Shown: positions 1-64,000 of the stretch, piece by piece
Position numbering within the stretch: position 1 is the first letter of the stretch
Layout: the number at the start of each line of letters is the position of its first letter
Origin: a bacterium
Lineage (GTDB): Bacteria > Sysuimicrobiota > Sysuimicrobiia > Sysuimicrobiales > Segetimicrobiaceae
Assembly: GCA_035307565.1 (NCBI GenBank)
Contig: DATGHZ010000040.1
Location: forward strand, 14,201 to 78,200
DNA: 64,000 bases
Direction of reading: 5' to 3'
The notes under the pieces: generated by a model
The model's database searches: none
The model's input: only the letters and a program-made list of their open reading frames with translations
What the model was told of the DNA's origin: nothing
Translations under genes and position numbers: made by a program

Positions 1-230
1 CCCGACCCAAGGCCGTTGACGCGGACGAAGACAACGAGGCGTTCCGGCAGCGCACCCGCGAGCGCGCCGGCCACGACCCCGCGGGCGGCCGGTTTTTCCG
101 GGGCGGCGACCGCGTCCTCGAGGTCCAGAATGATGGCATCGGCCCCCGACGCGGCGGCCTTCGGGATCATGTCGCGGCGGTGCCCGGGAACGAACAGCAG
201 GCTCCGCAGGACCCAGGGGGGCTCGGCCAT
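1..230 (-). CDS. HpcH/HpaI aldolase / citrate lyase beta (CitE)-like protein, N-terminal part; gene runs off the left edge
   Basis: Own minus-strand translation from ATG 228-230: MAEPPWVLRSLLFVPGHRRDMIPKAAASGADAIILDLEDAVAAPEKPAARG... This carries the RSxLFVPG...DLEDAV signature of the CitE/malyl-CoA lyase family. Absent from the ORF track because there is no stop inside the window. Confidence 0.6.
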   Translation of the reverse strand, partial: MAEPPWVLRSLLFVPGHRRDMIPKAAASGADAIILDLEDAVAAPEKPAARGVVAGALAGALPERLVVFVRVNGLGS

Positions 231-253
231 CCCGGCCGGTGATGTGGTTGTGC

Positions 254-1654
254 TTAGAAGACGGCCGCGCCTAAGAAATGTCCAAGGTGCCCGATCCAGT
301 TCACCACTTCTTCGACGGGCGACCGTTCCGTGATCACATCGTCCGCGGCCACCAGAGGCGAAATCTGCATCACCTTTCCGCCGGAGGAGAACGCCACCTC
401 GCCGATCTGCTCGCCGCGACGGACCGGTGCGCTCACGTCCGCGGCGAGGGACACGATCCGGCCCACGGCCTCCCCGGGCGTCGTGTCGAGCGTGACGTCG
501 CCAGGCACCGTGCCCACGACCGTCTGCTTCGCCGAAGGCAGCTGTACTACGGCGAGGCGCTCGCCGGCGAGCGCGACCGTCTTGGGACGGAAATGGGCGA
601 ACCCGTACGACAGCAAACGGGATGAGTCACCCCACATGTCGTGGGTGTGCAGCACCACGGCGATCAAACGCCACCCGTCGCGCGTCGCCGATGCGACGAG
701 CGTGAGGCCCGATTCGTCCACGTAGCCGGTCTTGACCCCGTCCGCGCCGGGGAACCGGCTCAGCAGTTTGTTGTGGTTCGTGAGCACCCGCGCGCGGTAC
801 CCGGGCACCTGAAACATCCATCGCTTGGTGCGGACGATGTCGGCAATCGTGGGGTTGCGGAGCGCCGCCCGGGTGATCACGGTGAGGTCGTAGGCGGTCG
901 TGTAATTGTCGGGCGTGTAGAGGCCGTGGGGAGACCCGAAGTGGGTCTGCGTCGCCCCGAGCCGGCGGGCCTCGTCGTTCATGCGCGCGACGAATGCTGA
1001 GACGGTTCCCGCGGTGCCCTCGGCAATGGCGATCGCGACGTCGTTGCCTGAGGGCAGCAGCAGCGCGTACAAGAGGTCGTGCAGCGGAATGCGCGCGCCC
1101 TCAGGCAGTCCGACGACGGAGCCGTCCCGGAAATGTGCGGCGTTGGGACTGATCGTGATCGGTGTCGAGAGGGGCGTTGACTCCACCGCGACGAGCGCCG
1201 TCATGATCTTCGTGGTACTGGCCGGCGGCCAAATCAGATGCGCGTTGCGATCGTACAACACCTGGCCCGAACGGCCGTCCACGAGGATCGCGGCGGTCGC
1301 GGTGATCCGGACCGGCGTCGTCGCGGTCAGCGAGTGGCGGATCGACGGCACGTCCCACGGCCGGTACGCGGGCTCACTGGACGGCCGAACAACCGGCGGC
1401 AGAACCGCCTGCGGAATCCGCCGCAGGCCCCGCGCAGACCCCGCCGCTGGGACGCGACCCGGCAACCCGGCGACCAGCGGCATACCGTCGCGCTCTACAG
1501 ACGCGGCCGTCACCCCGAGCACGAGGGCCGCGCTCACCGCAAGCGCCGCGGCCCGCCGCAACGCGGCGGCGGCCGCCGGCACGGGCGGCAGTACCCGGGG
1601 CGTCAGGTTACGACGCTGCGGACGGTAGAGTCGGTGGTCCGTCATGGTGCGCAC
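254..1654 (-). CDS. dacB: D-alanyl-D-alanine carboxypeptidase (peptidase S11, PBP5 type)
   Basis: SxxK (ASTTKIMT), SxN (PSGNDV) and KTG (GVKTGY) motifs. N-terminal hydrophobic signal/anchor. Sits after scpB as in B. subtilis scpA-scpB-...-dacB. Start is GTG 1654 or ATG 1645. Confidence 0.85.
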   Translation of the reverse strand: MRTMTDHRLYRPQRRNLTPRVLPPVPAAAAALRRAAALAVSAALVLGVTAASVERDGMPLVAGLPGRVPAAGSARGLRRIPQAVLPPVVRPSSEPAYRPWDVPSIRHSLTATTPVRITATAAILVDGRSGQVLYDRNAHLIWPPASTTKIMTALVAVESTPLSTPITISPNAAHFRDGSVVGLPEGARIPLHDLLYALLLPSGNDVAIAIAEGTAGTVSAFVARMNDEARRLGATQTHFGSPHGLYTPDNYTTAYDLTVITRAALRNPTIADIVRTKRWMFQVPGYRARVLTNHNKLLSRFPGADGVKTGYVDESGLTLVASATRDGWRLIAVVLHTHDMWGDSSRLLSYGFAHFRPKTVALAGERLAVVQLPSAKQTVVGTVPGDVTLDTTPGEAVGRIVSLAADVSAPVRRGEQIGEVAFSSGGKVMQISPLVAADDVITERSPVEEVVNWIGHLGHFLGAAVF

Positions 1655-2306
1655 GGCTCGGCAACGAGGCGAGATCTCGCAGACCGAAATGCCGTAAGAA
1701 TCCCTCCGTGGTCCCGTACAGAATCGGCCGTCCGGGGCCGGGACGCCGGCCTACCTCCCGGATCAGCCGGCGGTCCTGCAATTTTAGCAAATGGTGTACC
1801 GATTGCACGCCCCGCACCGCGTCGACCTCGGCGCGCGTGACGGGCTGACGGTAGGCGACAATCGCGAGCACCTCGACCGTCGCGCGCGTCAGCGGGTCCG
1901 CGTCCCCCAGCCGCAGCAGCCGCTGCACGTGGCCCCCGTATTCCGGCCTCGTGCAGAGCTGATAGCCCCCGGCGACTTCTTGGATTTGCAGGCCGCGTCC
2001 TCCATATTCCACGGCGAGCGCGGCGAGCGTCGCCCGAATTTCGGCCTCGGCGACGTCTATCACCTTCTTGATTTCCCCGATCTTTAGGATGCCCCCGCGC
2101 GCCAGCAGTAGACATTCGATGATGTTGCGTATCTCGCCCGGCCGGCAGGGGTCGGCCGCGGGGCCTTCGGCCGGCGGCTCCTCCAGGGAGGGGCGCTCGA
2201 CGGACGCCCGACCCGGGGCTGGCACGCCCGGGGTCTCCGCCACCGGCAGCCGGGCCGCGGTCGCCCGCCGGGCAAACCCGTTCGTGTGCCCTGCTCCGTC
2301 GCTCAT
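1608..2306 (-). CDS. scpB: segregation and condensation protein B, with about 57 aa Pro/Ala-rich N-terminal extension
   Basis: IIECLLLARGGILKIGEIKKVI... winged-helix ScpB pattern. ATG overlaps the scpA stop (ATGA at 2303-2306). Confidence 0.85.
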   Translation of the reverse strand: MSDGAGHTNGFARRATAARLPVAETPGVPAPGRASVERPSLEEPPAEGPAADPCRPGEIRNIIECLLLARGGILKIGEIKKVIDVAEAEIRATLAALAVEYGGRGLQIQEVAGGYQLCTRPEYGGHVQRLLRLGDADPLTRATVEVLAIVAYRQPVTRAEVDAVRGVQSVHHLLKLQDRRLIREVGRRPGPGRPILYGTTEGFLRHFGLRDLASLPSRAHHDGPPTLPSAAS

Positions 2307-3079
2307 CGCGCGTCCACCAACACGATTTCGATTTCGTCGAAGGCTTTCGACTGCCGCGCGCGGATGCGGCGCGATTTGATGAGTTCGAGCAGCGCGAGAA
2401 ACGTGACGATGATTTCCAGCCGGCTCGCGCCCGTCCGGAACAGCGTGCCGAACAGGACGGTGCCTCCGGCGACGTCGAGCGCCTGGACGACGGCCGTCAT
2501 CTTCTGCTCGACCGTGAACTCCTCGCCCGCGATCTCGGTGGGGGCGTTTTCGGCGCGGTGCAGCACCTGCGTGAACGCGGTGAAGAGGTCTTCGAGCGTG
2601 ACGCCGTCCAGCAGGACTTCGTCCCCGAGGTCGGCCGCCGCCGCGGGATGCCCGAAGATGTTGCTTTGAATGTGCTCCAGATGCCGCAGCGCCTGCGCGG
2701 CCTCGCGAAACTGCAGGTACTCGGCCATCTGTGCCCCGAGCCGGTCCCGCAGGTCGCCGGCCGGCTCTTCCGCGGCCGGCGGGGCTTCGGCCGGGGGCGG
2801 GCTCGGCACCAGGGTGCGGGCTTTCAGATCCGCCAGCACGGCGAAGTGCACAAGCGCATCTGTGGCTTCGTCAAGATTCGGGCCGCCGCGGGACTGCTCT
2901 TGGCGGTAGGCCTCGGCGAGCGACCCGAGCGGAACGCGGGAGAGATCGATCTGACCACGGTGGGCAAGACTGACGAGCAGATCGAGAGGGCCGTCAAAGA
3001 CCTCGCACTGCACGTGGTGGGCCACCTCTGCTCCTCCATCCGCTGCTGCGATGAGTCGGTGCTGGGTCCTCTGCTGCAT
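2303..3079 (-). CDS. scpA: segregation and condensation protein A (kleisin)
   Basis: FDGPLDLLVSLAHRGQIDLSRVPL and C-terminal LEIIVTFLALLELIK motifs typical of ScpA. Confidence 0.85.
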   Translation of the reverse strand: MQQRTQHRLIAAADGGAEVAHHVQCEVFDGPLDLLVSLAHRGQIDLSRVPLGSLAEAYRQEQSRGGPNLDEATDALVHFAVLADLKARTLVPSPPPAEAPPAAEEPAGDLRDRLGAQMAEYLQFREAAQALRHLEHIQSNIFGHPAAAADLGDEVLLDGVTLEDLFTAFTQVLHRAENAPTEIAGEEFTVEQKMTAVVQALDVAGGTVLFGTLFRTGASRLEIIVTFLALLELIKSRRIRARQSKAFDEIEIVLVDAR

Positions 3080-3231
3080 CGAAAAGACACGTTGGCAACC
3101 CCGAGCAGTGGTCCCGGCCTATGTTCGAGATACCCCCTGGCGTTCCTTCTCCGGACACGCGCGGAGCCCGCCGCGCGTTGACACCCGCGCGGTCCGTCCC
3201 TGCGCGGCGGCGGCCGGGCCGGGAGTGTTAG

Positions 3232-3855
3232 TTAGAGTCCCGGAAGACCGCCGGTCGACGCGTGGTACAACCAGCGCGCCGCGGGCAGCATCACGCGGCC
3301 CACGACGCCCGTGTACAAGAGCATCAGGAGCAACAGCGTGCCGTAGGGCTGGAGGCGATGATACGCCAGCGCCTGCCGCCCGACCAAGAGCGCCTCGAGG
3401 ATGCGGGAGCCGTCGAGCGGCGGAATCGGAATCAGGTTGAAGAGGGCGAGGATCACGTTGATCCAGATCAGCGTCGACAGCGCGGCGCCGGCGATGGGGT
3501 CGGACGGCAGCCACGGGGCTTTCAGGAGAGCGCCTACGAGGAACGCCAGCGTGACGTTAGCGAGAGGGCCCGCGAGCGCGACCTGCAGCATACCGCGCCG
3601 CGGATCGGTGAAGTTGCGGGGATTGACCGGCACCGGCCGCGCCCAACCGAAGCCGAAGACCACGAAGAACAGCGTGCCGAGCAGGTCCAGGTGGACCAGC
3701 GGGTTGAGACTCAGACGTCCGAGGTTGCGCGGTGTGGGATCGCCGAGCCGGTCCGCCACCACCGCGTGCGCGAATTCATGGACGGTCGCCGCCACAATCA
3801 CCGCCGCCAGCGTGATGGCAAGGGCCAGCGGATCGAACCTGCCGAATCCGAGCAT
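3232..3855 (-). CDS. site-2 protease family (peptidase M50) membrane metalloprotease
   Basis: HEFAH (HExxH) in a TM helix plus the NLIPIPPLDGS motif; multi-pass hydrophobic profile. Confidence 0.8.
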   Translation of the reverse strand: MLGFGRFDPLALAITLAAVIVAATVHEFAHAVVADRLGDPTPRNLGRLSLNPLVHLDLLGTLFFVVFGFGWARPVPVNPRNFTDPRRGMLQVALAGPLANVTLAFLVGALLKAPWLPSDPIAGAALSTLIWINVILALFNLIPIPPLDGSRILEALLVGRQALAYHRLQPYGTLLLLMLLYTGVVGRVMLPAARWLYHASTGGLPGL

Positions 3856-3882
3856 CGGCGGCGCGCGCGGGGGTGCCGGCTG

Positions 3883-5265
3883 CTACGCCGTCGACGGGGT
3901 GTCCCCGGCAGACGCCCGGAGGCCCTCGTCCGGGAACGAAACGTCCCGTGCCAGCAGGTCGTCGATCGTTTCGCCTGTGACGACGACCCTCGCGCGGCCG
4001 CCGCGCACGGAGACGATCGGGGGTCGCGGATAGCGGTTGTAGTTGCCGGCCATCGAGTAGTTGTACGCGCCGGTGCTGAAGACCGCCAGCAGCTCTCCCG
4101 CGCGAGGCTTCGGCAGCCGCGATTCCCAGATGAGGACATCTCCCGATTCGCAGCAGCGGCCGGCCAGCGTAACGGTCTCGGCCGGCGGCTGGTCCAGGCG
4201 GTCCGCCAGCACCGCGTGGTAGCGTGCCTGGTACAGAGCCGGCCGGGGATTTTCGTACATGCCGCCGTCCACGGAGACGTAGGTGCGGATCCCCGCGATT
4301 TGCTTGACCGCGCCGACAGTGTAGAGCGTAACCCCGGCGTCGCCGACGATGGAGCGGCCGGGTTCCACCATGAGCAGCGGCAGGGGAAGCCGGTGTTCCT
4401 CCGCCCGCCGCCGGACCACGCCGGCGAGGGCTTCGACGTACGACTCGATCGACGGGGGCTCGTCGCTGGGCAGGTAGCGGATGCCGAGACCGCCGCCCAA
4501 GTCGAGTTCGTCGACCGGCGCACGGTGGTCCCGCGCCATCCAGGCGGCGAACTCCATCATCGCCTCGGCGGCACGCACGAACGGATCGAGGTCCATCACC
4601 TGGGAACCGATGTGACAATGCAGGCCGCGCAGACGCACACGGGGTGTGTCGCGCGTACGCGCGACGGCCTCCCGGGCCGTGCCATCGACCATGCCGAAGC
4701 CGAACTTGCTGTCCACACCGCCGGTCTGAATGGCCTGATGCGTGTGGGGTTCGATGCCCGGCGTCAGGCGCAGCAGAACGTCCGCCGTCCGGCCGGTGCG
4801 CGCGGTCAGCGTCTCCAACAGGTCCAGATCGTAGAAATTGTCCACGACGATCCGGCCGGCCCCGCGCTCGAGTGCAAGCTGCACTTCGTCGGGCGTCTTA
4901 TTGCTGCCGTGCAGGAGGAGATGCGCGGCCGGGACTCCCGCGCGGAGTGCCGTGTGGATTTCGCCGGCGGACACGACGTCGACAGCCAGGCCTTCGTGGT
5001 AGGCCAGGCGGCATGTGCCCATGCAGCACAGCGCCTTGCTGGCAAAAACCGCTCGCCCGCGTGGATACGCGGCCTGAAGCGCCCGCACATACGCGCGGCA
5101 GTTCGCACGGACACGGTCCTCGTCCATGACGTACACGGGCGTGCCGTACTCTTGGGCCAGGTCGGCGGCAAGGACTCCGCCCAGGGCAAGCCGCCCCTGT
5201 CGCGCCTCGCCCAGCAGCACGTCTTGACCCGTGGCCGCCGATACCGCATCCACGCCGGTCTTCAC
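3883..5265 (-). CDS. lysA: diaminopimelate decarboxylase
   Basis: Full-length PLP fold-III decarboxylase pattern (YVMDEDRVRANCRAY, HCHIGSQ, ESGD). GTG start at 5265; the start is uncertain. Confidence 0.9.
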   Translation of the reverse strand: MKTGVDAVSAATGQDVLLGEARQGRLALGGVLAADLAQEYGTPVYVMDEDRVRANCRAYVRALQAAYPRGRAVFASKALCCMGTCRLAYHEGLAVDVVSAGEIHTALRAGVPAAHLLLHGSNKTPDEVQLALERGAGRIVVDNFYDLDLLETLTARTGRTADVLLRLTPGIEPHTHQAIQTGGVDSKFGFGMVDGTAREAVARTRDTPRVRLRGLHCHIGSQVMDLDPFVRAAEAMMEFAAWMARDHRAPVDELDLGGGLGIRYLPSDEPPSIESYVEALAGVVRRRAEEHRLPLPLLMVEPGRSIVGDAGVTLYTVGAVKQIAGIRTYVSVDGGMYENPRPALYQARYHAVLADRLDQPPAETVTLAGRCCESGDVLIWESRLPKPRAGELLAVFSTGAYNYSMAGNYNRYPRPPIVSVRGGRARVVVTGETIDDLLARDVSFPDEGLRASAGDTPSTA

Positions 5266-5380
5266 CCCTGTTCGCCTGCCCTCGTCACCCTTCGATATGC
5301 GACGGCCGGCCCCAGTAGACCCGGGCCGGCGACGCCACCGTCACGGTATCACGCGCCGCGACGGCGTGTCAAACGACCGA

Positions 5381-5438
5381 ATCAACTCACGTAAGATCTT
5401 ACCGGGGCACCCATCGTCAACTCATCGAAAATCTTACC
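5381..5438 (+). repeat. left subterminal repeat pair of the IS remnant
   Basis: TCAACTCACGTAAGATCTTACC (5382-5403) and TCAACTCATCGAAAATCTTACC (5417-5438), spaced 35-36 nt apart. The core GTAAGATCTTAC is palindromic. Confidence 0.7.
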
Positions 5439-5473
5439 GACGCCGCACCCACGCTCCGCCCCCGGAGGCGCCG

Positions 5474-6019
5474 GTGACGCGCACCTCTCGTCGCGACTAC
5501 GCCAACGCTGTGCGACCGCGCTGTCGCCAGGCATCGCGCGCCGCGAAGGCCCGTACCTTAGACGAATTCTGCGCCACGACCCGGTACCATCGCAAGTACG
5601 CGATCACCCTCCTGACCGCCCCGGCCCCACCTTCGCCAACAAGCCGCCATCGGCCATCGACGTACCGCCCCTCCACCATCACGACGCTTGCCACGATTTG
5701 GGAAGCGGCAGGCTATCCGTGGTCGGCGCGTCTCAAGGCGTTGCTACCCTTGTGGCTACCGTGGGCCAAGCAACACCTGGCTATCTCGCCCCACGTGGAG
5801 CAGCAACTCCGTGCGATTAGCCCCAGCACCATCGATCGCCGCCTGAAGGGCCGAAAGCGGCGACTCAAGCGCCGCCTCTACGGCCGCACAAAGCCCGGGA
5901 CCCTACTGAAGCATCACATCCCCATTAAGACCGACCACTTGGACGTGACGACGCCGGGGTTTATCGAAATGGATCTGGTCTCCCACTCCGGCAACTCGGC
6001 GGAGGGCGACTTCTTGTAA
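5474..6019 (+). pseudogene. truncated DDE/rve-type transposase (N-terminal HTH region only, 181 codons)
   Basis: GGAGG then GTG 5474. Sequence runs RRDYANAVRPRCRQASRAAKARTLDEFCATTRYHRKYAITLL...KPGTLLKHHIPIKTDHLDVTTPGFIEMDLVSHSGNSAEGDFL-stop. It ends just as the catalytic core should begin (the first Asp region, EMDLV). Remembered full-length relatives are more than twice as long. Confidence 0.65.
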
Positions 6020-6073
6020 CAACATGTTCTTCCCACGATCCCCTGGCAGCCGCAGCGCCGAGCTGCGGCCGCT

Positions 6074-6133
6074 GGTAAGATCTTAAATGACAAGATGAAC
6101 CCTACTCAGGTAAGGTTCTTAGATGATTTGACA
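6074..6133 (+). repeat. right subterminal repeat pair of the IS remnant (inverted copies of the left pair)
   Basis: GGTAAGATCTTAAATGACAAGA (6074-6095) and GGTAAGGTTCTTAGATGATTTGA (6109-6131). Both resemble the reverse complement of the left repeats, and the 35-nt spacing mirrors the left end. Confidence 0.65.
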
Positions 6134-6242
6134 GGACGACGGCGGCGGTGGTGCGGCTGCAAGGTCCTCGCACATGAAATACAGCTGGTGCCTGTCGTTG
6201 TGGCTGTACACGACGACATGCGCACCGAAAATCATCGCGTGT

Positions 6243-7418
6243 CTAGAGGCGTTCGACCGCGAGGCTTACCGCCTCGCCCCCGCCGAGACACACCGCGGCA
6301 ACCCCGCGCCGTGCCCCGCGCTCGGCCATCGCGTTGAGGAGCGTGACGAGGATTCTCGCCCCGCTCGCCCCCACCGGGTGGCCCAGGGCGACCGCGCCGC
6401 CGTGCACGTTGACGCGCTCCAGGTCGATGCCGACCTCGCGCGTGACCGCCAGCACGACCGCGGCGTACGCTTCGTTGATTTCGTAGAGGTCGACGTCGTC
6501 CTTCGACCACCCAACGCGCGCGAGCAATTTCTGGATCGCGCCGGCCGGCGCGATCGTGAACCATTCCGGGGCGCGGGCCGAGACCGCCTGGCCCACCACG
6601 CGCGCGAGCGGCCGGGTCCCGACCTTGCGCGCCGCCTCCGCGGACGCGAGCACCAGCGCGGCGCCCCCATCGCTGATCGATGACGCGTTGGCGACCGTAA
6701 CGGTGCCGTTCGGCTCGAACACCGGCGGCAGAGACGCCACCTTGTTGGCGAGGAAACGGCGCGGCTCCTCATCTTCGGCGACCGTCGTGGGCGCGCGGCC
6801 GTTCGACACCTGAACCGGGATGGTTTCCCGCCGGAAGTGTCCTGAATCGAGCGCCTCCAGCGCGCGGGTGTACGACCGCCGGGCATACTCGTCCTGCGCT
6901 TCGCGGGAGATCCGGTACTCGCGCGCCAGCAGTTCGCAGCAGTTGCCCATGTGTTGATCGGTGTAGGCCTCCCACAGGCCGTCGCGGATCATCGAGTCGA
7001 CAAGCTGGCCGTGGCCGAGGCGGTATCCGGTGCGCGCACGGTCCAGGAGATAGGGCGCCGCGCTCATGTTCTCCATGCCGCCGGCCACGACGACCTCCGC
7101 ATCCCCGGTCTGGATCGCCTGCGTTCCGAGCATGACGGCCTTGAGGCCCGACCCGCACATCTTGTTGACCGTCGTCGCCGGCACGGTGTTCGGCAGCCCG
7201 GCGTAGATCGATGCCTGGCGCGCCGGGGCCTGCCCGACGCCGGCCGCGAGGATGATGCCCATATACACTTCGTCGACGCGCTCCGCGGGAACCGCCGCGC
7301 GCCGCACCGCCTCCGCAATCGCCGCCGCGCCCAGCCGCGGCGCCGGCACCGGGGCGAGGCCGCCCTGGAACCGGCCGATCGGCGTGCGCACTCCGCTCAG
7401 GATCACGACCTCAGGCAT
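6243..7418 (-). CDS. acetyl-CoA C-acetyltransferase (thiolase II)
   Basis: [20 protein letters not shown], active-site [12 protein letters not shown]-terminal [11 protein letters not shown] and CLGGGEAV motifs. GAGGTG ribosome-binding site upstream. Confidence 0.9.
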
Positions 7419-7544
7419 TGCTGCACCTCAACCCCACCGGGCCTCCACGGTCTGCCATCGACCGGGGTAAAGATTATGGCGCATCGTCTTGTCTTGCTCT
7501 CCCGCCCCGTCGCCAAAGGACGGACTGCCAAAGGAGGACGACCT

Positions 7545-7697
7545 GTGCCGCACGACACGGTCATCACGGTCGCACGGCTCTCACCGCTCATCGCGCTCAT
7601 CGCGGGCATCCTGATCCTCATGATCCCGCGCCTGCTCAACTTCATTGTCGCGATCTATCTCATCGTGGTTGGATTGATCGGCCTCTTCGGGCGATAA
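7545..7697 (+). CDS. DUF3096-like small membrane protein (50 aa)
   Basis: AAGGAGG (7531-7537) then GTG 7545. LSPLIALIAGILILMIPRLLNFIVAIYLIVVGLIGLFGR matches the remembered DUF3096 two-helix pattern. The upstream part of track ORF 6951..7697 is antisense to thiolase. Confidence 0.6.
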   Translation: MPHDTVITVARLSPLIALIAGILILMIPRLLNFIVAIYLIVVGLIGLFGR

Positions 7698-8519
7698 CGG
7701 CGCCGTCCGCGCGACCATGCCCGCGGCGGCGCCGGCGCCGCGCTCCACCCGCCGGGCCGTGACGAAGAACCCGGTGTGCGCGACCATGCGGTGGGCCGGC
7801 CGGACACTCCGGCCGTCGACGTTCCACGGCCGCAGCAGCACTTCGGCCGTCTCGATGAGCGCGAACGTGCCGGCCCCGGTCAGGGCGTCGACGACCTGCA
7901 TCACCTGCGGCACAGTCGGCAGATAGGCGAGAAAAATCCCGCCCATCACGAGCGCACGCTCCGCCGCCGGCACCACGCGCCACGGCTCGGGAAGATCGAG
8001 CAGCATCCGGTCGACCGGCGTGTCGTCCGGCAGAATCCCTTCCCCGAGATCCCGGCGGCGGAGCACGAGCGACGGAGTCTCGCCGAGGTAGCGCGCGATG
8101 TTGCGCCCGGCGACGCGGGCGAAGTCCTCGCGTACCTCGTAACTGGTGACGCGACCCTGCGGTCCCGCGGCACGGACGAGCGCCATCGTGAGGGCGCCGG
8201 ACCCGGTCCCTGCCTCGAGCACGCGCGCGCCGGGGAAAATATCCGCGGCAAGGACGATTGCTCCGAGGTCTTTCGGATACACGACCTGAGCGCCCCGCGG
8301 CATCTCAAGCACGAACTCGCCGAGGGTCGGCCGCAGCACCAGAAACCGTTCACCCCGCGTCGAGCGGATGGTGCCGCCCTCTTCGTGGTCCAGGAGGTCG
8401 TCGTGCACGACGCGCCCGCCGCGGAGATCACTCGACCCGCCGCGCCGCAGTGTGATGAGGTAGCGCCGGCGCCGGCGATCATATAACAGGACCGGATCGC
8501 CCTCGCCGAAGACCCTCAC
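7581..8519 (-). CDS. trmI: tRNA (adenine58-N1)-methyltransferase
   Basis: GCD14/TrmI pattern: N-terminal beta domain (FGEGDPVLLYD...YLITL), SAM motif VLEAGTGSGALT, DLPEPW. GTG overlaps the ttuA stop (GTGA at 8516-8519). The roughly 45 aa acidic tail is antisense to DUF3096. Confidence 0.8.
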   Translation of the reverse strand: MRVFGEGDPVLLYDRRRRRYLITLRRGGSSDLRGGRVVHDDLLDHEEGGTIRSTRGERFLVLRPTLGEFVLEMPRGAQVVYPKDLGAIVLAADIFPGARVLEAGTGSGALTMALVRAAGPQGRVTSYEVREDFARVAGRNIARYLGETPSLVLRRRDLGEGILPDDTPVDRMLLDLPEPWRVVPAAERALVMGGIFLAYLPTVPQVMQVVDALTGAGTFALIETAEVLLRPWNVDGRSVRPAHRMVAHTGFFVTARRVERGAGAAAGMVARTAPLSPEEADQSNHDEIDRDNEVEQARDHEDQDARDERDER

Positions 8520-9463
8520 GCCGGAGATGTGGTGACCCGCGCCCCGCCCGCGCGCCGGAGCCGCATGCGCTCCGCGGCGCGCTCCGTCATGCGGCAGAAG
8601 GCGCAGACCTCCCCGGTGGTCGGCTGCCCGCAGTGCAGGCAGGCCCGCAGATCGACCGGCTCGCGACCCTGAACAAGCGGGCGGCCGTGCTCGAGGAAAC
8701 CCCAGTAGAGGCTCTGCTTCGTCCCGGGCGCCGCCTGCTCGAGCACGTTGAGCGCTTCCTTATATAGGAGGCTTCGCGCGCCGACGCTGTTGGGACACTC
8801 GTCCACGATGTAGTCGATGCCGCGGATGATCGCGTAGGCCGCGGTCTCCCGCTCCGCGATGCGGAAGAACGGCTTCACCTTCTTGACCAGCGTCGGATGG
8901 GTACTCTCGAGCACCGGCGCCTGCCGGGCGAGATACTCGGTCTGCCAGTGGAGCAGGTTGCCGAGCAGGACCGCGGCCTCGTCGTCCAGGTTGTGGCCGG
9001 TGGCGACCGCCGCGAACCCGCCGTCGCGGGCGACCTTGTTGAACAGGTAGCGCTTGCTGAGCCCGCACGCCGAGCACGCGACGCGGTGGGTGGCGCGCGC
9101 CAATTCCTCGACGTTCATGCCGTACTCGCCGGGAATGTCCGCCAGCAGGAGTTCCGCGTTCGCGGCTTCGGCGTACGCGAGGGTTTTGCGCTGCGATTCG
9201 GCCGAATACTCGCCGATGCCGAGGTTGATGTAGAGACCAGTGGTCGGATAGCCGAGGCGCCGCAGGACGTCCCACAGCGCGAGACTGTCCTTGCCGCCCG
9301 AGACGGCCACGAGCACCCGGTCCTCCGGCGTGAACATCCGCTCGTGCTCGATCGCCCGGGCGACCTGCCGTTCGAAGAACTCCAAGAAATGCTCGCTGCA
9401 GAAGGCCGTGTGGTGCCGGCGGATTTCCACAGCCGCATCCGCGGCGCATTTGCGGCAGCGCAT
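8516..9463 (-). CDS. ttuA: tRNA-5-methyluridine54 2-sulfurtransferase (PP-loop ATPase with Zn fingers)
   Basis: N-terminal CxxC...C..H, PP-loop SGGKDS, central CSACGLSKRY, C-terminal CLHCG...CAFCR. Collinear with the remembered Thermus thermophilus TtuA sequence. Confidence 0.85.
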   Translation of the reverse strand: MRCRKCAADAAVEIRRHHTAFCSEHFLEFFERQVARAIEHERMFTPEDRVLVAVSGGKDSLALWDVLRRLGYPTTGLYINLGIGEYSAESQRKTLAYAEAANAELLLADIPGEYGMNVEELARATHRVACSACGLSKRYLFNKVARDGGFAAVATGHNLDDEAAVLLGNLLHWQTEYLARQAPVLESTHPTLVKKVKPFFRIAERETAAYAIIRGIDYIVDECPNSVGARSLLYKEALNVLEQAAPGTKQSLYWGFLEHGRPLVQGREPVDLRACLHCGQPTTGEVCAFCRMTERAAERMRLRRAGGARVTTSPA

Positions 9464-9663
9464 CAGGCGACGCCTCCCGAGATGACTGGACGCAACTCGA
9501 CGGTGTCCTCGTCGCCGACGCGGGTGTCGTGCGTCAACAACGCGGCCCCGCGAATCACGAGTACGGACTCCGGGTTGATGCCGAGTTCGGCCAGCAACTC
9601 GCGCACGCGCCGGGCCCCGCGGACCTCGACCTCGCGCTTCTGGTGGCGAATGAGCACCTTCAC
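9463..9663 (-). CDS. ttuB: ThiS/MoaD-type sulfur carrier protein (TtuB-like), ending ...ISGG-VA
   Basis: 66 aa: [66 protein letters not shown]. It resembles Thermus TtuB. Start is in GTGA with the icmB stop (9660-9663); stop is in ATGA with the ttuA start (9461-9465). Confidence 0.75.
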
Positions 9664-10073
9664 GCCGCCACGCCCCGCGGTTTGACGTTCTCGCGCACCC
9701 AGGCGACGATCCGCTCCAGCGGCGTCCCCGGCGTAAACACCGCGGCGATGCCCGCCCCTTCGAGCACCGGAATGTCGTCGTCCGGGATGATTCCCCCGGC
9801 GAAGACCTTGATGTCCCCCGCCCCCTGGGCCCGCAGCAAATCGATCACCTTCGGCAGCAGCACGTTGTGCGCGCCGGAAAGGATGCTGAGGCCGATCGCA
9901 TCCACGTCTTCCTGGATCGCGGCGGTGGCGATCATCTCCGGCGTCTGGTGCAGCCCAGTGTAGATCACCTCGAAGCCGGCGTCCCGCAGCGCGCGCGCGA
10001 CGACTTTCGCGCCGCGGTCGTGGCCGTCGAGGCCAGGCTTGGCTACCAGGATTCGGATCGGGGCATCCGCCAT
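9660..10073 (-). CDS. icmB: B12-binding small subunit of acyl-CoA mutase (isobutyryl-CoA mutase type)
   Basis: 137 aa with the cobalamin DxHxxG motif ([11 protein letters not shown]) and the Rossmann-like SILSGAH...GGIIP pattern. Confidence 0.85.
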
Positions 10074-10080
10074 GCCTGCT

Positions 10081-10110
10081 ATTATCCCACGCGCACCGAG
10101 GCCCGGACAA
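10081..10110 (-). promoter_or_regulatory. putative sigma-70 promoter of the icmB-ttuB-ttuA-trmI operon, apparently leaderless
   Basis: Minus strand reads TTGTCC-N18-(TGg)GATAAT-AGCAGGC-ATG. The -10 ends 7 nt before the icmB ATG and no Shine-Dalgarno is present. Confidence 0.4.
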
Positions 10111-10169
10111 GCGGACGCGCGGGCACACGGACCGCAGGCCGCCCCGCCGTCCTACGCGAATGTCGCGTC

Positions 10170-11099
10170 ATGTCCTCTCGCCGCGGCCCCGCCCGCCGCC
10201 CCCGCGTCTCGTCTCGCCGGTCTCATCCCGGACCGGGCCGCCCCGGGGCGCGATCCCGTCCGGTGCGATCTCGCGGGGTTGCCTTCATTTGTACGACGTG
10301 CGGTGTCCAGTACGCGAAGGGGCCGGAACCTCCACAGTCGTGTCCAGTCTGCGAAGACGAGCGGCAGTTCGTGAATGTCCGCGGACAGATGTGGACGAGC
10401 CCCGAGGCGCTCCGCCGCTCGCACCGGAACGTGCTGCGCGCGGAAGAACCCGGACTTACCGGCATCGGCATGGAGCCGTCGTTTGGCATCGGCCAGCGCG
10501 CGCTGCTCGTGCGCACGCGCGACGGGAACGTCCTATGGGACTGCGTTCCGCTCCTCGACGCCGCCGTCGTCGACGGCGTGGCGGCGATGGGCGGACTCGC
10601 CGCCATCGCGATCTCCCACCCGCATTTCTACGCGGCCATGGTGGACTGGAGCCACGCCTTCGGCCGCGTGCCGGTCTACGTGCACGCGGCGGACCGCCGC
10701 CACGTCATGCGGCCGGACCGGGTCATCGAGTACTGGGACGGTGATCACCGCGATCTCCCCGGCGGACTGACGCTCGTCCGGTGCGGCGGGCATTTTGACG
10801 GCTCCACGCTCCTGCACTGGCCGGAGGGGGCCAAAGGCCGCGGCGCGCTGTTGACCGGCGACACGATTCAGGCCGTTCCGAACCGGCGGGCGGTGAGCTT
10901 CATGTACAGTTATCCGAATTACATTCCGCTGCCGGCCGAGGCCGTGCGGCGGATCGCAGAGGCGGTGGAGCCGCTGGCGTTCGACCGGATCTACGGCGGC
11001 TGGTTCGATCGAGTAGTGCCGGCCCGCGCGAAGGCGATCGTGGCCCGGTCCGCGGGGCGCTACCTCAAGGCCATCGGGTCGCACCAAGCGTCACCATAG
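10170..11099 (+). CDS. MBL-fold metallo-hydrolase with N-terminal Cys4 zinc-ribbon-like motif
   Basis: FICTTCGVQYAKGPEPPQSCPVCEDERQF, then a beta-lactamase fold (ISHPHFY..., GGHFDGS, LLTGDT). Start is ATG 10170 or GTG 10263; upstream track residues are antisense to icmB. Confidence 0.7.
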   Translation: MSSRRGPARRPRVSSRRSHPGPGRPGARSRPVRSRGVAFICTTCGVQYAKGPEPPQSCPVCEDERQFVNVRGQMWTSPEALRRSHRNVLRAEEPGLTGIGMEPSFGIGQRALLVRTRDGNVLWDCVPLLDAAVVDGVAAMGGLAAIAISHPHFYAAMVDWSHAFGRVPVYVHAADRRHVMRPDRVIEYWDGDHRDLPGGLTLVRCGGHFDGSTLLHWPEGAKGRGALLTGDTIQAVPNRRAVSFMYSYPNYIPLPAEAVRRIAEAVEPLAFDRIYGGWFDRVVPARAKAIVARSAGRYLKAIGSHQASP

Positions 11100-11123
11100 C
11101 GCCGGCGGCTCACTCAAAAAGCA

Positions 11124-11156
11124 TGAGGGGGAGCGGATTATCTCCGCTCCCCTCAC
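11124..11156. terminator. bidirectional stem-loop between convergent genes
   Basis: TGAGGGGGAGCGGA-TTAT-CTCCGCTCCCCTCA (one bulge), flanked by AAAAA on the left. It lies between the MBL gene stop (11099) and the stop of the minus-strand gene at 11221. Confidence 0.6.
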
Positions 11157-11220
11157 GCTTCCTTCGCGCATGTTTGGCTACATGCCGGTCTGCGAATCGA
11201 CGATGAGGCGCGTCTCCTCC

Positions 11221-11667
11221 TCAGGCGACAGGCCGTTTCGCCTGTGCCCACAGACCGACCTGGGTGGCCCAGTCCCTGCTGGACGCGAACAGGGGGCCCA
11301 CATTGCCCACCGTGACCTGCCTCGGTGCGTCCCACGTCGGCACCTGGGAAGTCCAGTTGTAGATCAGCGGACGGCCCGCGAGCATTGTCCCGTTGAAGCG
11401 GCAGATGTGAACACATTGGTACGTGCCCGCGGCAAACGGACACCCGAAGACCGCGAACGTCCACAGGCCTCGGGCATACGAGCCGTCCACGGCGACCCCG
11501 CCGAAGGTGCCCGCAATCCCGCCTGGCGGGGTGGCGCCCGAAAACGACTCCCCGGTTAACGTGAGATTGTATGACAGGTTGGTCTGCGCGGCCACCGGAC
11601 CCGGCGCAATGGCGCCGGCCACGAGAACGGCCGTGAGTGCGACATATAGTGCTCTCACTTCGCTCAC
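11221..11667 (-). CDS. hypothetical secreted protein (orphan)
   Basis: N-terminal signal-like peptide (ALYVALTAVLVAGAIAPGPVAAQ/TN), 4 Cys, no recognisable family. GGAAAGGGG precedes the GTG start. GC is lower than the core genes. Confidence 0.5.
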   Translation of the reverse strand: MSEVRALYVALTAVLVAGAIAPGPVAAQTNLSYNLTLTGESFSGATPPGGIAGTFGGVAVDGSYARGLWTFAVFGCPFAAGTYQCVHICRFNGTMLAGRPLIYNWTSQVPTWDAPRQVTVGNVGPLFASSRDWATQVGLWAQAKRPVA

Positions 11668-11921
11668 CTGCCCCTTTCCAGACCGGCGTCACGCCGGTCC
11701 GGCTGTTGTGCGGTACATCGCCCCACAGGAAAGATGGACCCGGTTCTCCTAGGCGGTTGGGGCGACTCTGTAACGATCTCTCGCTTGGCCGTCGAAAACT
11801 GTAATGAAGGCAGCGCTGAGGCAGTCTAGACGCTCGGCCGGAGGGGCACTAACACGCTGGCAACGCCGGCCGCGCGTCGCAGGCGTTGGTCCCGGCGCCT
11901 CCAGAACGAGGGGGAGATTCC

Positions 11922-12113
11922 ATGCGGTACCTTGGATTGCTCGGCCTGCTGCTCGCGGTCGCGATCATGCTGTACCTGGCGGCGCCCAGAACCCAGCAAT
12001 CTTCGCACACCACCTACAACGCGGCTACCGGAGCGGCGCAGCACGCCGCCGGCGCCGCGGAGCAGCATGTCCGAGATATCATGAAACCGCCCGTCGACGG
12101 CACAAACCCCTGA
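11922..12113 (+). CDS. hypothetical small membrane protein (63 aa)
   Basis: GAGGGGGAG then ATG 11922. One TM helix (MRYLGLLGLLLAVAIMLYLAA). No family recognised. Confidence 0.35.
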   Translation: MRYLGLLGLLLAVAIMLYLAAPRTQQSSHTTYNAATGAAQHAAGAAEQHVRDIMKPPVDGTNP

Positions 12114-12135
12114 ATCTCCCAGCCCAACCGTTTCC

Positions 12136-12194
12136 TACCGGCACGTAGAGTTCATTACCGGCACATGCGTTGACTTAGTCCATGCCTTAGTCCA
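12136..12194 (+). repeat. two pairs of 9-nt direct repeats upstream of the toxin-antitoxin operon (operator-like)
   Basis: TACCGGCAC at 12136 and 12156 (20-nt period). CTTAGTCCA at 12174 and 12186 (12-nt period), overlapping a TTGACT hexamer at 12170. Confidence 0.55.
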
Positions 12195-12216
12195 CCATAG
12201 CAAGTGGTGATGTCCT

Positions 12217-12447
12217 GTGGCGATGGTCAATATCCACCACGCAAAAACGCACTTGTCAAAGCTCATTCAGCGGGTGGAACTAGGTGAGGACATCACGATC
12301 GCGCGGGCCGGCAAGCCCGTTGCCCGGCTTGTGCCTGTGAAAACCGCTGTAGTCTCTCGAACGCCCGGGTCGGCCAAGGGGCAAGTAACAATTTCGGCAA
12401 ATTTCGACGCTCCCATGCCGAAAGAGTTCCAACGACACTTTGAATGA
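12217..12447 (+). CDS. type II antitoxin, Phd/YefM family
   Basis: MVNIHHAKTHLSKLIQRVELGEDITIARAGKPVARLVP is the Phd/YefM N-terminal fold pattern. ATG 12223 is a likely alternative start. Stop overlaps the toxin ATG (ATGA at 12444-12447). Confidence 0.8.
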   Translation: MAMVNIHHAKTHLSKLIQRVELGEDITIARAGKPVARLVPVKTAVVSRTPGSAKGQVTISANFDAPMPKEFQRHFE

Positions 12448-12830
12448 ACGCGCTGCTGGATACGCAAGCGTTCCTGTGGTGGATCACGGATAACCCACGT
12501 CTGTCCGAGACGGCAAGAGACTTCATTGCGGACGGGGCCAACGAGGTATTCTTCAGCGTTGTAAGCGCATGGGAAATCGTTGTCAAGGCGGCGGCCGGAC
12601 GAATCACCTTGCCCGATGCGGCGCCGAGGTTCATTCCCCACCACGTTCTCCGAAACGGCTTCGCGGTGCTGCCGGTGAGCATGGAACATGCATTGGGGGT
12701 TGCCGAGCTCCCGCCGGTTCATCGCGATCCGTTCGATCGGCTGCTTGTCGCGCAGGCCCTGGGGGAGGGCCTTGCCGTGCTGACCGGAGACGCACAGATC
12801 GAGCGGTACCCTGTAAGAGTGATCTGGTAG
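12444..12830 (+). CDS. vapC: type II toxin, PIN-domain ribonuclease VapC
   Basis: Conserved acidic positions in LLDTQAF, SAWEIVVK, HRDPFDRLLVAQA and LTGDAQI. 128 aa. Visibly lower GC. Confidence 0.85.
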   Translation: MNALLDTQAFLWWITDNPRLSETARDFIADGANEVFFSVVSAWEIVVKAAAGRITLPDAAPRFIPHHVLRNGFAVLPVSMEHALGVAELPPVHRDPFDRLLVAQALGEGLAVLTGDAQIERYPVRVIW

Positions 12831-12832
12831 CC

Positions 12833-14449
12833 TTACAACACTGCCTGCTCCCGGTATTCACCGTACGCCCGCCGGAACACATCGCAGATCTCGCCGATCG
12901 TCACCCGCGCCCGCACGGCGTCGACAATGGCCGGCATCGTGTTGCCCCCGGCGTCGGTCACGCGCCGCAGGTCGTCGAGCGCGCGGGCGGCCGCGGCCTG
13001 ACTGCGCTCCGCGCGGACCCGGCGGACGCGCTCGATCTGGCGCGGTTCGACCTCGGGGTCGATGCGTAGCCGCGGGATCGGCACGGTCGCCTGGTCGGCG
13101 AACGCGTTCACGCCGACGACGACCTTTTCGCCGCGCTCGAGCTGCTGCTGGTGGCGGTAACTGGCCTCCGCGATCTCGCGCATGGGGTAGCCCTGCTCGA
13201 TCGCGGCCAGCATCCCGCCGAGCTCGTCGATCGTCCGAATGTACGCCGCGGCGTCGGCCTCGATGCGGTCCGTCAGGGCCTCGATGAAGTAGGCGCCCCC
13301 GACCGGATCGACCGTGTTGGTCACGCCGGTCTCGTGCGCGATGATCTGCTGCGTCCGCAGCGCGAGCGTCGCGGCTTCTTCCGTCGGCAGCGCGTAGGTC
13401 TCGTCGAGCGAGTTCGTGTGCAGCGACTGGCACCCGCCGAGGACCGCCGCCAGCGCCTGGAGCGCCGTCCGCACGATGTTGTTCTGCGGCTGCTGCGCGG
13501 TGAGACTCGCGCCCGCGGTCTGCGCGTGTGTGCGCAACATCTGCGAGCGCGGGTTGCGCGCGCCGAACCGCTCGCGCATGATGCGGGCCCACATGCGGCG
13601 CGCGGCCCGGAACTTCGCGACCTCTTCGAAGAAGTCGCTGTGCACGTCGAAAAAGAACGACAGCCGCGGCGCGAAGGCGTCCACGTCGAGCCCCGCGTCG
13701 ATCCCCGCCTGCACGTACGCGATGCCGTCGGCGAGGGTGAACGCGAGTTCCTGGACGGCGGTCGCGCCGGCCTCCCGGATATGGTACCCGCTGATGCTGA
13801 TCGTGTTCCAGCGCGGCAGTTCGCGCGTGCCGTAGACGATGAGGTCTTGCACCAGCTTCATGCTCGGCCGCGGCGGGACGATCCATTCCTTCTGGGCGAT
13901 GAATTCCTTGAGAATGTCGGTCTGCGTCGTGCCGCCGAGCGACGCCGAGCTGAGGCCCCGCGCCGTCGCGACGCCGGCGTACATGGTCAGCAGCACGTTC
14001 GCGGGGGCGTTGATCGTCATCGACGTCGTGATCCGGTCGAGGGGGAGGTCGCGCAGCAGAACGTCCATGTCCTCGATGCTGTCGACCGCGACGCCTTCGC
14101 GGCCCACCTCGCCCAGCGAGCGCGGATGATCCGAGTCGTAGCCCATGAGGGTCGGCATGTCGAACGCCGTGGAGAGACCGGTTTGGCCCTGGCGCAGTAG
14201 ATAGTGAAACCGCGCGTTCGTGTCCTCGGCCGTGCCGAACCCGGCGAACATCCGCATCGTCCACAGCCGGCCGCGGTACATCGTGGCGTGGATGCCGCGC
14301 GTGAACGGAAACTCGCCGGGTGCCCCGAGATCGCGCGCGGGATCGTGCCGCGCGAGGTCGTGCGCCGTGTACAGGCGCTTGACCTCGAGATCCGAGATCG
14401 TGCTAAAGCGCGAAGCCCGCTCGGCGCGCGGGCCGTCCGGGTCCGCCAT
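12833..14449 (-). CDS. icmA: acyl-CoA mutase large (substrate-binding) subunit, isobutyryl-CoA mutase-like
   Basis: [30 protein letters not shown]...[22 protein letters not shown]-barrel pattern. Phe in RMFAGF and Gln in KEFIAQKEW fall at the MutB Tyr89/Arg207 positions. ATG 14449 overlaps the etfA stop (ATGA). Upstream track residues were discarded. Confidence 0.85.
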
Positions 14450-15453
14450 CAGCCGCCGGCCCTCTGTGCGCTCTTGAGCTTGCGCACTTCTTCGGTCAGG
14501 AGCGGCAGAATTTCGAACACGTCCCCCACGACGCCGTAGGTCGCGATCCCGAAGATCGGCGCCTGGGGATCCTTGTTGATGGCGACGATGTAGCGGGAGC
14601 CGGACATGCCGGCCAGATGCTGCGGCGCCCCCGAGATGCCGCACGCGATGTACAGCTGCGGGTTGACGGTTTTGCCGGTCTGGCCGATCTCGTAATCGTG
14701 CGGCACCCAGCCGGAGTCGACCGGCGGGCGGCTCGAGCCCACGGCCGCGCCCAGTTCTTTGGCCAGCTTGTCGAGCAGCGCAAAGTTCTCGGGCCCGCGA
14801 AGACCCCGGCCGCCGGAGACGATAATGTCCGCCTCGGTCAGCGGAACGGTCTCCCGCTTGATGGCGGACACCTCGACCACCCGGGTGCGCACGTCCCCCG
14901 CGTCCATGTTGAACGCGACCGGCACGACCTCCGCTGAGCGGCCCGCTTCGGCCGGCGCGGGCGGATAGACATTCGGCAGCACTACAGCGATCCGGATACC
15001 GTCGCCAAACGCGACGCGCGCGATCGCCTTCCGCGTCATCGTCGGCCGGGTCGCCACGACCCGCTCGTCCTCGATCGCGACCGAGGCGCAGTCCGTCACG
15101 ATCCCGGCGTCGAGCCGCGCGGCCAGGCGGGGCGCGAGATCCCGGCCCGCCGCGGTGCTGCCGATCAAGACGAGTCCCGGGGCCGCGCCGGCCAGCGCCG
15201 TCCCGACGGCCTGCACATGGGCATCCGTCGTGTACGGCTCGAGGAGCGGCGACTCCGCGACGTGCACGACGTGCGCGCCGTGGGCCGCCAGGTCGTCCGC
15301 CATGCCGCGGACGGCGCGTCCCGCGACGACGGCGTGGACCCTGAGCGGGCCGGCGAGCGTGCGGGCCAGTCCGAGCAATTCGTACGTGATCTTGCGGGGC
15401 CGGCCGCCGGCCGCGGGCTCTACGACGACCCAGACGTCCGTGGCGGCGCTCAC
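14449..15453 (-). CDS. etfA: electron transfer flavoprotein alpha subunit
   Basis: C-terminal FAD-binding pattern ([34 protein letters not shown]). GTG 15453 overlaps the etfB stop (GTGA). The first 250 aa of the 587-aa track ORF are an Arg-rich artefact over etfB. Confidence 0.9.
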
Positions 15454-16226
15454 AGGACCTTGGCCTCTTCGCGCAGCGCGCGGATGAGCTCCCCCACGAC
15501 CGCCGCGGCTTCCCCTTCGAGCCGGCGGCCGGCCTGGCGTTTGGGCGGCGGCGCCAGCTGCAGCAGTTCGACGTGCGCCGTGGGCGGGGTGCTCATGCCG
15601 AGGTCGGCGAGGCGGCGCACGGTGATCGCCGTCCGCTTCGCCCGCATGATGCCGGGCAGCGACGGATAGCGCGGCTCGTTGATCCCCCGCTCCACCGTGA
15701 TGACGGCCGGGAGACGGACTTCCAGAGTCTCGACCGCGCCCTCGACCTCGCGGTGCGCGGTGGCCCTTCGGCCGTCGCCCAACTCCAGCTTGGTAACCGC
15801 GGTCGCCTGCGGCAGGCCGAGGAACTCCGCGAGCGCCGGTCCGACGATGCCCGCGTTGTCGTCCGTCGCGAGTTTGCCGCACAGGACGAGATCGCACGGC
15901 AGCGGCTTGATGGCCGCCGCCAGCACGCGCGCGGTGCCGATGTGGTCGAGCCCGGCGACGACCTGGTCCTGGATGTGGACCGCCGCGTCGGCGCCCATGG
16001 CCAAACCGGCGCGAAGCCCCTCGACGGCCCGCGCGGGGCCGGCGGTGACGAGCGTCACCGTGCCGCCGAGGCGCTCCTTGATGCGCAGCGCCTCTTCGAC
16101 CCCGTGCTCGTCGTAATAGTTGAGGACGAAATTGAGGCCGCTCTCGTCGACGCCGCGGCCGTCGGCGCGGAGGCGCACCTGTGCCTCCGTGTCCGGCACG
16201 TGCTTCACGCACACCACGACGTTCAC
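15450..16226 (-). CDS. etfB: electron transfer flavoprotein beta subunit
   Basis: [19 protein letters not shown]... the canonical EtfB N-terminus, full length. Confidence 0.9.
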
Positions 16227-16235
16227 GCGGGCCTC

Positions 16236-17435
<1,200 letters not shown>

Positions 17436-17476
17436 TGTCTCATCTGTTCCCCACGGGGCGTTCCGACTCTATCGTA

Positions 17477-18921
17477 CTACGCCGTGTGCGGCGGCGGACC
17501 GCTCCGCGCGATGATGCGGGAGCCGTACGCGACCGCGCGGGCCGCCGCACCGGCGCCCGGCCGGCCGTCCACCAGGAAGTGCACGTACTGTTCGAGGCCG
17601 TGGGGGCGCACGACGAAGGCGTCGGGACCGACCGGGCGCGTGGCGAGACGCATGTCGTCCGCGACAATCGTCAGCATCGCGCCGTCCGCGGACACCCGCA
17701 CCAGCGTGCCTTCCGCTGATCGATACTCCCCCGCGTACACGCGCAGCCGCTCCGGCGGGCACGCGTACTCCGGATAGACGATCGGCGGGACGTCGGGATC
17801 GGCGCCGTCCAGAACATTGACCAGGCCGTACGCGATCGCGCTCACCGGCGCGTCCGCAAGGTTCGCCAGCACCGCGACGGCGGCGCCGCGCGACGGTACC
17901 ACCGCGATCTGCGCGGAGATGCTGCGCCGCCCCCCGTGGTGCCCGACGAGCACCCCGCCCCGGTATTCAGGCAGCACGCTCAGCCCGTACCCGTAGCCCT
18001 GACCCGGGCCGACCCTGACATGCGGACGGGTCATGGCCGCGACGGCGCGCTCCGAAAGGACGCGCCGGCCGCCGACCATGCCGCCGGTCCGATAGAGCTC
18101 GAGGTAGCGCGCGAGGTCCGTCACCGTGGAACAGATACCTCCGGCGGGATGCCACACTTCCGAATACCACCAGGTCCGCGCCGGAAGAATCATGCGCCGG
18201 CCGTTTGCCTTCTTGGCGATGTAGGGCGTGGTCACGCCGCCGGGCGGCATCGGCATCGCACCGGCCGGCGGATGTGGGGGCGGCGGACCAAAGGCGGTGC
18301 TCGTCAGGCCCGCCGGTTCCAGGATCGTCTCGGCAACGTAGCGCGTGTACGGCCGGCCGCTCACGCGCGCGACAATCGCGTCCAACAGCGCGTAGCCCTC
18401 GTTGCAGTAGCTGAAGCAAGCGCCCGGCGGCCCGAGCGGCGTCCAATCACCGTTGGCCAGGTAGCTCATCAGGTCTTCGGGCGTCTCGAACGGCGGCCGT
18501 GCGCCGACGTCCACCGGCGGGGGAGTGCCGTCGGAATCTTCGCGGGCACTCGCGCCGAAAGCATACCATCGCGACGGCAGCGGCGGAAAGCCGGGCGTGT
18601 GCGTCAAGAAGTGGTGGATGCGAACGGCCGGCGCGTCGCCGCGCGGAAGCCGGAATTCCGGCAGGTACTCGACCACCGGGTCGTCCACGGACAGCCGCCC
18701 ATCGTCCGCGAGCCGCATGACCGCGGCGGCCGTAAACGACTTGGTGACGGAAGCGACGCCGAAAATAGTGTCCGGCCCGGCCGGGATCCCGGCGTCCCGG
18801 TCCGCGGCGCCGAAGCCGCGCGCGTAGACGACCGTCCCGCTGCGTGCCGCGGCGACGGCGGCGCCGGGCACCTCGTCGCTCCTGAGGAGACGTTCGGCGT
18901 ACGTCTCGAACGTCTCGAACG

Positions 18922-18925
<4 letters not shown>
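17477..18925 (-). CDS. serine hydrolase, beta-lactamase/transpeptidase-like (class C/EstB-like) family
   Basis: SxxK nucleophile motif FGVASVTKSF and a YSNEGY-like CNEGYALL. GTG 18925 overlaps the hbd stop (GTGA at 18922-18925). The upstream 206 aa of the track ORF overlap hbd out of frame. Confidence 0.75.
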
Positions 18926-19797
<872 letters not shown>

Positions 19798-19804
19798 CTC
19801 CCGG

Positions 19805-21109
19805 TCACGCGATCACATCTAAGACGAGCGACAGCGCGCCGGGCGTTTCGGCGCCGATCCGGTACGCGCCGAGAATGCGCCGGCCGGCCTCCCGCATGCG
19901 GCCCGCGTCCGATCCTCGAAGTCTCGCGAGGGCATCGCCACGCCGCACCGGGTGCCCCACCTTACGCTCCAGAATGATGCCCGCGCCCGGATCGATCCGG
20001 TCGCGCGCGGCCGCGCGGCCCGCGCCCAGCGCGATCGCGGCGTATCCGACGGCCTCCGCGTCAATATGGGTGACAAACCCGTCCGCGGGCGCGGCGACCG
20101 GCTGTTCCATCTCCGCGAGCGGAAGCCGGTCCGGCTCATCGACCACCCGCGGATCTCCGCCCTGGGCGTCGATCATCGCCGCGAACGTGCGCGCCCCGTC
20201 GCCGTGGGCGAGCGCCGCCTCCAGGCGCTTCCGGGCCTCCCCGGCGGCGCCCGCCACACCGGCAAGCACCAGCATCTGGGCGCCCACGGTGAGCGCGAGT
20301 TCCGTCAGGTCGTCCGGGCCCGCGCCGCGGAGCGTGCGAATGGCCTCCACCACCTCGACCGCGTTGCCGACCGTCCGGCCGAGGGGCTGTTCCATGCTGC
20401 TGAGCACCGCGGCGGTCCGGCGGCCGGCGGCGCGTCCGATCTTCACCATCGTTTCGGCGAGCGCGCGGGAGGCGGCCGGCGTTTTCATGAAGGCGCCGCT
20501 GCCCGTCTTGACGTCGAGCACGATGGCGCCGCTGCCCGCGGCGATCTTTTTGCTCATGACGCTCGAGGCGATCAACGGCACGCTCTCCACGGTGGCCGTG
20601 CGGTCCCGCAGCGCGTACAGCCGCTTGTCGGCCGGCACCAGCTTCGCCGACTGGCCGGCGATGGCGCAGCCGACGCGGTTGACCTGCGCGACGAGGGCGC
20701 GCGGTTCCAATTCCACACGCAGGCCCGGAATGGCCTCGAGCTTGTCCAGCGTCCCGCCGGTGTGGCCGAGCGCCCGGCCGGACAACTTGGCGACCCGCGC
20801 GCCCGCGGCGGCGACGAGCGGGACCACGACGAGCGACGTCTTGTCGCCCACGCCCCCCGTGCTGTGCTTGTCGACCGTCGGACCCTCAACACCGCTCAAG
20901 TCGAGCGTCTCGCCGCTCGCGACCATCGCCTGGGTGAGCGCGGAGGTCTCCGTCTCGGACAGTCCTTTGTAATAGACCGCCATCAGAAACGCGGCCATTT
21001 CGGCGTCCGAGACGTCGCCGCGGACAAAGCCGCCGACAAACTCGCGCACCGCGTCGTCCGGCAGGGCGCCACCGTCGCGCTTCGTCCTGATTACCTCGTA
21101 GGAACGCAT
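19805..21109 (-). CDS. pdp: pyrimidine-nucleoside (thymidine) phosphorylase
   Basis: MRSYEVIRTKRDGGAL..., DKHSTGGVGDK, SGRALGHTGGTLDKLE motifs. ATG 21109 chosen; the track N-terminal extension is Arg-rich. Confidence 0.85.
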   Translation of the reverse strand: MRSYEVIRTKRDGGALPDDAVREFVGGFVRGDVSDAEMAAFLMAVYYKGLSETETSALTQAMVASGETLDLSGVEGPTVDKHSTGGVGDKTSLVVVPLVAAAGARVAKLSGRALGHTGGTLDKLEAIPGLRVELEPRALVAQVNRVGCAIAGQSAKLVPADKRLYALRDRTATVESVPLIASSVMSKKIAAGSGAIVLDVKTGSGAFMKTPAASRALAETMVKIGRAAGRRTAAVLSSMEQPLGRTVGNAVEVVEAIRTLRGAGPDDLTELALTVGAQMLVLAGVAGAAGEARKRLEAALAHGDGARTFAAMIDAQGGDPRVVDEPDRLPLAEMEQPVAAPADGFVTHIDAEAVGYAAIALGAGRAAARDRIDPGAGIILERKVGHPVRRGDALARLRGSDAGRMREAGRRILGAYRIGAETPGALSLVLDVIA

Positions 21110-21300
21110 CCACCGGCTCCAGCGAAACCGCCCCGCGGACGCCCCTCCGCGACCCACGCGGGGCGGCCGATGTCGCGAACGCATCGGGGTCGCGGGTGTC
21201 TTACCTTCGGTTTCCAACAAACCCTCCGCGGCCGCGTGGACCGGCGCTCCGGCGCCGCACGGCAGGAGCGCTGCGGCGCGTCTTCGAACTCCGGCGGACG

Positions 21301-23616
21301 ATGCCGGCGCCGAACGGACGCTTTCCCTCGCTGTCGCATTGGGGCGCGTTCACGGCCGTCGTTGAAGACGGCCGTGTGGTGCGCTGCGAACCGTTTGCCC
21401 GCGATCCGCATCCGTCCCCGATGCTCGAGGCCATCCCCGCGATGCTGCATTCCCCGCTGCGCATTGCGCGTCCAGCCGTGCGGGAGGGCTGGCTCAGGGA
21501 CCGCAGCGCCTCCGGGCGCTCCTCGGCGGAACCCTTCGTCGAGGTCTCGTGGGACACGGCGCTTGGGCTCGTTGCGGAGGAACTGGCGCGGGTGCGGACG
21601 CGCTTCGGCGCGGAGGCGATCTTCGGGGGATCCTACGGGTGGTCATCGGCGGGGCGCCTTCACCACGCCAGGACCCTCGTGCGACGGTTCCTGTTCGCCG
21701 GCGGCGGGTGCGTCGACCAGACCGGCAACTACTCGTGGGGCTGCGCGCGATTCCTGCTGCCGCACGTCATCGGAACGTACGGCCCGGTCGACGGCCACGT
21801 CACGCACTGGCCGAGCATCGTGCGGCACACCACGCTGTTCGTCGCCTTCGGCGGCCTGGCGGTCAAGAACGGACAGGTCAACAGCGGCGGCGGCGGGGAG
21901 CACACGATGGCGGCGTGGCTGCGCCGCGCGCACGACGCGGGGTGCCGGTTCGTGGTCGTGAGCCCGACGAGGGCCGACTGCCCCGACTTTCTCGACGCGG
22001 ACTGGATCCCCATCCGCCCCAACACCGACGCCGCGCTCATGCTGGCCGTCGCATTTGTGCTGCTCGACGAAGGCCGCTGCGACCACGAATTCCTCTCGCG
22101 GTACTGCACCGGCTTCGAGCGGTTCCGGCCCTATCTCACCGGCGGGCGCGACGGCGCTCCGAAGACGCCGGAGTGGGCCGCGGCCATCACCGGCATCCCC
22201 GCGGACACCATTCGACGCCTCGCCCGCGACATGGCGGCGGCGAGGACGATGCTCTCGGCCGCGTGGTCCCTGCAGCGCGCGCACCGCGGCGAGCAGCCGT
22301 ACTGGATGCTGATCACGCTCGCCGCCATGCTGGGGCAGATCGGCCTCCCGGGGGGCGGGTTCGGATTCGGGCACGGCTCGATCAACGGCGTCGGGAACCC
22401 GCGGCCGGACGTACCCGCCCCAACGCTGCGGCACGGCCGGAACCCCGCGGGGCGGGCGATTCCGGTGGCGCGTGTCGCCGACATGCTGCTCCATCCCGGC
22501 GCGGAGTATGAGTTCGACGGCCGCCGCGAACGCTACCCCGACATCCAGCTCGTCTACTGGGCCGGGGGCAACCCCTTCCACCACCATCAAGATCTGAACC
22601 GGCTGCGCGCGGCGTGGACGAAGCCGGAGACGGTTGTCGTGCACGAGGTGTGGTGGACCGCCACGGCGCGCCGCGCGGATATCGTGCTGCCGGCGACGAC
22701 GGGCCTGGAGCGCAACGACGTCGGCGGTTCGTCCCGTGATCGCTTCCTCTTCGCGATGCACCGGGCGATCGAGCCGGTCGGAGCGAGCCGGAACGACTTT
22801 GACATCTTCCGCGACCTCGCGGCACGCGGCAGATTCGAGGCTGTCTTTACGGAGGGCCGGAACGAAGCGGCCTGGCTGCGCCATATTTACGCCGAAGCGC
22901 GCGCCGCGAACGCCCGGGCCGGCATCGCGCTGCCGGAGTTCGACGCGTTCTGGGAACGGGGCTACGTCGAACAGCCGGCGCCCGACGCTGACTTTGTGCT
23001 CTTTGCCGACTTCCGCCGCGCGCCCGAGGCGCATCCGCTCGGAACACCGTCGGGACGCATCGAGATCTACTCCGCGGCCATCGAGGCGTTCGGGTACGAT
23101 GATTGCCCGCCGCACCCCACATGGCTGCCCCCCAGGGAGTGGCTCGGCGCCGAGGCGGCGCGGCGGTATCCGCTGCACCTTGTGACCATCCAGCCTCCGC
23201 ACCGCCTGCACGGCCAGATGGACCCCGGGCCGGTCTCGGCGGCGTACAAGGTGGCGGGCTGCGAGAGGCTTCGGATGAATCCCGACGACGCGGCACGGCG
23301 CAGACTCCGGTCGGGGGATGTCGTGAAAGTGTACAACGACCGCGGCGCCTGCCTCGCCGGGGTAGAGGTCGACGCCGGTGTCGCACCGGCGGTCGTCGTC
23401 ATGGCGACGGGCGCCTGGTACGATCCCGGCGACGGCGGCGACCGGCCGCTCGATCGCCACGGCAATCCCAACGTGCTTTCGTTCGATGAAGGCACGTCGA
23501 GACTCGCGCAGGGGCCGAGCGCGCTCTCCGCGCTGGTCGAAGTGGAAAAATATCCGGCCGCGCCCGCGGCGATCGGGGTCTTCCGTCCACCCGCCCTGGT
23601 CGCGGGGCCGCCGTGA
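21301..23616 (+). CDS. molybdopterin-dependent oxidoreductase, cytoplasmic biotin/methionine sulfoxide reductase (BisC/TorZ) family
   Basis: SLSHWGAFTAVVEDGRVV..EPFARDPHPSPM N-terminus with no Tat signal. About 770 aa, DMSO-reductase family layout. ATG 21301. Confidence 0.85.
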   Translation: MPAPNGRFPSLSHWGAFTAVVEDGRVVRCEPFARDPHPSPMLEAIPAMLHSPLRIARPAVREGWLRDRSASGRSSAEPFVEVSWDTALGLVAEELARVRTRFGAEAIFGGSYGWSSAGRLHHARTLVRRFLFAGGGCVDQTGNYSWGCARFLLPHVIGTYGPVDGHVTHWPSIVRHTTLFVAFGGLAVKNGQVNSGGGGEHTMAAWLRRAHDAGCRFVVVSPTRADCPDFLDADWIPIRPNTDAALMLAVAFVLLDEGRCDHEFLSRYCTGFERFRPYLTGGRDGAPKTPEWAAAITGIPADTIRRLARDMAAARTMLSAAWSLQRAHRGEQPYWMLITLAAMLGQIGLPGGGFGFGHGSINGVGNPRPDVPAPTLRHGRNPAGRAIPVARVADMLLHPGAEYEFDGRRERYPDIQLVYWAGGNPFHHHQDLNRLRAAWTKPETVVVHEVWWTATARRADIVLPATTGLERNDVGGSSRDRFLFAMHRAIEPVGASRNDFDIFRDLAARGRFEAVFTEGRNEAAWLRHIYAEARAANARAGIALPEFDAFWERGYVEQPAPDADFVLFADFRRAPEAHPLGTPSGRIEIYSAAIEAFGYDDCPPHPTWLPPREWLGAEAARRYPLHLVTIQPPHRLHGQMDPGPVSAAYKVAGCERLRMNPDDAARRRLRSGDVVKVYNDRGACLAGVEVDAGVAPAVVVMATGAWYDPGDGGDRPLDRHGNPNVLSFDEGTSRLAQGPSALSALVEVEKYPAAPAAIGVFRPPALVAGPP

Positions 23617-24275
23617 CCGTGCCGGCGCCGCGGCGCGACGCGCTCACCGTTCGTCCGGCGACCGCGCGGGACTCCGGCGTCGTCTGGGACCTGCTCATGG
23701 GTCTGGCCGTCTACGAGCGGCTGCGCCGGCAGGTCGAAGCGACGCCCGCGCGCCTGCGCCGGCACGGATTTGGACCGCGGCCCTACTTCAAGACCCTGAT
23801 CTGCCGGCGCGGCACGCGGCCGATCGGGATCGCCGTGTACTTCCTCACGTATTCGACCTTCATGGGACGGCCCTCGCTATACATCGAGGATATCTTCGTG
23901 CTGCCGGCCGAGCGGAGCCGCGGCGCCGGCACGACGCTGCTGCGCGCGCTGGCCCGGATCGCGGTGCGCGAGCGCTGCGGGCGCATGGAATGGAGCGTGC
24001 TTCGGTGGAACCGGCCGGCGATCGGCTTCTACCGGCGCCTCGGCGCGCGCGCCCTCGACGAATGGGTGCAGATGCGGCTCCGGCCCCGGGACATCAGGCG
24101 TCTTGCCTCGTCCGACGGGGCACCCGCCCCCGAACGCCGCCGGCCGGCAGGTCGCGGACGATCTTCCGTACGAGCGCGGCGAACCGCGGCCCGATCGCCG
24201 CGGCCGCGGCCAGCACGTCCTCGTGCGCGACCGCGGCCTCGGCCGCGCGGTCTCGGCCGTCGATCGCATTCGTGA
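23613..24275 (+). CDS. GNAT family N-acetyltransferase
   Basis: Acetyl-CoA motif RSRGAGTTLL, FYRRLGA. GTG overlaps the molybdoenzyme stop (GTGA at 23613-23616). The last roughly 55 aa are a tail overlapping the punA 3' end. Confidence 0.75.
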   Translation: MTVPAPRRDALTVRPATARDSGVVWDLLMGLAVYERLRRQVEATPARLRRHGFGPRPYFKTLICRRGTRPIGIAVYFLTYSTFMGRPSLYIEDIFVLPAERSRGAGTTLLRALARIAVRERCGRMEWSVLRWNRPAIGFYRRLGARALDEWVQMRLRPRDIRRLASSDGAPAPERRRPAGRGRSSVRARRTAARSPRPRPARPRARPRPRPRGLGRRSHS

Positions 24276-25011
24276 TGGCGGCGATGCCCATCACGCGCAT
24301 GCCGGCGTGCCGCGCCGCGATCGCTTCCACGACCGTCGACATGCCGACGGCGTCCGCCCCCAACGTGCGCAGCATCCGGATTTCCGCGAGGGTCTCATAG
24401 GACGGGCCGAGCACACCCGCGTACACGCCCGTCCTCAACGGGATGCCGTCCGCGCGCGCCGCGGCCTCCGCGACGCTCCGCAGCCCCGGATCATAGACCG
24501 CGGACATGTCCGGGAACCGCGGCCCGATCCGGTCGTCATTCGGGCCGACGAGCGGATTCGCTCCGGTCAGATTGATGTGGTCGGTCAGGAGCATGAGATC
24601 GCCGCGGCGGAACGCCGGATTCAGGCCGCCCGCGGCGTTGGACAGAACGAGCACCGGCGTGCCCAACGCGGCGAGCACGCGAACGGGAAACGCCACCTGT
24701 CCGGCCGTGTAGCCCTCGTACAGGTGCGCGCGGCCCGCAAGCGCCGCGACGGGCCGCCCGTCGAGCCGGCCCAGCACCAACTCCGCCGCGTGGCCGGCCA
24801 CACTCGGCACGGGAAAATGCGGAATCGCGCCGTACGGAACAACAGCGTCCCCATCGATCTCGCCGGCGAGGCCGCCGAGTCCGCTGCCGAGCACGATGGC
24901 GCACTGCGGAACCTGCGGCCAGTGCGCCCGGATCGCATCGGCCGCCTCGTGGACCGCCCGGGCGAGCGCTCCCGCGGGCGGCTGCACCGGCTCTCCTCCC
25001 CGCCCCGTCAC
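24094..25011 (-). CDS. punA: purine nucleoside phosphorylase (PNP-I, trimeric type)
   Basis: [38 protein letters not shown] motifs. GTG overlaps the deoB stop (GTGA). Confidence 0.85.
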
Positions 25012-26231
25012 GGTGCGAGGATCTCCTCGAGAAAACTAGCGCCGGCGCCGGTCCCCGGCAAGCCGAAGGCCGCGGCCACGGTCGCGCCCACGTCCGCGAA
25101 TGTCGCGCGCACGCCGAGGTTCACCCCGCCGCGCACGCGCGGGCCCGCCACGAGCAGCGGCACGCGCTCGCGCGAGTGATCCGTGCTCCCGGAGGTCGGA
25201 TCGTTTCCGTGGTCCGCGGTGATGAACGCGAGCCCCGCCGGCCCCAGCTGCGCGAGGACCTCATCGAGGCGCGCATCGATCCGTTCGAGATCGGCACCGT
25301 ACCCCTTGGGGTCGTTGCGATGGCCATACAGGGTATCCAGGTCGACGAGGTTGGTGAACACGAGCCCACGCTCGAGCGCCGGGAGCGCCTGCACGGTCTG
25401 TGTGAGCCCGTCCATATCGTCGTGGGTATGCACGACCCTGGTGATGCCGCGCCCGGCAAAGAGATCGCCGATCTTGCCGATCCCCACGACCGGCACACCG
25501 GCCGCCGCCAGGCGGTCGAGCACGGTGTCCCGCGGCGGAGGCACGGAGAAGTCCCGCCGGCGGTCGGTGCGTACGAACCCTTCGGCCGGTTCGCCGACGA
25601 ACGGGCGCGCGATGATCCGGCTGACGGCGTGGGGGCCGGTGAGAATCGCGCGGGCGATCTCGCACATGCCGTAGAGCGCGGCCACCGGGATAACCGCCTC
25701 GTGCGCGGCGATTTGAAAGACGCTGTCGGCGGACGTGTAGACGATCGGCCGGCCCGTGCGGATGTGCGCTTCCCCGAGCTCGGCGATGATCGTCGTCCCC
25801 GAGGCCGGCCGGTTGCCGAGCACGCGGCGGCCGATGCGGGCTTCGAACGGCTCGATGACCTCGGGCGGAAACCCGTGCGGGTAGGTCGGAAACGGACGCT
25901 CGAGGATCAGACCCATGAGTTCCCAATGTCCCGTCGTACTGTCCTTGCCGGCCGAGACCTCCGTCAGCACGCCGAAGGCGCCCTGCGGATGGTCGGCCGG
26001 CGGCACGCCGGCGATCGGCGCCAGCCGGCCGAGCCCGAGCCGTCCCAGCGCCGGCAGCCGCAGCCCGCCGCATGCCGCGGCGGTGTGCGGCAGCGTGCTC
26101 GACCCTTCGTCCCCGTACCGGCCCGCGTCCGGCGCGCCGCCGATCCCGCAGCTGTCGAGGACCAGGACGAGCACGCGCGTCCCCTGGCGCTGGGCTTTGG
26201 ACAGCGGACCTGCGGCCGGGTACGGCGTCAC
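25008..26231 (-). CDS. deoB: phosphopentomutase
   Basis: [24 protein letters not shown] motifs of the alkaline-phosphatase-superfamily DeoB. GTG overlaps the Nudix gene stop. Confidence 0.9.
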
Positions 26232-26776
26232 CCGGCCGGGACGCCGAAGCGCTCGGCCGCGAGCAGCACCGCCACGATCGATTTCGCGTCGTGGAGTTCG
26301 CCCGTCGCGACCAGGCGGCGCGCGACGGCAAGCGGGACGCGGTGCACCGTCATGTCCTCTTCTTCACGCTGGGCCGAGACAGGGTGCAGGTCCTGGGCGA
26401 GAAACAGATGCAACTCTTCGGTCGAGATCCCGGGCGCCGGATAAAACGTGGCGAGCCGCTCCCACGTCCGCGCGGCGTAGCCGGCCTCCTCGGCGAGTTC
26501 GCGCCGCGCACACGCCTCGGGCGGCTCGGGCGGCTCCAGCGTGCCGGCCGGGATCTCGTACAGCACGCGGCCGACCGCCGGGCGCGTTTGCCGGACGAGG
26601 ACGACGTCACGATCTGGCAGGAGTGCCAGGATCGCCACGGCGCCGGGGTGCTCCACGACTTCGAGCGACCAGCGCCGTCCGCTCGGGTTTTCCATCTCGT
26701 CGACCCGAACCGCAAATGCCCGGCCCTGGAACACATGCCGGCTGCGGAGGACCTTCGGCTCGGCGCCGCCGGTCAT
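26228..26776 (-). CDS. Nudix hydrolase (ADP-ribose pyrophosphatase-like)
   Basis: Nudix box [26 protein letters not shown] 26776; the upstream 99 track residues are Arg-rich and discarded. Confidence 0.8.
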
Positions 26777-26826
26777 CGACCCGTACGGGGCGCGGCGGCG
26801 CGCAGGACGGCCGGTGTCAGCTTCGC

Positions 26827-27726
26827 TTAGTCTCCGCCCCGCGCTCCGGTCGTCTCGTAGACCGGGGTGCCTTCCCGGGCGGCAAAGTCGCGGAACGCCG
26901 CGAGGATCTTCATGGTGACCGGCCCGGGGGTGCCGGGGCCGATCGGCCGCCCGTCGATCTGGACCACCGGTCCGAGCTCCGCGCCGGTGCCGGTCAGGAA
27001 ACACTCGTCCGCCGTGTACACATCGTGCAGCGTGATCACCTGCTCCGCGGCCGGGACGCCGAGTGTGCCGCACAGATCCAGCACCGCCTGGCGGGTGACG
27101 CCCTGCAGGATCCCGATGTAGGGCGGCGGGGTGAGGACGCGGCCCCGCCGCACGATGAAGATGTTGTCAGCGGTGCACTCCGCGACGTAGCCGTCCGTCG
27201 TCAGCATCAGGCCTTCGTCGACGCCGGCGAGGTTGGCCTCGAGGCGCGCCATGATGTTGTTGAGGTAGTTGCAGGTCTTGATGCGCGGATTGAGCACGTC
27301 GACGGGACGCTGCCGGGTCGAGGTGGTGATGACCCGCAGTCCCTTGCGGTAGGCTTCCTCCGGATACAGTTGAATCGAGTCGACGATGATGACCACGTTG
27401 GCCTTCGGGCACTTGCGCGGATCGATGCCGAGATCGCCCGGCCCGCGCGAGACGACCGGCCGGATGTAGGCGTCGCGCAGCCCCGAGCGGCGCACGGTCT
27501 CCACGATCGCGGCGGTGAACGCCTCGCGGCTCATCGGAATCTCCAGCTTGAGCGTGTGGGCCGATTCAAAGATCCGGTCCACGTGCTCCGTGAGTTTGAA
27601 GACCCGCCCGTTGTAGCAGCGAATGCCTTCGAAGACCCCGTCCCCGTAGAGGAAACCGTGGTCGTACACCGAGACACTGGCGTCCTCTTTGGCGACGAAC
27701 CGGCCGTTCATGTACACGGTGCCCAT
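26827..27726 (-). CDS. ilvE: branched-chain amino acid aminotransferase (fold type IV)
   Basis: MGTVYMNGRFV..SVYDHGFLYGDGVFEGIR pattern. GGAGGGG ribosome-binding site before ATG 27726. Confidence 0.85.
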   Translation of the reverse strand: MGTVYMNGRFVAKEDASVSVYDHGFLYGDGVFEGIRCYNGRVFKLTEHVDRIFESAHTLKLEIPMSREAFTAAIVETVRRSGLRDAYIRPVVSRGPGDLGIDPRKCPKANVVIIVDSIQLYPEEAYRKGLRVITTSTRQRPVDVLNPRIKTCNYLNNIMARLEANLAGVDEGLMLTTDGYVAECTADNIFIVRRGRVLTPPPYIGILQGVTRQAVLDLCGTLGVPAAEQVITLHDVYTADECFLTGTGAELGPVVQIDGRPIGPGTPGPVTMKILAAFRDFAAREGTPVYETTGARGGD

Positions 27727-27750
27727 GCTCGTGTCCCCTCCGGCCCGGAT

Positions 27751-27794
27751 GAAAACTCGCCGCGCCGCCCGAAGGTCCCAGGGCGCGCGGCGCG
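27751..27794 (-). terminator. putative intrinsic terminator after pyrG
   Basis: Minus strand: imperfect GC stem CGCGCCGCGCGCCC-TGGGACCTTC-GGGCGGCGCGGCG, followed by AGTTTTC. Confidence 0.4.
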
Positions 27795-27806
27795 GATCCG
27801 GCAGAC

Positions 27807-29492
27807 TCATCGGTTCGCCGTAGGCGCGGACGGCTCCTTTGCGACCCGCGGTACCTGCGTCCGCAGCCGCGCGAGCGCCGCCGCGATGAAGGCGCGGTAG
27901 AGCGGATGCGGCCGCGTGGGCCGCGAGCGGTACTCGGCGTGAAACTGCGTGCCGAGGAACCACGGATGCCCCGGGAGTTCGATGATCTCGACGAGGTTGC
28001 GCTCGGGATAGAGTCCGGTGACGCGAAGACCGTGGCGCGTGAGCACCGGCAGGTACTCGTTGTTGACCTCGAACCGGTGCCGGTGGCGCTCCTCCACGTC
28101 GTCCGCGCCGTACGCCCCGTGGGCCAGCGAGCCGGGCGCGAGCCGGCAGGGATACAATCCGAGCCGCATGGTGCCGCCCTTGTCGGTGACCGCCTTTTGC
28201 TCCGGCAGCAGATCGATCACCGGATGCGGGGTGGACGGCGCCACCTCGGTGGTGTTCGCGCCGTCCAGACCGCAGACGTGCCGCGCGAACTCCACCACCG
28301 CCCACTGCATGCCGTAGCACACGCCGAAGAACGGCACGCCGTGCGTGCGCGCGAACTGGGCCGCCTTGACCTTGCCTTCGACGCCCCGCGCGCCGAAGCC
28401 GGGGCAGACCAGGATCCCGTCGAACCGGCCGAGGCGCGCCGCCACGCCGTCCGGCTCCAGGGCGTCGAGTTCCTCCGAGTCCTGCTTGACGATGCGGACC
28501 CGGCAGCCGGTGGCGATGCCGCCGTGCCGCAACGCCTCTTCGATACTGATGTACGAATCGTCGTTCCCCATGTACTTGCCGACGAGGCCGATCTCCACGA
28601 TCTCCGGCGAATTAAGCAGCCGGTCGACCATGAGCCGCCAGTCCCCGAGCTCGGGTACCTGCACCGGCAGGTCGAGCCGCTTCTCCGCGATGCGCGCGAG
28701 GCCTTCGTCCTCGAGGACGAGCGGCACTTCGTAGACACTCGGCGCGTCGATCGATTGAATCACGGCCTCCGGGGCCACGTCGCAGAACAGCGCCAGTTTG
28801 TCGCGGAGGCTCCGCGAGAGCGGCCGTTCCGTCCGGCAGACGATCACGTCGGGGTGGATGCCGATGCCGCGCAGCTCTTTGACGCTGTGCTGCGTCGGCT
28901 TGGTCTTGAGCTCGCCGGCGCCGCGGAGGTACGGGACGAGCGAGACGTGCACGTACATGACGTTCGCCTCGCCGACGTACCGGCGGAACTGCCGGATGGC
29001 CTCCAGAAACGGGAGGCTCTCGATGTCCCCGACGGTCCCGCCGACTTCCACGATCAGCACGTCGGCGCGCTGGAGGCGGGCAACGCGGCTGATCTCCTCG
29101 CGGATCTCGTTGGTGATGTGCGGGATCACCTGCACGGTGCCGCCGAGGTACTCGCCGCGGCGCTCGCGCGCGATCACGGCCCCGTAGATCTTCCCCGTCG
29201 TGGTGTTGTTGTCGCGCCCGAGGCTCTCGTCGATGAAGCGCTCGTAATGCCCGAGGTCCATGTCGGTCTCCGCGCCGTCGTCGGTGACGAAGACCTCGCC
29301 GTGCTGGAACGGGTTCATGGTCCCCGCGTCCACGTTCACGTATGGATCGAACTTCAGCGCGCTGACCCGCCAGCCCCGGCTCTTCAGCAGCCGGCCGAGC
29401 GAGGCGGAGGTAATGCCCTTGCCGAGCGCCGACGCCACGCCCCCCGTGACGAAGATGTACTTCACCGGCCGCTGCGGTGTAGCGTGCGTCAT
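27807..29492 (-). CDS. pyrG: CTP synthase
   Basis: [17 protein letters not shown]-loop-like N-terminus and C-terminal glutamine amidotransferase domain ([15 protein letters not shown]). Start ATG 29492; alternatives lie upstream. Confidence 0.9.
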
Positions 29493-29518
29493 CGGCTCCG
29501 TCCCCCCGGCGCTGTGCG

Positions 29519-30391
29519 TCATCGCTCGCCGCCCCACGACAATTTGGTGCGCAGCAGTTTGTAGAATCCGGTCCGCCCGAGCCGGACGAGCCGCGCGCGG
29601 CAGGGCGCCCGGGCGACCCGGACCACGTCGTCCGGCTCCAGCGGGTGGCCTTCCTGCCCGTCGACGGTCAGCACCGACGGGGCGCCCGTCGGCTCGACGC
29701 GGATCGTGATCGCCTCGGCGCCGGAGAGCACCACGGCGCGGGCGCTGAGCGTGTGCGCGCAGATCGGGGTGAGCACGATGGCGTCGAGATCGGGATGCAG
29801 GATCGGTCCGCCCGCCGACAGCGAGTAGGCCGTCGAGCCGGTCGGCGTCGCGACGATGAGGCCGTCCGCCGTATGGGTCGCGAGGTGCACGTCGTTGATG
29901 TCGGTGCGGATGCGCAGGAGGCGCGCGTACCCGCTCTTCGTCACCACGACATCGTTGAGCGCGAGCAGTTCGCGGACGATCCGGTCCGAGCGGCAGACCT
30001 GCGCCTGCAGCATCATCCGTTCGTCCACGCGGTAGTCGCCGCCGAGCACCCGCAGCAGCGCGTCGTCAACCGCGCGATCCTGCACCTCCGCGAGAAACCC
30101 GAACCCGCCGAGGTTCACGCCCAGGATCGGAATGCCGTCGCGCGCCGCCTGCCGCGCGGCCTGCAGGATCGTGCCGTCGCCCCCGAAGACCACGAGCACG
30201 TCGGCGCGCCGGCCGAGATCGGCGGCGGGGACGCCGGATTCCGGCAGGCCGAGCTCCCGCGCGCTCTCCTCGTTGACGACGACGCCGACGCGCCGCGACG
30301 CGAGCAGCGCCGCGGCGTCCCGCGCGAGGCGGCCCACCTCCGGGTCGGCGCGCAGTTTGTCGACGTTGACGAACAGAGCGACGGCCTTCAT
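29519..30391 (-). CDS. nadK: NAD kinase
   Basis: VFGGDGTIL (GGDG) motif, [23 protein letters not shown] 30391 overlaps the tlyA stop (ATGA). Confidence 0.85.
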
Positions 30392-31290
30392 GCGCCGCGC
30401 CGCCCCTCCCGCACGGCCCGTCCGCCGAATCGGGCGTGGGCGACCTCGACGACCTCGCGGATGTCGAGTCCGGAGGGCTCCAGGACACGGCCGGCGCCGT
30501 TCCCGCCGCCCCGGACCTCCGCCGCGGCGCGCTTCTTCAGATGCACGAAGTACTCGATGTTGCCGGCCGGTCCAGCGACGGGCGACGCGGTGACGCCCGC
30601 GGGCTCGAGTCCTTCGCGCACCGAGGCCGCGAGCGCGTCCTCGAGGACCGCGATGTGCACCGCCGGATCCCGCACGACCCCACCGCGCCCCACCGCGGCG
30701 CGTCCGGCCTCGAACTGCGGCTTGACGAGCGCGACGACGTCTCCGCCGGCGCGCACGAGCCCCGCGATCGCGCGCCAGACGAGGCGCAGGCTGATGAACG
30801 AGAGGTCCGCCGTCACAAGATCGCGCGGGCCGCCGACGGCCTCCGGCGTGAGCGTCCGCGCGTTCGTCTCTTCCATGACGACGACGCGGGGATCGTGCCG
30901 GAGGCGCCACGCGAGCTGTCCGCGGCCCACATCGACCGCGTAGACCCGCGCCGCGCCCCGCTGCAGCAGGCAGTCGGTGAACCCGCCCGTGCTTGCGCCG
31001 AGATCGACGGCCACCGCGTCCCCCACGTCCACGCCGAAGGCCGCGAGCGCGTGGACGAGTTTGATCCCGCCCCGTCCGACGTAGGGGTGCGCCGGCGCCG
31101 TCACGGCCACGCGCATGGCCGGGGTGACGCGGCGGCCCGGCTTGTCGGCGAGGGTGCCGTCGACCGTGACGCGCCCGGCCAGCACCGCGGCCTGCGCTCG
31201 CTCCCGCGTCTCCGCGAGACCGTCCCGGACAAGCCGCTCGTCGAGGCGCGCGCCGCGCTCGGGCGTTGGGCCGGACGGCCGCCGGGTCAC
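30388..31290 (-). CDS. tlyA: TlyA family rRNA 2'-O-methyltransferase
   Basis: S4 domain ([19 protein letters not shown]), then FtsJ-like [29 protein letters not shown] 31290 overlaps the stop of the truncated ispA (GTGA). Confidence 0.85.
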
Positions 31291-31769
31291 CGGTCCCGCT
31301 CCAGCAGGTAGATCGCGAGGTCTTCGAGCACGCGCTCGAGCGTACACGGCGCGGCCTCGGCGCTTCGGGCGAGCAGCTCGAACGCGAGCGCGTGGAGGGC
31401 GTCGCCCGCCAGCACCGCCGTCGCTTCGCCGAACACGACGTGGCACGCCGGGCGTCCTCGCCGAAGGGGCGAATTGTCCATCGCCGGCAGGTCGTCGTGG
31501 ATCAGCGAGTACGTGTGGATGAGTTCGACGGCGCAGGCGGGCGGCAGGACGGACTCGAGCGGCGCGCCCGCGACCGCGGCGCCGGCGATGACGAGGATCG
31601 GGCGAAGCCGCTTGCCGCCGGCGAACACGCTGTAGCGCATCGCGCGGTGGACCTCGGCGGGGAGAGCGTCTTCGGGAGGGAGATACCGGTCGAGGGCGGT
31701 GTCGACGAGCCGGCCGTGCTCGGCGAGAACGCACTCGATGGCCACCGGTCGGCGGGACGTTTCCGGCAT
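31287..31769 (-). pseudogene. ispA: polyprenyl (farnesyl) diphosphate synthase, N-terminal half only (160 codons)
   Basis: Contains GGKRLRP and the first Asp-rich motif [15 protein letters not shown]. It ends shortly after [10 protein letters not shown]. The second DDxxD half is absent in every frame because tlyA starts immediately. Confidence 0.6.
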
Positions 31770-31775
31770 GCTGTG

Positions 31776-32042
31776 TTAGCGGATCACAAACTCCTTCTCC
31801 CCATCGGGGCTGTCCTGCCACTCCCGGCGGACGTCGCGCACGAAGGCCCCGGCCGGTCCGCCGGCCACGGCGTTCACGAGCGCCTCGAGCGCCGGCCGTT
31901 CGCCGTCCGCGACGACTTCGACCTGGCCGCCGGTGAGGTTGCGCACCCAGCCCCCGACGCCGAGCCGCTGCGCCGTCCGGCGGGTGAACTCACGGAATCC
32001 GACGCCCTGGACCCGGCCCGACACCACAAGATGCACGCGCAC
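31776..32042 (-). CDS. acyP: acylphosphatase
   Basis: 88 aa with VSGRVQGVGFR and GWVRN signatures. Confidence 0.85.
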   Translation of the reverse strand: MRVHLVVSGRVQGVGFREFTRRTAQRLGVGGWVRNLTGGQVEVVADGERPALEALVNAVAGGPAGAFVRDVRREWQDSPDGEKEFVIR

Positions 32043-32054
32043 GGGAGGTCGGCA

Positions 32055-32477
32055 CTACGGCGCTGCCTGGCGGACCATCCGCGAATCCTGCCGCACGATC
32101 TTGCCGAGCATGCCGTTGACGAACCGGCCGGACTCCTCGGTGCTGTACTGCTTCGCGAGTTCCACCGCCTCGTTGATGATGACACCGACGGGGGTGTCGG
32201 TGTGCTGGAGTTCGAAGATCGCCATGCGCAGGACGTTGCGGTCGACGGTCGCCATGCGCTCGAGCGTCCAGTGCTCGGCCACGCCGCGGATCAGCGCGTC
32301 GATCTCGCCCACGTGGTCCCGCGTGCCGCGCACGAGCCGCTCGATGAGGGTCCAGTCGTCGCGCGGCCATCCCTGCGCACGCACACTGTCGAGGGCATCG
32401 CCCGCGTCTATCTTGCCGAGGTCGATCTGGAAGAGCACCCCGAGAGCGGCTTCGCGGGCCTGACGGCGCGAAGTCAT
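32055..32477 (-). CDS. nusB: transcription antitermination factor NusB
   Basis: MTSRRQAREAALGVLFQID..., 140 aa all-helical NusB pattern. Confidence 0.9.
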   Translation of the reverse strand: MTSRRQAREAALGVLFQIDLGKIDAGDALDSVRAQGWPRDDWTLIERLVRGTRDHVGEIDALIRGVAEHWTLERMATVDRNVLRMAIFELQHTDTPVGVIINEAVELAKQYSTEESGRFVNGMLGKIVRQDSRMVRQAAP

Positions 32478-32480
32478 CGC

Positions 32481-32512
32481 AAAAAGAAACTGACCACCCG
32501 GGCGGTGGTCAG
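32481..32512 (-). terminator. intrinsic terminator-like hairpin plus U-tract ending 3 nt before the nusB ATG
   Basis: Minus strand: CTGACCACC-GCCCG-GGTGGTCAG (perfect 9-bp stem), then TTTCTTTTTGCG-ATG. Confidence 0.5.
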
Positions 32513-32598
32513 ATACGTACCCTGCGGGCGCCCGTCTTCACGGAGCCCGCCCGCGCGCCCCGCGGCGCGCATGACGCACATCACAGGGTCCTGCACTG

Positions 32599-33543
32599 TC
32601 ACATTATACCCGCTTCCTCTTCGCCGGGCAACTCCCGCACCGCCGCCACGTCTTGGGCGATCTGCCGGGTCAGCGCGCCCGCGTCCGGAAACGCGCGCTC
32701 CCCCCGCAGATAGCGGACGAACTCAAGGACCATCTCGTCGCCCGTGCAGTCACCCTCGAAGTCAAGCAGGAAGGTTTCCACGGTGACGCCGGCGCCCCCA
32801 AACGTCGGGCGGGTGCCGATGTTGGTTGCGCCGCGGTATCGGCGGCCACGCACCGAGGCCACGGTCGCGTAGACGCCGTGCGCCGGCACGATCTTGCGCG
32901 GCGGCGTCGCGAGATTGGCGGTCGGTACGCCGATCGTCCGGCCGCGCCCCGCGCCGGGCACGATACGCCCCGCGAGGCGGTAGCAGCGGCCGAGGAGACG
33001 GGCGGCGTCTTCGACCAGGCCCTCGCGCAGCGCCGCGCGGATGCGGCTGCTGCTGACGGGTTCACCGCCGGCCAGCACCGCGGGCACGAGATGCACGGGC
33101 ACGTCGGCGGCGCGGCCCCACGCTTCGAGGCGCCGCGCCGTGCCTTCACGCCGGAACCCGAACGTGTACGACGATCCCGCGACAATTTCGCGGGCATCGA
33201 GGCGCCCCCGCAGCACCCCGTCGAGCCATGCCGCGGCGGCGATCTTCGAGAACGCATCGTCGAACGGCAGCACGAGGCCGACGTCGATGCCGAGCGCCTC
33301 GAACTGCTCGAGGCGTTCGTCGACCGTGGAGAGGAGCACCGGCTCGTGGGCGGGGCGCAAAACTTCGAGCGGATGCGGTTCGAACGTCAGTGCCGCAGAC
33401 GGGCCGCCGCGGGCGCGCGCCCGGTCGACGGCGAGCCCGAGCACGCGCCGGTGGCCGAGGTGGATGCCGTCGAACGTGCCGAGCGCGAGCACCGGCCCGC
33501 GGACATCCGCGGGCCAGTCAGCGAGGCCGAACGCGCGGCGCAC
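32599..33543 (-). CDS. ribF: bifunctional riboflavin kinase / FMN adenylyltransferase
   Basis: GTFDGIHLGH, SSSRIR, C-terminal GxPTAN (IGVPTANL) riboflavin kinase domain. GTG 33543 chosen; it overlaps the truB 3' end by 26 nt. Confidence 0.85.
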   Translation of the reverse strand: MRRAFGLADWPADVRGPVLALGTFDGIHLGHRRVLGLAVDRARARGGPSAALTFEPHPLEVLRPAHEPVLLSTVDERLEQFEALGIDVGLVLPFDDAFSKIAAAAWLDGVLRGRLDAREIVAGSSYTFGFRREGTARRLEAWGRAADVPVHLVPAVLAGGEPVSSSRIRAALREGLVEDAARLLGRCYRLAGRIVPGAGRGRTIGVPTANLATPPRKIVPAHGVYATVASVRGRRYRGATNIGTRPTFGGAGVTVETFLLDFEGDCTGDEMVLEFVRYLRGERAFPDAGALTRQIAQDVAAVRELPGEEEAGIM

Positions 33544-34522
33544 GTCCGCCTCCCGCTCGAAGACCGCCGGCCGGCTTCGGCGCTGCCGCCCCGGCGAGGA
33601 CCTTGAAGGGCCGGAGCTGCCCCTGTTCCACCCGCGCGAGCGCCACGAGCGTTCCACGGCGGCTGCGAAGCCGCACCGGCATGTCGTCGGCCGGCGGGGT
33701 GTGCCCCGCTTTCCAGACCGGCACCGGATGGCCGTGCAGCACGTCGCTGACAGACTGATCGGACAGGTCGACCGCGGGCAGATGTCCCACGGCGTCATCC
33801 ATCGAGACGAGCGCGCCGGCGAGCGCGCCCTCCGCCGCGAGGGCCTGCAGCTCTTCGAACGTGCGCGCCTCCTCGACCGCGAAGGCGCCGGTGCGGGTCC
33901 GCACCATGAAATGCGCGTAGCCGCCGGAGCCCAGCGCATCGCCGATATCGGCGCACAGTTTGCGGATGTAGGTTCCCTTGCCGCACACGACATGGAGCAG
34001 CACGCGCGTCCACTCGCGGTCGTGCGTCACGATGTCGATGCGATGAACGACCACGGGGCGGGGTTGGAGATCGACCACTTCGCCGCGCCGCGCGAGTTCG
34101 TAAAGCCGGGCGCCTTCGTGGTGGATCGCCGAGACCATCGGCGGGACCTGAAGGATGCGGCCGGTGAACCGGCGGAGGACGGCTTCCAACTGCGCGCGTC
34201 CCCCGGCGGATGCGCCACCGCCCGCGGCCGCCCGGCCCGGCGCAGCGTCGGGAGTGCGCGGCGGCAGGATCTCGCCGTAGGCATCGCCCGTACTGGTCCG
34301 GGTACCCAGACGCAGTTCGACGCGGTACTCCTTGTCGACGTCCATCAGGAATTCGCTCAGCCTCGTGGCGCGTCCGAGACACACGACGAGGACGCCCGAC
34401 GCCCCGGGGTCGAGCGTGCCGGTGTGGCCGACACGGCGCAGCCCGCCGAGCCGCCGCACGGCGTCGACCACGTCGTGCGAGGTCATGCCCGGGGGTTTGA
34501 GTACGCTGAGAACGCCGTCCAT
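33518..34522 (-). CDS. truB: tRNA pseudouridine55 synthase
   Basis: KPPGMTSHDVV, GHTGTLDPGASGVL catalytic Asp motif. Confidence 0.9.
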   Translation of the reverse strand: MDGVLSVLKPPGMTSHDVVDAVRRLGGLRRVGHTGTLDPGASGVLVVCLGRATRLSEFLMDVDKEYRVELRLGTRTSTGDAYGEILPPRTPDAAPGRAAAGGGASAGGRAQLEAVLRRFTGRILQVPPMVSAIHHEGARLYELARRGEVVDLQPRPVVVHRIDIVTHDREWTRVLLHVVCGKGTYIRKLCADIGDALGSGGYAHFMVRTRTGAFAVEEARTFEELQALAAEGALAGALVSMDDAVGHLPAVDLSDQSVSDVLHGHPVPVWKAGHTPPADDMPVRLRSRRGTLVALARVEQGQLRPFKVLAGAAAPKPAGGLRAGGGRAPRVRPR

Positions 34523-34541
34523 GCTCGAATGGTCGGCGCGG

Positions 34542-35510
34542 CTACGAAACCGCGCCGGCCGCCATTTCCCGCTGCACCGCGTCGAGGGTGCGTCGCATGA
34601 CGTCGGGCAGCGGGCCGGTCGCGGTGAAGCCCGCCGCCGCGGCGTGCCCCCCTCCGCCGAACGCTTCCGCGATCACGTTCGCCCGCACGCCGGCGCGCGC
34701 GCGCAGACTGACGCGGATCCCGTCGGGTTCTTCCTTGAACAGGAGAGCGACCCGCACCCCCGCGATCGAGCGCAGCGTGCCGACGATGCCTTCCGACTCC
34801 TCCATCGGCGCGCCCGACGCGCGCAGCATCTCTTGCGTGACGGCCGTCCACGCGACGGTGCCGTCCGGGGTGAGCTGCAGCCGGTCGAGCGCCATACCGA
34901 GGAGCCGCATCGCCGCGGCGGGCCGGTTCTCGTAGACGCGCGTGAACACGTCCGCCGGGCTCGCCCCGGCCTGGACGAGATCCGCGGCGATCCGGAGCGT
35001 GCGCGGGGTGACGCTAGCGTAGCGGAAGCTGCCCGTATCGGTAAGCAGGGCCGCCATGAGACAGGTCGCGGTGGGGGCGTCAATCGGTCCGAGCGCCTGG
35101 ACGATGGGGGTCACCAGTTCGCCGACGGCCGCCGCGGCCGGATCGTACAGGATGAGATCGCCGTAGCCGCCGTTGCTGACGTGATGGTCGATGTTGATCC
35201 ACAGCGGCGCCCCGACCGCCCGGCCGGCGAGCGCGCCGGCCCGATCGGGCGTGCTGCATTCCATGAAGACCGCGGCCCCGAACGGCGTGTCCGCGGCGAT
35301 CTCACTAACGACCTGCTCCGCGCCCGGCAGGAACCGGTACATGTCCGGGACGCCGTCGCTGCTGGCCACGACCGCGTGCTGCCCCCGCGCGCGCAGCGCG
35401 CGGGCAAGGGCGAGGGTGGATCCGAGACAATCGCCGTCCGGCGACACGTGATTCAGAAGCAGCACCCGCCGACCGAGGAGTGTCTCGGCGATGCGCTCCG
35501 CCGGCGTCAT
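34542..35510 (-). CDS. nrnA: DHH/DHHA1 phosphoesterase (oligoribonuclease/pAp phosphatase NrnA-like)
   Basis: SPDGDCLGS, NIDHH, C-terminal GGGHAAAAG motifs. Confidence 0.85.
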   Translation of the reverse strand: MTPAERIAETLLGRRVLLLNHVSPDGDCLGSTLALARALRARGQHAVVASSDGVPDMYRFLPGAEQVVSEIAADTPFGAAVFMECSTPDRAGALAGRAVGAPLWINIDHHVSNGGYGDLILYDPAAAAVGELVTPIVQALGPIDAPTATCLMAALLTDTGSFRYASVTPRTLRIAADLVQAGASPADVFTRVYENRPAAAMRLLGMALDRLQLTPDGTVAWTAVTQEMLRASGAPMEESEGIVGTLRSIAGVRVALLFKEEPDGIRVSLRARAGVRANVIAEAFGGGGHAAAAGFTATGPLPDVMRRTLDAVQREMAAGAVS

Positions 35511-35872
35511 TCGGGTTCCCGGTCCTGCCGCTCCCCGGCGACCTGGCGCAACAGGCGGTTGACCCGGTCGCCGTATTCGATGGATTCGTCGAGGCGAAAA
35601 CTCACCGCCGGGATGTGGCGGAGCCGGATCCGGCGTGCGAGTTCCGTGCGGACGAAGCCCGCGGCGCTCGTGAGCGCCGCCATCGTGGTCGCCTTCGCCT
35701 CGGCGTCACCGTAGATACTGACAAAGATGCGCGCGTGGCCGAGATCCGGACTCAGCTCGACATCCGTCACGGAGACGAAGCCGATGCGCGGATCCTTCAT
35801 CTCGCGCCTGAGGATGAGGCTCGTCTCCTCCTTGAAGAGTTCGCGAAGCCGGGCGATGCGCGGACTCGTCAC
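35507..35872 (-). CDS. rbfA: ribosome-binding factor A
   Basis: 121 aa, KDPRIGFVSVTDVELSPDL pattern. ATGA overlap with nrnA. Confidence 0.9.
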   Translation of the reverse strand: MTSPRIARLRELFKEETSLILRREMKDPRIGFVSVTDVELSPDLGHARIFVSIYGDAEAKATTMAALTSAAGFVRTELARRIRLRHIPAVSFRLDESIEYGDRVNRLLRQVAGERQDREPE

Positions 35873-35894
35873 GGGTGTTCCCTTCCGAGCCGGA

Positions 35895-36176
35895 TCACCG
35901 CATCTCGGTGCTGTAGTCGAGCATCACGAGTTCCCCGTGACGCTCGAACTCGCGGGCGACACGCGCCAGCACGGCGTCGGCGTGACGGACCTCCGTGCTG
36001 ACACAGGCGACCGCGAAGCCCGCGCGCCGCCACGAATCCTGATGCGCGACCTCGGCCGCCGCCACATTGAAGCGGTGGTGCACGCGGTCCAGCATCCCTT
36101 TCACGATCCGGCGTTTGTCCTTGATGCTCTGCGTGCCCGGAAGGCCGCACTCGACGCGCAGCACACCAACCACCAT
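35895..36176 (-). CDS. DUF503 (YlxP-like) protein
   Basis: MVVGVLRVECGLPGTQSIKDKRRIV pattern, in the conserved position between infB and rbfA. Confidence 0.8.
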   Translation of the reverse strand: MVVGVLRVECGLPGTQSIKDKRRIVKGMLDRVHHRFNVAAAEVAHQDSWRRAGFAVACVSTEVRHADAVLARVAREFERHGELVMLDYSTEMR

Positions 36177-36206
36177 CGCGAAGCGTCGGCGGCCCGCGGC
36201 GTCAGG

Positions 36207-38744
36207 CTAAGCCGGCATCGTCTCCACGGCGAAGACCTCGAGAACGTCGCCCTCCTTGACGTCGCCGAACCGCTCGAGCCCGATGCCACACTCGAAGCCT
36301 TCCGCCACCTCACGCACGTCCTCTTTGAACCGCCGCAGCGAGCCGACGATGCCCTCGTGCACGACGACGCCGTCGCGGATCACCCGCACGCGCGCGCCGC
36401 GCGTGACGCGGCCGGACGTCACGTAGCAGCCGGCGATCGTGCCGACGCGGCTGATCGAGTACACCCGCCGCACCTCGACGCGCCCGAGGACGACCTCCCG
36501 GGTCTTCGGCGCCAGCAGGCCCGTCGTCAGCTTCTTGACGTCGTCGAGGACCTCGTAGATGACGCGGTACAGCCGGATGTCGACGTGCTCCTGCTCCGCG
36601 AGCCTGCGCGTCTGCGGTTCGGGCCGCACGTTGAAGCCGACGATCAGCGCCTGGCTGGCCGCCGCCAGCATCACGTCCGACTCGCTGACGTTGCCGACCG
36701 CGGCGTGAAGAATCGTGATGAGGACCTCCGGCGTCGTGAGCCGCTCGATCGCCGGCACCAGGGCCTCGACAGAGCCCTGGACGTCGCCCTTCACGATCAC
36801 CCGGAGCTCCTTGCGTTCCGTCACGGTCCCGGTCTCGCGCGAGATCTCTTCCACGCTGAGCTGCCGCGAGCGCACCTGCTCGACCGCGCGGCGCCGCTCC
36901 AGGCGCTCCTCCGCCACCGCCTTCGCGATGCGCTCGTTGGAGACGGCCTCCAGCAGGTCGCCGGCCTGCGGCACATCGCTCAGGCCGATTACCTCGACGG
37001 GGGTGCTCGGCGGTGCCGAGTCGACGCGCGCGCCGGCGTCGCTGTGCATCGCCCGGAGGCGCCCGTAGGTCTCCCCCACCACCACCGCGTCGCCGACGCG
37101 CAGCGTCCCGTCTTGAATCAACACCGTGGCGACGGGCCCGCGGCCCTTGTCGAGCCGGGCTTCGACCACGGTTCCGCGCGCCGGCTTGTCCGGCGTCGCG
37201 CGGAGGTCGCGCAGTTCGGCGACCAGCAGAATCATTTCCAGCAACGTATCGAGTCCGGTGTGCTGGCGGGCGGAGACCGGCACCGTGATGGTGTCGCCGC
37301 CCCAGTCCTCCGGCACCAGGCCGAGGTCGGACAGCTGCTGCTTCACGCGGTCCGGGTTGGCCTGCGGCACGTCTATCTTGTTGATCGCCACGACCACCGG
37401 CACGCGGGCGGCCTTGGCGTGGTTGATCGCCTCGACCGTCTGCGGCATCACGCCGTCGTCGGCCGCCACCACCAGCACCGCGAGGTCGGTCACCTGCGCG
37501 CCCCGTGCGCGCAGCATCGTGAACGCCTCGTGGCCGGGGGTATCGATGAAGACGATCTTCTTACCGTTGGCCTCGGCGGTGTACGCGCCGATGTGCTGCG
37601 TGATGCCGCCGAACTCCCGCGCGGCGACGGACGTCTTCCGGATCGCGTCGAGGAGGCTCGTCTTGCCGTGATCGACGTGCCCCATCACCGTCACGATCGG
37701 CGGCCGCGTGGTCGTGCCCTTCTCCTGCGGCGTCGCGGCGGGCACCTCGAGCGTCGGCGCGACCTCCTGGACCTGCTCCACCTCACGTGCCTTGGGCGCG
37801 TAGTTGAACGCGGCCATGACCTTGGTCGCAACTTCGAGCGGGATCATGTGGTTGACCCCGGCGAGCACGCCGCCCTCGACGAGCCGCTTCACGACCTCGC
37901 CGGGCCCCACACCCATGCGGGCCGCGAGATCGCCGACCTGGATCGGACCGCCCAGTTCGAGATACCGCACCGGCTGTGGGGCGACCGGCTCAGGCGCCGG
38001 CGATTGGGGCTGCGGCACTTCCTTGACCCGCGCGGCGGGCTCCGCCGGTCTCGGCGGTTCCGGTCGTGCCGGCTCCGGCGCGGGCGGGAAGGGCTCGAGC
38101 GCGGGACGCGGCGCCGCCGTACCGGGTTCGTACCGCGGCGCCTTCCGCAGGTCGCCAAACCGAATCGTCGGTTTGTCCTTTGGCGGCGCGGACGGGGCCG
38201 CGGCTTGGGCGGCCACGGGGGCCTGCGCGGCAGGACGCTCGCGCGAGGGCGCCGCCGGGCGCTTCGCTTCGGTCTTGCCCTCCGGGCGCTTTACCGCGGT
38301 TCCGCCGGCCGCGGCGGCAGGCCGGGCCGCCGGACCACGCCCGGCCGGTTCCGCGGGTTTGCCGGCCGCGGGCCGCGTGGTGACGCTCGCCGCGGCGGGC
38401 TGCGCGGGTTCGGGCGCGGTGTGCGGAGCCGCCGGCTCGGGCCGCGGCGCGCGGAACACCCGCACGCCCTTCACGTCCGAGCCGTACTTCTCTCTCAAGA
38501 AGTCGCTTTGGCGGACCTTATCGTCGGCAACGACGCGGGCTGGACCGCGGGCGGGCTCGGGAGCCGGCGCCGTTCCCGCCGCCGCCGCGGAGGCCGCGAC
38601 GGCACGGCGGACCCGCGCCTCCGTGTCCGGGTCGAGCACGGACATGTGATTGCGGACCGAGACCTTGAGAGTCTCCAGCCGATCGATGAGTTCCTTGCTG
38701 GTCAGGCCCAGTTCCCTGGCCAGCTCGTGTACCTTCACCAGCAC
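36207..38744 (-). CDS. infB: translation initiation factor IF-2
   Basis: Pro/Ala-rich N-terminal region, G domain ([24 protein letters not shown]). GGAGGGG ribosome-binding site and GTG start. Confidence 0.95.
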
Positions 38745-39103
38745 CCCTCCGTTTCACGAACACGAGCCTCAGTACCGTCCGGCTGCCGCTGCTCCTTGAG
38801 CGACACGCGACGAATGACCGGGGCGCGCGGCGGCACCTGCCGCACGATCGCTTCGCGAAGCCGCTCGGCGAGGTCCTCCGCGACGGGCCGCTCCAACGCG
38901 CCCGACAACCGTCCGCTGCGGACGGCGCGGTCGATACACGCGGGGTCGGGACACACGTACGCTCCGCGTCCGGACACCTTGCCGGTCGCATCGAACCGCA
39001 CGTCGCCGCCGGGCGTGCGCACCACCCGCACCAACTCGCGCTTCGGGCGAACCTGTCCGCACGCTACGCACTGCCGCTGCGGGACTTTGCGTACCTTCGG
39101 CAC
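38735..39103 (-). CDS. ylxR: YlxR/DUF448 RNA-binding protein
   Basis: [19 protein letters not shown]...GRGAYVC pattern, between nusA and infB. Confidence 0.8.
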
Positions 39104-39121
39104 CGCCGGTGTCCTCCTGCT

Positions 39122-40444
39122 TCAGCGCCCGCCGGCCCGCTCGCCGACGTGGTGTGCCGCCTCGCGGGACGCGGGATCGCCGTCCGCCGGACGTCCTTCC
39201 GTCTCCCCCTGGCGCCGGGCTTCGGCCGGCGGGCCTTCGGCCTGATGGGAACCTTCGGCGCCGACCGGCGCGGGCTCGGACCTGGCGGCGTCGGGCTCGG
39301 CGGCGGCCGCCGGCGCCGTCCGCACCTCGCGGGGACCTTCGGCCGGACGCGCCGGCGCAGGCTCCTCCGCCGGGAGATCCGCGAAGATCTTGCGCGCCTC
39401 GGCCTCTTTGATCTGCGACTCGCTCTTGATGTCGATGCGCCAGCCCGTCAACTTCGCCGCAAGGCGCGCGTTTTGCCCTTCCTTCCCAATGGCCAGCGAC
39501 AGTTGATTGTCGGGGACGATCACAAGCGCGGTCTTGGTCTCCTCGTTGATCTCTACGCGGATGACCTTCGCCGGGCTGAGCGCGCTCGCGACGAACGTCG
39601 CCTGATCCGCGGACCACGGCACGATGTCGATCTTCTCGCCGCGCAGTTCGTCCACGATCGACTGGACGCGCGTGCCCTTCGGCCCGACGCAGGCGCCGAC
39701 CGCATCCACGTTGCGGTCGCGGGAGATGACGCCGACCTTGCTGCGGGCGCCGGCCTCACGCGCGATCGCTTTGATCTCCACGATGCCTTCGTAGATCTCC
39801 GGCACTTCGAGTTCGAACAACCGCTTCAACAGCCCCGGATGCGTCCGGCTGACCACGATCTGCGGCCCGCGATTGCCCTGCTTGACCTCGACGACGTAGG
39901 CCTTCACGCGGTCGTTCTGCCGGTAGCCCTCGCGCGGGACCTGCTCCGTCGGCGGCAGGACCGCCTCGATCCGCCCGAGGTCCATGTAGACGTTCCGCCG
40001 CTCCACGCGCTGCACGGTCCCGGTCACGATGTCGCCTTCCCGGTCGCGGAACTCGCGGTAGACCATGTCGCGCTCCGCCTCGCGGATGCGCTGGACGATC
40101 ACCTGCTTGGCCGTCTGGGCGGCGATGCGGCCGAAGTCCTTCGGAGTCACCTCGACCTCGACGATGTCGCCGACCTGGCTGTCCGGATCCCACTGGCGCG
40201 CCTCGGCCAGCGGGACCTCCGTGTTCGGGTCGCCCACCTGCTCGACGATGGTCCGGACGCTGTAGACGTGCTGCTCGCCCGTCTCCCGGTCCAACTCCAC
40301 GCGGATGTTTTGCGCCGCCTGTCCAAAATTTTTCTTGTACGCCGACAACAGCGCGGCCTCGATGGCCTCGACCAGCACGTCTGTGCTGAGGCCCTTCTCC
40401 TCTTCGAGTTGCCGCACCGCTCGAATCAGCTCCTGATTGTTCAC
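39122..40444 (-). CDS. nusA: transcription termination/antitermination factor NusA, with about 90 aa low-complexity C-terminal tail
   Basis: N-terminal domain, S1 and two KH domains ([23 protein letters not shown]). Confidence 0.95.
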
Positions 40445-40501
40445 CGGACACCTCCAGCGCCACCGGCGGGACCGCGCGCGCGGCCTCCCGCCTGGCTCCG
40501 G

Positions 40502-40999
40502 CTATGAGCGCCGCAGATCTTGGCGCAGTACCTCCTCTTCCACAACGAGGCGCGCCTGCGCGATATTGTCCATGTCGAAGCGCACCTCGCGTCCGTCCTC
40601 CAATTGCACCGCCGGCCGCCCGTCCACCAGTCCGAGCAGCCGGCCCCGAAATCGCCGCTGCCCGTCCACCGGCGCGTGGAGCGTCACCGCGACGCTCCGG
40701 CCGGCGAACCGGACGAACTCCGCCGTCTTTCGCAGCGCCCGATCGAGGCCGGGACTGGCTACCTCGAGCGTGTAGCGCTCGATCGGCAGATCGTACAAAT
40801 CAAGCTCGCGGCCGAGCGCCTCGCTGAGGCGTGCGCAGTCTTCAATCCCCGCGCCGCCGTCCCGCTCGACGAGGATGCGCAGCACGGGATGCCGCGGATC
40901 CCCGGCCAGTTCCACGTCCACAATCTCCAAGCCCATGCGGGCCCCGATCGGCACCGCGACCGCCTCGACTTGGCCCGCGATCTCTTGCCGCCTGTTCAC
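40502..40999 (-). CDS. rimP: ribosome maturation factor RimP
   Basis: LEIVDVEL..., [14 protein letters not shown] pattern. GAAGGGGAA ribosome-binding site then GTG 40999. The track start at 41053 is possible. Confidence 0.85.
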
Positions 41000-41190
41000 G
41001 GCCCGTTCCCCTTCGGCGCCCCGAAGAAACGAAAGAGTGGGTGTACTACCCACTCCCCGCAGACGCGCCGACTTGATCCCCGTTACTACCGCACGCCCGT
41101 TCGCCCCTGCTCCGCATCGAGCTATGGTGTCGCCGCGTCGTGGCGGCGGAGCCGGCCCCGGGCCGCACGTACCGCTAAACTGCTTGGAAG

Positions 41191-41220
41191 ATTATACCAT
41201 AGACCTACCGGAGCCAACAA
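41191..41220 (-). promoter_or_regulatory. putative strong sigma-70 promoter of the rimP-nusA-infB operon
   Basis: Minus strand: TTGTTG-N18-(TGg)TATAAT, a perfect extended -10 inside a short AT-rich patch about 190 nt upstream of rimP. Confidence 0.45.
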
Positions 41221-41265
41221 CGGTCTGGCCTGCCGGTCTTCCGGCACCTGCCGTACGTGTTGCTC

Positions 41266-41595
41266 TCACGACGGCGGTCCCGGGCGTCCGGCGGCTCCCG
41301 GCCCTCCGCCGATCTGCCGCAGGCGCAGGCCCTGGACGGGACGGCCGAGCAACTCCTCCGCGGCCGTGACGAACCGCACCGTATGCGGCAGGGTGCTGTG
41401 GGTCTCAAAGGCGGCGGCGTCCACCCATTCCGAGTGAATCGCGAACGAGCGGGGCTCGCGGACCGACTCGAACGCCCGCATGACCACGCAGCCCGGTTCG
41501 GCCCGCGCGGGCCCGAGGACGGCCAGCAGCGCGGCCCTGAAGGCCTCGGCCTTTCCCGCGGGCGGGTCAAACCGCACAACAAAATGAAAGGACAT
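41266..41595 (-). CDS. antibiotic biosynthesis monooxygenase (ABM) domain protein
   Basis: 109 aa ferredoxin-like ABM pattern (FHFVVRF...FAIHSEWVDAAAFETH). Confidence 0.7.
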   Translation of the reverse strand: MSFHFVVRFDPPAGKAEAFRAALLAVLGPARAEPGCVVMRAFESVREPRSFAIHSEWVDAAAFETHSTLPHTVRFVTAAEELLGRPVQGLRLRQIGGGPGAAGRPGPPS

Positions 41596-41622
41596 GCGCC
41601 ACCTCCGTGACCCTGCACCGGC

Positions 41623-42915
41623 CTACGGATAGAGCCGGTTGATCAGCCGCGGAAAGGCGATGGTCTCCCGCACGTGTTCCACCCCGCAGATCCAGGCGAC
41701 CGTGCGCTCCACGCCGATGCCGAAACCGCTGTGCGGAACCGAGCCGTACCGCCGGAGGTCAAGGTACCACGCGTACTGCTCGCGCGGCAGGCGGTGCTCC
41801 TCGAGCCGGCGTTCGAGCAGCGCGAGGTCGTGGATCCGCTGCCCGCCGCCCACGATCTCCCCGTAGCCTTCGGGCGCCAAGAGGTCCGCGCCCAGGACGA
41901 CCTGGGGGCGCGCGGGATCCGGCTGCATGTAGAAGGCTTTGCATTGGGCCGGATAGTGCGTCACGAACACCGGCCGGTCGAACGCCTTGGCGAGCACGGT
42001 CTCCTCGTCGCCGCCGAAATCGTCGCCCCACGCGATCGGGAGGCCGCCGCCCCGCAGCCGCTCGACCGCCTCGTCGTAGGTGATCCTGGGAAACGGCGGG
42101 CGCACCCGCTCCAGCGGCGCGCGGTCGCGCTCGAGCACCCGCAATTCCGCGTCGCGCCGCTCGAGGACGCGGGCGACCACGAAGGCGACGAGGCCCTGGG
42201 CCAAGTCGATGCATCCGTCCAGGTCGAGATACGCGGCCTCGGGCTCGATCATCCAAAATTCGGTGAGGTGCCGCCGCGTCTTGGACTTTTCCGCGCGGAA
42301 CGCCGGGCTGAAGCAGTACACGCGGCCGAACGCGGCGGCCCCGGCTTCGCTGTACAGCTGGCCGCTCTGCGTGAGATACGCTTGCGTGTCGAAGTACGGC
42401 GTCTCAAACAGCGTCGAGGTACCTTCGCACGCGGCCGGCGTCAGGATCGGCGTATCCATGCGGATGTAGCCCTGCGTGTCCAGGTACTCGCACATCGCGC
42501 GCTCGACTTCGGCGCGAACGCGGAGGATCGCCCACTGGCGGCTGCTGCGCAGCCACAGGTGCCGGTGATCCATCAGGAACTCGATGCCGTGTTCCTTGGG
42601 CGTGATGGGGTACGCCGCGGCCACCTGCACGACCCGCACGTCCCGCACCGACAGTTCGTAGCCGCCCGGCGCCCGGCGGTCCTCGCGTACGACCCCCCGC
42701 ACGATGATCGCGGACTCCTGGGTCAGCCCTCCGATTGTCGCAAACACGTCCGGCGGCACGTCCGCGCGGGCCGCGACGGCCTGGACGATGCCGGTGCCGT
42801 CACGCACGAGGAGGAAGTGGATGGCGCCGCTGCTGCGGAGGTGGTAGAGCCAGCCGTCGATCTCCACCGTCTCGCCGGCGTGCGCGGCGAGACGCTCAAC
42901 CGGTACCGCGGGCAT
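41623..42915 (-). CDS. asnS: asparagine--tRNA ligase (class IIb, 430 aa)
   Basis: OB anticodon-binding domain, motif 2 FRAEKSKTRRHLTEFWMIEPE, motif 3 GFGIGVER. AAGGAG ribosome-binding site. An archaeal-type AspRS is not fully excluded. Confidence 0.8.
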   Translation of the reverse strand: MPAVPVERLAAHAGETVEIDGWLYHLRSSGAIHFLLVRDGTGIVQAVAARADVPPDVFATIGGLTQESAIIVRGVVREDRRAPGGYELSVRDVRVVQVAAAYPITPKEHGIEFLMDHRHLWLRSSRQWAILRVRAEVERAMCEYLDTQGYIRMDTPILTPAACEGTSTLFETPYFDTQAYLTQSGQLYSEAGAAAFGRVYCFSPAFRAEKSKTRRHLTEFWMIEPEAAYLDLDGCIDLAQGLVAFVVARVLERRDAELRVLERDRAPLERVRPPFPRITYDEAVERLRGGGLPIAWGDDFGGDEETVLAKAFDRPVFVTHYPAQCKAFYMQPDPARPQVVLGADLLAPEGYGEIVGGGQRIHDLALLERRLEEHRLPREQYAWYLDLRRYGSVPHSGFGIGVERTVAWICGVEHVRETIAFPRLINRLYP

Positions 42916-43021
42916 GCTGTCCGGCTCCTTTCACGTCGAAGCGTCTGCGCTTTCCAGAGCGCGCCGCCGGGACCCTGCCCGTGTGTTGCGGTGCCGCGGT
43001 GCAGCGCTTAGACTTGCGCCT

Positions 43022-43693
43022 GTGATCCCGCCTCACGATATCGCGCTCATCTTCGACATGGACAACACCGTACTCGGCTCGCACATCGACTTCGCCGCGA
43101 TCCGGCGGGCGCTCGGCGCGATACTCCGCGAGGCCGGCGCGACGGACGAATCCGACGAGCGGCTGCGCCCGCGGAGCATCTCGGAACTGGTCGCCTGCGG
43201 CGCGGCGTACGACCGGGGCCGCGGCACGGCGCTCGTCCCGGCGATGTGGGCGATCATCAGTGCGCACGAGGCCGAAGGGCTGCGGGGCGCCGCCGCGCTC
43301 GACGACGCCCCCGGCGTGCTCGCGGCGCTGCGGGCGCGCGGCTATCGCCTCGCGATTCTCACGAACAACAGCCGGACCGCCGCGCTGCGGGCGCTCGAGT
43401 CCGCCGGCCTCGCCGGCGCCGCCGACACGGTCGTGACGCGGGACGACGTCCCGGCGATGAAGCCGGCCGCGGACGGCGCGATCGAATCACTCCGCCGGCT
43501 CGGCCCCGCGGCGCGCGCGTATGTGATCGGCGACTCGTGGATCGACGGGAGCGCGGCCGCCAGGGCAGGCGCGCGGTTCATCGCGTACCGGCGCACCGCC
43601 GACGAACTGCGCCCGCACGGCCTGCGGCCGTGGCGCGTCATCCACCATCTCTCGGAATTGCTCGCGATCAACTTCGGCGACGCCACCTCGTAG
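43022..43693 (+). CDS. HAD-superfamily hydrolase
   Basis: DxDxT motif LIFDMDNTVL, ILTNNS, GDSWIDG. GTG 43022 chosen. Confidence 0.75.
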   Translation: MIPPHDIALIFDMDNTVLGSHIDFAAIRRALGAILREAGATDESDERLRPRSISELVACGAAYDRGRGTALVPAMWAIISAHEAEGLRGAAALDDAPGVLAALRARGYRLAILTNNSRTAALRALESAGLAGAADTVVTRDDVPAMKPAADGAIESLRRLGPAARAYVIGDSWIDGSAAARAGARFIAYRRTADELRPHGLRPWRVIHHLSELLAINFGDATS

Positions 43694-43746
43694 CTATACG
43701 CTTACCGGCGCGCCGTGACGGCCGCGGGGCGGGTGGCGGGGCCGAG

Positions 43747-44715
43747 TTAGAGCGAGGCGGCGGCCGGAATGACCTCTTCCGCGATCTCCCGGACCGCGTC
43801 GAGGTCGTCCAGCATGAAGAACTGCAGGTTGAAGCGGCTGATCCCTTCGGCGGTCAACGTGCGCATCTGCCCGACGATCTCTTCCCCCGTTCCGACGAGC
43901 CATCCGGCGTCGCGGAGTTCCTTCGGCAGCGCCGCCGCGGGCGTCGCCGCGCGTGTGGTGACGTACTCCTGCACGACACGCGCGCGCCGCTCGAGCACGC
44001 TTCCGTTCTCGCCGATCAGAATGCCGCCCATCCAGGACCGGCGGATCGCCGCCGGATCGCGTCCGACCTTACGGCAGGCGGCTTCGAGCGTGTGGGTTCG
44101 CTCCCGCACGGCCGCCGGCTGCTGTGCGCCGCCGCAGTTCCATTCGTCCGCGTAGCGGGCGGCGATCTCGAGCAGTTTCGGCCCCTTGCCGCCGATGACC
44201 AGCGGGATGCGGGGCCGCTGCGCCGGCTTCGGCCATCCCGTCCCGCCGTCCAGCCGGTAGTATCGACCCTCGAACCGAGCCGGACCGTCCGCCCAGAGCG
44301 CGTGAATGACCTGAATGCCCTCGTCGAGGCGGCGCATGCGCTCGCCGACACGGGGATACGGAATGCCGAAGGCCTGGTGCTCTCCGTCGTGCCACCCGGC
44401 GCCCAGGCCCAATTCGAGCCGCCCACCCGACAACACGTCGACCGCGGCGGCCTCGCGCGCGAGCATCGACGGATGCCTGAACGTAATCGGACAGACCAGC
44501 GGGCCGAATCGAATGCGGCGCGTGGCGGCCGCGAGGTACGCCAGCGACGGCCACGTATCGAGGCCGGGCCGCGTTGTCACGCCGAAGAGAGAAAACAGGT
44601 GGTCGGAGCGCCACAGCGATTCATAACCGAGGCGGTCCGCCGCTTCGGCGAGCCGGCGCCACCGCTCCCAGGTGAGCCCTTCCTGCCCCTCGATCATCAA
44701 CCCCACGTCGGCCAT
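43747..44715 (-). CDS. LLM-class (luciferase-like) flavin/F420-dependent oxidoreductase
   Basis: MADVGLMIEGQEGLTWERW..LGYESLWRSDH pattern of the luciferase-like monooxygenase family. Confidence 0.8.
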   Translation of the reverse strand: MADVGLMIEGQEGLTWERWRRLAEAADRLGYESLWRSDHLFSLFGVTTRPGLDTWPSLAYLAAATRRIRFGPLVCPITFRHPSMLAREAAAVDVLSGGRLELGLGAGWHDGEHQAFGIPYPRVGERMRRLDEGIQVIHALWADGPARFEGRYYRLDGGTGWPKPAQRPRIPLVIGGKGPKLLEIAARYADEWNCGGAQQPAAVRERTHTLEAACRKVGRDPAAIRRSWMGGILIGENGSVLERRARVVQEYVTTRAATPAAALPKELRDAGWLVGTGEEIVGQMRTLTAEGISRFNLQFFMLDDLDAVREIAEEVIPAAASL

Positions 44716-44718
44716 GGG

Positions 44719-45564
44719 CTACCAGAGATGCTTGAACTTTTTGGCGAACCGCTGCTCCAAGGCGTCTTTATGGAGATGATAGACGGGGCACTTGCGGATC
44801 ACGCAGACCTGCAGCGCCGTGTTGCAATAAGCGTTGGCTACGCGCCAGCATTCCTGGTTGATGAAGTAGGATCGGCAGACGCCGGTGCGCGACTCCGCGG
44901 GTGCCGGGGCCAGGGTATCCACCGGCACGTCGTCGGTCCCGGACGGCCGGTTCTGCCCGGCCGTCTCGACGGGCGCGCGGGATGCCTGGCCCTGCCGTGC
45001 GCGCCGCGTCCCCCCGCTCCGCGGCGACTCACCCGACGTACCGCCGCCCGCACGGGCCGGACGCGGACGCCGCGCCTTCGCCGGGTGCGTCTTGCCGGAC
45101 CGCGATGCCGGCCGCCTGGCGGAGCCCGCGGCCCCTTCGGCCGGCACCGGCGGCGGGAACACGGCGGTCTCCGTGATGAATTCAAACGGAACGGCGGGGG
45201 GCACCGTGCGCTCCGGCGCGGTCTTGCCGGCCGGTGCCGCCGTCTCCGCCGCGTTCCCGGCGGGGGAAATCGGCGAGCCGTTCAAAGGCTGGACCTCGTA
45301 GCGCATCGCCGCCGGCCTGAGATCACCCGGGGGCGGGAGGTCCGCATCGGGCAGCCGGTCATCCGCGGGCGGCAACGAGAGCGGCAGTGTCGCGCCCGCC
45401 ACGGTGGTATCCTCTGCGCCACCCGGTGCCGCCTCCGCGGACGGACCGCGCGGCGCGGGCGGCCGGCGCTCGGGCTCGCGGCCTTCGAAGGCCGCGAGAT
45501 CCCGCGTCGTATCCGCGATGAGTGCTCTAATTCCGCGCCGGAGCGCGTCCCGCTTTTTGTTCAA
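44719..45564 (-). CDS. hypothetical ParA-partner candidate: ParB-like N-terminal peptide, long disordered region, C-terminal Cys5His2 module
   Basis: TTG start 45564 with AAGGAAG upstream; overlaps the parA-like 3' end by 38 nt. N-terminus NKKRDALRRGIRALIAD. About 210 aa Pro/Ala/Arg-rich. C-terminus CRSYFINQECWRVANAYCNTALQVCVIRKCPVYHLHKD...KKFKHLW. No family recognised. Confidence 0.5.
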   Translation of the reverse strand: MNKKRDALRRGIRALIADTTRDLAAFEGREPERRPPAPRGPSAEAAPGGAEDTTVAGATLPLSLPPADDRLPDADLPPPGDLRPAAMRYEVQPLNGSPISPAGNAAETAAPAGKTAPERTVPPAVPFEFITETAVFPPPVPAEGAAGSARRPASRSGKTHPAKARRPRPARAGGGTSGESPRSGGTRRARQGQASRAPVETAGQNRPSGTDDVPVDTLAPAPAESRTGVCRSYFINQECWRVANAYCNTALQVCVIRKCPVYHLHKDALEQRFAKKFKHLW

Positions 45565-46330
45565 GGGCCATCACTTCCTTGGCGAGGCTCATGTACTCGG
45601 CGGCCCCGCGCGAGGAGGGCAGGTGGACGAAGACCGGCACGCCGACCATGCTCGATTCCACCAGTTTGATGTTGAAGTGGATCGCGCTCGCGAACACCTT
45701 CTCGCCGAAATAGTCGCGGATCCCATGCAGGATCTCCTTGCCGATGCTCGTGCGCGCGTCGTACATCGTCGGCACCACGCCGGCGATCTCCACCTCGTGC
45801 CCGGCTTCCTCTTTGACCGCCTTGAGCGTCCGCAGCAGCTGCCGCATGCCGAGCAGCGCGTAATAGTGCGTCTGGATCGGGATGATGACTTCGTTGCATG
45901 CCACGAGGGCGTTGAGCGTCAGCAGGCCGAGGCTGGGCGGCGTGTCGACGATGATGTATTCGTACCGCTCGCGCAGCGGCGCGATTTTCTTGCGAAGCGC
46001 GTTTTCGCGGCCGATGCGCGACGACAGTTCCAGTTCGGCCGCGGCAAGGTCGATCGAGGAGGGCGCGAGGTCGAGGTTCGGGACGTTCGAGGGTGCGACG
46101 ATGCTGGCGAGCTCGGCGCCCTGGCCGTCGCCCGGCACATCTTCCACTAAGATGTTGTACATCGTGCGGGTGAGCGCCGCGGGATCGGTGCCAAGACTGA
46201 CCGTGGCGTTAGCCTGCGGGTCCAGGTCGATCAGGAGCACCCGGCGCTTGCTGACAGCGAGGCAGGCCGCGAGGTTAACCGCGGTGGTGGTCTTACCGCA
46301 TCCGCCCTTTTGATTGACGAGGGCGATCAC
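45527..46330 (-). CDS. ParA/Soj-family P-loop ATPase (orphan)
   Basis: Deviant Walker A NQKGGCGKTT, LLIDLDPQ, IIVDTPPS. 267 aa, GTG start. Confidence 0.85.
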   Translation of the reverse strand: MIALVNQKGGCGKTTTAVNLAACLAVSKRRVLLIDLDPQANATVSLGTDPAALTRTMYNILVEDVPGDGQGAELASIVAPSNVPNLDLAPSSIDLAAAELELSSRIGRENALRKKIAPLRERYEYIIVDTPPSLGLLTLNALVACNEVIIPIQTHYYALLGMRQLLRTLKAVKEEAGHEVEIAGVVPTMYDARTSIGKEILHGIRDYFGEKVFASAIHFNIKLVESSMVGVPVFVHLPSSRGAAEYMSLAKEVMALEQKAGRAPARN

Positions 46331-46405
46331 GCGGGCCGTGGTCGTCCGTTCTACCCCCAGGTCCCCGTCCTCCGTGCCGATGGTCGCACGCCTGTTCGCC
46401 GCGGG

Positions 46406-47752
46406 TCACCGATCTCCTCTGCCGGGAGCGGGTTCGGTTCCGCCTCCCTCGCCGGCGAGGCGGTCGATGAGCGCAAGCGCCTCCTCCCTGGTACGGATGC
46501 GGCCCTCCAGGCGGGCGTCCTCGACCGCCTCGAGGATCGCACCCACGCGGGGGCCCGGCGGCACGCCGCGCGCCAGCACGTCGTGGCCCGTGGCCAGGGG
46601 CGCCGGGGCGGGCGGCGACTCGGCGATCCGCGCGGCCTCGGCGCGCGCCCAGTCATAGAGCATCAGGTCACCGTGGCTGGCCGCGCAGTCCGCCCGGTGC
46701 AGCTCCAGCAGGTCGGGGAACATCTCGTCCGCGAAGAGCCGCCGGCGCTTCGCCTCTCGCATCTGCGGCAGGTCTTTGAACACCATGTGGCGGCCGACGA
46801 GCGCCGTGGCGCGGTCGATGTCGCGGCGGGGAAACCGCAGGCGCGCCATCACGGCCTCCGCGATCTGCACCCCGCGCTCATCGTGGCGGCTGAACCGGAT
46901 GCGGTCGGGGGCGTATTCCAACGTGCCCGGCTTTCCGGCGTCGTGGAGGAGCGCGGCCATCGCGAGCGCCGGCGACGGCGCGCGCAGCGCGGCCACCGCG
47001 AGACGGGTGTGCTCGAAGACGTCGCCTTCGGGATGAAACTCCGCGGGCTGCGGCACGCCGATCTCCGCGGCGATCTCCGGCAGCACCGCCGCGAGCAGCC
47101 CGGTGTCGCGCAGCAGCGAAAGCGCCCGGCCGGGGTCCGGCCCGGTCAGCATGCGGACCAGTTCGTCGCGCACACGCTCGGCGCTCACCGCGCCGATATC
47201 GCCGGCATGGCGCCGCACCGCCTCGAACGTGCCGGCCTCGATCGCGAAGTCCAACTCCGCCGCGAGACGCAGCGCGCGCAGCATCCGCAGCCGGTCCTCC
47301 TCGAACCGCCGGGCCGGGTCGCCGATGGCGCGGACCACGCGGGCGGTGAGATCGGCCCGCCCCCCGACGAAATCGAGGACGGCGTCCGCCGCCGGGTCCA
47401 AGAAGAGTCCGTTGATCGTGAAATCGCGGCGCTGGGCGTCCTCCCGGGGCCCGGCAAACTCGACGGAGGACGGGTGGCGGCCGTCAAGATACGGGCCTTC
47501 GGTGCGGAACGTCGCGACCTCGTACTCGCCGTCGTCGGTGACGACGCGGACCACGCCGAACGCGGCACCCACCTCGACCGTCCTCGGAAACAAGGCGGTC
47601 ACCTGCGCGGGAAGGGCGGCCGTGGCCACGTCGTAGTCCGCCGCGGGACGGCCGAGCAGGCGGTCGCGGACGCACCCGCCGGCGAGATAAGACTCAAAGC
47701 CCGCGTCGCGCAGGCGCGCCACGACCGCGGCGGCCGACACAAAGGTGGCCAC
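46406..47752 (-). CDS. cca: CCA tRNA nucleotidyltransferase with HD domain
   Basis: YLAGGCVRDRLLG..DYDVAT, RDFTINGL, HD region LLHDAGKP. Confidence 0.85.
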   Translation of the reverse strand: MATFVSAAAVVARLRDAGFESYLAGGCVRDRLLGRPAADYDVATAALPAQVTALFPRTVEVGAAFGVVRVVTDDGEYEVATFRTEGPYLDGRHPSSVEFAGPREDAQRRDFTINGLFLDPAADAVLDFVGGRADLTARVVRAIGDPARRFEEDRLRMLRALRLAAELDFAIEAGTFEAVRRHAGDIGAVSAERVRDELVRMLTGPDPGRALSLLRDTGLLAAVLPEIAAEIGVPQPAEFHPEGDVFEHTRLAVAALRAPSPALAMAALLHDAGKPGTLEYAPDRIRFSRHDERGVQIAEAVMARLRFPRRDIDRATALVGRHMVFKDLPQMREAKRRRLFADEMFPDLLELHRADCAASHGDLMLYDWARAEAARIAESPPAPAPLATGHDVLARGVPPGPRVGAILEAVEDARLEGRIRTREEALALIDRLAGEGGGTEPAPGRGDR

Positions 47753-47772
47753 CGCCCGTTATCCGGCCGGGA

Positions 47773-48567
47773 TCACGTGTCTTCGGGTGCGGGACGCCGG
47801 TCGCTCACCAGCGCGCGAAGGCGCGCGAGCGCCTCGCGGAGGATGCGCGACACGTGCATTTGCGAGATGCCGAGCCGCCGCGCGATTTCGGCCTGCGAAA
47901 GGTCGTCGAAAAAGCGCATGCGGATGATCTGCTGGGCCCGCTCCGGCATCCGGGCGAGCGCCCAATCGAGGGTGGCGCGGTCTTCGAGCCGCTCGAGCGC
48001 CTCGTCCTCGTCGCCGACCGATTCCAGCAGCGAGACGCTGTGCTCCTCGTCGCCGTCGCTCGTCTCCGCGTCGAGGGACACGAGGCTGTAGGCGCGGCCC
48101 ACCTCGAGCGCGGAGATCACATCTTCGAAGTCGACGCCGGTGAACTGCGCGATCTCGGGGATCGTGGGCGAGCGGCCGAGGCGCTGCGACAGTTCCTCGA
48201 TCGCGCGCATGAGCGTATAGTTGAGTTCGCGCAGCCGCCGGGGCACCCGGATCGCCCAGAGTTTGTCGCGAAAATGCCGCTTGATCTCGCCGACGATGGT
48301 CGGCGTCGCGTAGGTCGTAAACTCGATGCCGCGGTCGGGATCGTAGCGGTCGATGGCCTTCAACAGGCCGATCTGGGCGACCTGGATGATGTCCTCGAGG
48401 GGCTCGCCGCGGTCGGCGAACTTGCGGGCGAGGTAGACGGCAAGGCTCTCATGGGCCAGCGTCAGTTCTTCGCGGACGTTCGCGCCGCGGGTCTCCTGAA
48501 ATTTTTGGAAGAGGGCCCGGACTTCTTCTTTGTCCAGGAGCCGACGGCCCCGCCGGCGCGTCGCCAT
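47773..48567 (-). CDS. RNA polymerase sigma factor, SigB/SigF/SigG (group 3) family
   Basis: Regions 2-4: QIGLLKAIDRYDP, PTIVGEIKRHFRDK.W.IRVPRR, GISQMHVSRILREAL. Confidence 0.9.
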   Translation of the reverse strand: MATRRRGRRLLDKEEVRALFQKFQETRGANVREELTLAHESLAVYLARKFADRGEPLEDIIQVAQIGLLKAIDRYDPDRGIEFTTYATPTIVGEIKRHFRDKLWAIRVPRRLRELNYTLMRAIEELSQRLGRSPTIPEIAQFTGVDFEDVISALEVGRAYSLVSLDAETSDGDEEHSVSLLESVGDEDEALERLEDRATLDWALARMPERAQQIIRMRFFDDLSQAEIARRLGISQMHVSRILREALARLRALVSDRRPAPEDT

Positions 48568-48573
48568 GGAGCG

Positions 48574-49017
48574 CTAGTCCTGGCGCCGCTTGAGGAGCCG
48601 AAGCTCGGTCACGCCGGATGCGGCATCGTGTCGCGCTTCGACTTCGTCGACCAGGCATTGCATGAGGAACATCCCGAGACGGCTTTCGTCGATCGGCGCA
48701 TCGCCCGTCGCGGGCCCCGTGCCGTCCGCCGCCCAGGCCGGCGCCGGCGCGCGCGCCGACACGAGGACCTCGATGGAACCCGGGGACAGCACGAAGGCCG
48801 TCGTCAGCGGTTGCGTCGCGTCCGGCCGCGCCACGATCAGCGCCGTGCACGCTTCCCCGACCGCGATCTTGAGATCCTCGATCTCGTCGTATGTAAAGCC
48901 CTGCCGCGCGGCCACCGTCGCCGCGGTCAGGCGGGCCACACTCACGAATTCCGGCCGGACCGGAATCGAGATCTCGACGCGCTCGTCGCCGTTCCGCACC
49001 GGCCGGTTCGGCACCAC
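48574..49017 (-). CDS. RsbW/SpoIIAB-like anti-sigma factor with degenerate kinase motifs
   Basis: FTYDEIEDLKIAVGEACT is near-identical to the remembered B. subtilis RsbW sequence. However, the N-box Asn is Ala (TALI), G1 DxGxG is SARAPAP, and G2 is SRLG. GGAG then GTG 49017. Confidence 0.75.
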   Translation of the reverse strand: MVPNRPVRNGDERVEISIPVRPEFVSVARLTAATVAARQGFTYDEIEDLKIAVGEACTALIVARPDATQPLTTAFVLSPGSIEVLVSARAPAPAWAADGTGPATGDAPIDESRLGMFLMQCLVDEVEARHDAASGVTELRLLKRRQD

Positions 49018-49018
49018 G

Positions 49019-49402
49019 TCAATTCTCCGGTTCGCCAAAGTGGGTGGGCTCCTCCAGCGTGGTGTCGGGGGCGCTGCGTCCTTCTTCATAGGCGCGGCGG
49101 ACCCGGTCGCTCCGCGCCTCGAAGGCCGACCGGCCCCGCGCGATCGCGTCGCCGGCCGCGTCCATTGCCCGGTTCACAAAATCGCTGGTGCGCATCCGGT
49201 CCGCCACGTCGCCGGCGGCGCGACGCGCCTGGCCCGCGACGTCGTCGGCCTTGACCCGCGCCCGCTCGCGGAGGCGCTCGCCCTCGCGCCGGAGGCGCTC
49301 ACGCGTCTCCGTGCCGGGCTGCGGGGCAAAGAGCAGACCGAGAGCTACGCCGAACATTGCGCCAACAACGAGTCCCGCGGTGAAATCACGGCGTTCAGTC
49401 AT
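49019..49402 (-). CDS. YtxH-like general stress protein
   Basis: N-terminal TM (FTAGLVVGAMFGVALGLLFAPQPG), then a charged helical region, as in the YtxH family. Confidence 0.75.
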   Translation of the reverse strand: MTERRDFTAGLVVGAMFGVALGLLFAPQPGTETRERLRREGERLRERARVKADDVAGQARRAAGDVADRMRTSDFVNRAMDAAGDAIARGRSAFEARSDRVRRAYEEGRSAPDTTLEEPTHFGEPEN

Positions 49403-49805
49403 GAAGACCCCCCCTCCTCTCGCGTCGAGGCCATATCCACTGTATACCCTCCCTTAGCGCCGCGAGTAACCCCACGGCGTTTGTGACCGTCGGGGCGATG
49501 GTACCGGCCGCCATCTGCCGCATGATCGCGCCGGCGCCCTCGAGGCTCCGGGCCGCGGCCGTGGTCAACCGGTCCATGCGCGCTATCGTATCGAGCACAC
49601 CGTCCATCGCCGCGAGCGTCCGATCCGCCCGGGCGGTGACGGCCCGCGCTTCGATCACCAGCGCCGGCAGCGTGCGCTCGAGTTCCGCGAGCACGTTCTC
49701 CGCGCGCGCCGCGGTGCGGCGGAACTGGACGAGCGCCGGAACGCCGGCGCCCGCCGCCACAACGCAGGCGGCCGCAATGACGGCGAGGCTGATCTCAGTG
49801 ACCAT
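49395..49805 (-). CDS. DUF948 (YtxG-like) protein
   Basis: N-terminal TM (EISLAVIAAACVV), then a long helical region. Order matches ytxG-ytxH. Confidence 0.65.
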   Translation of the reverse strand: MVTEISLAVIAAACVVAAGAGVPALVQFRRTAARAENVLAELERTLPALVIEARAVTARADRTLAAMDGVLDTIARMDRLTTAAARSLEGAGAIMRQMAAGTIAPTVTNAVGLLAALREGIQWIWPRRERRGGLHD

Positions 49806-50907
49806 CGCCGTTCTCGCCCGTGCGGGCCGCCGGCGCCTGGTCGATCACGGCGCCGCCGATTACCACGTCGCCGTCGTAGAACGCGATGGCTTGGCCCGGC
49901 GCGGCCGCCCGGACCGGCTCCGCGAACCGGACCCGCACCCGCCCGCCGTCCTGCGGCGTCAGCGTTGCCGGAACGTCGGCGCCGCCGTGACGGATGCGCG
50001 CCGTCACGCGACGCTCCTCCCGCAGCTCATCGATCGCGATCCAATTGGCGTCCGCGGCGGTGAGCTCCTGGCAGCACAGCGCGTCCGGGCCGCCGATCTG
50101 AACGGCATTGCGCGGCGCGTCGATCGCGACCACGTACCGCGCGCGGCCGGCACCGCCGGCGCCGAGGCCGCGCCGCTGGCCGACGGTGTACCGTGCGAGG
50201 CCGCGGTGCTCGCCCACCTGCCGGCCGGCGCCGTCGTAGATGGGGCCCGGGCGCGCCGCGTGCGGCGCGTAGCGCGCCACCACGGCGCTGTGGTCGCCGT
50301 GCGGCACGAAACAGATCTCCTGGCTGTCCGGCTTGTCGGCCACGCGAAGCTCGAGCCGGCGAGCGATCGCGCGGATCTCCGGCTTCGTGTGCGCGCCGAC
50401 CGGAAACAGCGTCCGTGCTAGCTGCTCCGGACGCACCCCGGCGAGCACGTACGACTGGTCCTTGCGGCGGTCGGCCGCGCGCAGGAGACGCACCGCGCCG
50501 TCCGCGCCGTGCTCGATGCGCGCGTAGTGGCCGGTCGCCAGATAGTCCATGCCGAGGGCCCGGACGCGGCCCAGCAGAAGGGCGAATTTGATGGCGCGGT
50601 TGCAGGCGATGCAGGGGTTGGGCGTGCGCCCCCGCGCGTATTCATCGGCGAAGTTCTGGATCACGGCGCGCTCGAACGCGTCGCGGAGGTTCAGCACGTA
50701 GTGCGGGATGCTGAGCGTGCGCGCCACGGCGCGCGCGTCGTCGACCGCGCCGAGCCCACAGCATCCGGGACCGTCGTCCGCGGGCGGCACCCAGTCCGGC
50801 CACAGGTTCATGGTGAACCCCGCGACCTGATGGCCGCGCTCGACGAGCAGCGCCGCCGCCACCGCGCTGTCGACGCCGCCGCTCATCGCCACCGCCACCC
50901 GGACCAT
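49795..50907 (-). CDS. mnmA: tRNA-specific 2-thiouridylase (s2U34)
   Basis: PP-loop VAMSGGVDSAV, NPCIACN. Full length. Confidence 0.9.
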   Translation of the reverse strand: MVRVAVAMSGGVDSAVAAALLVERGHQVAGFTMNLWPDWVPPADDGPGCCGLGAVDDARAVARTLSIPHYVLNLRDAFERAVIQNFADEYARGRTPNPCIACNRAIKFALLLGRVRALGMDYLATGHYARIEHGADGAVRLLRAADRRKDQSYVLAGVRPEQLARTLFPVGAHTKPEIRAIARRLELRVADKPDSQEICFVPHGDHSAVVARYAPHAARPGPIYDGAGRQVGEHRGLARYTVGQRRGLGAGGAGRARYVVAIDAPRNAVQIGGPDALCCQELTAADANWIAIDELREERRVTARIRHGGADVPATLTPQDGGRVRVRFAEPVRAAAPGQAIAFYDGDVVIGGAVIDQAPAARTGENGDGH

Positions 50908-50914
50908 GCCGACG

Positions 50915-52252
50915 CTACTCCCCCCCGTACCGCTTCAGGCCGGCCCACCAAGTCCGGAGGCGGCCCCGGATCGCCCGCTCCGCCCCGGCCTCGGTCGGCT
51001 CGTAGTAGATGCGGTCTTTGATGTTGTCGGGCGCGTACTGCTGCGGGACGAAGGCGCCGGGGTGATCGTGGGGATACTCGTACCCTTCGCCGTGGCCGAG
51101 CCGCCGCGCCCCCGACGCCGCGGCGCTGCGCAGCGCCTTCGGGACCGGCCGCGCTTCCTCGCGCTCGACGTCCTGCGCGGCGGCGGAGATGGCGCGGATC
51201 ACCGCGTTGCTCTTGGGCGCCGTCGCGATGTAGATCGCGGCCTCCGTCATCGGGATGCGCGCCTCCGGCAGCCCGACCAGCTCCACGGCCTGCGCCGCCG
51301 CGACCGCCACGACGAGCGCCTGCGGATCCGCGAGGCCGACGTCCTCCGCCGCGTGCACGATCATGCGGCGCGCGATGAACCGCGGATCCTCGCCGCCCGC
51401 GAGCATCCGGGCCAGCCAGTAGACCGCCGCGTCGGGATCGCCGCCGCGGAGGCTCTTGATGAAGGCGGAGATGACGTCGTAGTGCTGGTCGCCGGCGCGA
51501 TCGTAGGGCACCAGGCGGCGCTGCACGGCCTCTTCGGCCTCCGCCGCCGTGACGCGCCGCATGCCCGAGGGGTCCGGGGCGGCCGCCATCGCCGCCAGCT
51601 CCAGCATGTTGAGGGCCGCGCGCGCGTCGCCGTTCGCGGCGCGGGCGAGGTGCGCGATCGCGTCGGCCGACGCCTCGACGCGCCGCGGCGCGAGCCCGCG
51701 CGGGTCCGCGAGCGCGCGGCGGAGGATCGTCTCGAGATCCGGGAGCGAGAGCGGCTCGAGCGCGAACACACGGGACCGGGAGACCAGCGTCGGCGTCACA
51801 TCGACGAACGGATTACCCGTGGTCGCGCCGATCAAGATGACGGTCCCGTCCTCCACGTGGGGAAGCAGCACGTCCTGCTGGGCTTTGTTGAACCGGTGGA
51901 TCTCGTCGACGAACAGGATCGTGCGGGTATTGTGCAGGACCCGGCGCTCGCGCGCTTCCTCCACGAGACGCCGGATGTCCGCGACGCCCGCCGCGACCGC
52001 GTTCACCGGCTCGAAATGCGCCCGCGTGGCGGCGACGACGACGCGCGCCAGCGACGTCTTCCCGGTTCCCGGCGGCCCGTAGAGGATCGCCGACGTCAGG
52101 GTATCGGTCTCGATGGCACGGCGCAGCAGCCGGCCCGGCCCGAGGAGGTGCGGCTGCCCGACGATCTCCTCAAGTGTCCGGGGCCGCATCCGTGCCGCGA
52201 GGGGGGCGTCGCGCGCGATGTCCTCGCGCCGGCTCTGCTCGAACAGCTCCAT
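50915..52252 (-). CDS. rarA: replication-associated recombination protein A (AAA+)
   Basis: MRPRTLEEIVGQPHLLG, Walker A GPPGTGKTS, FVDEIHRFNKAQQD. ATG 52252 chosen. Confidence 0.9.
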   Translation of the reverse strand: MELFEQSRREDIARDAPLAARMRPRTLEEIVGQPHLLGPGRLLRRAIETDTLTSAILYGPPGTGKTSLARVVVAATRAHFEPVNAVAAGVADIRRLVEEARERRVLHNTRTILFVDEIHRFNKAQQDVLLPHVEDGTVILIGATTGNPFVDVTPTLVSRSRVFALEPLSLPDLETILRRALADPRGLAPRRVEASADAIAHLARAANGDARAALNMLELAAMAAAPDPSGMRRVTAAEAEEAVQRRLVPYDRAGDQHYDVISAFIKSLRGGDPDAAVYWLARMLAGGEDPRFIARRMIVHAAEDVGLADPQALVVAVAAAQAVELVGLPEARIPMTEAAIYIATAPKSNAVIRAISAAAQDVEREEARPVPKALRSAAASGARRLGHGEGYEYPHDHPGAFVPQQYAPDNIKDRIYYEPTEAGAERAIRGRLRTWWAGLKRYGGE

Positions 52253-52258
52253 ACGGAC

Positions 52259-52287
52259 ATCATGCGGCCGACGTGCAAATGTGTCAA
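52259..52287 (-). promoter_or_regulatory. putative promoter giving a leaderless rarA mRNA
   Basis: Minus strand: TTGACA-N17-CATGAT-GTCCGT-ATG. No Shine-Dalgarno sequence. Confidence 0.35.
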
Positions 52288-52314
52288 GAAAACCGGCGCG
52301 GCGCGCGGCCGCTC

Positions 52315-53616
52315 TTACGGGTAGACGCCCCGTTCGTCCAGCGCCGCGGCGACCCGCCCGACCGCGACCAGCAGCGCCGCGGTGCGCAGCGACACGTGCT
52401 CGGAGGCCGCCACCGCGGCCACCCGCGCCACGCCCTCCACGAGGATGCGTTCCAGGTGCGCGTTGATCTCCGCCTCGCTCCAGAAATACGCCTGCAGATC
52501 CTGCACCCACTCGAAGTAGGAGACGATCACCCCGCCGGCGTTGGCCAGGATGTCCGGCACGACAAGGATGTCGCGGCCCTCCAAAATCGCGTCGGCGTCG
52601 GGCGTCGTTGGTCCGTTGGCGCCCTCGACGATGATCCGCGCGTTGATGCGCGGGGCGTTGCGGGCGGTGATCTGGCCTTCGATCGCGGCGGGGACGAGAA
52701 AGTCGCAGGGCAGTTCAAGCAGTTCCGCGTTCGTCACCGCCTCGCCGCCCGGGAACCCGTCGACGCGGCGCGTGGCGCCGACGTGGCGGCGGAGCGCCTC
52801 GAGGTCCAGTCCGCCGGGATTGTACACGCCGCCCCAGGCGTCGCTGATGCCGACGACGCGGCACCCTTCCGCGGCCATCAGCGCCGCGGCCGTGCCGCCC
52901 ACGTTGCCGAACCCCTGCACGACGACGCGGCCGCCGGCGAACGGCACGCCGTGCATCTTCGCGGCCTCGCGCGCCGCGATCATGACCCCGCGGCCGGTCG
53001 CATCCTGGCGGCCGGCGGACCCGCCGATGGCAATCGGCTTGCCGGTCACGACCGACGGCACCGAGTACCCGGCGTGCATGCTGTAGGTATCCATGAACCA
53101 GGCCATCACCTGGCTGTTCGTCCCGACGTCGGGGGCGGGAATGTCGACGTGCTCGCCGATCATCGGCCGGAGTTCGGTCGCGAACCGGCGCGTGAGCCGC
53201 TCAAGCTCCGAGGCGGACAGCGCGAGCGGATCGCACGCGACGCCGCCTTTCGCGCCGCCGTACGGCAGGTGCGCGAGCGCGCACTTCCAGGTCATCCACA
53301 TCGCGAGGGCGCGCACTTCATTGATCTCGACCTGTGGACTGAACCGGAGGCCGCCTTTCGTGGGACCGAGCGCCGTGCTGTGGAGTACCCGGTAGCCGGC
53401 GAAGACGCTGATACCGCCGTCATCCATGCGCACCGGAAAGTGCACCGCGAATTCACGCTCCGGATGCGCGAGCACGTCGCGATGGGCGGGCGGAAGGCAC
53501 AGGCGATCCGCCGCGACGGCGAACTGGCGCAGCGCCATCGTCCACGGATTTTCGTGGCCGGGCGCGGGCGGGGCCTCGGCGGCGCTCTTGGTCGGATGAG
53601 GAGACCGGCTGTTCAT
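52315..53616 (-). CDS. gdh: glutamate dehydrogenase (Glu/Leu/Phe/Val dehydrogenase family)
   Basis: GPTKGGLRF, MTWKCALAHLPYGGAKGG, GFGNVG motifs. ATG 53616 (the track begins one codon earlier at TTG). Confidence 0.9.
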   Translation of the reverse strand: MNSRSPHPTKSAAEAPPAPGHENPWTMALRQFAVAADRLCLPPAHRDVLAHPEREFAVHFPVRMDDGGISVFAGYRVLHSTALGPTKGGLRFSPQVEINEVRALAMWMTWKCALAHLPYGGAKGGVACDPLALSASELERLTRRFATELRPMIGEHVDIPAPDVGTNSQVMAWFMDTYSMHAGYSVPSVVTGKPIAIGGSAGRQDATGRGVMIAAREAAKMHGVPFAGGRVVVQGFGNVGGTAAALMAAEGCRVVGISDAWGGVYNPGGLDLEALRRHVGATRRVDGFPGGEAVTNAELLELPCDFLVPAAIEGQITARNAPRINARIIVEGANGPTTPDADAILEGRDILVVPDILANAGGVIVSYFEWVQDLQAYFWSEAEINAHLERILVEGVARVAAVAASEHVSLRTAALLVAVGRVAAALDERGVYP

Positions 53617-53651
53617 CAATCGGCGAGGGACAATCCGGTAAACACGCGCGT

Positions 53652-53835
53652 GGCTCCTGCGATACCGCCGGCCGCGGTCCCCGAACCTGTTCTCAACAGG
53701 TGGGTGCCCTCCCGAGCGGATCCGGCTAGCCCCCCGAGCCGAGTGGTCGGGGCCATGTCGTCACCGTCCGGAGGCGGGCTCCCTACGTCTTACTGTTGGT
53801 CGGGACCACTATGCCTAGCGCGCACCACAGGAGCC
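53652..53835 (-). ncRNA. ssrS: candidate 6S RNA (about 184 nt rod-like structured RNA)
   Basis: 5' GGCUCCUG pairs perfectly with 3' CAGGAGCC. Further helices are GGUCCCGA/UCGGGGACC, GGGAGCCC/GGGCACCC and apical GGCCCCGA/UCGGGGGGCU. The 3' side of the centre carries the hairpin CCUGUU-GAG-AACAGG. It has its own promoter and lies directly downstream of aspS, like B. subtilis bsrA (6S-1). The alternative reading is a gdh 5' leader. Confidence 0.5.
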
Positions 53836-53841
53836 AATTCG

Positions 53842-53872
53842 ATGATAGCATCGCGTGACGCGACGCTGTCAA
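53842..53872 (-). promoter_or_regulatory. putative sigma-70 promoter of the 6S-like RNA
   Basis: Minus strand: TTGACA (53872-53867), 19-nt spacer, extended -10 TGcTATCAT (-10 hexamer at 53847-53842). The 5' G of the closing helix is 7 nt downstream. The spacer is longer than optimal. Confidence 0.45.
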
Positions 53873-53929
53873 GAGCCTATTCCGGTGTAGCCGGATCTAT
53901 CTGAACCTGTGCCGAGACGCCGCGCCGGG

Positions 53930-55731
<1,802 letters not shown>

Positions 55732-55735
<4 letters not shown>

Positions 55736-57012
55736 CGCGCGGCCCCCGCCGCGTGCGAACGGATCTTCGCGGCGACCTCGTCGACCACGCGCGCAAGCGG
55801 CACTTCCTCCTGCGCGCCGCCCGCCATCTCGCGCAGGATCGCGACGCCGCGGGCCACCTCGTCCTCGCCGAGCAGGAGCACCCACGCGGCGCCGGCCCGA
55901 TCCGCCTGCCGCATCTGATTGCGCAGTGCGCGGCCCATCACATCCGCCATCACCGTGAGCCCGCCCGCGCGCAGGCGGTCCGCGACCGCGAGCGCGTGGG
56001 CCGACCCGGTGCCGGCGGTGGCGACGAAGAGGTCGACCCGGCCGTCCGCGGGCGCCGCGGCCCCCGCGTCTGCCATCACCAGCAACAGCCGTTCGATGCC
56101 CATGCCGAATCCGACGCCCGGCGTCGGCGGGCCGCCCATTTGCTCGGCGAGCCCGTCGTAGCGGCCGCCGCCGAACACGACGTTCTGCGCGCCGAGGACG
56201 CCCGAGACCGCTTCAAAGGCGGTGCGGATGTAATAGTTGAGCCCGCGGACGATGAGCGGATCCACGGTGTACGCGATTCCCATCGCGTCAAGGTGCGCTC
56301 GCGCGCCGTCGAAATGCGCGCGGCACGGCCCGCACAAGTGATCCAGGATGCGCGGCGCGTTCGCCGCCAGCGCCCGGTCGTGCTCGCGCTTGCAGTCGAG
56401 CAGGCGCATCGGCGCGGTCTCGAACCTGCGGCGGCAGTCCTCGCACAGTTCGGCGAGGTGCGGCGCGTAAAAGGCGCGCAGCATGTCTTCGTAGCCCGGC
56501 CGGCACACACCGTCGCCGACGCTGGACAAGCGCACATCGAGGCCGCGCAGACCGGCGGCCTCTGCGACCCGCACGGCGAGGCTCAGCACCTCGGCGTCCG
56601 CGGCCGGTTCGGGGCTGCCGATCACCTCCGCGCCGAACTGCGTGTGCTGCCGGTAGCGGCCGGCCTGCGGACGGTCGTAGCGAAAGATCGGGCAGATGTA
56701 GTACACGCGGACCGGCGGAGACGCCGTGAGATTGTGTTCCAGCACCGCGCGCATGACGGGCGCCGTTCCCTCGGCGCGGAGCGTCACGCTGCGGCCCCCG
56801 CGGTCCGTGAAGGTATACATCTCCTTATCCACGATGTCCGTCCCGGCGCCCACACCGCGCTGAAACACCTCGGTGTGCTCGAGGATCGGCGTGCGGATCT
56901 CCCGATATCCGTAGCGGCCGGCGACCCCGCGCATCAGACCCTCCACCCACTGCCACCGGACCGTCTCATCCGGCAGGACGTCCTGCATACCGCGGGGCGC
57001 TCTAAGCTCCAT
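55732..57012 (-). CDS. hisS: histidine--tRNA ligase
   Basis: PRGMQDVLPDE, FRYDRPQAGRYRQHTQFG, GGGRYDGL motifs. ATG 57012. Confidence 0.95.
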
Positions 57013-57727
57013 GCGACGCTCCGACTCGCCGGGACCTGCGCGCGGACCGCTCCGTCCGGCCGACGCGACCGCGACGCGCCTCGTCCGCCTGCCGCGGGAT
57101 CGGGCCGCCCGTGGTGCGGGCCATCCATGCCGATCCGACGCCCCCCCCGATGGCCACCGCAGCAAAGAACCCGTTCGCCTCGGGGCGATCGAGGACGTAA
57201 CTGAGGGCCACCATAGTGTGGCGCGCGCCGATCCAGCCCGCCGCCGCCGCGACCGCCGCGATCGGCACGGCCGCCCGGCGAACGTAGGGCAGCCGCAGCA
57301 GGCGGCCCGCCACCAGCAGCCAGCCGGCGACAATCGCACCGGCGAAGCCGATGATGAGCGCCTCGCTCGCCGTCCGTCCGAGCCACGCCTGGGCCGCGTG
57401 CGGAAGTTGCCGGACCCCCACCAGGAGCGCCGCCCCGAACACCGCGAGTGCGACGAGGGACCCGGCTAGCGCGCCCGCGGCGGCCGTCCATGCGGGGCGG
57501 CGGCGGTCCCCCAGCATCGCAACGGCGAAACCCTGCACCACGATCGGCGCGAGCAGCAGCGCCGGAATCAATCCCCAGGTGACCGCGTCCCGGGAGCCGC
57601 GCGGGAACGCGTCCAGGATCGCGCGCAGGACACCTACGCGCGCCGCGGCGGCCAGCGCCCACACCGCCGTTCCGCCGACGGCCACCCCCGCGCCGAAGAG
57701 TTCCCACCTCGCCGGTGTGCCGTTCAT
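57002..57727 (-). CDS. hypothetical multi-pass membrane protein
   Basis: About six hydrophobic segments rich in Ala/Gly/Val, basic C-terminal tail. ATGA overlap with the dtd stop; overlaps the hisS start by 11 nt. No family recognised. Confidence 0.5.
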   Translation of the reverse strand: MNGTPARWELFGAGVAVGGTAVWALAAAARVGVLRAILDAFPRGSRDAVTWGLIPALLLAPIVVQGFAVAMLGDRRRPAWTAAAGALAGSLVALAVFGAALLVGVRQLPHAAQAWLGRTASEALIIGFAGAIVAGWLLVAGRLLRLPYVRRAAVPIAAVAAAAGWIGARHTMVALSYVLDRPEANGFFAAVAIGGGVGSAWMARTTGGPIPRQADEARRGRVGRTERSARRSRRVGASHGA

Positions 57728-58230
57728 CGTGACGCGCCCGGCGGCCCGCTCCGGACGGGACGTTCCGTCTCCAGCATGACCGTCACCGGGCCATCGTTGT
57801 GAATCTCCACGATCATGTGCGTGCGAAACCGCCCCGGCACGACCGGCACGCCGGACGCGGCGAGCGTCTCGTTGAACAGCCGGTAGAGCGGCTCCGCTTG
57901 TTCCGGCGGCGCCGCCTCGACGAAACTGGGACGCCGGCCGCCCGCCGTGTCGGCGTACAGGGTGAACTGCGGAATGCTCAACACCTCACCGCCCACATCG
58001 GTCACCGAGCGGTTGAGCCGCCCGGCCGCGTCGCCGAACACCCGCAGCGTCGCGACGCGCCCGGCAAGCGACCGCGCGTCGGCGGGCGTATCCGTTCGGC
58101 TCACGCCGAGGAGAACGGCAAAGCCGCGGCCGATCTGCCCCGCGGGGGTGCCGGGCGGACCGCCGGCCGCCTCGTCGTCCTCGACGACGTAGACGGCGGC
58201 CCGCCGCACCCGCTGTACCAGGGCCCGCAA
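57724..58230 (-). CDS. dtd: D-aminoacyl-tRNA deacylase
   Basis: MRALVQRV...LLGV..DT, SQFTLYAD-like IPQFTLYAD, NDGPVT motifs. Confidence 0.9.
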   Translation of the reverse strand: MRALVQRVRRAAVYVVEDDEAAGGPPGTPAGQIGRGFAVLLGVSRTDTPADARSLAGRVATLRVFGDAAGRLNRSVTDVGGEVLSIPQFTLYADTAGGRRPSFVEAAPPEQAEPLYRLFNETLAASGVPVVPGRFRTHMIVEIHNDGPVTVMLETERPVRSGPPGASR

Positions 58231-58240
58231 CGTGCGAGAC

Positions 58241-59461
58241 CTACGCGAGATGCCGGCGCAGCGCGGCGACCGTGCGCTCGAAGTCCTCGGCCGTATTATA
58301 GAAGTACGGAGACAGACGAATCACGCCCGGCCGGGCGTCGACGATGACGCCGTGCTCCCGCAGCCCGGCGACGGCAGCGGCGGGGTCGGCGACCGGAACC
58401 GTGAGAATACCCGCGAGGTCTTGGACCCGGCCCCGCATCCGCGGACGAAGCGCCCGGATCTCGGCCAGCCCCGCCGCCAAGTCCGTCAGCAGCTCGATCT
58501 GGCGGGCGCGGAGACGAGCGGGACCGATTTCGTGTACGTACTCGAGGCCGGCCCGGGCCGCGTAGATCGCCGCGACGGACGGCGTCCCGCCTTGGAATCG
58601 CCGCGCGTCGTCCGCGTACTCGAAATGCCGGGTGTCGAACGCAAACTGGCGGCCGTGCGCGAACCAGCCGACGGCGGACGGGGCGAGCGCCGCATGGAGC
58701 TCGCGCCGGACGTACAGGTACGCGATCCCCGGTCCGCCGAGCAGCCACTTGAGCCCGCCGGCGACGAGGAAATCGACGCCGAGGGTCCGCACGTCCACCG
58801 GCACCTGTCCGACCGACTGGTACGCGTCGACGAGCAGCAGCGCGCCGCGGGCGTGCGTGAGCCGCGCGAGCGCCGTCACGTCCTGGATCTCGCCGCTTTG
58901 GAAGTAGACGTGCGACGCGACGACGAGCTGCGTCCGTTCATCGATGAGGCGCTCAAACGTCTCGACGGGAACGCCGAGCCCGTCGGGGCTCGGGGCATAG
59001 ACGACCTCGATGCCGCGCCGCGCCAGCCACTGGTACGGCACGGTGGGGAAGTCGATGTCCGACACGATGACGCGGGGCCGCGCCGCGTAGTCGAAGCACC
59101 CGGCCACCGCGGTCAGCGCCCCGGTGATCGACGGCGCGAGGGCGACCTCGCTACGGTCGGCGCCGATGACGGCGGCGAATGATCCGCGCAGCGCGTCGAG
59201 CTCCTCCCACCAGGGCCCGTACCAGGCGGACGCGCCCCACGCGTCCCACAAGTCCAGGAACCGGCCGACCGCGGCGCGCACCCGCGCCCCCAACGCCCCG
59301 AGCGAGCAGGTGTTGAGGTACGTGACGCGCTCGAAGATTGGAAACTCCGCGCGGTAGGCCGCCCAGGAGAGGGCCGGCCCCGGCGGCCGAAGGTCCGCCG
59401 GGGCCGGCCGTAGGTCCTCGTCAGGGGACGTCCGCGACAGTCCCTCCGGCGCGCCGCTCAT
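58241..59461 (-). CDS. class V-fold PLP enzyme, kynureninase-like
   Basis: YLNTCSLGAL, and PLP-lysine context GGLKWLLGGPGIAYLYV. That context matches the kynureninase K-[YW]-L-x-G-G-P-G spacing rather than the cysteine desulfurase HK-x-x-GP. Confidence 0.65.
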   Translation of the reverse strand: MSGAPEGLSRTSPDEDLRPAPADLRPPGPALSWAAYRAEFPIFERVTYLNTCSLGALGARVRAAVGRFLDLWDAWGASAWYGPWWEELDALRGSFAAVIGADRSEVALAPSITGALTAVAGCFDYAARPRVIVSDIDFPTVPYQWLARRGIEVVYAPSPDGLGVPVETFERLIDERTQLVVASHVYFQSGEIQDVTALARLTHARGALLLVDAYQSVGQVPVDVRTLGVDFLVAGGLKWLLGGPGIAYLYVRRELHAALAPSAVGWFAHGRQFAFDTRHFEYADDARRFQGGTPSVAAIYAARAGLEYVHEIGPARLRARQIELLTDLAAGLAEIRALRPRMRGRVQDLAGILTVPVADPAAAVAGLREHGVIVDARPGVIRLSPYFYNTAEDFERTVAALRRHLA

Positions 59462-60681
59462 GCCTCCCGCTCGCCGTCCGCGTGAGCGGTCGCGACTTTA
59501 CCCGCCGCGACGGCACCCCCGCGGGGACGAACCGCGGCAAGGCGACGCCGCACCTCGGCAAACGTCTCATCACGTTTCGGAAACGCGAAGCGCACGTACC
59601 GCCGGCCCGACGCCGGCTCGTGGAAGAACGAGAAGCCGGGCACCGGCGCCACGCCAACCTGCTCGATCAGGTACTTCGTGAACGCTTCGTCGCCCTCGAA
59701 GCCGAACGCGGAGATGTCGCACATGATGTAGTAGGCGCCGCCGGGGACAAGACACTCGAATCCGGCCTCCCGCAGGATCTCGAGCAGCGTGTCGCGCTTG
59801 CGTTGATACATCGCCGCGAGGTCCGCGTAGTACGGGCGCGGGAACCGCAGCGCCGTCACGGCCGCCTCCTGCAGCGGCGCGGCCGCGCCCACGGTGAGGA
59901 AGTCGTGGACTTTGCGGATGCCGTCCGCGAGTTGGGGCGGCGCGATCGTCCACCCCACCCGCCACCCCGTGACGCTGTAGCTCTTCGAAATGCTGTTCAC
60001 GATCACGGTGCGCTCGGCCATGCCCGGCAGCGCGGCCAGGCTGACGTGCCGGTGGCCGTCGTAGATGATGTGCTCGTACACTTCGTCCGTGAACGCGAGC
60101 AGGTCGTGGCGCTGGCACAGGGCGGCGATGCCCTCCAGTTCCTCGCGCGTGAAGACCTTGCCGGTGGGATTGTGCGGCGTGTTGAGGATGATCGCCTTGG
60201 TGTACGGCGTGATCGCCGCCTTGACGCGGTCCAGGTCGATCGGAAACCCTGGCTCCAGGCGGATCGGCACGAACTTCGGCACCGCCCCGGAGAGTTTCGC
60301 GTCCGGCCCGTAGTTCTCGTAGAACGGCTCGAAGACCACCACCTCGTCGCCGGGGTTGATGGTGGCGAGCATCGTCGCCATCATGGCCTCGGTGGCCCCG
60401 CACGTCACGGTGATGTGCCGGTCGGGGTCCACTTCCAGGCCGTTGAACCAGCGCACCTTTTCGGCGATCGCCTGGCGGAGGCGCGGGGCGCCCCACGTCA
60501 CCGCGTACTGGTTGTGGCCGTCCGCGAGCGCCTGCGACGCGGCCGCCAGGAGGTCCGGCGGCGCCGGAAAATCCGGGAAGCCCTGCGCCAGGTTGATCGC
60601 GCCGTGCTCCATCGCGAGCCGCGTCATCTCGCGGATCACGGACTCGGTGAAGACGCCGACGCGTGCGGCGGTCAGAATCAT
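59458..60681 (-). CDS. class I/II PLP aminotransferase (KAT/YbdL/MtnE-like)
   Basis: NLAQGFPDFPAP...NQYAVTWG, NTPHNPTG, SISKSYSVTGWRVG (PLP Lys). Confidence 0.85.
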   Translation of the reverse strand: MILTAARVGVFTESVIREMTRLAMEHGAINLAQGFPDFPAPPDLLAAASQALADGHNQYAVTWGAPRLRQAIAEKVRWFNGLEVDPDRHITVTCGATEAMMATMLATINPGDEVVVFEPFYENYGPDAKLSGAVPKFVPIRLEPGFPIDLDRVKAAITPYTKAIILNTPHNPTGKVFTREELEGIAALCQRHDLLAFTDEVYEHIIYDGHRHVSLAALPGMAERTVIVNSISKSYSVTGWRVGWTIAPPQLADGIRKVHDFLTVGAAAPLQEAAVTALRFPRPYYADLAAMYQRKRDTLLEILREAGFECLVPGGAYYIMCDISAFGFEGDEAFTKYLIEQVGVAPVPGFSFFHEPASGRRYVRFAFPKRDETFAEVRRRLAAVRPRGGAVAAGKVATAHADGEREA

Positions 60682-60761
60682 CTCAGTCCTCCCTGCCGGA
60701 AGATGTCCCAGGCCGTGGCGATCCGGTCAGCGTTCCACGCCGGGCGCCGGTCCCCTCCACC

Positions 60762-62981
60762 TCAATGCGGGACGACCCGCTCGACGCTCAGCACCTCTTT
60801 GACCTGCCCGATCCGCTGCATCACCGCGGTCAGCTGGCTGACGTTGCGGATGTCCATGACGATGCTGGTGAGGGCGATTTTGTCCTTGCGCACGCGCGAG
60901 TTGATCGACACAACGTTCGTCTTGTGCTCCGCGATCGCGGTGAGGATGTCCTTGAGGAGGCCCACGCGGTCCGTGGCCTCCACTTCGATCGCCACATGGT
61001 AGGTGCCGCCGGACGTCGGCTCCCATTCCACGTCGAGAATGCGCTCGGGATGCGCGCGCAGAAACGGCAGGTTCGGGCAGTCCGCGCGGTGGATCGTGAC
61101 GCCGCGGCCCTGCGTCGTGTAGCCGAGGACGCGGTCGCCCGGCAGCGGGCTGCAGCAGCGGGCGAACCGCATCAGCACGTTTTCCACGCCGCGGACGCGG
61201 ACGCCGGTCGCGGCCCCCGCGGGGGGCGGGGTCGCGGCGGACGGCGGCGGGGCTTCCGGCTCCTCTTCGGCCGGCACGCCCCGCAGCGCCTGGACCACCT
61301 GCAGGAGGGAGACGTCGCCGTTGCCCACCGCGGCGAGGAGTTCCTGATCGTCGGGCAGACCGAAACGGCCCGCCACGCCCCGCAGCGAGTCCGGCTTCGC
61401 GAGCGTGAGACCGCCGCCGCCGCGCCGCAGTTCCTTCTCGAGGAGCTCCCGTCCGCGCACGATGTTCTCCTCGCGGCGCTCGCGCTTGAACCACTGCCGG
61501 ATCTTCGTGCGCGCGTTGGAGGTCTGCACAAACGCGAGCCAGTCCCGGCTCGGCCCCGCGGCGTTCTTGCTCGTGACGACTTCCACGATGTCGCCGGACT
61601 GGAGACGCTGGCTCAGGGGCACGAGCCGGCCGTTCACCTTGGCGCCCGTCGTCCGGTAGCCGATGTCCGTGTGGATCCGGAAGGCAAAGTCCACCGACGT
61701 CGCGCCGGCCGGCAGATCGATGACATCGCCCATCGGCGTGAAGACGAAGACCTCGTTTTGGAAGAGGTCGATCTTCACGGAGTGCATGAACTCGCGGGCG
61801 TCCTGCATCTCCTGGTGCCATTCGAGCAGCTGGCGCAGCCAGGACAGCTTTTGCGCGAACGCGCCCTCCGCGCGCCCGCCGCCTTCCTTGTACCGCCAGT
61901 GCGCGGCGATCCCGTGCTCGGCGTCCCGGTGCATGTGCGGGGTGCGGATCTGAATCTCGAGCGGCTGGCCCTCGCAGATCACCGCCGTGTGCAGCGACTG
62001 GTAGCCGCTCGTCTTCGGGTTGGCGATGTAATCGTCGACCTCGCCCGGAATCGGCTTCCACAGCGAGTGCACGATCCCGAGCGTCTCATAGCACTCCCGC
62101 ACGTCGTTCACGACCACGCGCACGCCGATGCGGTCGTAGATGCGGCCGACGCCCTGGCCTTGGTACTTCGGGCGCTGCATCTTCTGGTAGATGCTGTAGA
62201 CGTGCTTCGGGCGGGCGCTCAGGCTCGCGCGGTCCACCCGGATGCCGGCGCGGGTCAACTCCTGGTACAGCGTGTCGAGGACGCGGCTCAGCAGCGCTTC
62301 CTGCGCCTGGCTCGTCCGGTCGATATCGCCGCTGATCGAGGCATACGCCTCCGGCTCGAGCACACGGAACGACAGGTCCTCCAGTTCGCGGCGGATCGTG
62401 CCGATGCCGAGCCGTTCCGTGAGGGGCGCGTAGATGTCGAGCGTCTCGCGGGCGGTGCGCTTCTGCTTCCACTCCGGGAGGTGCTCGAGGGTGCGCATGT
62501 TGTGGACCCGGTCGGCCAGCTTGATCAGGATGATGCGGATGTCGCTCGCCATCGCCAGAAACATCTTGCGGAGGTTCTCGGCCTGGCGCTCTTCGCGGCT
62601 CTTCCACTCGATCCGGCCGAGCTTGGTGACGCCGTCGACGAGGCTCGCGATCTCCGGCCCGAAGGCCGCGCGGATGTCGTCGATGGAGTGCTCGGTGTCC
62701 TCGGGGACGTCGTGCAGGAGCGCGGCCGCGATCGTCGCCGCGTCGAGCCGGAGCCCGACCAGGATTGACGCGACGGCGACACTGTGGCTCACGTAGGGCT
62801 CGCCGGACGCGCGCGTCTGCCCGGCGTGCGCGTCCCGCGCGTAGTCGTAGGCGCGCGCGATGAGGTCCTGATCCGCGCGCGACCGGAAGGCCTCGCGCAC
62901 GCGGCGCATCAGTTCCGCGGCGTCGGCCGGCTGCGGCCCTTCGCGCGTCTGCGGTCCCGACTTCGCCGGCAGGCCGGTCAT
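60762..62981 (-). CDS. relA: bifunctional (p)ppGpp synthetase/hydrolase (RSH long form)
   Basis: HD domain (HSVAVASIL..LLHDVPEDT), synthetase (RPKHVYSIYQKM, DRIGVRVV, YQSLHTAV), TGS and ACT domains. ATG 62981 overlaps the upstream stop (ATGA). Confidence 0.95.
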   Translation of the reverse strand: MTGLPAKSGPQTREGPQPADAAELMRRVREAFRSRADQDLIARAYDYARDAHAGQTRASGEPYVSHSVAVASILVGLRLDAATIAAALLHDVPEDTEHSIDDIRAAFGPEIASLVDGVTKLGRIEWKSREERQAENLRKMFLAMASDIRIILIKLADRVHNMRTLEHLPEWKQKRTARETLDIYAPLTERLGIGTIRRELEDLSFRVLEPEAYASISGDIDRTSQAQEALLSRVLDTLYQELTRAGIRVDRASLSARPKHVYSIYQKMQRPKYQGQGVGRIYDRIGVRVVVNDVRECYETLGIVHSLWKPIPGEVDDYIANPKTSGYQSLHTAVICEGQPLEIQIRTPHMHRDAEHGIAAHWRYKEGGGRAEGAFAQKLSWLRQLLEWHQEMQDAREFMHSVKIDLFQNEVFVFTPMGDVIDLPAGATSVDFAFRIHTDIGYRTTGAKVNGRLVPLSQRLQSGDIVEVVTSKNAAGPSRDWLAFVQTSNARTKIRQWFKRERREENIVRGRELLEKELRRGGGGLTLAKPDSLRGVAGRFGLPDDQELLAAVGNGDVSLLQVVQALRGVPAEEEPEAPPPSAATPPPAGAATGVRVRGVENVLMRFARCCSPLPGDRVLGYTTQGRGVTIHRADCPNLPFLRAHPERILDVEWEPTSGGTYHVAIEVEATDRVGLLKDILTAIAEHKTNVVSINSRVRKDKIALTSIVMDIRNVSQLTAVMQRIGQVKEVLSVERVVPH

Positions 62982-64000
62982 AGACTCTGCTCCACTTCCG
63001 CCGGAGTTGCCGCCAGCATCCACGTGGCGGCCGCTTCGAACTCCGCGCGGACGCGGCGCCCCTCGCGGTGGCGGAGCGAGGCCCCGAGGTCGCGCCGCCC
63101 CGCCGCGGGGGACAGCTGTATGTGCGACGCTGGCCGAAGGTCCCGCCGACCGAAGGTCCCCGCAGAGGGCGATGCGCCCGGCACGGTTTCGCGCGACGCA
63201 AGCCCCGCCTCGACGAAGATGTCGCACGCGGCGTCGACGGTGGCCCGCGCGAGCCCGGGGATCGCGGCGGCGAGATGCGCCCACGTCGCCTCATCGGGCC
63301 AGACGAACGGCTGCTCACCGCGCCAATCGCGCAGGGTGCGATAAATCGCGACAAGACGTTCCCGCCCGGGCGCCTGTTCATCGAGCGCACGCCGGGCGCT
63401 GTCGCGCTCGTCTGTGCCGGCGGCGAGCGTTACCGTGACCGGCCGGTGGCCGCCAAGCGCGCCGCCGATCGCCGCGACGCATCGAGACAGATCCGGCGCC
63501 AGCGCACCGACGACGACCTGCTGCACGTCCGGCGGCAGCGCTTCTTCGTCGAAGGCCGGGGTCGTCACCAGCGCCTGGAGCCGCCCTTCCCGGAACGCCT
63601 GCGTCACGATCTCGCGGAGACGCGGCGACAGACCGCCGTGGAGGTAGGCGACGCCCGAGCCGTGCCGGTCGCGCGCGTCCGCGGCGACGCGGACGGCGGC
63701 GGCGCGCGGCGCCACGATCACCACCGCTCTCTCGCCCTTTGCCAGCGCCTCGTCCAGGATGCGCGAGGCTTGCTCCGGCCCGCCCGGCTCCGCGCGGCGG
63801 TCCACGATCACAAGCGGCGCCCGCGGCGCCTGCTCGTGCACGATCGTGGTCTCCGCGGCGGCGCGCGCGACGCTGCGGCACAGCGTCCCACTGCCGACAG
63901 CGAACACGGCCGCCGTCTCGACGGCCGAGAGGGCCGGCCGCCAATCTTGCTCCACACCTCCGTCAACGACCACCGTGCCCGCGAAAGGAAGAAAGGGCGC
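62978..64000 (-). CDS. C-terminal part of a larger protein (frame open to the window edge); occupies the recJ position upstream of relA; function uncertain
   Basis: No in-frame stop between 63973 and the window end. Contains a degenerate helicase-C-like stretch VAYLHGGLSPRLREIVTQAFREGRLQALVTTPAFDEE. The recJ-relA synteny of Firmicutes suggests a RecJ C-terminal extension, but no DHH motifs are visible in this part. Confidence 0.35.
   Translation of the reverse strand, partial: APFLPFAGTVVVDGGVEQDWRPALSAVETAAVFAVGSGTLCRSVARAAAETTIVHEQAPRAPLVIVDRRAEPGGPEQASRILDEALAKGERAVVIVAPRAAAVRVAADARDRHGSGVAYLHGGLSPRLREIVTQAFREGRLQALVTTPAFDEEALPPDVQQVVVGALAPDLSRCVAAIGGALGGHRPVTVTLAAGTDERDSARRALDEQAPGRERLVAIYRTLRDWRGEQPFVWPDEATWAHLAAAIPGLARATVDAACDIFVEAGLASRETVPGASPSAGTFGRRDLRPASHIQLSPAAGRRDLGASLRHREGRRVRAEFEAAATWMLAATPAEVEQSL

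Follow-up and report, generated by a model that had tools for sequence, protein, structure and literature searches.

ATPases of the ParA/MinD family organise chromosomes, plasmids, division sites, carboxysomes, flagella and chemoreceptor arrays, with the cargo set by the partner protein. Many ParA proteins are termed orphans because their partner is unknown. The partners dock by a charged N-terminal peptide and bind the cargo with the rest of their sequence (bioRxiv 10.1101/2022.06.09.495121). In M. xanthus, L11, R13, L15, L18 and I19 of ParB bind ParA, as found by mutagenesis and NMR, and L150, L152 and L155 of ParA are needed for ParB binding; plasmid and other systems avoid this chromosomal-type ParA-binding motif, preventing cross-talk (PMC12462528).

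Several described systems are based upon partners other than ParB. In type Ib plasmid partition (ParF–ParG, delta–omega) and in archaeal SegA–SegB a small ParA is activated by the flexible, arginine-bearing N-terminal tail of a small partner, the compact C-terminal domain of which gives attachment. ParG, omega and SegB bind DNA by a ribbon-helix-helix fold, and centromere repeats lie next to them. In PomXYZ (M. xanthus), ParC–ParP and PpfA–TlpT the nucleoid-located, ParA-like ATPase responds to a short activating N-terminal peptide of a partner that forms or joins the cargo; these partners include a coiled-coil scaffold (PomX) and two chemotaxis proteins (ParP and TlpT). In McdA–McdB, which positions carboxysomes and other bacterial microcompartments (BMC), the adaptor is mostly disordered and extremely variable in length, with a charged N-terminal peptide that interacts with the ATPase. 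The one residue that every McdB has in common is an invariant C-terminal tryptophan, on which association with carboxysomes depends (bioRxiv 10.1101/2023.11.21.568049).

The locus described here lies within a 64-kb window (the whole stretch of DNA that was analysed) and comprises a ParA gene and, directly downstream, the gene of a partner that is identifiable from sequence alone. This partner carries the canonical docking peptide of ParB, and the rest of the protein is unrelated to ParB. Following the direction of transcription, the features are:

45527..46330, minus strand: ParA/Soj-type P-loop ATPase, 267 amino acids from the GTG at 46330 (Pfam AAA_31, 2.7e-57).
46286..46309, minus strand: deviant Walker A motif K8-G-G-C-G-K-T-T15 with the signature lysine, read from the sequence.
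45905..45940, minus strand: Walker-B-proximal loop PPSLGLLTLNAL, residues 131–142, the predicted docking pocket for the N-terminal motif of the partner, conserved in 25 of 25 orthologues.
45571..45580, minus strand: Shine–Dalgarno-like AAGGAAGTGA for the partner, within the ParA codons A-K-E-V, read from the sequence.
45527..45564, minus strand: overlap of the two genes, 38 nt, in which the final 12 sense codons of ParA and its stop codon coincide with codons 1–12 of the partner.
44719..45564, minus strand: partner gene, 281 amino acids plus stop codon, TTG start, encoding an N-terminal peptide, a disordered linker and a five-Cys module.
45475..45564, minus strand: conserved N-terminal peptide of the partner, residues 1–30, MNKKRDALRRGIRALIADTTRDLAAFEGRE, from position-wise conservation in 76 members.
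45517..45543, minus strand: ParB-type ParA-binding motif L8-R-R10-G11-I12-R-A-L15-I16, with the spacing and register of chromosomal ParB.
44908..45474, minus strand: Pro/Ala/Arg-rich disordered linker, residues 31–219, acidic in its N-terminal half and basic in its C-terminal half.
44722..44907, minus strand: C-terminal five-Cys module, residues 220–281, with C230, C239, C247, C254 and C259; the near-invariant W281 ends the protein.

The ATPase begins MIALVNQKGGCGKTTT; its true start may lie upstream of the GTG at 46330. It matches AAA_31 with 194 bits against a cut-off of 27, and CbiA at 1.1e-23. With this match and the signature lysine K8 it is the complete ParA/Soj protein that an earlier note, made from the sequence alone, had taken it to be. 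The segment NQKGGCGKT is present in 25 of the 25 orthologues examined, and identity to the orthologues in 27 species is 67–88%. Among solved structures M. xanthus ParA (8RAY, 6.9e-58) and T. thermophilus Soj (1WCV, 6.4e-52) come nearest in sequence comparison, and both are of the chromosomal ParA/Soj type.

The loop PPSLGLLTLNAL is identical to that bearing L150, L152 and L155 in M. xanthus ParA, and the equivalents of these three leucines are kept in all 25 orthologues. Elsewhere in the pocket V116 is replaced by leucine in 25 of 25, the position of L187 is occupied by Met, Val or Ala, and that of L192 by Val, Ala or Ile, with a single Thr. The equivalent of Bsu R189 (M. xanthus R209), at the YDARTS position, is Arg in 25/25 orthologues, and that of M. 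xanthus R238 is Lys in 24/25. ParA therefore keeps the basic residues used for non-specific DNA binding, and would be expected to bind DNA itself.

The motif (V/I)PRNVRLSE is widespread among chromosomal ParAs, including those of M. xanthus and T. thermophilus, whereas ParA of the window has IHFNIKLVESS at this place, which suggests a diverged paralogue. Together with the P-loop cysteine (KGGCGKT), this segment, aligned with IPRNVRLSEAP, distinguishes it from the ATPases of chromosomal ParABS.

The partner gene is real and not an artefact of high GC content, as judged from its in-frame GC3 (0.86 in the linker, like that of the neighbouring genes), its homologues and the pattern of dN/dS, which is 0.07–0.18 in the module versus 0.5–1.06 in the linker. 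About 90 homologues were found, all without a name; a word index gave 58, and 54 representatives lie below 1e-10 among 1.84 billion proteins. Constraint is seen on the N-terminal peptide and on the module; the linker varies freely in both sequence and length and still remains in frame. Searches of Pfam and NCBIfam at E ≤ 1 gave no match to the partner, so that no ParB/Srx domain and no HTH is detected, as the earlier note had stated. The protein thus departs from chromosomal ParABS, having neither the CTPase domain (PF02195) and HTH of ParB nor its C-terminal dimerisation domain. PDB, PHROG and PADLOC likewise gave no match, the full protein finding only chance matches to scorpion toxins among PDB sequences (E 1.8–4.8). 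An origin in defence or phage genes was considered and rejected, given the empty PADLOC and PHROG searches for the partner and only weak generic P-loop matches for ParA.

Starting at the N terminus, the partner reads (M/L)NKKRDALRRGIRALIAD. The motif LRRGIRALI is in register with L8-G-R10-G-L12-E-A-L15-L16 of T. thermophilus Spo0J (MSRKPSGLGRGLEALL, PDB 1VZ0), both following L-x-R-G-(L/I)-x-x-L-(L/I) at residues 8–16, and its hydrophobic and arginine positions equal L11, R13, L15, L18 and I19 of M. xanthus ParB. A copy of the ParB/Spo0J peptide had been proposed for this terminus, and the residues, the register and the matching pocket in ParA all agree with that. In the six-frame translation of the window, over 127,996 positions, the pattern L-x-[RK]-G-[LIV]-x-x-[LIVMF]-[LIVM] is found a single time, namely in the partner, and the motif is placed at residue 8 in 72 of the 76 family members. 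Variants in which the glycine is altered are LRRVLRPFI (L006 and L011) and LRREV (P0029). Residues 6–17 have a hydrophobic moment of 0.73. The 30-residue peptide found nothing among PDB sequences, and its profile returned designed helical repeats (REELRREVRELIEE) and no ParB chains; save for the glycine and the register, the peptide resembles a generic amphipathic helix.

The 281-codon frame overlaps ParA by 38 nt, as the coordinates noted earlier require, and 21 of the 22 analysable loci, across deep clades, have an overlap of precisely this length. In other loci AAGGAGGTGAT or a near variant is found at the equivalent place, inside the ParA AKEVMA codons. Translational coupling is implied by the overlap. 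Loci were collected from 27 GTDB species, those with names belonging to Ca. Sysuimicrobiota/CSP1-3. Wherever the upstream flank is present, the gene directly preceding the partner is ParA, and hence the module follows ParA in each sufficiently flanked locus; the other neighbours vary, and the pair never splits. The cassette is single-copy and located in a housekeeping block across the phylum. It is thus conserved across Candidatus Sysuimicrobiota (CSP1-3), and is translationally coupled.

In the window cca lies upstream of ParA, with an anti-sigma/sigma pair upstream of cca, and an LLM/Bac_luciferase oxidoreductase gene begins 4 nt downstream of the partner stop codon. This is the non-origin context that had been described, and it differs from that of chromosomal ParABS. 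The neighbours identified in the loci are housekeeping genes (aspS, rarA, mnmA, cca, asnS and rimP-nusA-infB), giving no clue to a cargo. The position of ParB in a parA–parB operon is taken here by the partner, ParA being flanked by this gene and cca, and tblastn found no ParB in the 64-kb window or in the 27 loci. In that sense ParA is indeed an orphan. The parS sequence TGTTNCACGTGAAACA, with up to three mismatches, has no match in the 64-kb window, which excludes the origin region, and the supplements of two CSP1-3 papers contain nothing on parA or parB. No RNA elements, promoters or terminators were found on the coding strand, and the cassette is part of a long co-directional run of unrelated housekeeping genes in which no terminators were detected. 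A plasmid-like par cassette with an adjacent centromere was rejected, as repeats are only at chance level and there is practically no intergenic space.

After the N-terminal peptide the chain continues as the low-complexity region expected from the earlier reading. From about residue 31 to 219 it consists of 85% disorder-promoting residues, with 18% proline. Family members have linkers of 42 to 265 aa, with a mean charge of -5.1 for the N-terminal half and +6.4 for the C-terminal half; the basic C-terminal half is found in the clade of the window and is missing from members of the thermophilic clade.

The last 52 residues contain C230, C239, C247, C254 and C259, together with H263, H265, H279 and the terminal W281. 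C230, C239, C254 and C259 are invariant in the family and C247 is nearly so. Several members have other residues in place of H263 and H265 (ELN, QLN, NLN, YLH and RLH), and a few carry Tyr for H279. Of the compact Cys/His module first envisaged, the compact cysteine domain therefore stands and the conserved histidines do not, so that it is better named a five-Cys module. The protein ends in Trp in 74 of 76 members. The AF2 model of the module has a pLDDT of 90.1 and a pTM of 0.72, with five short helices and no strand. It was calculated from a trimmed and more diverse alignment (A5), which replaced the full-length rows of A2 that had given a pLDDT of 60.9 and no Foldseek match. Foldseek comparison of the pLDDT-90 model with the PDB also gave no match. 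With Pfam, NCBIfam, PHROGs, PADLOC and PDB sequences equally empty, the module falls in no characterised family, as had been suspected, and it defines a small, Cys-rich fold that is new and without a relative among solved structures. The net charge of the module is +6 in the clade of the window, and roughly neutral in thermophilic-clade members when counted from their sequences. The tail (...RFAKKFKHLW) is basic and lies inside the domain, with pLDDT at least 83. Membrane targeting by this C-terminal helix, in the manner of MinD, is unlikely, since the helix has a hydrophobic moment of only 0.28 and is packed within the domain.

The module is not wholly isolated, as it has rare distant relatives outside the ParA context. 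These tandem Cys-module proteins (P0095, P0096, P0098 and P0133) are small, stand-alone and Cys-rich, lie beside a response regulator and have no linkage to ParA. Alignment of the module with residues 21–66 of P0095 (C-x8-CW-x6-C-x6-C-x4-CPVY) by hhalign gave a probability of 96.9%, with E = 1.4e-10; a homologue search seeded with P0095 returned P0095 alone. The two-CW domain NF045718, for which the cut-off is 35 bits, is weakly matched below that cut-off by P0095 (14.7 bits) and P0133 (14.2 bits) and has no match to the partner or its module at E ≤ 10. In the partner module the CW dipeptide occurs once (C239-W240), and the first CW/CxxC part is missing. A literature search found no description of the two-CW domain.

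The folded domain also distinguishes the partner from those of the non-ParB systems, despite the shared plan of a short activating N-terminal segment and a compact C-terminal domain. Whereas ParG, omega and SegB are ribbon-helix-helix proteins, the module is all-helical and Cys-rich, with no ribbon-helix-helix match in Pfam and no adjacent repeats, and the N-terminal motif is of the chromosomal ParB type. The partner families of PomXYZ, ParC–ParP and PpfA–TlpT are different and have neither a Cys-rich domain nor the ParB motif in its canonical form. The likeness to McdB that had been remarked upon is valid for layout, with an ATPase and adaptor encoded by two genes, a charged N-terminal peptide, a largely disordered body of extremely variable length and an invariant C-terminal Trp; it does not extend to sequence homology.

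The conservation, coupling, motif and pocket support the undescribed ParA positioning system put forward in the earlier note, and ParA and its partner probably form a dedicated activator/adaptor cassette, a diffusion-ratchet system with a new class of partner. ParA would dimerise on binding ATP and associate non-specifically with the nucleoid. The N-terminal peptide of the partner most likely folds as an amphipathic helix, which on docking into the pocket would stimulate ATP hydrolysis and free ParA from the DNA. The linker would act as a flexible tether, and the five-Cys helical domain, which presumably binds Zn or an Fe–S cluster, would provide specificity, either by binding the thing positioned or by nucleating it. 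The whole would be a nucleoid-templated 'luggage-tag' ratchet. With its ParB peptide on an unrelated protein, the partner offers a natural test of the N-terminal peptide as a portable ParA luggage tag. The pair suggests a further, new form of the bacterial machinery for positioning or segregation, and raises the question of whether ParB has been replaced or supplemented in a widespread phylum of soil and hot springs (CSP1-3).

Within this framework the leading candidate, with a little less than an even chance, is that a non-chromosomal cargo is positioned alongside a canonical ParAB system. It fits uneasily with a docking motif that is near-identical to that of ParB, since cross-talk with coexisting ParAB would be predicted.

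In another reading Sysuimicrobiota would be without canonical ParB, and the partner would be the centromere- or nucleoid-bound activator driving chromosome segregation with the sole Soj-type ParA, perhaps a ParB descendant that has kept only the N-terminal peptide and binds DNA by its basic linker half and five-Cys domain. This is a less likely reading, at perhaps half the weight of the first. It would account for the affinity of ParA to chromosomal ParA/Soj, the chromosomal type of the motif, a gene order from ParA to partner that mirrors soj–spo0J, the single-copy cassette in a housekeeping block throughout the phylum, and the failure to find ParB in the window or the 27 loci. The positive charge of the module and linker in the clade of the window is also consistent with DNA binding. 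Against it, thermophilic-clade members have a nearly neutral module and lack the basic linker half, there are no flanking repeats or centromere-like sites and no canonical parS in the window, the context is not origin-type, and IHFNIKLVESS hints that ParA has diverged as a paralogue. Should ParB prove to be missing from the genomes, the system would count among the rare bacterial examples of Soj-driven segregation without the ParB CTPase clamp. The boldest form of the proposal is marginally less probable again, namely that the CTP-dependent clamp has been replaced by a 16-residue docking peptide, a tether and a five-Cys metal domain as sole activator of ParA, giving a ParB-independent and possibly metal- or redox-gated segregation or nucleoid-organising system phylum-wide.

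A doubtful alternative, somewhat below ParB replacement, requires no cargo. The five-Cys domain would sense metal or redox state and gate or titrate ParA, for example by competing with the ParB peptide or by sequestering ParA, according to the state of a cluster or the redox state. Competition is plausible because the motif is identical in type to that of ParB. Five conserved cysteines in a small cytoplasmic helical domain, and distant relatives encoded beside a response regulator, are in keeping with a sensor, as is the weak contact of two such relatives with NF045718. These matches reach only 14–15 bits against 35, however, and fall in parts that the partner lacks. Metal binding and redox sensitivity are moreover putative, and a long disordered tether of variable length is seen more typically in adaptors than in allosteric regulators.

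It is improbable that the peptide resembles that of ParB by coincidence, the partner being independent of ParA and their co-transcription historical. The designed helices retrieved by the peptide profile and the unbroken co-directional run of unrelated genes would be explained in this way. The retention of the 38-nt overlap and internal Shine–Dalgarno sequence across deep clades, a ParB motif that is exact in residues and register and unique in the window, the pocket kept in ParA, and a pair that stays together while its neighbours vary all argue for a functional link.

Least probable of all is an McdB-type adaptor docking on microcompartment (BMC) or carboxysome shells by its terminal Trp, for although some CSP1-3 families encode the CBB cycle (PMC11604079), carboxysomes go unmentioned in that paper, the CBB cycle is confined to some clades while the cassette is present in all, no shell or other BMC gene is among the identified neighbours, the Trp closes a folded, high-pLDDT Cys domain rather than a disordered tail (RVWPD or acidic-rich), and the ATPase is Soj-like with the signature lysine.

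In some clades a gene on the opposite strand is inserted between cca and ParA. It was considered as a clue to the cargo and set aside, since by reading of the sequence it encodes an FBP aldolase/phosphatase unrelated to the pair.

The cassette consists of two overlapping genes.

45527–46330, minus strand: ParA ORF of 267 codons, GTG start, N-terminus MIALVNQKGGCGKTTT
44719–45564, minus strand: partner ORF of 281 codons, TTG start, overlapping the last 38 nt of ParA

The first ORF encodes an ATPase of the ParA type, judged by its matches (Pfam AAA_31, 2.7e-57; CbiA, 1.1e-23). Among solved structures it is closest to chromosomal segregation ATPases, i.e. M. xanthus ParA (8RAY, 6.9e-58), T. thermophilus Soj (1WCV, 6.4e-52) and H. 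pylori Soj (6IUB). The P-loop KGGCGKT (window 46286–46309) is present in 25/25 orthologues; its Cys replaces the Val of the compared ParAs, which is notable beside a Cys-rich partner. At 45650–45682 the protein reads IHFNIKLVESS, compared with (V/I)PRNVRLSE in the M. xanthus and T. thermophilus proteins. Chromosomal ParAs commonly have the latter motif; the variant is conserved phylum-wide and suggests a diverged ParA lineage. The frame remains open 5′ of the GTG (46331–46375, minus strand; ...GTEDGDLGVERTTTARVIAL...), and GGAGGA lies ∼9 nt ahead of a CTG at 46360. The orthologue in locus L032 is called as 293 aa, and the ParA of the thermophilic clades has a clear ATG (MSKVIALVNQKGG). The start of the window ParA is thus uncertain, and translation may begin at a non-canonical codon upstream, extending the N-terminus slightly.

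The partner gene is real. On re-reading the ORFs all the sequence features listed in the earlier note were found in place, including the 281-codon frame and its 38-nt overlap with ParA, and the finding is genuine and well read. The overlap is exactly 38 nt in 21 of the 22 analysable loci, with a strong Shine–Dalgarno sequence AAGGAGGTGAT (AAGGAAGTGAT in the window) located within the conserved AKEVMA codons of ParA. In L013 a 29-nt gap takes its place (2920–2950). A word-index search returned 58 homologues, all unnamed or ‘hypothetical’, and when a profile of the C-terminal module was run exhaustively with HMMER against 1.84 billion cluster representatives, 54 matched below 1e-10. Codon-level comparison with seven orthologues gave a dN/dS of 0.07–0.18 for the module, bearing out a conserved ORF under coding constraint. 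The ratio is 0.18–0.72 for the first 30 codons, where synonymous change is depressed because of the overlap with ParA, and 0.5–1.06 for the linker, the alignment of which is saturated. In frame, the linker has GC3 0.86, GC1 0.77 and GC2 0.71, like the neighbouring genes. Neither Pfam nor NCBIfam gives a match to the partner at E ≤ 1, consistent with the proposed lack of a ParB domain, and PHROGs, PADLOC and PDB sequences give none either. The partner family and its domain are undescribed.

The cassette is conserved across the candidate phylum. Taking one genome per GTDB species gave 27 loci. Those with an informative label are assigned to Ca. Geohabitans, Ca. Fervidifonticultor, Ca. Tepidifontimicrobium or ‘Candidatus Sysuimicrobiota bacterium’; the remainder carry generic labels only. 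Ca. Geohabitans and Ca. Fervidifonticultor belong to Ca. Sysuimicrobiota (CSP1-3) by NCBI taxonomy. Where flanks reach, a block of mnmA, DUF948, YtxH-like, (anti-sigma, sigma), cca, ParA and partner is largely common, with asnS further on, past the partner. Wherever the upstream flank is available, the gene directly before the partner is ParA; the pairing proposed from the single sequence holds in all these loci. The full partner protein is present in L026 and L027, where tblastn had matched the N-terminal peptide only. Between the YtxH-like gene and cca (window 47773–49089) lies a gene pair for an anti-sigma (HATPase_c_2) and a SigB/F-like sigma, which is confined to soil clades (L001–L011, L026, L027, as against L012–L025), is absent from the thermophilic clades and is therefore outside the conserved core; no anti-anti-sigma gene is seen adjoining it in the window. 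In four loci (L014, 3142–4305; L024, 3640–4836; L016; L025) an opposite-strand gene that reads as a fructose-1,6-bisphosphate (FBP) aldolase/phosphatase lies between cca and ParA. ParA and partner are the sole invariant unit of the locus, and the other neighbours vary.

The N-terminal peptide has the consensus M-(S/N)-K-(K/R)-R-(D/E)-A-L-R-R-G-I-R-x-L-I-x-D-T-S-R-E-L-A-x-(L/F)-E-G-R in 76 full-length members, with L8 invariant and R9, R10, G11 and R13 each present in at least 74. In the ANGP1-type loci L006 and L011 it reads LRRVLRPFI, with Val in place of Gly11. In M. xanthus ParB the ParA-binding motif comprises residues 11–19, where ParA recruitment depends on each of L11, L15, L18 and I19, with R13 as the central basic residue (Osorio-Valeriano et al., PMC12462528). 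Partner residues L8, I12, L15 and I16, together with R10, have exactly this spacing. The register of T. thermophilus Spo0J is matched as well, upholding the ParB-like peptide of the earlier note: aligning its N-terminus in PDB 1VZ0, MSRKPSGLGRGLEALL, with that of the partner, MNKKRDALRRGIRALI, L8, R10, G11, A14 and L15 are identical and positions 12 and 16 conservative, all at equal distance from Met1. Of the 127,996 six-frame positions of the window, a single one matches the pattern L-x-[RK]-G-[LIV]-x-x-[LIVMF]-[LIVM]. As a helix the peptide is strongly amphipathic (hydrophobic moment 0.73, compared with 0.49 for Spo0J). Searched against PDB sequences its profile matched designed helical repeats and not ParB, so the case for docking rests on motif, register and context, not on a significant alignment.

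The facing surface of ParA was compared by mapping the M. xanthus pocket residues V116, L150, L152, L155, L187 and L192 (PMC12462528) onto 25 orthologues.

Pocket and basic positions in 25 ParA orthologues
M. xanthus V116: Leu in 25/25
M. xanthus L150, L152, L155: kept; loop PPSLGLLTLNAL essentially invariant
M. xanthus L187: Met, Val or Ala
M. xanthus L192: Val, Ala or Ile; Thr once
M. xanthus R238: Lys in 24/25
Position taken as equivalent to B. subtilis Soj R189: Arg in 25/25

Since pocket and basic residues are kept, ParA should still bind DNA and still present a ParB-type pocket. An acidic stretch peculiar to the family, V(K/R)(E/D)E-x-GH, adjoins this pocket; speculatively, it might pair with the extra arginines R9 and R13 of the partner.

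The linker varies between 42 and 265 aa across the family, always in open frame. With 85% disorder-promoting residues and 18% Pro, it is the Pro-rich low-complexity region originally described. Soil-clade linkers are charge-segregated (mean −5.1 in the N-terminal half, +6.4 in the C-terminal half), whereas the short thermophilic variants are without the basic half. In the linker of the window (44908–45474) the N-terminal half is acidic and the basic half is rich in Lys, Arg, Ala and Pro, reminiscent of histone-H1-like tails, a feature of soil clades only. Hydrophobic islands are clade-specific, i.e. PFEFITE (window 45169–45186), FEL(V/I)(T/A)(E/D), RPILRLVRD, AEVLAVEVRE and WIVGP; none is universal, and 31 of 76 members have one. 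These islands could serve as short linear motifs for interaction.

As a rule established for the ParA/MinD class, a short charged peptide at the N-terminus of the partner docks on the ATPase and stimulates it, and the cargo is bound, or constituted, by the remainder of the protein (bioRxiv 10.1101/2022.06.09.495121; PMC12462528). The cassette fits this rule, and the partner is probably the cognate activator or adaptor of the adjacent ParA. ParA-ATP dimers would coat the nucleoid, and partner residues 8–16 would fold into the ParA pocket and, together with DNA, trigger ATP hydrolysis; the disordered linker would be a tether providing reach, and the five-Cys domain would supply specificity. As to what is attached, there are three competing readings. 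A separate cargo system working alongside a canonical ParAB is a serious candidate, at somewhat below even chances: the diverged ParA motifs favor it, yet two nearly identical docking peptides in one cell would be predicted to cross-talk. Neither a canonical ParB nor a further ParA is found in the 64-kb window or the 27 loci, or mentioned in the two papers on the CSP1-3 phylum. That the partner replaces ParB is rather unlikely. The motif is of the chromosomal type, the gene order resembles soj-spo0J, and the gene is single-copy and conserved phylum-wide; however, its basic character is not universal and centromere evidence is absent, with no parS in the 64-kb window.

Conservation of the module was read from an alignment of the family with three remote relatives. 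C230, C239, W240, C254, C259, P260 and E270 are invariant, and C247 nearly so (Ser once). The Cys/His module of the earlier note therefore stands for its cysteines but not for its histidines, which are not universal. H263 and H265 (window 44770–44778) lie within CPVYHLH. In some members both are replaced at once (ELN, QLN or NLN), and in others only the first is (YLH, RLH, SLH, DLH); examples are the proteins P0017, P0023, P0055 and P0080. They are thus not obligatory metal ligands. Metal binding (Zn or Fe-S) would be the natural inference from five conserved Cys in a 60-residue cytoplasmic domain, and a further reading is that the partner senses metal or redox state to regulate ParA; we think this improbable, slightly more so than ParB replacement. 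The module was thought to match nothing recognizable; this is correct for Pfam, NCBIfam and PDB, but exhaustive and second profile searches found a small set of distant relatives beyond the family (P0095, P0096, P0098, P0133/P0134), with single or tandem modules CW...C-x2-C-x-AY...CWE(V/I)...C...C-x4-CPVY. Alignment of the partner module with P0095 residues 21–66 has an hhalign probability of 96.9% (E 1.4e-10). On the contigs examined (L028–L031), the neighbors of P0095 and P0133 are an OmpR-type response regulator with DUF2680, or CoaE with DUF5719, with no ParA beside either. Two of the distant relatives weakly match NCBIfam NF045718, ‘two-CW domain’ (14–15 bits, cut-off 35), for which no paper was found; the partner itself does not match. 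The relatives resemble an uncharacterized family of Cys-rich modules that may be related to NF045718. A McdB-type adaptor of bacterial microcompartments (BMC) is unlikely: McdB and partner share a terminal Trp, but that of the partner closes a folded basic domain in the predicted structure, and nothing points to BMC genes.

The LLM (Bac_luciferase) oxidoreductase lies 3′ of the partner only in the closest relatives of the window. Its ATG is 4 nt past the partner stop codon (window 44715–44721), and no terminator was detected on the coding strand; in the window, oxidoreductase and cassette probably share a transcript. Besides the window, L001, L002 and L032/L033 have this arrangement.
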